32,000 nucleotides of DNA, taken from the NCBI RefSeq assembly GCF_029232205.1, contig NZ_CP107255.1, positions 540,001-572,000 of the forward strand. The letters are read 5' to 3'. The translations under genes were made by a program, and so were the position numbers. The stretch is from Candidatus Saccharimonadota bacterium. Lineage in GTDB: Archaea > Nanohalarchaeota > Nanosalinia > Nanosalinales > Nanosalinaceae. The notes beneath the pieces were generated by a model. It saw only the letters and a program-made list of their open reading frames with translations, was not told where the DNA came from and ran no database searches. Shown piece by piece: positions 1-32,000 of this stretch (the first letter of the stretch is position 1; each line of letters starts with the position of its first letter).

Positions 1-437
1 TGCACCCAGTCACGTATCTCGGCCTCAATCTCCTTCTGATCAGGAAACCTGTAAGCTGGAATACCGTAAGTAGATTCAACAACAAGTACATCTGCTGAGA
101 CAGGTTGAAAACCGTTAAGATAAGCTCTATCCCTCAAGGAAACGTCGCCAGTGTAAAGATACTTCCTCTCGTCCCCGAACCTTACAGCAGTGGAGCCAAG
201 AATATGGCCTGAAGGAATCAACTCGTAGGAAGAACTCTCAAAACTTTCAAACTCCTTGTCTGTACGGGCCTCCGCCAGCTTTCTCGTCAACTCCGATGCC
301 ACGACAGGGTTATCTCCCTGATGAACGTGATCCATGTGAGCATGAGAAACAATATTTACATCTCCAGAGGCCTTACGAGAATCAGCTACAACTTTTTCTT
401 CAAGATCAAAATGGATGCCGTCCTTCTCCCTGATCAT
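1..437 (-). CDS. MBL-fold metallo-hydrolase (beta-CASP / COG1236-like nuclease family), C-terminus cut by the window edge
   Basis: My own minus-strand translation from the ATG at 437-435 gives MIREKDGIHFDLEEKVVADSRKASGDVNIVSHAHMDHVHQGDNPVV...STYGIPAYRFPDQKEIEAEIRDWV. SHAHMDH is the HxHxDH zinc motif of the metallo-beta-lactamase fold. The frame stays open to position 1. This ORF is not in the supplied track. Confidence 0.7.
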   Translation of the reverse strand, partial: MIREKDGIHFDLEEKVVADSRKASGDVNIVSHAHMDHVHQGDNPVVASELTRKLAEARTDKEFESFESSSYELIPSGHILGSTAVRFGDERKYLYTGDVSLRDRAYLNGFQPVSADVLVVESTYGIPAYRFPDQKEIEAEIRDWV

Positions 438-548
438 CAATGTAACCAGTATAGAAGTCAAAATGTTTAAGCATGAAACAGAGACTTGGCCAAGGCCCCA
501 CTACCAGTTTTAAAGATTCAGCATCTAAACCTTTCCTACAGATTACAA

Positions 549-786
549 GGGGTCGTAGCTCAATTGGCAGAGCGTCCGCCTCCAGCGACTGCTGTAGCAG
601 GTCGACAGTACTTGATGGTTCAATGAACCATCTCCAGCTTGTTACGGTTTCTGGAGGAATGAGGCCTTTACCAAGGCTGATGATTAAATCTTAAGGTGCA
701 TTCTCTTCGGAATGCTCCGTGGTGATGGAACTTCCAGAAGTTCCGGAGATAGCGGAAGGTTGCAAGTTCAAGTCCTGCCGGCCCCA
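549..786 (+). tRNA. tRNA-Trp (anticodon CCA, 582-584) interrupted by a 165-nt intron (586-750) at the canonical 37/38 position
   Basis: The cloverleaf was folded by hand. The acceptor stem is GGGGTCG (549-555) paired with CGGCCCC (779-785), with one G-U pair, and the discriminator is A786. The D arm is GCTC/GAGC with an AATTGGCA loop. The anticodon stem is TCCGC (575-579) paired with GCGGA (752-756), and the anticodon loop is CT-CCA-G|intron|A. The T arm is GCAAG-TTCAAGT-CCTGC with one A.C mismatch. Both splice sites sit in 3-nt bulges (AG|C at 584-586 and AU|A at 749-751) flanking a 4-bp helix (580-583 with 745-748), which is a bulge-helix-bulge motif. No CCA is encoded. Confidence 0.85.
586..750 (+). 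ncRNA. tRNA-Trp intron with box C/D-like motifs (possible cis-acting 2'-O-methylation guide)
   Basis: There are three UGAUGR motifs (613-618 TGATGG, 678-683 TGATGA, 723-728 TGATGG). CTGGAGG (651-657) is complementary to exon bases 579-585. The G pairing with wobble C34 (582) lies 5 nt upstream of AUGA (659-662), a degenerate D'-like box. A 6-bp hairpin GCATTC/GAATGC lies at 698-715. No clean terminal CUGA box D was found. Confidence 0.35.
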
Positions 787-850
787 ACACTCTACTTCTA
801 CAGTTTTTTTCTACAGGCCTGAAATACGAGGATACAGCGGTCTTCTGTTA

Positions 851-860
851 ATTTTTAAAA
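851..860 (+). promoter_or_regulatory. TATA-like box (ATTTTTAAAA) about 28 bp upstream of the ATG at 884
   Basis: An AT-rich octamer sits at the distance expected for an archaeal TATA box driving a leaderless mRNA. Confidence 0.4.
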
Positions 861-883
861 GGATGTTAAGTCAATTCTTAGGT

Positions 884-1543
884 ATGACAGATAACGACGA
901 TCTTCTTGATGGCACAGTCGATGAAGTGAAGGACAAGATCGATGAAGCCACAGATCTCGATTACAGTTCTCTCCTCAGTTCAGAGGAGGAAGGTAAGGAC
1001 CGAAAAACCGTTAAAGAATACATTGAAAGTAAAATGAGCAATGACGAAGAAGACGATTCCGAAGAAGCTGAAGATGTCTCAGAGGAAGAAGTTCTCGAAG
1101 AGATAGAGAAAGAGACAGCAGGAGGAATCCTGGGAGGATACTCCAAGAACTCTATCTTTGCAGGAGGACTAATCCTAGGCCTTCTTGTAGGACTAGTAGC
1201 AATGGGCGTTTCAGGTATGGCAGGAGGACAGGATAAAGTCTCTCCTCAGACAGCACAGGATCGCGTCACACAGATTGTTGGAGAGCAAGTACAGCTCTCA
1301 AGCTTTGAGACAGAGCACGGCCTATACACATTCAACATCACAAGTTCAGGCCAGCAGGGTAATGAGACAGTTACCAGGACTCAGAGCTTCTACATGACTC
1401 TTGACGGCGATAAGATTATTCCAAAACAATCACCTCTTACAGGAAGCTCAATGGTTATCGACGTTGAGGATGCAATAAGTGCTGCTGAACAGCAGAGGAA
1501 TCAACCGACAACCAACCAGACAACAGGAAACACAACCCAGTAA
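884..1543 (+). CDS. Single-pass membrane protein with an acidic N-terminal tail; function unknown
   Basis: The track ORF 719-1543 overlaps the tRNA, so the start was moved to the ATG at 884 (alternative 863), placed behind the TATA-like box. One TM helix is present (IFAGGLILGLLVGLVAMGVSGMAGG). The N-terminus is extremely D/E-rich and the C-terminus is T/N/Q-rich. Confidence 0.6.
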   Translation: MTDNDDLLDGTVDEVKDKIDEATDLDYSSLLSSEEEGKDRKTVKEYIESKMSNDEEDDSEEAEDVSEEEVLEEIEKETAGGILGGYSKNSIFAGGLILGLLVGLVAMGVSGMAGGQDKVSPQTAQDRVTQIVGEQVQLSSFETEHGLYTFNITSSGQQGNETVTRTQSFYMTLDGDKIIPKQSPLTGSSMVIDVEDAISAAEQQRNQPTTNQTTGNTTQ

Positions 1544-1666
1544 ACCTGGGAAGTGACTTTTCCTCTTTTCCACCATATTTTCCCTCTCTTTCTTTACCCA
1601 GATTTTTAGGCCAACCAAAAAGTGCTTATAGATGAACTACAAGTAATGGTTAAAGGTGATTTTTCT

Positions 1667-2272
1667 ATGAGCAAGAAAAAAGGACTAATGAAACTACCGT
1701 ATGAATACGACGACCTAACCCCACATATCTCCAAACAGGTACTGGAATGGCACCACGACGTGCACCACCAGGGCTATGTCAACGGATGGAACAGTGCAGA
1801 AGAAAGACTTGAAGAACAGAGAGATCAAGATGATTACAGTTCAACAGGTTCAATCCTGAAAGACTTCACCCACAACCACTCAGGAACAGTACTACACAAC
1901 CTATTCTGGAAAAACATGAGCCCGAACGGCGGAGGAAGGCCTGAAGGAGCACTCATGGACAAAATAGAGGAAGACTTCGGAAGCTACGAAAACTGGAAGA
2001 AAGAATTCAAGGCAGCAGCATCCGCAGCAGGAGGATGGGCCCTACTTGTCTACATCCCAGCAGAAGACGAACTGCACAACGTAGTAGTCGACAAACACGA
2101 CAACCACGCCGTCTGGGGAGCACACCCTGTACTCGCAGTTGACGTATGGGAACACAGCTACTACCATGACTACGGTCCGGAAAGAGGAGAGTTCGTCGAC
2201 AACTTCTTCGAAGTAGTGGACTGGGAGCACCCACAGGAGAAATTCGAGGACCTATCACAGAGATTCGAGTAA
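1667..2272 (+). CDS. sod: Fe/Mn superoxide dismutase
   Basis: LPYEYDDLTPHISKQVLEWHHDVHHQGYVNGWN and DVWEHSYYHDYGPERGEFV are the canonical Fe/Mn-SOD metal-ligand regions. The start was set at the ATG at 1667, preceded by the Shine-Dalgarno-like AGGTGAT (1653-1659), instead of the track's GTG at 1622. Confidence 0.92.
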   Translation: MSKKKGLMKLPYEYDDLTPHISKQVLEWHHDVHHQGYVNGWNSAEERLEEQRDQDDYSSTGSILKDFTHNHSGTVLHNLFWKNMSPNGGGRPEGALMDKIEEDFGSYENWKKEFKAAASAAGGWALLVYIPAEDELHNVVVDKHDNHAVWGAHPVLAVDVWEHSYYHDYGPERGEFVDNFFEVVDWEHPQEKFEDLSQRFE

Positions 2273-2280
2273 AAAGGCCT

Positions 2281-2305
2281 CTCTTTTTTCTTCTTTCTTT
2301 TTTCA
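2281..2305 (+). terminator. Oligo-T tract downstream of sod (archaeal-type terminator)
   Basis: The sequence CTCTTTTTTCTTCTTTCTTTTTTC starts 9 nt after the sod stop codon. Confidence 0.4.
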
Positions 2306-2310
2306 TCAGA

Positions 2311-2317
2311 TTTAATT
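2311..2317 (+). promoter_or_regulatory. TATA-like box (TTTAATT) about 27 bp upstream of the ATG at 2341
   Basis: The position and composition fit a leaderless archaeal promoter. Confidence 0.4.
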
Positions 2318-2340
2318 CTCTTCACAAACAACTACTCTAC

Positions 2341-3567
2341 ATGAGTCTGGCTGACAAACTGAAGCAGAAAGTATTCGGCAAAGAAGAAATCGAGATAGAA
2401 TACACTGAAGCACCGGAAATATACAAAGATAGAAATCTGGCGGAAATCAAGAAGGCCAGAGACAGAGCCGACCAGCTGCGGGAAAGAACATCCAAGTACA
2501 TGCAGAGCCTGAAATCTGATCTTGAGGAGATGAAGGACTACAGCGACGACGAAGACCTGAAAGTAGTCGACGATGTAGCAGAAGACTTCGCACAGTCTCA
2601 GAAGCTGACAGTGAAAAAGGCCGAATTCTCAGAAAAAATCGATAAACACCTACAGGACCTCAGAGACTTTCTCAACGACTTCAACGACGTATCTGAAAAA
2701 CAGGGCCAGGTAATGAGAAGAATAAACAAGAGAACCAAACTTCTCAGCGTGCTTGAAGACATCAATGACCACGTAGAAAACACCCAGGAGTTTGTATCTT
2801 CAAAATACACTGCTGTAAGACAGTACCGTAAAATAAAGAAGCTCTCAGAAGAGCTGGAAGACATTGATACAGAAATAAAGGAAAAAAGAATGAGCAAAAA
2901 CGGCATCTCAATGGAAGGCCTCGAAGAGGAAAGAGAGGAGGCTGAAGAAAAAATTGAAGAGCTTAAAGACAGCGAAGAATGGGAAAAACTTCAGAGCAAA
3001 AAGGACAATCTTTCACAGCTGAAACAGGAAAAAGAAAATCTAGAATCCAAGATTTCCAAGAATATCTCAACGATGCGTAGAGGCCTGAAAAAGCTGGTCT
3101 ACCAGGTTCAGAACGATGAAATCGAGTTCGAATCCAACATTGACAAGCTTGACATGATCACAGAACACGAATACCAGGGAGCGGGAAATATTGATAAAGA
3201 ACTTTCTGAGGCCCGGAAGAAGATCAAGGAGAAAGAGCTGCTTGAACCTAGACAGATCCAGAACTTTGTAGACTCCTCAAAAGAACTTGAGGGCTTCAAT
3301 GAAATGATTACAAGGATGAGAGAGCTCAAGTCCGAGATCAAGGAACTTGAAGATGAGATTGAGGGAATGGAAGTCAAGGAAGAGGTTGAGGATCTTGAAA
3401 GAGATTTGAGAAATATCGAAGACAAGATTGAGAGAAAGAAGGAGAGAAAAGACAATCTCGAAAGCGATATTTTAGCTCTTGAAGCCGAGAGAAGTGAGAA
3501 AATTGAAATGCTGGAGGAAGAAATGAGTAAAGGCCTTAACGCAGAGGTAACTGTGAAAGAGGAATAG
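2341..3567 (+). CDS. Long coiled-coil protein (K/E/D-rich), function unknown
   Basis: The 408-aa ORF has heptad-like charged repeats throughout. No P-loop or other catalytic motif was seen. Confidence 0.6.
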   Translation: MSLADKLKQKVFGKEEIEIEYTEAPEIYKDRNLAEIKKARDRADQLRERTSKYMQSLKSDLEEMKDYSDDEDLKVVDDVAEDFAQSQKLTVKKAEFSEKIDKHLQDLRDFLNDFNDVSEKQGQVMRRINKRTKLLSVLEDINDHVENTQEFVSSKYTAVRQYRKIKKLSEELEDIDTEIKEKRMSKNGISMEGLEEEREEAEEKIEELKDSEEWEKLQSKKDNLSQLKQEKENLESKISKNISTMRRGLKKLVYQVQNDEIEFESNIDKLDMITEHEYQGAGNIDKELSEARKKIKEKELLEPRQIQNFVDSSKELEGFNEMITRMRELKSEIKELEDEIEGMEVKEEVEDLERDLRNIEDKIERKKERKDNLESDILALEAERSEKIEMLEEEMSKGLNAEVTVKEE

Positions 3568-3610
3568 GTTGGGCAAAAAGTATTTACCGGTAATTTCTGA
3601 AACTTTCTCT

Positions 3611-4171
3611 ATGAGGACTGTAATCGTAATAGGCGGAGGAGTCGCAGGGCTCCAGGCAGGAAGCTTCACAGCAAAAGCAGGAGAAGACACACTTGTACTT
3701 GACACAGGAGAATCACTGGTTCTGAACACTTCAAACATCCAGAACATGATCACACACGACTCAATCAGCGGCAAAGAAGTACTCAAAAGAGGAAAAGACA
3801 AACTAGAAGAATTCGACGGAGAATTCAAAGAAGAAAAAGTAGAGAAAGTAGAAAGAATCGACGAAGGCCTGAAAGTAACAACTTCAAAAGACGAATACAA
3901 AACAGAATACGTAATCGTGGCCTCAGCAGGAATACACGACTTCCTGGAAGACCTTGATCTGGATTATGTAGAGGGCCGCGACGATCCATACCTGATGGAC
4001 GAACACATCGACACAGACGAAGACAACAAGGCCGCAGACAGAGTATATGCAGCAGGCCTCGCACGTTACTGGGTACACCAGACCTCATTCGCAATCGGCG
4101 ACGGAACAAAGGCCGCAACCAACCTGATCAGCGAGATCAATGGAGAACCATACCAGGATCACGATATGTGA
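3611..4171 (+). CDS. Small FAD-binding oxidoreductase, thioredoxin-reductase-like but lacking the NADPH/CxxC domain
   Basis: The N-terminal VIVIGGGVAGLQAG is a GxGxxG dinucleotide fold. The C-terminal VYAAGLA...FAIGDGTKAA resembles the second FAD-binding segment of TrxR-type flavoproteins. The protein is only 186 aa. The start was set at the ATG at 3611 instead of the track's TTG at 3569. Confidence 0.65.
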   Translation: MRTVIVIGGGVAGLQAGSFTAKAGEDTLVLDTGESLVLNTSNIQNMITHDSISGKEVLKRGKDKLEEFDGEFKEEKVEKVERIDEGLKVTTSKDEYKTEYVIVASAGIHDFLEDLDLDYVEGRDDPYLMDEHIDTDEDNKAADRVYAAGLARYWVHQTSFAIGDGTKAATNLISEINGEPYQDHDM

Positions 4172-4174
4172 TCC

Positions 4175-4909
4175 CTAACCATCTACATTCTCAATTATTT
4201 CTTCCAATCCTTCCATTATTCTTGTAGAAGGCCTGTTCAACAGAGAATCATCGATAACAAACACGTTTCCTTCTTCAACAGCAGTGATGTCCTGCCACTC
4301 AGGCCTTTCCAAAACTTCAGATGCATCAACATTCTCTCCAGCACCACAGACATTCAGAAAAATATACTCTGGATCGAAGGCCTTCAACTTTTCTAAATCA
4401 AACTCTCTACTTCTCTCACCCTCCTCGATGAAGTACGTGCCGCCGGCTTTTTCAATGAGGCCTGGAATCCAGTTGCCGGAAACCATTGGAGGATCCATCC
4501 ACTCCTCACAGTAAATACGTGGAGAACCATCAAAATCAAGGCCTTCAAGCCTCTTCTCAAAATTCTCTAGAACTTTCTCAGCTTCCTGACGACTTTCCAA
4601 GGCCTTTCCAATCTCTCTGATGCTTTTCTTAACTTCTTCCAGTGTATGAGGCCTTACCTGCAAAACCTTGAAATCCTCATTCTCCATCTTTTCAACTGCT
4701 TCATCCTGAAGATCATCCGACGCAACCACGAAATCAGGTTCAAAATCTCTAATCTTCTCAATATCAGGATTGATCCATCCGCCAATACTCGGCTTTTCAG
4801 CAGCTTCCTCAGGGTAATCACAAAGAGAAGTCGTGGCCACTACATCCTCTCCAAGACCTAACTCATACAGTATTTCAGTATTTGATGGTGCCAGAGAAAC
4901 AATTCTCAT
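4175..4909 (-). CDS. BtuF/TroA-like (class III periplasmic-binding-protein fold) cobalamin/iron-complex binding protein, no signal peptide
   Basis: MRIVSLAPSNTEILYELGLGEDVVATT..CDYPEEA...PDFVVAS is typical of the BtuF-like binding protein family. The N-terminus starts directly in the first beta-strand. Confidence 0.7.
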   Translation of the reverse strand: MRIVSLAPSNTEILYELGLGEDVVATTSLCDYPEEAAEKPSIGGWINPDIEKIRDFEPDFVVASDDLQDEAVEKMENEDFKVLQVRPHTLEEVKKSIREIGKALESRQEAEKVLENFEKRLEGLDFDGSPRIYCEEWMDPPMVSGNWIPGLIEKAGGTYFIEEGERSREFDLEKLKAFDPEYIFLNVCGAGENVDASEVLERPEWQDITAVEEGNVFVIDDSLLNRPSTRIMEGLEEIIENVDG

Positions 4910-4912
4910 TGT

Positions 4913-6247
4913 TTAAATTAGGAATGGCAGCAACATGGCCATAAGAGAGATCGCTATCAGAGGCTTATTTTCAAGCATTTTTTCTGGTAATGGCCTTTCC
5001 TCAAATTCTTTTCTGAATTTTTCTAGGTTTTCCTGATTGTAGAAGTGTCGTTTACGAAGGAAGAATCTTTCGGTTTTGCTACATCCCGTGCATATGGGTT
5101 CTTCTTCAACTCTTTCCATTCTTGTGTGTAGCAGACAGTTAATACTTCCACAGTTTTCGCAAAATGTCAGATTTATTCCGGGAATATCTAGGCCACAGTG
5201 AACGCAGTTATGAACCTCATCTCTGTCAATCTTGTCTCCATCAGTTGAAACATAGAAGTCTTCCTTGTAGCTGTAATTCTTAATTTCTGTCTGTGTGCTG
5301 AGAAAAGGTACGTACACCGGAGTGATGCTTTCAACTGAAACATCGGAGTTCCTGGGCCTGCAGTCTTTACTGTATGTAACATTATTATCTCCAGTATACG
5401 TCACGGTTTCCTCATAACTGTCCTTTATGAACTCCTTAATTTCGTCCTTGTACTCCGTCTCTGTTTTGCCATAGCGTTTTAGTTCAAAGCTATCAAAAAC
5501 CTGTGAGGATTTCTCCTCATCTAACTCCACCGTGCCAGTGCGCGCCATCATTGACTGAGCGACGATATCCGATATTGTGCCATCATCAAACTCAGGACCT
5601 TTTCTATCTGCTTTTATCGTTATCTCATCCCTCTCATCAACCCTGTGTATTACTCCAACAGTTGTCTCAAAAGTTGCATTAGTAGAAACCCTCACATGTA
5701 AAGAAGGCAATAACTCTGCGTTAAGAGTAATATCATCTATATCTTCAGCATTGAAATTCCGAATATCACTAAACTTGTCCTTAACTCTTCTTTCAGCTTT
5801 ATCTCTCTCAGTAGGAAAATCTACCACTTCATCGCATAGCACCTCAATTTTACCACTGTATAGATCAAGGCCTATTTCCTCGCCCATTTCCCTTAAATCT
5901 TTACCGTTAGTTAACTCAAGAACACTATCTCCGTTATTAACCTTCTCAACATATTCGCGGGCCTGCTTTGTGAATCTGCCAGTTGTTACAAGAATTCCAG
6001 TAGCATCATTAGGATAAGTAGAAACCGCTGAGTGAAGCTTCTGCACCTTAGGCCTACCTACTTTAGCCATATGCTTACATTCAACCACGTAAGTCCTCCC
6101 ATCTTTCTCCATTAGAATATCTCGGCCCTCATCACCGGATTTACCTGGATTTCTGACGTTTTCATAACCGAGATTTCTGTAAACATCCATCATAACATCC
6201 TCAAAATCATAACCAGAAAGATCGTCCAAAATTCTCCGCGAACTCAT
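4913..6247 (-). CDS. Mrr-type restriction endonuclease domain protein with an unknown middle region, a Cys-rich zinc-ribbon region and a C-terminal TM anchor
   Basis: The N-terminus reads FEDVMMDVYRNLGYENV..GKSGDEGRDILMEKDGRTYVVECKHMAKVGRPKVQKLHSAV...GILVTTGRFTKQAREY, matching the Mrr_cat D...ExK core. Later comes CVHCGLDIPGINLTFCENCGSINCLLH...PICTGCSK. The terminal segment PLIAISLMAMLLPFLI is hydrophobic. Confidence 0.75.
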   Translation of the reverse strand: MSSRRILDDLSGYDFEDVMMDVYRNLGYENVRNPGKSGDEGRDILMEKDGRTYVVECKHMAKVGRPKVQKLHSAVSTYPNDATGILVTTGRFTKQAREYVEKVNNGDSVLELTNGKDLREMGEEIGLDLYSGKIEVLCDEVVDFPTERDKAERRVKDKFSDIRNFNAEDIDDITLNAELLPSLHVRVSTNATFETTVGVIHRVDERDEITIKADRKGPEFDDGTISDIVAQSMMARTGTVELDEEKSSQVFDSFELKRYGKTETEYKDEIKEFIKDSYEETVTYTGDNNVTYSKDCRPRNSDVSVESITPVYVPFLSTQTEIKNYSYKEDFYVSTDGDKIDRDEVHNCVHCGLDIPGINLTFCENCGSINCLLHTRMERVEEEPICTGCSKTERFFLRKRHFYNQENLEKFRKEFEERPLPEKMLENKPLIAISLMAMLLPFLI

Positions 6248-6418
6248 GGAAAATATTTCATCTAAAACAAATTTTTAGGGGTTTCGGTACCAAATTTTTG
6301 TGAATTATAGAAACTTCTTGAATGATCTAGGACGTCATGTTGCCAGTAAGTTACGCAGTAGCTACCGGCAGACTCTAGAGAAACGAGTTTTTTACATCTT
6401 GTTGCACAAACAATAGTT

Positions 6419-6748
6419 ATGAACTGTCCAACCGAGATCAAACAACTCTTGAAAGTACTCTACAACCTTTCATCATCAGAGACAGAGGTTCTCTACTACC
6501 TGTGCAGCAACGAGGCCCGGGCCTCGGAAATAGCGGATGAGCTGGGAAAGGATAGATCGACTATCCAGAGATATCTTTCAAAGCTGCAGAGCACAGGCCT
6601 TCTTCAGAGAGAAAGCATGGTTGAAGAGGGTAAGAGAGGCCGCTACTACGTGTACAGCGTTCCTGACAAGGAAAAACTCAAGGAGAAGGTCAGAGTTCGC
6701 ATGGATGAATGGGCCGATGAGAAGCTCGAGGTTCTGGAAGACATCTAA
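6419..6748 (+). CDS. Winged-helix transcriptional regulator (TrmB/MarR/ArsR-like)
   Basis: SETEVLYYLCSNEARASEIADELGKDRSTIQRYLSKLQSTGLLQRE...GRYYVYS forms an HTH plus wing pattern. A T-rich TATA-like element lies about 29 bp upstream of the ATG. Confidence 0.75.
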   Translation: MNCPTEIKQLLKVLYNLSSSETEVLYYLCSNEARASEIADELGKDRSTIQRYLSKLQSTGLLQRESMVEEGKRGRYYVYSVPDKEKLKEKVRVRMDEWADEKLEVLEDI

Positions 6749-6787
6749 CCCGAAACTGTATAAAAGTTCAACATTCTTACACAAAGT

Positions 6788-7030
6788 ATGACAACAGACA
6801 TAGAAGTATTCACAACACCTTCGTGCCCTTACTGCACGAAAATCAAACAGTGGCTGGATGAAAACGACTACGAGTACCAGGAGCACAACGTAGCCGACGA
6901 CAGGGAAAAGGCCCGCGAAATGATCAAGAAAACAGGTCAGAGAGGAGTCCCACAGACTTTTATCGGCGAGAAGGCCGTAATCGGTTTTCAGCCACACAAA
7001 ATCCAGGAAGCAATTGACGAAGAGGAATAA
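6788..7030 (+). CDS. Glutaredoxin
   Basis: It has the CPYC active site (TTPSCPYCTKIKQWL), a GVPQTFIG motif and a length of 80 aa. Confidence 0.85.
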   Translation: MTTDIEVFTTPSCPYCTKIKQWLDENDYEYQEHNVADDREKAREMIKKTGQRGVPQTFIGEKAVIGFQPHKIQEAIDEEE

Positions 7031-7057
7031 CTTCCTTCTTCATCTTTCCTGAGAAAA

Positions 7058-7390
7058 ATGAGACGCGTCACAGTCGAAGTATTCTACTCACAGACCTGTC
7101 CAAACTGCCCGCCGCAGAAAGAACTGGCCAAAAAATTCGAAGATGAGGAAAACGTCAGAGTGCGAATGACAGACGTAGCCAGGAAAAACGGTAGAGCCAA
7201 AAACCACGGTGTAAGAGCAGTACCCACAACAGTAGTCGACGGCCCGGGAATCCAGCAGAAAAAAGGATTCAAGGGAGTAATGGCAGAAGAAAAACTTGAA
7301 ACTGCTATAGAAGTGGCCAGAGGCGAGAAAGAACCTGAAGCACTGGAAAATCCGGGAATCCTGTCGGCAATCAGGGACAGAATCACCTGA
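7058..7390 (+). CDS. Thioredoxin-fold small redox protein (CPNC active site)
   Basis: VEVFYSQTCPNCPPQKELAKKF and a cis-Pro region (RAVPTTVVDG) are typical of archaeal glutaredoxin-like/thioredoxin proteins. Confidence 0.75.
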   Translation: MRRVTVEVFYSQTCPNCPPQKELAKKFEDEENVRVRMTDVARKNGRAKNHGVRAVPTTVVDGPGIQQKKGFKGVMAEEKLETAIEVARGEKEPEALENPGILSAIRDRIT

Positions 7391-7441
7391 TTTGAATAAT
7401 TTACCAGAGCCGATAAAAACCAGTAAAAAGAGGACTCAACT

Positions 7442-7864
7442 ATGGACGCAAACGTACACGCGGAGAGCAAGAATCCTACGAAAGTAGAAGTAAATGTAAG
7501 AGGCTACAGCTTCGAAATCGACGAACCAGAATCACACGGCGGAACAGGATCAGCACCAAACCCTGTAGAATACGAACTAGGCGCACTTACAGGATGCTTC
7601 AACGTAGTTGCACATGTAGTAGCAAAAGAAATGGGAGTCAACATTGAAAGCCTTGAAATCTACGCATCAGGAGAACTCAACCCTGCAAAATTCCAGGGAA
7701 AAGAAACAGAAGACAGAGCAGGATTCAAACACATCGAAATGAACATAGAAGTAGAATCAGACGCAGACGCAGAAACTGAAAGAGAACTTTTCGAAAAAGT
7801 AGAGGCCCGCTGCCCTGTAAGGGACAACATCAGCCACGAAACACCAGTCCAGCTCAACCTCTAA
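7442..7864 (+). CDS. OsmC/Ohr family peroxiredoxin-like protein
   Basis: GGTGSAPNPVEYELGALTGCF and ARCPV carry the two conserved Cys regions of the OsmC family. The length is 140 aa. Confidence 0.8.
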   Translation: MDANVHAESKNPTKVEVNVRGYSFEIDEPESHGGTGSAPNPVEYELGALTGCFNVVAHVVAKEMGVNIESLEIYASGELNPAKFQGKETEDRAGFKHIEMNIEVESDADAETERELFEKVEARCPVRDNISHETPVQLNL

Positions 7865-7876
7865 TCACATATTTCT

Positions 7877-8410
7877 TCATTTTATTTTACAGGCCTCAGG
7901 ATTTCCTGTTCTTACAACTAAACCTAGCAGGAGAACAACACCGCCAAGTCTTAGAAGAATACCTTCAAAAGGCAGTGAAGCAAGCACACTGCTGAAACCT
8001 AGCAGAGATAAAACTCCTACACCACAGGAAGCACAACCACCAGCAAGAAACCCTGGCAAAGCACCTATAGCATCATAACTCATTCTATCCATACTGAACT
8101 GAATAAAACTATTTGTCAAAGTTACTCCGGCCAGCAAAGAAAAACTCATGGTTAAAAATAGGCCTATATAACCAGTATTCATTAACAGGCCGGTAAATCT
8201 TGTCATAAAGGCTATACCCCAGTTGCTTACCCCGGAAAAAATCATTTGAGCAGAATAAGTAGGATTGGAGGAAAAAAGAGAAAGAAGAAAAATTGTTGAG
8301 GCACCTATAACTGTGCCTGCAGCTCTTCTTCTGCTTGAAACAGAGGCCTTTAAACCTGCCAGCAGATCTTTCTTCCAGTTGTAAGGGTTAACTGTAATTT
8401 CTACAGCCAT
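7877..8410 (-). CDS. Multi-pass membrane protein with an intramembrane CxxC (GGCASCGVGV); family not recognised
   Basis: About five hydrophobic helices are present. Its start codon lies 1 nt after the stop of the DsbA-like gene, so the two are probably co-transcribed. Confidence 0.6.
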   Translation of the reverse strand: MAVEITVNPYNWKKDLLAGLKASVSSRRRAAGTVIGASTIFLLSLFSSNPTYSAQMIFSGVSNWGIAFMTRFTGLLMNTGYIGLFLTMSFSLLAGVTLTNSFIQFSMDRMSYDAIGALPGFLAGGCASCGVGVLSLLGFSSVLASLPFEGILLRLGGVVLLLGLVVRTGNPEACKIK

Positions 8411-8411
8411 C

Positions 8412-9176
8412 CTATTCTGCCATCCATTGATCTCTCATTTCAAAGAGTTTGTCATGGAAATCCCAGTAACTTTCTTTTTCATGCTCGTAAACACAGTTTG
8501 CTGCCTTATGGGCTAGAGGTCCGTTTGGATGTAGCTGAGGGACAGGATAATCCTTCAAAATAAGTTCGACCTCGCCACTTTCCACGTACTGATTTTCAAG
8601 GCTAGGCCCTATATTCATCCGATCAATAGGTGTTCTACCGGAGGCGTCAAAACCGTTCCACTCAGCACAGAAAGGACAGCCATACTCGTTATACTCAACA
8701 ATCTTCATCGGAGCACTATCACTCCCCTTACTAGGTTCACTTTCCAGGTCGATGCCCTCTAAACTCGTAAGTTCGCCGGAATCGCTGTTACGAACCTTCT
8801 CAAAGGCCTGCTCAAATCTGGAAACTGTCTGCGCTCCACTTATTTTCACAAAGCCTTTCTGCTGATTTCCTACAAAGAACGTCGGCGTTCCAAAACGACC
8901 GATATTTTTCACAGCGCTATTTTTATCCTCCAAGGCCTCGCTATTGTTCGAATTACTGTAACACTGCATTACTTTTTCGGTATCTAACTCCAGGTCATTG
9001 GATATACTTCTGAAAACATCCTCTGGAGAGGAATCTGCGTCAACCTCTCTAGGAGAAGAACCACCATCACCTGCTATACTGTATCCAGCTACACCTCCGA
9101 TAGAAAGGCCTAAAATAAGTGATATCACACCGACATGCGCTGCAGTAAGTTCCAGAGTTACTCCCTGATTTTTCAC
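8412..9176 (-). CDS. DsbA-like thiol:disulfide oxidoreductase, N-terminally membrane-anchored
   Basis: The N-terminal TM helix is VGVISLILGLSIGGVAGYSIA. It has a thioredoxin-fold CPFC site (EYGCPFCAEWNG) and the DsbA-family motif FGTPTFFVGN. Confidence 0.8.
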   Translation of the reverse strand: MKNQGVTLELTAAHVGVISLILGLSIGGVAGYSIAGDGGSSPREVDADSSPEDVFRSISNDLELDTEKVMQCYSNSNNSEALEDKNSAVKNIGRFGTPTFFVGNQQKGFVKISGAQTVSRFEQAFEKVRNSDSGELTSLEGIDLESEPSKGSDSAPMKIVEYNEYGCPFCAEWNGFDASGRTPIDRMNIGPSLENQYVESGEVELILKDYPVPQLHPNGPLAHKAANCVYEHEKESYWDFHDKLFEMRDQWMAE

Positions 9177-9298
9177 AAACTTCTACCTCTTGACGAGATA
9201 ATTAACAATCTATAAGATTTCATGAATATACCAGGTTTCTATAAGATATTAAAGGGAGAAGTATTAACCTATTCACAAGGTTTCAGGGTGTAAACTTA

Positions 9299-9664
9299 AT
9301 GACAGAAAGAATTCCGGTATGGTGCAAAGGAAGCGAATGGTGTGCGTTAAAATCAACTTCAAAGATTCTAGGCCATAAATGGGTGCCGGTGATAGTCTTC
9401 CATGTAGGCGACAATGAAGAAATAAGATTCAACCAGCTCAAGAAAGAAATTGGCGGAATAACCAACAAAACACTGTCAGATAACCTGGAGAGGATGGAAG
9501 AACAGGGAATAATTAACAGGAATGTCAAGGATGAAAAGCCTGTCCGAATAACATACTCATTGACAGATTTTGGAGAAAAGCTTCTTCCCCTGGTTGAGGA
9601 AATGATAGAGTGGGGTCGCCAGAATCTTAAAGAGGGAGAAAAGAAAGAAGCATGGGTAAAATAA
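9299..9664 (+). CDS. HxlR-family winged-helix transcriptional regulator
   Basis: ILGHKWVPVIVFHVGDNEEIRFNQLKKEIGGITNKTLSDNLERMEEQGIINR...ITYSLTDFGEKLLPLVEEMIEWG matches the HxlR pattern. Confidence 0.85.
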   Translation: MTERIPVWCKGSEWCALKSTSKILGHKWVPVIVFHVGDNEEIRFNQLKKEIGGITNKTLSDNLERMEEQGIINRNVKDEKPVRITYSLTDFGEKLLPLVEEMIEWGRQNLKEGEKKEAWVK

Positions 9665-9669
9665 ATTTT

Positions 9670-9882
9670 TTACTCGGAAGTGTCAATTCCCAGCACGGAG
9701 TAAAGGCCGCAGGTGCCAAAGTAACCTGTAGCAAGCAGTACTACTGCGATAACTCCAAGTACTGGTGAGGCAATTTCAGGGCCTGGAACCATGTCAACAA
9801 GAATTCCAAGGCTTGTAAGGCCTGCAACTGCTCCAGCAACTATTCTTACAAGTGCGTCTGTATCTCCAACGTTCTTTTCCAT
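9670..9882 (-). CDS. DUF2892 (YgaP-like) small membrane protein
   Basis: It has two TM helices and the C-terminal motif GTCGLYSVLGIDT typical of DUF2892. Confidence 0.65.
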   Translation of the reverse strand: MEKNVGDTDALVRIVAGAVAGLTSLGILVDMVPGPEIASPVLGVIAVVLLATGYFGTCGLYSVLGIDTSE

Positions 9883-9972
9883 GTATTAGCTGAGATTTCA
9901 AGTGTTAAACAGTTTGGCCTTACCGGTTTCTGTCCGAAAGAGATTTATCTCTCAGCTCTCAGAAACTAAAGT

Positions 9973-10227
9973 ATGTCAAAGAAACTCTTCACATCGGAAC
10001 AGAAACTTTCAAGGCCTGAAATCGCACAGTACATCAGAAAAATAGCTGACGGCGTAGAATCAGGAGAAATTAACCTGAAATCCGGCCAGAACTCGATCGA
10101 TCTCCACCTCTCCGACATGCCAGAACTTGAAGTACAGGTAGAACAAGAAGCAGACGGAGAAAAATCCATCGAAATAGAAATAGAATGGAAAGAAGGAGAG
10201 ACAGAGGAAGGCCTGGAAATCAACTAG
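9973..10227 (+). CDS. Amphi-Trp domain protein
   Basis: LSRPEIAQYIRKIADGVESGEINLKSG..SIDLHLSDMPELEVQVEQEADGEKSIEIEIEWKEGE matches my recollection of the amphi-Trp domain pattern. Confidence 0.6.
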   Translation: MSKKLFTSEQKLSRPEIAQYIRKIADGVESGEINLKSGQNSIDLHLSDMPELEVQVEQEADGEKSIEIEIEWKEGETEEGLEIN

Positions 10228-10406
10228 GCTCTCATTTTATCGTAAATTATTTCTGGCGGACAGAAACCGGTGACCGAGCTCTGAAGCAGGTTCAGGCCTG
10301 CAAAAAGATCCAGGAGGAAGAAAAGATCGTTTACAAACCATCCTCCAAGAAAGCCCACAGTGATTACAGTTCCGGCAAGGCCTCTAACAAATTTTTTCTT
10401 ACTCAA
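10224..10406 (-). CDS. DUF2892-like small membrane protein (TTG start)
   Basis: It has two hydrophobic helices and a C-terminal GFCPPE motif. The only available start is a TTG that overlaps the stop of the upstream S-layer-domain gene (TTGA). Confidence 0.5.
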   Translation of the reverse strand: MSKKKFVRGLAGTVITVGFLGGWFVNDLFFLLDLFAGLNLLQSSVTGFCPPEIIYDKMRA

Positions 10407-11641
10407 TTTTCTTCACCTTTTCCGCTTTTCAAGTGCTTGAATACTGCAGCCAGCGCTACAAGAGCTGCAGCACCTATACCAAGATAAACAAGGTTTGAAT
10501 CTGATCTCTCAGTAAGCTGCACATCCATGTTGTCTGTAAATGTGTATACAGAGCTATCTCCTTCATCTGAATCTCCGTTTGCTCTTAATTCAATCTTGAG
10601 CTGATGTGATTTCAGAGCTGCGGATCTATCTGATGATATCTCCAGAACGGCCTTTCCTTCTTCTCCTGGCTCAAGCTCTCCAATATAATCCGATCTATCT
10701 GATAAGCTGAATGGCTGCGAACTCTGCGCAATCACTCTCACAGATACGGCCTCGGCATCCTGAAGACCTGTGTTAACCACATCGAGAGTCATGGAGGAGG
10801 TTTCGCCGGCCTTCATCTGCATTGAAGAGTTCCTGAGCTCTAGATCAGGCCTTCCTTCAACTCTCAGAGGGATCTGCATATCTTCCTGGTAGCTGTTGCT
10901 GTCTGAGTCTTCGTAACTGGTTGACAGATTTATCCAGTAGACTCCTTCCTTCAATTTTTCATCCAGATCAATTTCTAATTCCTGGTTTGAGGAGTCTTCT
11001 CTACCTATTCTGTCGATGAAAAGTTTCTCGGTCATTGAATCTGAGGAGGAGATGTTTTCAGGGAACTCGGGGTAAATCTCTACCTCTTCAACAGTTTTAC
11101 TTCCTGTATTTGAAACTCTGAGATCAACTCTGACATCGTTATCTCCTGATCTCGGAGTATCTGGTGAGGTCTTCACAACGTCTGCTGTGAGATCCACGCC
11201 TTCTTTCTCAACAGGCATCGTAAACTCTTCCTCATAAGTTACCGAGCTATTCTGGCCACTTTCCGTGACATCTACCGTGAAACGGTACTGACCTGAGGGA
11301 GCATCTCCATGAACTTTAACCTGAAACTGCTGATTCCAGCCTCCACCAGGATAGATAAAGATCTCATCACTGTTCACATCTTCAATAGTAACGTACTCTT
11401 CAGCAAGAGTATTGTCCGGGCTGAGAGAAACGTCAATATTTTTCTCTTCCTCATCTCCATCCTGTATATCGTAGTGAAGCGAGGCCGTGATGTCAACTCT
11501 ATCTCCAGCAGCTACAACGCCTGGATCAAAGCTAACATCCTGAAGAGCTGGCCTGGAAAAGCCCTGTCCAAGAGCCATTACAAGGATTAAAAGGGTTAAA
11601 CCAATTTTGAAAGTCGTCGAGTGTGTAGTTGTTCGTTTCAT
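10403..11641 (-). CDS. Secreted S-layer-domain/CARDB-like (COG1361-type) protein with a C-terminal membrane anchor
   Basis: It has an N-terminal signal sequence (FKIGLTLLILVMALGQG), repeated beta-rich acidic modules, and a C-terminal TM helix plus basic tail (LVYLGIGAAALVALAAVFKHLKSGK). It lies directly downstream of the RND-like exporter genes, which is a common archaeal pairing. Confidence 0.65.
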   Translation of the reverse strand: MKRTTTHSTTFKIGLTLLILVMALGQGFSRPALQDVSFDPGVVAAGDRVDITASLHYDIQDGDEEEKNIDVSLSPDNTLAEEYVTIEDVNSDEIFIYPGGGWNQQFQVKVHGDAPSGQYRFTVDVTESGQNSSVTYEEEFTMPVEKEGVDLTADVVKTSPDTPRSGDNDVRVDLRVSNTGSKTVEEVEIYPEFPENISSSDSMTEKLFIDRIGREDSSNQELEIDLDEKLKEGVYWINLSTSYEDSDSNSYQEDMQIPLRVEGRPDLELRNSSMQMKAGETSSMTLDVVNTGLQDAEAVSVRVIAQSSQPFSLSDRSDYIGELEPGEEGKAVLEISSDRSAALKSHQLKIELRANGDSDEGDSSVYTFTDNMDVQLTERSDSNLVYLGIGAAALVALAAVFKHLKSGKGEEN

Positions 11642-11650
11642 AGTATCATT

Positions 11651-12712
11651 TCATAAAACGCTCTCTGTACCATCAGAAAGCAGTATAAGGGTTGGAAGTA
11701 GTAACGTAGCGCCAATATAAGCGGAAATAATTCCTGTAAAAAGAAAAATTCCCAGAGAATGCATACCTGAAAGATTCGCAGCAAGCAAGGCCAGGAAGCC
11801 TACGCCAGTGGTTGTAGCTCCTCCAAGAAGGCCTCTTGAAAGCTCTGTCATCGTCTCACTCATTCCTTCTGAGCCTCTCCGAGTTGAGAAGTACTTCTTC
11901 GTAACGTGGATGCCAAAGTCAATTCCTAGGCCCATGATCATCGCAGCACTCACCATCGAAATGATGGTTAGATCTGCACCAAGGTATCCTCCAAGGCCCA
12001 GCATCCAGACAAGAGCAAACATTACCGGCACAACAGGAAACATCATCCGCACAGGATCTCTGAAAACTGCATAGAGCACGCCGAGAACTGCTGCAAATGA
12101 GACCGCTGTAATAGTCATGAAGTCGCTAATTATCACGTTGAACGTGGCAAGATCAATCATATTATATCCTGTAAGATGAAATTGAGATCTTTCGAACTCT
12201 GAGGCCGCAGCCTGCTGTATGTCATCGTGAAGATTTCTAATCTCCTCAGAACTGGCCTGTGTATCTGCCTGAAAAGCTACAAGAGCTGTTCTTCTATCAT
12301 TGGTTATCATACTGCGGTAATTAAATTCTCGAAGGTCTTCAGAGTTTTCAGGTATTTCTCCATATCTTTTAATCAGCAATGAGGAGGGAGAACTGGAAGA
12401 TACAACGTTCTCGTTAAGCTCTACCCTGTTCTGTATCCTGGAGATCTTCTCAAAGTTCTCGGCCCGTCTAACATCATTTTCAACAGAAATCAGCAAGTAC
12501 GTGGTATCGCCGCCAAACTTGGCCCGTAAAGTATCCAGAGACTCCACTACCGGATCATCTGCTGGCAAAATTGCCTCGGTACTTGGCTTAATATCAAGCA
12601 TCAAGGCACCTGGTAAAACCATTGCTGTCAGAACTCCCAGTGCAACAAGCACTTTTACAGGGCTCTCAGATTGTATTTCAACAGTTCTTGCCGCGATCTC
12701 TTCAATAATCAT
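11651..12712 (-). CDS. RND-superfamily (COG1033/MMPL-like) exporter, second half-size subunit
   Basis: It has one N-terminal TM helix, an extracytoplasmic domain, then a five-TM bundle (GLGIDFGIHV..). The start was set at the ATG at 12712-12710, which overlaps the upstream stop as ATGA. The track's start at 12730 is a GTG. Confidence 0.75.
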   Translation of the reverse strand: MIIEEIAARTVEIQSESPVKVLVALGVLTAMVLPGALMLDIKPSTEAILPADDPVVESLDTLRAKFGGDTTYLLISVENDVRRAENFEKISRIQNRVELNENVVSSSSPSSLLIKRYGEIPENSEDLREFNYRSMITNDRRTALVAFQADTQASSEEIRNLHDDIQQAAASEFERSQFHLTGYNMIDLATFNVIISDFMTITAVSFAAVLGVLYAVFRDPVRMMFPVVPVMFALVWMLGLGGYLGADLTIISMVSAAMIMGLGIDFGIHVTKKYFSTRRGSEGMSETMTELSRGLLGGATTTGVGFLALLAANLSGMHSLGIFLFTGIISAYIGATLLLPTLILLSDGTESVL

Positions 12713-13776
12713 TTGAAATCGTGCCTCCACTTTACAGACTCGTGAATCTTTTTGACTATCTTCTCTTCAAGGACGAAAACCGAGGGCAAGAGGAAGAAAC
12801 TGAAGATCAGAGAATAGGCAATACCTATGGACATTATCAGGCCAAAACGATGCATTTCCGGCATTTTTCCTGAGAGAAAGGCCATAAAAGCTCCTATTGT
12901 AGTTATTGAAGTTGCAATAATTGCTACTCCTGTCTCTCCTACGGCTTCTGAAAGGGCCTCCCCGATTGTGTTGTCTCTTCTATGAAATCTGTATGTGTTG
13001 AGGATGTGCACCGAGTAATCTATGCCGATGCCAATAACCAGGGCTGCTACCGATCCTGCAAGGGTTGAGAGAGGGATTCCCAGGTAGCCCATGGTTCCGT
13101 AGAGCCAGACCACGCTCAGACCCACAACAACTAGAGGCATAAGAGAGGAAGTTAGAGATCCGTTAAACAGGCCTAAAGTGATTAAAAATACGAGTAAAAG
13201 GGAGATAGCTGTTGTAACATTTTTGTCGCGTTCAACCATTGATGAAAGTCTCTGCTGGACTGCTGGAACTCCAGAAACACTGGTTTCAATGCCTTCAGGC
13301 CTGTGATAGCTTGACTGCTCCTCTATCTCATTGAATATTCTTTCCATTGAACTACCTGAGTCTCCTACATAGGTATATGCGATAATTACGGCAGTTCTAT
13401 TTCTGTCATCGATCAGGCCCCCGGTTTGATAGGGGCTGTAGACCTCAGTTACTCCATAGATATCTCCGATATTCTCTGAGAGGCCTTCGATATACTCTCT
13501 TGACTCCGGACTTGATACTGAGTTGACTCCTTCATCGCTAGTTCCTGCGGTAACCTGGACGGCGATCGAGTCCTTTCCGAGGCCTTCTGCCCTCAGATTG
13601 TTGAACTCCCTAACTGGTTCGCTGCTTGCAGGCATCATATTCTCCAGAGCCACAATCGTCTCGACACGGCCCATCCCTGGAATCATTGCCAGAGAAAGCA
13701 TGAGGAAGAACAGTACAACTTCCAGTGCATGATTCTCCTGCAGGTGCGTTAACTTATCCAGCATTTTCTGTGACAT
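12709..13776 (-). CDS. RND-superfamily (COG1033/MMPL-like) exporter, first half-size subunit
   Basis: It has the same architecture as the downstream gene (GIGIDYSVHILN in the TM bundle). The two are paralogous halves of what is normally one 12-TM protein. Confidence 0.75.
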   Translation of the reverse strand: MSQKMLDKLTHLQENHALEVVLFFLMLSLAMIPGMGRVETIVALENMMPASSEPVREFNNLRAEGLGKDSIAVQVTAGTSDEGVNSVSSPESREYIEGLSENIGDIYGVTEVYSPYQTGGLIDDRNRTAVIIAYTYVGDSGSSMERIFNEIEEQSSYHRPEGIETSVSGVPAVQQRLSSMVERDKNVTTAISLLLVFLITLGLFNGSLTSSLMPLVVVGLSVVWLYGTMGYLGIPLSTLAGSVAALVIGIGIDYSVHILNTYRFHRRDNTIGEALSEAVGETGVAIIATSITTIGAFMAFLSGKMPEMHRFGLIMSIGIAYSLIFSFFLLPSVFVLEEKIVKKIHESVKWRHDFK

Positions 13777-13874
13777 TTAGTTCAACAATATTACACAAAC
13801 TCTTTTTAATGGTTAGGCCAATCGAAGAAGCCATCTAAAATAGAGAAAAGGAGAGCAAAATCTATGCTCTTGAT

Positions 13875-14432
13875 CTAAATTCTTATTTCTTCAGAATCGC
13901 TGCCCTCAGAACTTTCCAGATAAGCTTTCAGAGATTCTACAGCAGAGTTCGTATACATTTCTGGATTATCTTCGATATCTTCGACAACTTCATCTACCGG
14001 AGCATACCAGGCCGAGTCAACCTCCTCCGAAAGATCCAGAGGCCCGTCATAAATAGTATGATACACAGACACCTTCTCCCAGTTATCGGGACTCTTCTTA
14101 TCAACATTCGTTAATTCCTCAAAATCATCGTCTTCAATAGAGGTCTGCTCAGGCTCACGATCCATCAACTCCTCACAGTACTCTCTGATGGCGGCCTCTC
14201 TATACGATTCACCGGATAAAACATGGCCTCCGGTAAACTCGAGAAGGCCTGGCTTTCTTTCTTTATCCTCTGATCTTCTCTGTACAAGTAATTCTTCCTG
14301 TTCATCAGTCCTGAAAGTAAGCACTGTCACTGATCTATGCCATGCAGGATTTTCTTCATCGTGCACAAGCTCTCTGCGTGCATTGTACATCCATTCATCG
14401 TCTTCGTCTACTACTGGTACATACTCGATCAA
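13875..14432 (-). CDS. NUDIX hydrolase
   Basis: The Nudix box is GGHVLSGESYREAAIREYCEELMD (Gx5Ex7REuxEExGu). Confidence 0.8.
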   Translation of the reverse strand: MIEYVPVVDEDDEWMYNARRELVHDEENPAWHRSVTVLTFRTDEQEELLVQRRSEDKERKPGLLEFTGGHVLSGESYREAAIREYCEELMDREPEQTSIEDDDFEELTNVDKKSPDNWEKVSVYHTIYDGPLDLSEEVDSAWYAPVDEVVEDIEDNPEMYTNSAVESLKAYLESSEGSDSEEIRI

Positions 14433-14574
14433 AAATCACCAACGTAATACATCGTATTACGACTTGGAAGAATTATCCCTTATTCTTTATAAAAGGCCTG
14501 CTTCTGTAGATTATTCTCGGTAGGTAAGGCCTCGAACAAAAGATTATTTCAAGTTCTCCCCACCAGCATTCTCT

Positions 14575-15417
14575 ATGAACATCAGGATAGGTGCACACGT
14601 CAGTATCTCAGGCGGAATGGACAAAGCAATCGAAAGACAGGAAGACATCGGAGGAAACTGCGGCCAGATATTTGCAGGATCCCCGAGAACATGGGCAGTA
14701 TCAGAATACGACGAAGATGAAGGCCAGGACTTCCAGGATCTGAGAGACGAAAAAGACCAGAACCCATACGTCATCCACTCAACCTATCTTGTAAACCTTG
14801 CAACACCAAAAGACGACCTTTTCGAGAAATCATTGAACTGCCTGCAAAGTGAGCTTGACGCAGCAGCAACCCTCGGCGTAGAATACGTAGTCTTCCATCC
14901 AGGAGCTCATACGGGATCAGGCCGCGAAACTGGAGTCAAAAGAATAGCAGAAGGAATCGACGAACTCGACATACCAGAAAACGTGACTCTACTACTTGAA
15001 AACACCGCAGGAAAAGGTACAACACTGGGCAAATCCTTTGGAGAACTTAGAGACATGATCAAACATGCAGAAACTCCAGACGAAAAAATCGGAGTCTGCA
15101 TTGACACATGCCACGCACACGCAGCAGGATACGAACTAAGAACAGAAGAAGGATTTCAGGACTTCCTCCAGGAGATCAAGGAAGATATAGGCCTCGACAG
15201 AATCAAAGTCCTCCACCTCAACGACTCCAAAGACGAAAAAGGAAGCGAAAAAGACAACCACATGGATATCGGCTGTGGAGAAATCGGCGACGACGGATTC
15301 AGAAACCTTGTCAATGCAGAAGAATTCGAAGACCTACCAATGATACTCGAAACACCTTCAGAAGAAAGGCCTGGCTACAAGGAGAACCTGGAACACATCC
15401 TGGAACTCAGAGAATGA
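14575..15417 (+). CDS. nfo: Endonuclease IV (AP endonuclease, deoxyribonuclease IV)
   Basis: IGAHVSISGG, VIHSTYLVNLA, VVFHPGAH, LLENTAGKGTTLG, CIDTCHAHAAGY, LHLNDSK and PMILETP are all conserved Nfo blocks. Confidence 0.92.
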   Translation: MNIRIGAHVSISGGMDKAIERQEDIGGNCGQIFAGSPRTWAVSEYDEDEGQDFQDLRDEKDQNPYVIHSTYLVNLATPKDDLFEKSLNCLQSELDAAATLGVEYVVFHPGAHTGSGRETGVKRIAEGIDELDIPENVTLLLENTAGKGTTLGKSFGELRDMIKHAETPDEKIGVCIDTCHAHAAGYELRTEEGFQDFLQEIKEDIGLDRIKVLHLNDSKDEKGSEKDNHMDIGCGEIGDDGFRNLVNAEEFEDLPMILETPSEERPGYKENLEHILELRE

Positions 15418-15971
15418 AACAGTTAAGAGAAGACGAGAAACTAGGGCCTCTAGTAGAAAAACACGGAGATCTGGAGCTTGAGGCCTCGGAGAATCCTTTC
15501 GAGAGAATGGTGATTTCTATAGTAAACCAGCAGTTATCCACTCAGTCAGCTGAGGCCATCAGAAAAAGACTTTTCGAGAAGTTTGAGATAACTCCGGATT
15601 CTCTACTGGATGCCGATGATGAAAATCTTGCTGATGTAGGCCTTTCACGACAGAAAATTGATTACATCAGATCTGCGGCCCAGCATTTCCAGGAGGACAA
15701 TCTCTCACTGGAAAAATTCTCGGAAATGAGTGATGAAGAGGTCATTGAGGAATTGACTGATATTCACGGTGTCGGTGTCTGGACTGCAAAAATGTTTATG
15801 ATCTCTGTGCTGGCCCGTGAGGACGTCTTCCCGGTTGAAGATCTGGGCATCAGGAAGGCCATGGAAAAACTATATGGGATTGAGGACAGAGAATCAATGA
15901 ATGAGAAAAGCCTTGACTGGAAGCCTTTCCGCAGCAAGGCCTCGCTGTATCTGTGGAAGGCCTTAGATTGA
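15414..15971 (+). CDS. HhH-GPD DNA glycosylase (AlkA-like 3-methyladenine DNA glycosylase II)
   Basis: It contains FERMVISIVNQQLSTQSAEAI...LTDIHGVGVWTAKMFMISVLAREDVFPVEDLGIRKAM. The start was set at the ATG at 15414, which overlaps the nfo stop as ATGA. The track's longer N-terminus (from 15108) is an Arg-rich out-of-frame overlap of nfo. Confidence 0.8.
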   Translation: MKQLREDEKLGPLVEKHGDLELEASENPFERMVISIVNQQLSTQSAEAIRKRLFEKFEITPDSLLDADDENLADVGLSRQKIDYIRSAAQHFQEDNLSLEKFSEMSDEEVIEELTDIHGVGVWTAKMFMISVLAREDVFPVEDLGIRKAMEKLYGIEDRESMNEKSLDWKPFRSKASLYLWKALD

Positions 15972-16064
15972 ATTACCAAAGTGCTTTTAAGGTTCGCAGC
16001 AGTTTACTTCTTTGTAGAGAAAATCGTTCTTAAATCGATTTTCTAGAAATTAGAGGTTAAATTA

Positions 16065-16568
16065 ATGTCTAATATTCATAAGAACCAAAGAGTAGGCGTC
16101 TTTGTTGACGTTCAAAATATGTACTACAGCGCTAAAAACCTATACAATTCTAAAGTAGACTTTGAGAAGCTTCTTGACGCAGCAGTCATGAATAGAAAGC
16201 TTATTCGTGCATCTGCCTACGTTATTCAGGCCGATACTCCTGATGAAGACAATTTCTTTGAAGCACTCAGAAAGATCGGTTACGAAGTAGAGATCAAGAA
16301 ACTGAAGGAGTTCTACGGAGGAGAAAAGAAAGGAGACTGGGATCTCGGTATGACCGTCGACATGATCCAGCAGGCCAAAAAACTTGACACAATCGTACTC
16401 GTCACAGGAGATGGAGACTTTGCAGTACTTGTTGACCACCTCAAGTCCATGGGATGTAGAGTAGAAGTAATGAGCTTCGGAAGATCATCCGCAAAGGAGA
16501 TCAGAGAAGCAGCAACAAACTTTGTAGACATGGATGAGAACTCAGACAAGTTCCTTGTCAACCACTAG
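16065..16568 (+). CDS. NYN-domain (LabA/DUF88-like, PIN-related) putative ribonuclease
   Basis: VGVFVDVQNMYYSA...DWDLGMTVDMIQ...DTIVLVTGDGDFAVLVDHLKSMGCRVEV matches the NYN acidic-residue pattern. A Shine-Dalgarno-like GAGGT lies 7 nt upstream of the ATG. Confidence 0.8.
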   Translation: MSNIHKNQRVGVFVDVQNMYYSAKNLYNSKVDFEKLLDAAVMNRKLIRASAYVIQADTPDEDNFFEALRKIGYEVEIKKLKEFYGGEKKGDWDLGMTVDMIQQAKKLDTIVLVTGDGDFAVLVDHLKSMGCRVEVMSFGRSSAKEIREAATNFVDMDENSDKFLVNH

Positions 16569-16578
16569 GTGAACCAAA

Positions 16579-17748
16579 ATGGAATCCGTAAACAACATCA
16601 CAGCAGAAAAAGTAGTTAACGAAGACCCTGTAACGGTCTCGCCAGATATGGCCGTATCCAAAATCAAGACAAGAATGGAGGAAAACAACCTGAGAACAGT
16701 TCCTGTAGTCGACGGAAAGGACAACCTGAAGGGAGCAGTCGGATACAGAGATGTCATCAGACACATCCAGTTCAACCCTCAGAGCACAAAAGTCGGCAAA
16801 GTAATGCATGAACCTCCAAGATTCGAGGAAGGAGACTCTCTAGTAGAGCTCGCAGACCTCAGAATCAACTCAGGCCGCAAGATGCTGGTACTTGAGCAGG
16901 GCGGAAAACTGAAAGGAAAAATCGACGACCAGGAATTCAGAGAGGCCTTCGCAAATGCCAAAGAAATTGAAGACGTCAACACTCGTACAATCGGATCGAA
17001 GGAAGTAATCAGAGTATTCGAAGAGGACAGCATTGAAGAGGCCCGTCACAAAATGCTGGACAACAACATTTCCAGGCTTCCAGTACTTGACGAAAACGGA
17101 AACATGACAGGAATGGTAGACAGCACATCCATCCTGAAAACAATCGTGCCAAAGGAAAGTCCTTCAGCAGGAGGAACATCAGGCCCAACAGGAAAAGAAA
17201 CCAAGATCGCAGGCGGAAACCAGAAACTGAAGATGACAGACATTGACGTCACAGAGGTCATGGACCGGACACCGCTTACACATGAAGGCCACATGCGTGG
17301 AGACGAAGCAATTGAACTGATGAACGACAACGACAGCAGCGAGATCATCATTACAGAAGATGACTATCCTGTCAGCGTCGTAGCAGTAAAGGACTTCATC
17401 GACTACGTGGCAGACTTCCAGATGAGCGACACAATGCTTGTACAGATCACAGGCCTTGAAGTTGCAGAGGAAAAAGCAGTTGTCCACGAGAAAATTGAGA
17501 AAGCAATGAGAGGATCAATCGGCCGCAAAGTCGACAGACCTCAGGACATGACCGTCAGAGTCAAGAAATCAGACAAAGACGGCAAGAAACACAGATACGA
17601 ATTTACAGTCAAACTGGACTGCGAGTACGGCCTGATCACCGCACAGGAAGAAGGATGGGAAATGATGGACGTCCTGGACACAGCACTAGGCGACATCAAC
17701 ACACAGGTCAGAAAGAAAAAGGAGAAACAGGAAGAACACAGAAGATAA
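16579..17748 (+). CDS. Four-CBS-domain protein with a C-terminal HPF/RaiA (S30AE)-like domain
   Basis: It has four CBS repeats (for example LRTVPVVDGKDNLKGAVGYRDVIRHI and ISRLPVLDENGNMTGMVDSTSILKTI). The C-terminal ~100 aa (from about nt 17434), MLVQITGLEV...VRVKKS...HRYEFTVKL...LITAQEEGWEMMDVLDTALGDINTQVRKKKEK, follows the HPF beta-alpha-beta-beta-beta-alpha pattern by eye. Confidence 0.7.
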   Translation: MESVNNITAEKVVNEDPVTVSPDMAVSKIKTRMEENNLRTVPVVDGKDNLKGAVGYRDVIRHIQFNPQSTKVGKVMHEPPRFEEGDSLVELADLRINSGRKMLVLEQGGKLKGKIDDQEFREAFANAKEIEDVNTRTIGSKEVIRVFEEDSIEEARHKMLDNNISRLPVLDENGNMTGMVDSTSILKTIVPKESPSAGGTSGPTGKETKIAGGNQKLKMTDIDVTEVMDRTPLTHEGHMRGDEAIELMNDNDSSEIIITEDDYPVSVVAVKDFIDYVADFQMSDTMLVQITGLEVAEEKAVVHEKIEKAMRGSIGRKVDRPQDMTVRVKKSDKDGKKHRYEFTVKLDCEYGLITAQEEGWEMMDVLDTALGDINTQVRKKKEKQEEHRR

Positions 17749-17767
17749 CTTCCCTCTCCCCCAATTT

Positions 17768-18940
17768 TTATTCTTCTATTCTCTTTAACTCCACAACATT
17801 CACTTCAAGATTCTCGGAAACTCTATTCTGGAAGGCCTGCTCACTGTGATTTCCAACTACAAGGACCCTGACCTTTGAATCATTCAAACTTACAGAGACA
17901 AGATCCTCGCCGAAAAACTCGTTCGCCGCGTTCTCAACATTTTTCTGAACAGTGTAATGCTCCTGACTCTGATACGTAAAGTAGGTCACAGGAACAGACA
18001 CTACAAACATTATCACAATTGCCGCAGTAACAACAGGCCTCAACTTCTCAGCCTCCTTCTTCTTGTAGTAAGTGCTGGGTTTCACACCAAGAACCTTGAA
18101 AGCAGCAAAACCAGCAATAATAATCGATAAAGCATTCTGAAGAGCAATTGAAAGAGACTGAGCCGCAAGAACATAATCATTCAAGTTAAGGCCTACACCA
18201 ACAGCAGCCAGCGGCGGAACCAGTGCAATAGCCACTGCAACACCAGCAATTTGATCACGAAGGCCTGTAGTAAATGTCAGAGCAGCTGCTGCACCGACAA
18301 GAAGCGATAAAAGTATGGTTGGAAGGCCTGGAGACACAATCAAGTTAAGCACCGAGGTCTGGCCCAGCGGTATAACAGTCAATGCTGCTGTAGCTACAAT
18401 TATAGATATTACAATACTTTCAAGGCCTGCGCGCAGAGAACTCTTCAACAAACTTTTGTCGCCGACCGTCAACGATAGGGCTGCGGACACGAAAGGTGAG
18501 AGCATTGGCGCAAGCATCATTGCACCGATAACAACGATAATATTGTCAAGTGCGATTCCGTAGGCCGCGATAGCTGATGAAAGTCCGATTAATCCCCACT
18601 GAGGCCGTGAAAATCCTGAGAATTCCTGGGCCTTGCTGTAAAGTTCTTCCTGAGACAGTTCGGAGCTTGATCCTCTTGTCTTCTGGCCTTTCTGTATAAG
18701 GGATTCCTGTTCAAGAACCCTGATCGATAGATCGCCGACCTCGATATCCTCTATAGACTTCATCTCCTCTGTAAGTTCGTCGATATCGTCGGATTCGACA
18801 GTAGCTGTGAACTCTATTACTTTTTCATCATTTTTCTCGGCCTCTGAAGATGAAATATCCGAAGAATAGTCTTCCAGAACTTCTTCAGCTACATCCTTTG
18901 AATCCCTGGGAACTGTTACCTGTAACTGTCTCACAGCCAA
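17768..18940 (-). CDS. DUF389/TIGR00341-family membrane protein
   Basis: An acidic soluble N-terminal domain is followed by a polytopic region with MLAPMLSPFVSAALSLTVGD, resembling the DUF389 signature. Confidence 0.65.
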   Translation of the reverse strand: MAVRQLQVTVPRDSKDVAEEVLEDYSSDISSSEAEKNDEKVIEFTATVESDDIDELTEEMKSIEDIEVGDLSIRVLEQESLIQKGQKTRGSSSELSQEELYSKAQEFSGFSRPQWGLIGLSSAIAAYGIALDNIIVVIGAMMLAPMLSPFVSAALSLTVGDKSLLKSSLRAGLESIVISIIVATAALTVIPLGQTSVLNLIVSPGLPTILLSLLVGAAAALTFTTGLRDQIAGVAVAIALVPPLAAVGVGLNLNDYVLAAQSLSIALQNALSIIIAGFAAFKVLGVKPSTYYKKKEAEKLRPVVTAAIVIMFVVSVPVTYFTYQSQEHYTVQKNVENAANEFFGEDLVSVSLNDSKVRVLVVGNHSEQAFQNRVSENLEVNVVELKRIEE

Positions 18941-18968
18941 GAATTGTTACATCCAGTATTTATTGGTT

Positions 18969-20771
18969 CTAGTTCCGGACCTTCAGACTTCCTCTCTCAG
19001 CTGCACCAAGAACCCGTCCAGCAAGATCAGACTGCTTCGTCAGGGATATCTCCCCGTTCTTTCCAACGGTAGCCGCGAAAAGAAACTCGTCATCGTCGTA
19101 GATATCGACTTCTTCGCCACTCATATCCTCGCCAACAGCAATGATGACAGAGTTACCTCTCTCCTCAACACTGTAGTCAGTGCTACTCTTCAGAGTCTGG
19201 CCTTTAGGTTCTACTGTAACGTTAAGGCCTAACTCGTCCTCAATCCTGTCGATGTTCTGCCCACCTTTTCCAATAATATGAGCTATATCGTCTTCCGCAA
19301 TCTCTACCTGGATGTGGTTGTCGGAGAGAAACTCTATCCTGGGATTATCGGCGTATTGCTTGAAGTAATGGTTAAGCTGCTCTTTTGCCAGTTTCTGTGT
19401 TCCGGTTTCTTTGCGGCCTCCGGCTGCCTCTGAAACAGGCACAACAACGGTCTCTTCTCCGTAGGTGTAGATCTCGTACTGAGGAGAATCATCTTCAAAC
19501 CTGGAGATCTGGATTACAGGCCTTGCCAAGTCTTCCTCTGTCATTCCTTCAGGAACTTTGACTGTAAGTTCGATCTTGTATACTTCTGCGATCTGGGCGT
19601 CTCTGATGAAGACTACTGTGTCACAGACCTGTGGAATCATTCCGAGCTCTACCCTTCCGATCAGTCTCTGAACAGCATCGACGGCTTCCGAAGCGTGGAC
19701 AACACCGATCATTCCCACTCCTGCCATACGCATGTCGGAGAAAACCTCGAAGTCGTCGGTCTTCCTTACCTCGTCAAACACTGTGTAGTCAGGTCTGGCG
19801 AGAAGCAGAAAGTCGCCGGTGTTCTCCATTGAACCATCCAGGGCCGTATACTGAGTGATATCCTCGGAGACGTCCAGGTCCCTTGGCTTCTCCATGGTCT
19901 TCACTATCTGGCCTTGCTCTCTGTAGTATTCTGCAAGGGCCTGTGAGAAAGTAGATTTACCGTGGCCTGGTGCTCCTGCAACAAGTATTCCCTCGGCCTC
20001 AGTCTTCAAACGGTTGAGAAGTTTCTCACTCATCTCGTAATCATCAAGGGAAACCTTTGCGACAGGCCTGACAGCTGTAATCTCTGCTGCCTCTGAGAAA
20101 GGAGGTCGTGTCATTGCAATCCTGTAAGGGCCAAGCTGGATGACTGTGGCGCCATCTTCCTCCATCTCTACAAGGCCTTCGTCAGAAATTTCTGCTTTCT
20201 CAATAGTCTCATTAATTAGTTCATACATTTTGTCCTTTGTGAGCTTGTCTTTACCTATTTCCTCAAGCTCGAACTCACCTGGTAGACCTCTCTTGGCCTT
20301 CGGAGTTGATCCCTCCTTCAGGTGAACGCTCATAGTTTTATCATCAAAGTAGTCTTCCAGCGAGAACTTGACATCTCTCTCCTTCTCAAATTCTTTGACA
20401 TCTATTCCTTTGGCCCTGGCAACCTTTGCCTGAACCCTGTCAGCAGTATAAAGTGTTGCGCCCATTTCCTCGGCCATATCACGGATCAAGGCATCGATCC
20501 TGCCGGCGTGAGCCATTTCAATTTCCTCTGTAGTAGGTTTGCGGCCCTTAAACTGGAATCCTATGCCTTCTCTCTCGGCCAGCATTCTGATTTCCTTGAT
20601 CTCATCAATTCCCTTGTAACCTGTCTCCTTTCCTTCATTGGCCTGATTCTCCAGCTCGTCAACTACAAATTCGGGAATTATAATCTCTCCTTCTATATCT
20701 CCTTTTTCAATAAGATAGGAGAGTTTTCCGTCGATTATAATAGAGGTGTCAGGCACGATTTTCTGGCTCAT
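18969..20771 (-). CDS. PIN-domain / PilT-like ATPase / KH-domain protein (COG1855 type, conserved archaeal)
   Basis: The N-terminal PIN domain reads IVPDTSIIIDGKLS. The Walker A motif is VAGAPGHGKSTF and the Walker B region is DYTVFDEVR. The C-terminal KH domain reads IAHIIGKGGQNIDRIEDELGLNV. Confidence 0.85.
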   Translation of the reverse strand: MSQKIVPDTSIIIDGKLSYLIEKGDIEGEIIIPEFVVDELENQANEGKETGYKGIDEIKEIRMLAEREGIGFQFKGRKPTTEEIEMAHAGRIDALIRDMAEEMGATLYTADRVQAKVARAKGIDVKEFEKERDVKFSLEDYFDDKTMSVHLKEGSTPKAKRGLPGEFELEEIGKDKLTKDKMYELINETIEKAEISDEGLVEMEEDGATVIQLGPYRIAMTRPPFSEAAEITAVRPVAKVSLDDYEMSEKLLNRLKTEAEGILVAGAPGHGKSTFSQALAEYYREQGQIVKTMEKPRDLDVSEDITQYTALDGSMENTGDFLLLARPDYTVFDEVRKTDDFEVFSDMRMAGVGMIGVVHASEAVDAVQRLIGRVELGMIPQVCDTVVFIRDAQIAEVYKIELTVKVPEGMTEEDLARPVIQISRFEDDSPQYEIYTYGEETVVVPVSEAAGGRKETGTQKLAKEQLNHYFKQYADNPRIEFLSDNHIQVEIAEDDIAHIIGKGGQNIDRIEDELGLNVTVEPKGQTLKSSTDYSVEERGNSVIIAVGEDMSGEEVDIYDDDEFLFAATVGKNGEISLTKQSDLAGRVLGAAERGSLKVRN

Positions 20772-20819
20772 AAATTTCAGACTCTAAGAATAGCTTGTCC
20801 GCTAAGTTTCAAAAATCTG

Positions 20820-21743
20820 TTATTCGGACGGCATATACCGATCCGCAAGTTCAGGGTTTTCAAGATATTCTTCAACAAGGCCTCTATTGCCGTATATATC
20901 CGCATTGTGGATCCCTCTTTCATCAAGCTCCTCCATCATCTGGGCCTTCATCTCTGATGCTAGCTGAAGAGCATCATGCTGATTCTTAACCATTTGATAA
21001 GTATTGTATCCTCTTCCTGTCAGCCTTCGATCGCTTGGATCTCCAGCAATAAGCCCTAGGCCATCCTCTGAGTCGCCATTCCATTTCTTCATCCAGTTAT
21101 ACACTGTTCTCTTCGAAACATCGACTGAATCAGCAATCTCAGCTGCCGAAGGCTCTTCCTCGGCTGCGTAAAGAAAACCTTCCAGAGGAGTAACTTTTTG
21201 CGCGGAACTTCTTCTGCTCAGGCTTCCAACAACGTCAGCAACAAAGTCCTGGGCCTCACGGCTCTCAGGATCCATGCCCTGATTACTGAGAAAGTTATCG
21301 TATTCATTTACGAAAATCTCTCCCTCAACAGTAGTTTCCTCTCCCTCATCACTGGGATAAGTAAGGCCTGAACTTCTGAAATCCTCAAACCATTCTTCCA
21401 CAGTCCCTGGCTTGGCCCCGGTAATCATCTTTGGGTCAATGCCTTTGTTCACGGCCCTGAGAGCTCTGATCTCATTGTATCCCTCATTTCTTCTTGAAGA
21501 ATTATTTCTATTCGATGAATAAACTTCATCCATTATTTCAGTATCTATATCTCGGGCTATTTCTTCTGCAGGCCTGTTTAATGCTCCTTTTGCCAGCCTT
21601 CTCAGAGAATCAATGTTATCGATTGTTTCAACTGTGCCCTGATGATTTCTATCAACCTCCTCTACTTCTTCCGTGCTTAGCTGGTCAAGCCGTGAAATAC
21701 TCTGGTTAATCAGTCTTTGAGGGTCGTCGGCAGATTCTCTCAT
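20820..21743 (-). CDS. Hypothetical acidic protein with a C-proximal helix-turn-helix
   Basis: The HTH-like segment is PSAAEIADSVDVSKRTVYNWMKKW. The start was moved to the ATG at 21743 (MRESADD...), which has a TATA-like TTTATTTAAT about 25-30 bp upstream on the minus strand. The track start at 21827 adds an implausible Cys/His-rich leader. Confidence 0.55.
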   Translation of the reverse strand: MRESADDPQRLINQSISRLDQLSTEEVEEVDRNHQGTVETIDNIDSLRRLAKGALNRPAEEIARDIDTEIMDEVYSSNRNNSSRRNEGYNEIRALRAVNKGIDPKMITGAKPGTVEEWFEDFRSSGLTYPSDEGEETTVEGEIFVNEYDNFLSNQGMDPESREAQDFVADVVGSLSRRSSAQKVTPLEGFLYAAEEEPSAAEIADSVDVSKRTVYNWMKKWNGDSEDGLGLIAGDPSDRRLTGRGYNTYQMVKNQHDALQLASEMKAQMMEELDERGIHNADIYGNRGLVEEYLENPELADRYMPSE

Positions 21744-21878
21744 ATATAGTCGAGTTCTGACGAGTATTAAATAAACACCGATTATGTTGTGACTGTCTGA
21801 TAAACATTCTCGGTGTGTGCACGCCATTCACATGGACAGGTATTTAAGGAATAGGTCAGAAAAACTCTGACAGACAAA

Positions 21879-21925
21879 ACACAACATATCGTGGGGGAGG
21901 GAGAGAATTCTCCCTACATGTTGGG
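21879..21925 (+). promoter_or_regulatory. Two NrdR-box-like palindromes upstream of nrdR-nrdJ
   Basis: Box 1 is ACACAACATATCGTGG (21879-21894). Box 2 is CCCTACATGTTGGG (21912-21925, with 12 of 14 positions symmetric). Their centres are 32 bp apart, which matches the tandem spacing known for bacterial NrdR operators. Confidence 0.55.
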
Positions 21926-21970
21926 CCACACCCAAAATTGATTTCAACCAATCAGAGGCAATTATATCCT

Positions 21971-22411
21971 ATGAAATGCATTTACTGCGACGAAAGTTCG
22001 ACACGAGTGGTGGACACTCGAGAATCAGAAGATAAAGTAAGAAGACGCCGAGAATGCAAGGACTGCGGCAGAAGATTCACCACCTACGAGACAGCAGAGA
22101 AACTGGACCTGACAGTTGTAAAAAGAGATAAAGAGGACGAGAAGTTCCAGGAAGAGAAAGTACGCGAAGGAGTTGAAATCGCAGCCAACAAGACCTCCAT
22201 CACCGACGAAGAAGTAGAGGAAATAGTTGAAAACGTCAAGTCGATGTTGAGAGGCCGAAAAAAGATAGAGGCCGAGAAAATCGGGAAAAAAGTGAAAGAA
22301 GAGCTGCAGAAAAGAGACGAAGTGGCCTATATCCGTTTCACATCAGTTTACGACTCTTTCGATGATGTCGAGTCATTCAAGAAAGAGATTGAGGCCTTGA
22401 AAGAGGACTAA
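21971..22411 (+). CDS. nrdR: Transcriptional repressor NrdR (zinc ribbon + ATP-cone)
   Basis: [38 protein letters not shown] is the NrdR zinc-ribbon signature. [19 protein letters not shown] is the conserved ATP-cone end. The start was set at the ATG at 21971 instead of the track's TTG at 21938. Confidence 0.9.
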
Positions 22412-22449
22412 ATCATGATTGCGAACCTGTATTACCTTATGGTGTTAAC

Positions 22450-25380
22450 ATGGCAAAACTAGAACAAAAGTCAGACTTTAAGCTACCTGTCAAACGCGTA
22501 AAAGGAGAAACCGTTGAAGAGAGATTAACGGAAAACGCTTACGAGAGGATTCTACCGGCCAGATACCTTCTGAAAGATGAAGAAGGTGAAGTGGTAGAGA
22601 CTCCTGAAGAAATGTTTGAGAGAGTAGCCAAGAACGTTGCACAACCAGACAAAAACTACGATGATGTAGACTTCGATAATTCATGGCAGGAATTCTACGA
22701 CCTGATGACCCATCAGAAATTCATGCCAAACTCCCCAACACTGATGAACGCGGGAGCAGACCTACAGCAGCTATCAGCGTGTTTCGTCGTCCACCCTGAA
22801 GACGACATGGATTCAATTTTCAACAAGGTACACGACGCTGCAAAGATCTTCCAGTCCGGAGGAGGCATGGGATACCCATTCCACCTCATGAGGCCTAAAG
22901 GAGACATAGTATCCTCAACAGGAGGAATCGCATCAGGCCCTCTAAGCTTCCAGCAGGTATTCGACACGATGTGTGGAACAATCAAGCAAGGAGGCAAGAG
23001 AAGAGGCGCACAGATGGGAATCATGAAGATCGACCACCCAGACGTCCTCAGATTCATTGTATCAAAGAGAAAGGAAGGCAATTTATCCAACTTCAACATC
23101 TCAGTCGGCCTCACAGAAGATTTCATGGAAGCCGTCAAAAACGACGAAGAATACACACTGATCAACCCAAGAACCGACGAACCATTCGAAGTAGCAAAAG
23201 AAACAGCACAGTTCTACAACAGCGACGAAGAATGGTATCCACAGGCCGAAGGATCAGACACAGGAAAAGACGACAACTTCTGGAGAGACCACGCATCAAG
23301 CTTCGGAGACGAAATTGAAGACTTCGACATCAACCTCGAACCGGGAGAAGAAATGAAGCTCCCAGCAAGATTCATCTGGGAGACACTGATCGACGGCGCA
23401 TGGAGAAACGGAGAACCAGGCCTCTTCATGTACGACGAAGCCAACGACATGCACAGCTTTGATACAGAAAAACACCCAGAACACAGCATCGAGGCCACAA
23501 ACCCTTGTGGAGAACAGCCGCTTGAAAACTACGAGGCATGCAACCTGGGCCACATCAACCTAAGTCTTCTCGTAGACGACCAGGGAGACGGCTCCGCACT
23601 AAGCTTCCCTGAATGGAAACAGGAGAACTCCGACAGATACGACTTCGAAGACGAAGAAGATCTGAAGGCAGCAATGCAGGAGTACATCCAGGAAGCAGTA
23701 GACATGGAAGAATTCGAATACGTAGCCAAGACAGGCCTGCGTTTCCTCGACAACGTAGTCACAATGTCCGACTTCCCACTGGAAGAAATCGAAGAAACAG
23801 TAACAGACCTCAGAAAAGTAGGCCTCGGACTCATGGGATTCGCACAGATGATGATCCAGCTAGGAATCAGATACGGATCAGACGAATCAGTCGCAGCAGC
23901 AGAAGAAATCCAGCGGTTGATCACACTGTTCTCAGTAGAAGAATCCAACAGACTCGCAGAAGTCAGAGGAGAATTCCCAGAATGGGAGAAATCCAAATGG
24001 GCCAACCCAACAGAATACGAAGAATGGTTTGAACAGTACACAGGAGGCCTAGACCCAGAAAACTTTGAAGACGGCCTTAAGATGAGAAACCACAACACAG
24101 TAACCATCGCACCAACCGGAACAACCTCCATGATCGGAAACACTTCCGGAGGATGTGAACCAATCTTCAGCCTGGCCTACTTCAAGAACGTCGCAAAGGA
24201 CATCCAGGGAGAAGACATGCTCGTCGAATTCGACGACTACTTCATCAAGGCCCTTGAAGCCAACAACGTCGACGTAGAAGAAGTCAAGGAAGCAGCACAG
24301 GAGAAAATGGAGAACAACGAATGGGAAGGAGTAGAATCCATCCCCGACGACGTACTGCCTCAACACGTCAAAGAAATCTTTGCAACAGCCAACCAGGTAA
24401 GTGCAAAGGAACACATTGACATTCAGGCAGCATTCCAGAAACACAACCACAGTGGAATCTCCAAAACCTGCAACTTCCCTAACTCAGCAACCAAGGAAGA
24501 CGTCAGAGAGGCCTACATGAGAGCCTACGAACAAGGCGTCAAAGGCATGACAGTCTACAGAGACGGAACAAGAGAAACACAGGTCATGCAGACCAACAAA
24601 GAAAACCAGCTCACCGACATGGACAAAGTCGACATGCTATCCGAAATCATCAACGAATTCGGAGGAGCAGAAGACCTACTCCAATCCAACGAATTCCAGG
24701 AAGTAGTCGGCGACACAGACCTCGAACTACAGGAAGAAGAACTTTCCAAAGAAGTCACACAGGAAGGAATCCAAGCCGACACAGAAGACACAGGGCAGTC
24801 CACAAACATGGGCGGAGGCCACGGAATCAAGGAAAGACCAAAAGTCGCACAGGGAACCACACAGGAAATAGAAACAGCCTACGGAGACCTGTTCGTCACA
24901 ATCAACAACTCAGAGAACAATGGCCCATTCGAAGTATTCGCCAACCTAGGCAAATCAGGAGGCTACACACAGAGCTTCACACAGGCCCTAGGAAGAATGA
25001 CCAGCCTCGCCCTACGTAGTGGCGCATCAGGCAACGACGTCATCAAACAGCTTGACGACATCCGCTCACCGCAGATTGCATGGGACCAGGGAACACAGAT
25101 CCACTCAGTACCAGACGCAATCGCAGAAGCAATGAAACGCCACCTGGAAAACCACAAAGGTAGCCAGCAGACAGTCGACCAGTTCGAAACACAGACCCAA
25201 AAAACACAGAAAAAAGGCACAACACAGCCAAAAACAGAAACAGAAGAACAGGCCGACAAAGGAGACGCAGCAAGCATCGTCAGCGACGGCGGCAACCCAG
25301 AATGCCCAGACTGCGGAGGAATGCTAGTCCTCCAAGAAGGCTGCAAGAAATGCCCAGACTGCGGATGGTCCAAGTGCTAG
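22450..25380 (+). CDS. nrdJ: Class II (adenosylcobalamin-dependent) ribonucleoside-diphosphate/triphosphate reductase
   Basis: [49 protein letters not shown] and the C-terminal zinc ribbon CPDCGG...CKKCPDCGW are all typical of NrdJ. Confidence 0.92.
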
Positions 25381-25512
25381 GCTTGTTACGCCAAGCCAAT
25401 GCAATAAACCATTCACAGAATGGATTCCAAGTAAAGGCCTGACAGGGAGCCTCTTGATCCCTGTCACCAGCATTTCTTCAATCTAACCGGTTGGAAATGC
25501 TTTCGATAAACC

Positions 25513-25824
25513 ATGTCAGACACGAAAGGACTCGGCCAATACAAACTATTCCACGTCACAGAAATGAACGAAATCCCAACCACAGAAGAAGTAAGAACCC
25601 TGCTAACACCAGGAGAACCAACCGGCGCAGGAACAAAACAAGACACACTAATAGAAACAGAAACAGACTCTGACTACGACGACAAATACCTAGGCCCAGT
25701 CGGCACAACAATAGACTACGACCAACTCGAACAAACACAACTCGACACCGGAGTAAGGCCAGAAACCAAACAAGCAGAAATCACAGCATACAACAACTCA
25801 AAAGTTGGAGCAGCTTCTGATTGA
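25513..25824 (+). CDS. Hypothetical small acidic T/E/D-rich protein, probably disordered
   Basis: This is a 103-aa ORF with host-like composition. No motif was recognised. Confidence 0.35.
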   Translation: MSDTKGLGQYKLFHVTEMNEIPTTEEVRTLLTPGEPTGAGTKQDTLIETETDSDYDDKYLGPVGTTIDYDQLEQTQLDTGVRPETKQAEITAYNNSKVGAASD

Positions 25825-25863
25825 GGAGTACTCCTAAAACTTTACTCTTTCTAAAGTGATTCT

Positions 25864-27687
25864 GTGAAATTAATAAGCTTCAACATCAACGACTACCGAT
25901 CTATAGATGATAGCGGAGAATGTTATTTATCGCCTTCAATTACTATTCTAGCAGGTAAGAATGAAGCAGGCAAGACCTCAATACTAGAGGCCTTAGAGAG
26001 CTTTAATTTTAACCAGGAAATTGATGATGGAGCAAAGCCCATAGGTAAAGACGAGAGCCTTCCTAAGATTTCATTAACTTTTGAAATTAGCGAGGCTGAA
26101 AGGTCATTGTTTAATGAGGTTGATAATAGCTTAACAGCTACTATAACGAAGGTTTACCCTAATACTTACAATCTTGATAAAAAACTCGAAGATGTATTTC
26201 CTGGCGTTGAAGATCGGAGGAAAGAGATGTCCGAGAAGTTACAAAGTGTAATAGCAAGCAGAAAAGGCAAGATTGAGAAATTCAGTTCAATAGAAATGCA
26301 AGAATTCTTAGAAGAAGACAATATTAGTAATGCGGTTCCGAAAATAATAGATGAATTAGAAAGAGCTATATCTTCTAATAACAATAATCAGCAGGCAAAT
26401 GAGCTTAAAGAGGTTAAAGAGAAGATAAAGGGCGCCTATAGTGATTTTTTAGACTACAAAGAGTTTGATAAGTTCATAAGGCGAACGGATTTTTCAGAGG
26501 CTTTACCAAAATTCATACTATTCGACTCCGTAGAGGACAATATACCTAATGAAGTTGGATTTTATGATTTGAAGGATAACAATTTTGTTCAAGATCTATC
26601 GAAAATTTCTGATTTGGATCCAGAGATAATAAAACAGGACGAGGATAATAGAGCAAAGAGGAAGCATAAGAAAAAAGTAAATTTAAAGTTAAATGAGGAC
26701 TATGAACAATTCTGGACTCAAGACGCATCTAAATTAAGTGTGGACTGGGACTCCGATAGCTTATATTTTTGGATAGAAGAAGGTGCCGAATATTATGAGC
26801 CTTCTATAAGAAGCAAAGGTAAACAGTGGCACCTATCATTTTACACTAAGCTAACAGCACACGCTAATGAAAGAAATCCCCCCATAGTATTGATAGACGA
26901 TCCTGGTATTCACCTTCATAAAAAGGCCCAGGAGGACATACTGAGGAAGTTGGAATCATTGTCAGAAGAGACTAAAGTAGTTTTCACCACACATTCTCCT
27001 TACCTTATAGATCCGAATAAACTTAACCGAATAAGACTTATTGAGAAAGAGAACTCATCTGGCACTGAAATAAGCAAAATCCATGCGGGTGCAGACTATG
27101 AGACACTTTCTCCTATACTGACTGCAATGGGAGCTGCACCCAGCTTAGGTTTAGAAGCATCCAAGAAAAATACTGTTGTTGTAGAAGGGATTTCAGATTA
27201 TTATTACCTACAAGCCTTTAGAGAACTGATTGAGAAGACTGATTCTGAGCTCAATGTAGTTCCTTCTACAGGAGATACTACTATGCTCCATATAGCACCC
27301 ATTCTTTATGGCTGGGGAACAGACCCAATATTTCTATTGGATGAAGATAGTAGTAACGGTATAGGAGATAAATTAATGAACGAAGAAGAATTGGGAATCT
27401 CCGAAGATAAGATAGTTTCAATTCCAGTAGAAGATGGTGCTATTGAAGATGTCTTCACAGAGAAAGACTTCAAAAAACATGTATTAGAGTCTCCAAAGAA
27501 GCAGTTTAAGTCCAAAAACTCTATGTATATGAAGCGCGCAAATAAAAGCAAGGCACTCTCATCAAAATTATTTTACGAAAAAGTGCTTGAGGAAGATATA
27601 GATCTAGAGGAGACAACTCTGCAAAATATAAAAAAGATCTTCGGGAAAATAGATAGAGCACGAGATTCTACGTCCTATATCGCCTAA
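25864..27687 (+). CDS. OLD-family nuclease (ABC-type ATPase N-domain + Toprim C-domain), stand-alone
   Basis: MKLISFNINDYRSI..ITILAGKNEAGKTSILEAL gives the AAA_15-type N-terminus with Walker A. SKGKQWHLSF is signature-like. PPIVLIDDPGIHLH is Walker B and FTTHSPYLI is the H-loop. The Toprim domain reads NTVVVEGISDYYYLQAF...IFLLDEDSS. The start is a GTG preceded by an AGTGAT Shine-Dalgarno-like element. Confidence 0.8.
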   Translation: MKLISFNINDYRSIDDSGECYLSPSITILAGKNEAGKTSILEALESFNFNQEIDDGAKPIGKDESLPKISLTFEISEAERSLFNEVDNSLTATITKVYPNTYNLDKKLEDVFPGVEDRRKEMSEKLQSVIASRKGKIEKFSSIEMQEFLEEDNISNAVPKIIDELERAISSNNNNQQANELKEVKEKIKGAYSDFLDYKEFDKFIRRTDFSEALPKFILFDSVEDNIPNEVGFYDLKDNNFVQDLSKISDLDPEIIKQDEDNRAKRKHKKKVNLKLNEDYEQFWTQDASKLSVDWDSDSLYFWIEEGAEYYEPSIRSKGKQWHLSFYTKLTAHANERNPPIVLIDDPGIHLHKKAQEDILRKLESLSEETKVVFTTHSPYLIDPNKLNRIRLIEKENSSGTEISKIHAGADYETLSPILTAMGAAPSLGLEASKKNTVVVEGISDYYYLQAFRELIEKTDSELNVVPSTGDTTMLHIAPILYGWGTDPIFLLDEDSSNGIGDKLMNEEELGISEDKIVSIPVEDGAIEDVFTEKDFKKHVLESPKKQFKSKNSMYMKRANKSKALSSKLFYEKVLEEDIDLEETTLQNIKKIFGKIDRARDSTSYIA

Positions 27688-28617
27688 TTATATTGATGGC
27701 GTTTCCAATTCCTCTAAAATTTCCCTCTCATAAAACTCCACTTGATCCTCCGATAAGACTTCCATATCTATCAGTGAGGCCACTAGCTGTACTAGAGTTT
27801 CTACCCTAAACAACTCCTCCATCTCCCGGAAATTATCAGGCAGAGGCCTTTCTTCGGAATAACCTTCGTAGAATTTTTCTCTAGGCCATTCTTTTCCTGG
27901 GTCGTGCATCCAGAAGGAGTTGGCTGCTTTGACTATGTTTCTGGCATCGAGGCCTGAGAATGCGTAGTCCATGTCGATTATGCCGTTGATTTCTCCGTTG
28001 AGGTATATTGTGTTGTCGGGTGTGAAGTCGTCGTGGCAGATTACTGCTTCGAATTCTTCGGGCCACTGGTCTTTTCTTTCTTCGACGAATTTCTGTATTT
28101 TGTCGGCGAGTTCTTCCAGGCCTTCTTCACGCAGTATCTCAAGTTTTTCTTCGAGTTCTGTGAGGTAGTGTTGTTTGAGGCTTCCTTCTTCGAACTCTAC
28201 TATTTCAAGGCCTTTTTCTGTGAATTCTATCCAGCCTTCTTTTTCGAGTGTCGTGTAATTATGGATTTTGGCTAGTTCGCGGCCTGCTTTCCGTGTTTTC
28301 TCTGGTGAGATGTTCTTTTCTCCTGATTGTCCTTCGAGTTTCTCGACTACCGTGTATTTCTGGCCGTTGATTTCTTGGACTTGTTTGGTCACTGCGTGTG
28401 GGATTTTGACTGTGTCTGAGAGAAGTTCGTACATGTTCAGGCAGTGCTTGAGGGATGCATGGTTGTCGTATTCGTCGCCGGAGAACTGGATGATGTAATC
28501 CTTGCCGTCTACCGTGGCCCGATAGGTCTCATGTTTCAATCCTTCAGATATTTCGCTGATTTCCTGGGCCTCTACCCCGAATACTTGTTTGACTGCTTTC
28601 TCTACTTTTTGTTTCAT
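27688..28617 (-). CDS. Aminoglycoside-phosphotransferase-fold (APH/choline-kinase-like) kinase
   Basis: It has a Brenner-type motif VICHDDFTPDNTIY and a metal-binding IIDMDYAFSG. The N-terminal lobe reads ISEGLKHETYRATVDGKDYIIQF. Its stop codon abuts the OLD gene stop (TAATTA). Confidence 0.8.
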   Translation of the reverse strand: MKQKVEKAVKQVFGVEAQEISEISEGLKHETYRATVDGKDYIIQFSGDEYDNHASLKHCLNMYELLSDTVKIPHAVTKQVQEINGQKYTVVEKLEGQSGEKNISPEKTRKAGRELAKIHNYTTLEKEGWIEFTEKGLEIVEFEEGSLKQHYLTELEEKLEILREEGLEELADKIQKFVEERKDQWPEEFEAVICHDDFTPDNTIYLNGEINGIIDMDYAFSGLDARNIVKAANSFWMHDPGKEWPREKFYEGYSEERPLPDNFREMEELFRVETLVQLVASLIDMEVLSEDQVEFYEREILEELETPSI

Positions 28618-28650
28618 TTATACTCTATGTAGTTCGCTGATCTATTTCTG

Positions 28651-28658
28651 TTTATAAA
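28651..28658 (+). promoter_or_regulatory. TATA box (TTTATAAA) about 26 bp upstream of the ATG at 28681
   Basis: The position and sequence fit a leaderless promoter for paralog 1. Confidence 0.45.
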
Positions 28659-28680
28659 GTTTCCAGGTTGTTTGAGAGTA

Positions 28681-28989
28681 ATGAACAGTCACGATGAATT
28701 GTTGAACCTTGAGTACGTGGCTTATGACCACGTAAGCGACTTTATGGAAAAAACAGCGAACAGAAAAATGATTGATCCTCATGTGGATGTTGGATTCTTC
28801 TATGACGGGGATACTCCGGTTGTAGAGGTTTCTGCCAGCGGCCTTGTTGAAGGAAGTTACGTTGAGAGATATGTTCTTGATGGAATGAGTATTGAGGCCT
28901 TTGAAGAGCTCGGTTATGATGTATGGACTCATGGATTTGAGGACAGTTTTCATTCAGTTTCCCAGATTGGAGAATTGCTTGAAGAATAA
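28681..28989 (+). CDS. Unrecognised ~100-aa acidic protein family, paralog 1 of 3
   Basis: It shares conserved blocks with the ORFs at 29722 and 30089: L-[ED]-Y-x-A-[YW]-D-H-V, P-x-[LV]-x-[VI]-G-[FY], TPV[VL][ED][VL], SY[IV]xxYxL[DE]G[LM]SxxAFE and GYxxWxxxFED. The start was set at the ATG at 28681 (the track uses a TTG at 28672). Confidence 0.7.
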   Translation: MNSHDELLNLEYVAYDHVSDFMEKTANRKMIDPHVDVGFFYDGDTPVVEVSASGLVEGSYVERYVLDGMSIEAFEELGYDVWTHGFEDSFHSVSQIGELLEE

Positions 28990-29010
28990 AAATTGAAAGG
29001 AGAGAAGGCC

Positions 29011-29607
29011 TTAGCGGTCCTCTCCGAGAATTATTTCTCCTGTAATTGAGTCAAGAGCTTTCTTTGAATCTGCTTTGGATAGGCCTGATTCTGATGCTAT
29101 TGCCTCGATTAGTTCTGCCTTGTTCATTGCTTCGACTTTTGCTGGTAGTCTCCAGTCTTCAATGGATGTTCCTGATACTCTGTAGCTGTTTTTCTTTTCC
29201 TGAACTTCTTTTCTGATGCCGACTGCTACGTCTCCGAATCCGTCGCCGTCAAGATCTCCTACGTACATTGAATTTACGTTCTTGGAGAGTTCTGCTCCTG
29301 CCTTGAACTTAGGCCTCTTCTCTGATGTGACTGCTGCAGTTACCTGGCCTCTATTGGTAGAGATGACTTCTGTATCCGTCAGATCCAGGATTCCATCTCC
29401 GTCGCTGTCAGGATCTACCCAGGTCTGGACTGTAAGTGCTACTTTGCCAAGCCTTACGCATCGGTCTGCGTCGTCGCAGTCTCCTGAGTCAATTCCCTGG
29501 TAGAGTGCGTTGCTCTGCATGTTTCCTCTAGCCTCGTATACTGGGTTAGCCAGTGCCATTCCTGTTGCTGTGGCCAGTAGTACGAGAAGTATTGCAAGTT
29601 TTTTCAT
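29011..29607 (-). CDS. Secreted Asp-rich (Ca-binding-like DxDxDG repeats) protein ending in an HU-like N-terminal helix pair
   Basis: The start was set at MKKLAILLVLLATATGMALA (signal peptide, ATG at 29607). DPDSDGDGILD and DLDGDGFGD are present. The last 38 aa, MNKAELIEAIASESGLSKADSKKALDSITGEIILGEDR, closely resemble the first two helices of bacterial HU/IHF. Confidence 0.65.
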   Translation of the reverse strand: MKKLAILLVLLATATGMALANPVYEARGNMQSNALYQGIDSGDCDDADRCVRLGKVALTVQTWVDPDSDGDGILDLTDTEVISTNRGQVTAAVTSEKRPKFKAGAELSKNVNSMYVGDLDGDGFGDVAVGIRKEVQEKKNSYRVSGTSIEDWRLPAKVEAMNKAELIEAIASESGLSKADSKKALDSITGEIILGEDR

Positions 29608-29623
29608 GGTAAGAGCTACAATA

Positions 29624-29635
29624 TGTAGAGAATCT
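29624..29635. repeat. Copy 1 of the 12-bp direct repeat TGTAGAGAATCT
   Basis: It is a perfect match to 29672-29683. It lies between a TATAAA (29635-29640) and the start of the minus-strand secreted-protein gene. Confidence 0.6.
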
Positions 29636-29671
29636 ATAAATCGATATCTGTTGATTATATTTAGGATCTGG

Positions 29672-29683
29672 TGTAGAGAATCT
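29672..29683. repeat. Copy 2 of the 12-bp direct repeat TGTAGAGAATCT
   Basis: It is a perfect match to 29624-29635. It lies immediately upstream of the TATA-like ATTAAAA (29692-29698) of paralog 2. Confidence 0.6.
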
Positions 29684-29721
29684 TTTCTCCGATTAAAAGA
29701 GTTGGTGGGTACTGCAGTTTT

Positions 29722-30030
29722 ATGGACGCAGAGGAGGAACTCATGGATCTTGATTATGCGGCCTATGATCATGTATTAGAGCTTGAAGATGATCTTGAGG
29801 AACGTAGAATCAGAGATCCAGATCTATATGTCGGATTTCACTATGAGGAAGATACTCCTGTAGTTGATGTAGCAGCTCATGGAAAGAAAAAGTCGTATAT
29901 TGATAGCTATCGTTTAGAAGGCTTATCTGTAGGCGCATTCGAACAGCTAGGTTATGATATCTGGCTTGACACCTTTGAAGATACTTTCAAGAGTACTGAA
30001 GATATAGGCAGACATCTTGAAAGATTTTAA
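29722..30030 (+). CDS. Unrecognised ~100-aa acidic protein family, paralog 2 of 3
   Basis: See paralog 1 for the shared blocks. The TATA-like ATTAAAA lies about 27 bp upstream of the ATG. Confidence 0.7.
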   Translation: MDAEEELMDLDYAAYDHVLELEDDLEERRIRDPDLYVGFHYEEDTPVVDVAAHGKKKSYIDSYRLEGLSVGAFEQLGYDIWLDTFEDTFKSTEDIGRHLERF

Positions 30031-30088
30031 ACTTATTTTTCTTGTTTGAACAGATAAGTGTATAAGCTTTCACTCCTATAGAGGAGTA

Positions 30089-30394
30089 ATGGATGCATTC
30101 GATGAAATAGAGTCGTTAGACTACTCAGCATGGGATCACGTCGTAGATTTTAATCTCAAGCTGGAGCTGGCAGATATAGAAGAGCCACAGCTTTACATTG
30201 GATATCACGATGAAGAAGGCACGCCAGTACTAGACTTGATAGCTAGAGGGCCTATCAATTCGTATATCAACAGCTACAGGCTTGACGGCCTCAGTATGGA
30301 GGCCTTTGAGGAGGAAGGATACAGGTCCTGGAAAGAAACTTTTGAGGACATGTATGGAGAGTCAAGGCCTCTGGAAGATTTTTTCGAAGAATAG
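30089..30394 (+). CDS. Unrecognised ~100-aa acidic protein family, paralog 3 of 3
   Basis: See paralog 1 for the shared blocks. By eye it is roughly 45% identical to paralog 2. TATAAG (30061-30066) lies about 25 bp upstream of the ATG. Confidence 0.7.
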   Translation: MDAFDEIESLDYSAWDHVVDFNLKLELADIEEPQLYIGYHDEEGTPVLDLIARGPINSYINSYRLDGLSMEAFEEEGYRSWKETFEDMYGESRPLEDFFEE

Positions 30395-30437
30395 TTATTG
30401 CATGTGAGGTCTTGTGTTATACCTTTTCTAGGAGTTC

Positions 30438-31526
30438 TTATTTTTCTGTACTGAAGCTGTATTCTCCTTTCAGGAACGGTATTCTGTTTTCCATTGTTTT
30501 CTTGAATCGCTGGCCCTGTAGGCCTTCTAATTCTTGCATTTCTTCTCTAAATCCGTTGAGTTGTTCGGCTATTTTATCGCCGGCGTTTTCCTGGTACTGG
30601 GAGAATTCGTTGTAGCTGGCTCTTGTGTTTGAGAGATGGTTTTCGAATCCTTCCTGAAAACGGCCTTTCATGAAGTATGTTACGGCCTGTGCCATTGTTT
30701 CATCTCTGACATCAAAGTCTTCTAGTCCAAAGATATCAGTCATAAGGCCTGCTGCGTATTCGAATTCCTGTACATACTGATGGAGATCTACTTCGTGTCT
30801 TCTGTTTTCGTGGTATGCGTCAAGTATTCCTGCGTCGTATATTTCGTCGAGTACAAGGAGTGATAGGCCTGCTACAAGATCGTGTTTTACTTCTGGTACT
30901 TCTGTATCTTCTACTATTTCCCGATATTCTTCCGGTGCATTGTAGTCGTAGATTGTGGCGAGATCTCTTACTTTATCGGCATCATCTATCAGGGCCTCTA
31001 CGTTGTTTTTGTGCATTGTTTCATGTGCTGCTGTCTCTGCTGCTGGAGTTCCTTCCGTTGCTTTCCCTGATTTTCTGTAAAGTGTTGATTTGTCTTGTTG
31101 AAATGTGTGGGTGCCGGCGTATTTTTTATCAGTATCTTCTAGTGTGGTCATTTTTGGAGGTTTTATCTTCTGGCCGGGGATGAAGCCATCGATGTACTGT
31201 GCTGCGGCTTCGTGCAGGTCGTCCAGAAATCCTTCAGGTAGCTGGCCTTTTTCCTCTACATGGCTGATGTTTTGCGTGGAGGTATGCAGCATTGCAAGTC
31301 TGTCGGTAGTGTAAGGCGCTCTCTGCATATCCTTGACTCTTTGCTGTACTGCTTCAAGCTCTTCATCTGTATGTGAGCCTCCGTTAACTTTTCTGGAAAT
31401 ATGCTTTGATTCTCTTCTTTCACGTCCGTAGAATCCTGCCGGCCTCAACTGGAACTCGTTGGCCCATCGGGATAACTCCTCTTCCAGGTCAGGTTCATCT
31501 ACTTCGAAAAACAAACTGGCCGGCAT
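30438..31526 (-). CDS. Hypothetical protein with a single HExxH motif (AAHETMH), possible zinc metallopeptidase
   Basis: This is a 362-aa ORF with no signal peptide or TM helix and an HExxH at about residue 170. No third-ligand motif was recognised. An AT-rich TATA-like element lies about 25 bp upstream of the ATG. Confidence 0.5.
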   Translation of the reverse strand: MPASLFFEVDEPDLEEELSRWANEFQLRPAGFYGRERRESKHISRKVNGGSHTDEELEAVQQRVKDMQRAPYTTDRLAMLHTSTQNISHVEEKGQLPEGFLDDLHEAAAQYIDGFIPGQKIKPPKMTTLEDTDKKYAGTHTFQQDKSTLYRKSGKATEGTPAAETAAHETMHKNNVEALIDDADKVRDLATIYDYNAPEEYREIVEDTEVPEVKHDLVAGLSLLVLDEIYDAGILDAYHENRRHEVDLHQYVQEFEYAAGLMTDIFGLEDFDVRDETMAQAVTYFMKGRFQEGFENHLSNTRASYNEFSQYQENAGDKIAEQLNGFREEMQELEGLQGQRFKKTMENRIPFLKGEYSFSTEK

Positions 31527-31583
31527 AAATACAGAGTAGAAGCAAATTTTTATATCGAACCAGTAACAAAAAAGAGGAATGTT

Positions 31584-32000
31584 TCAGGAGGCCTTTCTTG
31601 GCTCTCCTGCATGTGCTGAAGGTTTCTGCACTTCTGGAACAAGTTCTTCGACAGAGTAGAGTCCTTCCTGAAGATCCATCAAGTAGTCATTCAGTTCCTG
31701 TGCTACTCCAGTTTCCGCTTCCAGCTCAAGGAATTCCTCATATGCTTCTTCTAGAGATTCGTAGTTTTCTCCCGCTTCTTCTAGGTGTTCTGCTGCTTTC
31801 TCCTCCCGGCCATTATCCAGAAGGTATAACGTATTATGTAATTCGTCAAAGAAGGCCTCTGTGGCTTCTCGAATTTCCTCTGTAGCTTCAGAGAAGTTAT
31901 TGTAGAAATCCAGTTCATTTACCTGTCTACTTGCCTCTAGAACTGTTTCATCGTACTCAACTGTTCCAGGCACCAGTTCCGGTACATAGTTCTCAAGTTC
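31584..32000 (-). CDS. Acidic all-helical hypothetical protein (N-terminus possibly beyond the window)
   Basis: The track start (31973) is a GTG, and the frame remains open upstream to the window edge (..ELENYVPEL-VPGTVEYDE..). An oligo-T tract follows the stop codon. Confidence 0.45.
   Translation of the reverse strand, partial: ELENYVPELVPGTVEYDETVLEASRQVNELDFYNNFSEATEEIREATEAFFDELHNTLYLLDNGREEKAAEHLEEAGENYESLEEAYEEFLELEAETGVAQELNDYLMDLQEGLYSVEELVPEVQKPSAHAGEPRKAS

Follow-up and report, generated by a model that had tools for sequence, protein, structure and literature searches.

A nanohaloarchaeal family of small acidic proteins present as three diverged paralogs in Candidatus Nanohalovita haloferacivicina

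Results and discussion

Three genes of Ca. Nanohalovita haloferacivicina, the source organism of the DNA studied here, are true diverged paralogs that code for small, very acidic proteins of about 100 aa. They belong to a family that is restricted to the Nanohaloarchaeota (DPANN archaea), and they represent three stable ortholog classes (A, B and C) that come from old duplications and do not form a fast-turnover array. Concerning their role, the explanation that we favour, with moderate confidence, is that of a phylum-restricted, non-enzymatic binding protein of the cytoplasm, which would have been triplicated and subfunctionalised and whose copies would be expressed as separate units of the leaderless type.

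Sequence features of the three paralogs

The window (the whole stretch of 32,000 nucleotides that was analysed) contains three copies of the family and no others according to an HMM search, and a sequence search also found three paralogs on the Ca. Nanohalovita contig. These are:

28681..28989, + strand: paralog 1 (class A), 102 aa, net charge of -18.6 per 100 aa
29722..30030, + strand: paralog 2 (class B), 102 aa, identical to P0001
30089..30394, + strand: paralog 3 (class C), 101 aa, identical to P0002

The positions and the lengths are those given in the initial annotation of this DNA, and the proteins can be aligned over their full length, with one 1-residue gap in the end-to-end alignment of the three. 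Their pairwise identity had been estimated by eye at 35-50% and was measured at about 38-48%, being 48% for paralogs 1 and 2, about 38-39% for 1 and 3, and 48% for 2 and 3. The weakest pair was recovered by BLASTP with E=9e-23. All the blocks that had been proposed as invariant (L.Y.A.DHV, TPV, SY...Y.L.G.S, AFE, GY..W and FED) were found as well. In GenBank, paralog 1 (P0009) is present only as an 81-aa version that starts at Met22. Regarding this start, all the class A orthologs share the N-terminus MN(S/T/N)H(D/E)EL, and the 102-aa reading of paralog 1 represents the correction of one published gene start.

The composition of the proteins is also characteristic. Their pI is 4.05-4.2 and their net charge ranges from -19 to -22 per 100 aa, compared with about -10 for the neighbouring enzymes. 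All three are within the five most acidic of the 33 window proteins and occupy the first three places in aromatic content, with paralog 3 leading the trio in both acidity (-21.8 per 100 aa) and aromatic content (14.9%). It should be noted that another neighbour protein of the trio reaches a net charge of -22.5, and the high acidity of the paralogs is in part a general halophile trait.

Distribution of the family

The initial annotation did not recognise the family, and it could not be assigned here either, since the searches of Pfam, NCBIfam, PHROGs, PADLOC and PDB sequences gave no match for it. The Pfam and NCBIfam scans of the three paralogs returned nothing even at E<=10. When 23 members were compared with these two databases, there were three single-member matches (DUF7325, 0.018; DUF2553, 0.019; Rpb5_N, 0.061), each of them to a different family and at the level expected by chance. 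The PADLOC and PHROGs scans, done with the three proteins and the 23 members, showed isolated chance-level matches and nothing recurrent, and no homologs were found on IMG/VR viral contigs, INPHARED phages or PLSDB plasmids. The sequence-profile searches of the PDB (A2 and A3) gave best E values of 0.3-0.8, with RoxP, histidine acid phosphatase, Pcc1 and PadR, and these were rejected as noise.

A sequence search of 5.8 billion proteins produced 12 clusters of relatives. In a set of 1.84 billion proteins, E<=1e-3 was reached by 20 representatives, of which about 16 are real. Among the matches from pattern scans of genome and metagenome contigs, one is a real locus (L009) and two are short and spurious. 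In total, about 30 relatives were found among billions of proteins, every one of them on low-GC nanohaloarchaeal contigs (35-48% GC for all the carrier loci). The named carriers are Nanohalovita, Nanosalina VS9-1 and a Nanohalobium MAG. Even on the most divergent carrier contig, the named relatives of a housekeeping marker are nanohaloarchaeal only.

Ortholog classes and selection

In the phylogenetic tree, class C is supported by a bootstrap value of 100 and class A by a value of 78, and each of them holds orthologs from several genomes. Class B, to which paralog 2 belongs, is the class nearest to the single-copy relatives L009 and P0011. The window and locus L008 keep the three classes (at least two genomes), and A and C were seen in two more genomes, L001 and L003, on the DNA available. 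Gene order and local copy number differ between related genomes. Classes A and C differ by 8 class-specific positions, which add to 28 shared positions.

The dN/dS values across orthologs are 0.09-0.25, and in the comparison with L001 they are 0.10 for paralog 1 and 0.22 for paralog 3. Such low values (0.1-0.25) point to purifying selection and do not indicate positive selection or an arms race. Conserved residues that are specific to each class under this kind of selection suggest, in turn, subfunctionalisation. At the protein level the family diverges 3-4 times faster than the flanking housekeeping genes. Among the paralogs, the conserved motif block is the only place where similarity at the DNA level is left, and the locus has neither tRNA genes nor Rfam matches. 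Hence, recent duplication, gene conversion and mobile-element borders are not indicated. Under the explanation that we favour, the ancestral state would be a single stand-alone gene, which would have been triplicated in the Nanohalovita lineage into classes A, B and C. Purifying selection would then have kept the three classes, with a division of the original function among them.

Promoters and transcription units

The initial annotation also proposed a TATA-like box for each gene and independent leaderless transcription. The elements found upstream of the genes and in the space between paralogs 2 and 3 fit this proposal:

28651..28658, + strand: TATA-like box of paralog 1 (class A), TTTATAAA, with the TAWAA core starting at -28 from the ATG
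29692..29699, + strand: TATA-like box of paralog 2 (class B), ATTAAAAG, with the TAAAA core starting at -28
30033..30047, + strand: T-rich stretch directly after the stop of paralog 2, TTATTTTTCTTGTTT, with T5 at 30036-30040
30060..30066, + strand: TATA-like box of paralog 3 (class C), GTATAAG, with the TATAA core starting at -28

The TAWAA core starts at exactly -28 in 3/3 paralogs, where it covers -28 to -24 relative to the ATG; its frequency in the background is 0.00175 per position. This position is kept in the orthologs, as TTATAAAG is present at the identical offset in the class A orthologs of L001, L003 and L008, CCTATAAGAG at the offset matching the paralog 2 box in the class B ortholog of L008, and GATATAT at the offset of the paralog 3 box in the class C orthologs. 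Paralog 1 and the APH kinase gene diverge from a common intergenic region of 63 bp, inside which the box of paralog 1 is located. In archaea, the TATA box is expected to be centred about 26-27 nt upstream of the transcription start site, so that mRNAs with no leader, or almost none, are implied by a core that starts at -28. The promoter geometry therefore suggests that the three transcripts could be leaderless, each copy being its own transcription unit driven by a TATA box with the core at -28. This layout is not special to the trio, because other genes in the window show it (-29 for OLD, -28 for the HExxH gene and -28 for the gene at 7442), and it is the ordinary promoter layout of the genome.

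Archaeal oligo-T runs act as terminators, and the T-rich stretch that separates paralogs 2 and 3 resembles one of them. Furthermore, a Shine-Dalgarno-like GAGGAG is found at 30081-30086, two nt 5' of the ATG of paralog 3, and AGGAG is kept in 3/4 class C genes, counting the one in the window. This motif counts against a purely leaderless reading of paralog 3. Neither the genome paper nor its supplements contain expression data for the trio, whose locus tags are absent from the supplements, and the RNA-seq in that paper belongs to another organism, SVXNc (PMC10266531).

Predicted fold and residue conservation

The AF2 models of paralog 1 (pLDDT 85.9, pTM 0.75) and paralog 2 (pLDDT 81.5, pTM 0.70) are independent and agree in the predicted topology, which is alpha-beta-beta-beta-alpha-beta. 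The last element is modelled as a C-terminal edge beta-strand. Foldseek did not give any significant match with either of the models; the best E value against BFVD was 2e-3, for an uncharacterised giant-virus protein.

Only Y63, L65 and W81 are conserved at >=90% in the 23 members, F73 and Y78 being mostly kept, so that conservation across the family is limited to hydrophobic and aromatic core positions. In the 12 close members, D16, H17, T45-P46-V47 and E86-D87 are also invariant or nearly so. The invariance of D16-H17 and TPV in this close clade means that they could have a clade-specific catalytic or ligand-binding role. In the distant members, the D-H pair is replaced by E-H, D-Q, H-Q, E-F or D-E. 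Neither a signal peptide nor catalytic residues conserved throughout the family were found in the domain. The loss of the D-H pair in distant members and the conservation of core positions only suggest that the protein is probably not an enzyme.

Neighbouring genes

The neighbours described in the initial annotation were confirmed. Apart from an OLD-like ATPase-TOPRIM protein (an OLD/AriA-like defence gene about 1 kb from the trio) and an acidic helical protein, they are the following genes, given for context only:

27688..28617, - strand: APH / fructosamine-kinase-like gene, divergent from paralog 1
29011..29610, - strand: secreted FG-GAP protein whose C-terminus carries an HU N-terminal fragment, encoded between paralog 1 and the pair formed by paralogs 2 and 3
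30438..31526, - strand: 362-aa HETMH-motif protein, convergent with paralog 3

The APH gene flanks the family genes on their left side in the window, in L001/L002 and in L003-L007, and its product shows 87-90% amino-acid identity with its orthologs. The FG-GAP/HU gene adjoins family genes in L003-L007 and in L008 and is absent from L001 and from the distant loci. The HExxH (HETMH) protein, which has no match in Pfam or PADLOC, has an ortholog with 67% identity in L008. Family genes of the Nanohalovita clade thus have the APH kinase, FG-GAP/HU or HExxH gene beside them, in shuffled order, and this proximity is indistinguishable from local synteny. The OLD gene is a strain-specific insertion, as indicated by its low GC and its absence from the syntenic loci L001 and L003. 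No defence model was matched in the PADLOC scan of orf103 and the APH, FG-GAP/HU, HExxH and acidic helical proteins.

The distant members (L009-L015) are single-copy and lie next to unrelated genes, mostly housekeeping or regulatory. Their neighbours differ from one locus to another, so no partner gene is kept across the family, and this is the outcome that had been named beforehand as refuting a link to the adjacent genes. Small HTH regulator genes adjoin several of these members: a DUF7344 gene is found in both L011 and L014, although there is rearrangement, whereas in L015 an HVO_2718-like gene is located directly upstream of the member (two genes upstream in L012).

Possible role of the family

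According to the favoured explanation, the protein would be a binding or adaptor module for other macromolecules, most likely proteins, and the contacts would be made through conserved exposed acidic and aromatic surfaces, with the three classes recognising different partners or different states. What suggests this binding role is the composition of the proteins together with two negatives, no catalytic motif and no family match.

Another possibility is that A, B and C are subunits of one hetero-oligomeric structural or regulatory particle, the ancestral single-copy protein being homo-oligomeric. The retention of the three classes together in at least two genomes, and of A and C in two more, could be explained in this way, as well as the conserved residues that each class has of its own on a common core and the presence of more conserved aromatics than a 100-aa core needs. 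The C-terminal edge beta-strand of the models could also pair between subunits. Nevertheless, this arrangement is unlikely considering that the genes are separate transcription units with shuffled positions and no fixed operon, and that only A and C are seen in the available DNA of L001 and L003.

The proteins could also act as a nucleic-acid mimic or as a chaperone for basic proteins, sequestering DNA- or RNA-binding proteins such as HU-like proteins or small wHTH regulators. They are small and non-enzymatic, their net negative charge exceeds that of the neighbouring enzymes, small HTH regulators are found beside distant members (in L011, L014 and L015, and two genes away in L012), and the HU-fragment protein is adjacent in the clade of the window. 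However, acidity is unspecific in a salt-in halophile, as the even more acidic neighbour illustrates, HTH genes are so abundant that their adjacency may be due to chance, and Foldseek found no structural match to known mimics. The DNA mimic YciU/HI1450 was considered as a candidate and rejected: its comparison by hhalign gave 0.2% probability, a value that is indicative only, and Pfam, which includes that family, gave no match either. Overall, we consider a mimic or chaperone of this kind distinctly unlikely.

The initial annotation had interpreted the three genes as a possible immunity, antitoxin or anti-defence array. In an array of this kind, the target of the acidic paralogs would be a toxic or secreted enzyme encoded nearby (HExxH, FG-GAP/HU or OLD), which they would neutralise, or else they would counter host or viral defences. 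The locus recalls such arrays: small, diverged and very acidic paralogs lie within about 1.7 kb (only paralogs 2 and 3 being directly tandem), a secreted FG-GAP and/or HExxH protein is alongside in the Nanohalovita clade, a defence gene is close, and the family combines fast protein divergence with variable gene order and local copy number among related genomes. However, there is no family-wide partner, as distant members are single-copy beside unrelated genes, and the HExxH protein of the window has no homology to either the HEMGH protein of L009 or the 365-aa protein next to it. Moreover, PADLOC and PHROG matches are not recurrent, viral, phage and plasmid homologs were not found, and the copies fall into stable ortholog classes on which purifying selection acts. 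The adjacency typical of toxin-antitoxin pairs was not found either, since neighbours vary in L009-L015 and the paralogs have separate promoters and stand in convergent or divergent arrangement, not co-oriented with the putative toxin genes. Because OLD is strain-specific and no neighbour is conserved family-wide, this interpretation is unsupported, and we regard it as quite improbable. It is a useful negative result, given that tandem small acidic paralogs near an OLD nuclease do not represent here an immunity or anti-defence module.

Little probability is also given to a hyper-acidic mimic or effector module with a previously unseen small fold in nanohaloarchaea, which are obligate symbionts of haloarchaea. 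Such a module would titrate basic nucleic-acid-binding proteins, either its own or those of the host through a cell-cell bridge, and each class would hit different targets. There is room for it because the family lacks sequence or structural relatives, is extreme in charge and aromatic content, is confined to a symbiotic phylum and has conserved surfaces that are specific to each class. Finally, a small enzyme or ligand-binder using the D-H pair of helix 1, T-P-V and the E/D residues, as their (near) invariance in the 12 close members could suggest, is very improbable, since the D-H and other motif positions are not kept in distant members, no enzyme family is matched and only the hydrophobic/aromatic core is conserved family-wide.

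The three paralogs belong to an undescribed protein family, which could merit a DUF entry. This family neither uncovers a new type of system nor opens a long-standing question. Its compact and confidently modelled domain, available in three naturally diverged versions, is convenient for finding partners. If its role is worked out, one defined piece would be added to the "dark" proteome of DPANN symbionts.

Comparison with known systems

The top Foldseek PDB match of both AF2 models was HPF / YfiA (protein Y), which is, like the trio, a two-layer alpha/beta protein of about 95-100 aa with two helices packed against a small antiparallel sheet. This similarity falls short of significance (E 0.05-0.1, TM 0.34-0.39, rmsd 8-10 A) and does not extend to the sequence. 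HPF has a beta-alpha-beta-beta-beta-alpha topology, is basic and binds rRNA, whereas the elements of the trio follow a different order and the proteins are hyper-acidic. Many weak matches were also obtained with RNase-H-like/ASKHA folds (Hsp70 NBD, hexokinase, RNase HI, Argonaute PIWI and pantothenate kinase), which share the motif of three strands, helix and strand, all of them with E>=0.1 and TM<0.4. Unlike these folds, the trio has an extra long N-terminal helix and lacks a catalytic acidic triad family-wide. Its topology may resemble a stand-alone domain of the HicB/UPF0150 type; nevertheless, HicB was not among the top Foldseek matches and there is no HicA-like partner gene.

The acidic mimics and inhibitors YciU/HI1450, T7 Ocr and T7 Gp1.2 are also small, strongly acidic and non-enzymatic, and T7 Gp1.2 is a weak, insignificant structural match (TM 0.34/0.40). 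However, the trio has no sequence kinship with any of them and its family is absent from viruses and plasmids. With the immunity arrays of polymorphic-toxin and toxin-antitoxin systems, the trio shares the clustering of short diverged paralogs in a rearrangement-prone segment, and it differs from them in having no conserved toxin partner, stable classes, promoters of its own and single-copy relatives elsewhere.

A further comparison is with the taxonomically restricted orphan families of DPANN archaea. Orphan families of this type are common in DPANN genomes, and 37% of the proteins of the genome are annotated as hypothetical (PMC10266531). Like those orphans, the family of the trio consists of phylum-restricted small proteins expanded by duplication, but it is better defined than most of them, with a reproducible predicted fold, purifying selection, three classes and mapped promoter elements.

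Three paralogous genes of an acidic family

The acidic family is represented in the window by three genes, each with its own TATA-like box:

28681-28989, + strand, paralog 1 (class A), 102 aa; box TTTATAAA at 28651-58
29722-30030, + strand, paralog 2 (class B), 102 aa; box ATTAAAAG at 29692-99
30089-30394, + strand, paralog 3 (class C), 101 aa; box GTATAAG at 30060-66

The initial annotation described them as end-to-end paralogs, which was borne out by the coordinates, the alignment and BLASTP: full-length alignment of the three proteins needs one single-residue gap (identities of 48%, 39% and 48%), and BLASTP gave E=9e-23 even for the most distant pair. Every invariant block listed there was found in the three proteins, and when all window ORFs of 40 aa or longer were searched by HMM, these three proved to be the only family copies.

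The family is rare. Only 12 clusters were recovered by a profile search of 5.8 billion proteins, three of them from Candidatus Nanohalovita haloferacivicina, the cultivated nanohaloarchaeon to which the window belongs, and an exhaustive HMMER search of 1.84 billion cluster representatives yielded only 20 matches at E<=1e-3, of which about 16 are credible. The named sources are Nanohalovita, Ca. Nanosalina sp. VS9-1 and one Ca. Nanohalobium MAG, and the GC content of all fetched carrier loci is 35-48%. The most divergent carrier contig (L015, 35% GC) bears a housekeeping phosphomannomutase gene whose named relatives are nanohaloarchaeal only, one relative lying on the L014 contig. Among the candidates scored, this marker has more than 260 relatives versus about 30 for the acidic family. 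Hence, the family is confined to Nanohaloarchaeota and patchy inside the phylum.

Predicted fold and composition

The three paralogs gave no match in Pfam-A or NCBIfam at E<=10, and the 23 members scanned singly gave three isolated weak matches, all to different families, a chance-level result. PHROGs and PADLOC searches gave no recurrent match, and no PDB sequence-profile search fell below E=0.3, so the family remains unrecognised, as initially stated.

Two independent AlphaFold2 runs, using different target paralogs and different alignments, predicted an identical topology (pLDDT 81.5 and pTM 0.70; pLDDT 85.9 and pTM 0.75), consisting of a helix (3-27), three strands (34-42, 45-53 and ~58-65), a second helix (~70-89) and a last strand (~91-98). 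Across 23 members, only Y63, L65 and W81 reach at least 90% conservation; F73 and Y78 are mostly kept and the remaining hydrophobic or aromatic positions less so, whereas the D16-H17 pair is invariant in the close clade and substituted in distant members. As read from the sequence, the family proteins start with an acidic helix and contain neither a signal peptide nor a hydrophobic segment. The net charge of the three paralogs is -18.6 to -21.8 per 100 residues and their aromatic content 12.7-14.9%; among the 33 window proteins they are within the five most acidic and are the three most aromatic.

The few conserved residues, the lack of a signal peptide and the acidic, aromatic composition argue for a non-enzymatic, cytoplasmic binding module, and a small enzyme is given low probability. 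The same charge could point to an acidic mimic, or to a chaperone of basic proteins, a reading also considered improbable.

Ortholog classes and selection

Related contigs showed that each window paralog belongs to a separate ortholog class. Class A includes paralog 1 and genes of L001 (L001_b), L003 (L003_b) and L008 (L008_c), among others; class B includes paralog 2 and L008_a, the single copies of L009 and P0011 being B-like; and class C includes paralog 3, L001_a, L003_a, L008_b and others. Bootstrap support in the NJ tree is 100 for class C and 78 for class A. Since the classes span several genomes in this tree, the duplications are older than the split of the compared genomes.

The family genes are genuinely protein-coding and evolve under purifying selection, and their protein-level change is 3-4 times faster than that of the flanking genes. 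The APH kinase gene, left of paralog 1, is the exact end point of nucleotide similarity.

Table. Window versus L001, a related contig (dN/dS; amino-acid identity)
Class A: 0.10; 66%
Class C: 0.22; 70%
APH (flank): 0.13; 90%
Ribonucleotide reductase, RNR (flank): 0.11; 91%
NrdR (flank): 0.03; 97%

Eight positions are conserved within each of classes A and C yet differ between them, besides 28 shared positions, which is consistent with subfunctionalisation. Divergent copies could also be subunits of a hetero-oligomer, although this has low probability.

Neither recent duplication nor a mobile element is indicated: outside the conserved motif block the window paralogs retain no DNA repeat, and tRNA genes and Rfam matches are lacking. 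In the Ca. Nanohalobium MAG (L010), a full-length member (693-971) is followed by a stunted 53-aa copy (1146-1307) covering profile positions 2-51; therefore, tandem duplication and decay occur outside the Nanohalovita clade too.

Start codon and promoters

In GenBank, paralog 1 is HBNXNv_0641, an 81-aa product starting at Met22, which leaves out the conserved motif L.Y.AYDHV together with most of helix 1. The N-terminus MN(S/T/N)H(D/E)EL is common to all class A orthologs, and a TATA box lies 28 nt upstream of the ATG at 28681. The deposited start is very probably wrong, because the ortholog alignment, this box and the structure model favour the 102-aa start.

The proposal of independent promoters holds: a TAWAA core stands exactly 28 nt before the ATG in all three paralogs, against a window background of 0.00175 per position, so three occurrences at one offset are far beyond chance. 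Furthermore, despite diverged surroundings, the orthologs in all three classes have retained an AT-rich box at this offset. The archaeal TATA-to-TSS distance is about 26-27 nt, which the -28 core fits, so the three genes are most likely separate transcription units, leaderless or nearly so. Downstream of the paralog 2 stop codon lies a T5 run. Nevertheless, this is the normal promoter layout of the genome and nothing special to the paralogs, since the OLD gene (-29), the HExxH gene (-28) and the gene at 7442 (-28) share the geometry.

An SD-like GAGGAG (30081-30086), two nt upstream of the paralog 3 ATG, coexists with its -28 TATA box, and AGGAG is found at this position in three of four class C genes, the window's own included. 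Initiation may thus differ in class C from classes A and B.

Gene neighbourhood

Gene order is shuffled within the Nanohalovita clade:

Window: APH (-), A, FG-GAP/HU (-), B, C, HExxH (-)
L001: APH (-), C, A, 144-aa gene (-)
L003-L007: APH (-), C, A, FG-GAP/HU (-), LUD
L008: FG-GAP/HU (-), B, C, A, HExxH (-)

Outside this clade, the family gene is single-copy and in unrelated contexts:

L009: between a secreted Beta_propel protein and an unassigned 365-aa protein
L010: beside the shortened copy and a flavodoxin-like gene
L011, L014: beside a DUF7344 wHTH gene
L012, L015: HVO_2718-like HTH gene two genes upstream (L012) or directly upstream (L015)
L013: small unassigned genes on both sides

The DUF7344 winged-helix gene (L011, 6001-6744; L014, 5001-5581) lies directly beside the family gene in related, rearranged genomes, in tandem in one locus and convergent with overlapping ends in the other, and is the only neighbour surviving rearrangement outside the Nanohalovita clade. 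A recurring HExxH link was discarded, the window protein being unrelated to the HEMGH protein of L009.

The earlier suggestion of an immunity or anti-defence array is unsupported. Distant homologs have no conserved neighbourhood, the pattern that the initial annotation itself had named as speaking against a functional link to the adjacent genes, which therefore also lacks support. Moreover, the neighbours tested, other than OLD, gave no defence-family match in PADLOC, and no family member occurs in IMG/VR, among INPHARED phages or among PLSDB plasmids. An immunity protein is held to be of low probability.

Other genes of the window

21938-22411, + strand, NrdR-type repressor (Zn ribbon and ATP-cone), directly upstream of RNR
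22450-25380, + strand, 976-aa RNR
25513-25824, + strand, 103-aa ORF downstream of RNR, with an ortholog in L001
25864-27687, + strand, OLD/AriA-like ATPase-TOPRIM gene (PADLOC AriA 3e-22, Old 5e-20)
29011-29610, - strand, secreted FG-GAP-repeat protein, signal peptide MKKLAILLVLLATATGMALA
30438-31526, - strand, 362-aa protein with a HETMH motif (the HExxH gene), no Pfam or PADLOC match

NrdR acts as a regulator mainly in bacteria; the NrdR-RNR pair is also kept in L001, and the occurrence of NrdR in a DPANN archaeon may merit attention. The 103-aa ORF shows a dN/dS of 0.65 and only 72% identity to its L001 ortholog, versus 90-97% in the flanks; either constraint on it is very relaxed, or it may not be an ordinary protein-coding gene.

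OLD is a strain-specific insertion, since its slot between the ortholog of this ORF and APH holds a 166-aa gene in L001 and L003 and the surrounding GC is 36-40% versus 44% in the window. It is a lone defence gene, probably acquired horizontally. The Nanohalovita genome paper describes no genomic islands for this strain (PMC10266531).

In the FG-GAP protein, the last ~32 residues resemble bacterial HU, but the match is confined to the N-terminal helices of HU (Pfam positions 1-32 of 90). The unusual fusion is kept in L003-L007, and a C-terminal fragment of its ortholog lies on the L008 contig. The HETMH protein is another real orphan gene, given its conservation in L008 (67% identity, dN/dS 0.10).

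Interpretation

The best-supported reading is that of a Nanohaloarchaeota-restricted, non-enzymatic, hyper-acidic alpha/beta protein that was triplicated long ago and then subfunctionalised in one lineage. It probably serves as a binding or adaptor module, a role proposed with moderate to low confidence. As a protein family it is undescribed. Lineage-specific orphan families of this kind are an ordinary feature of DPANN genomes, which contain hundreds of them; 37% of the proteins of the Nanohalovita genome are hypothetical (PMC10266531).
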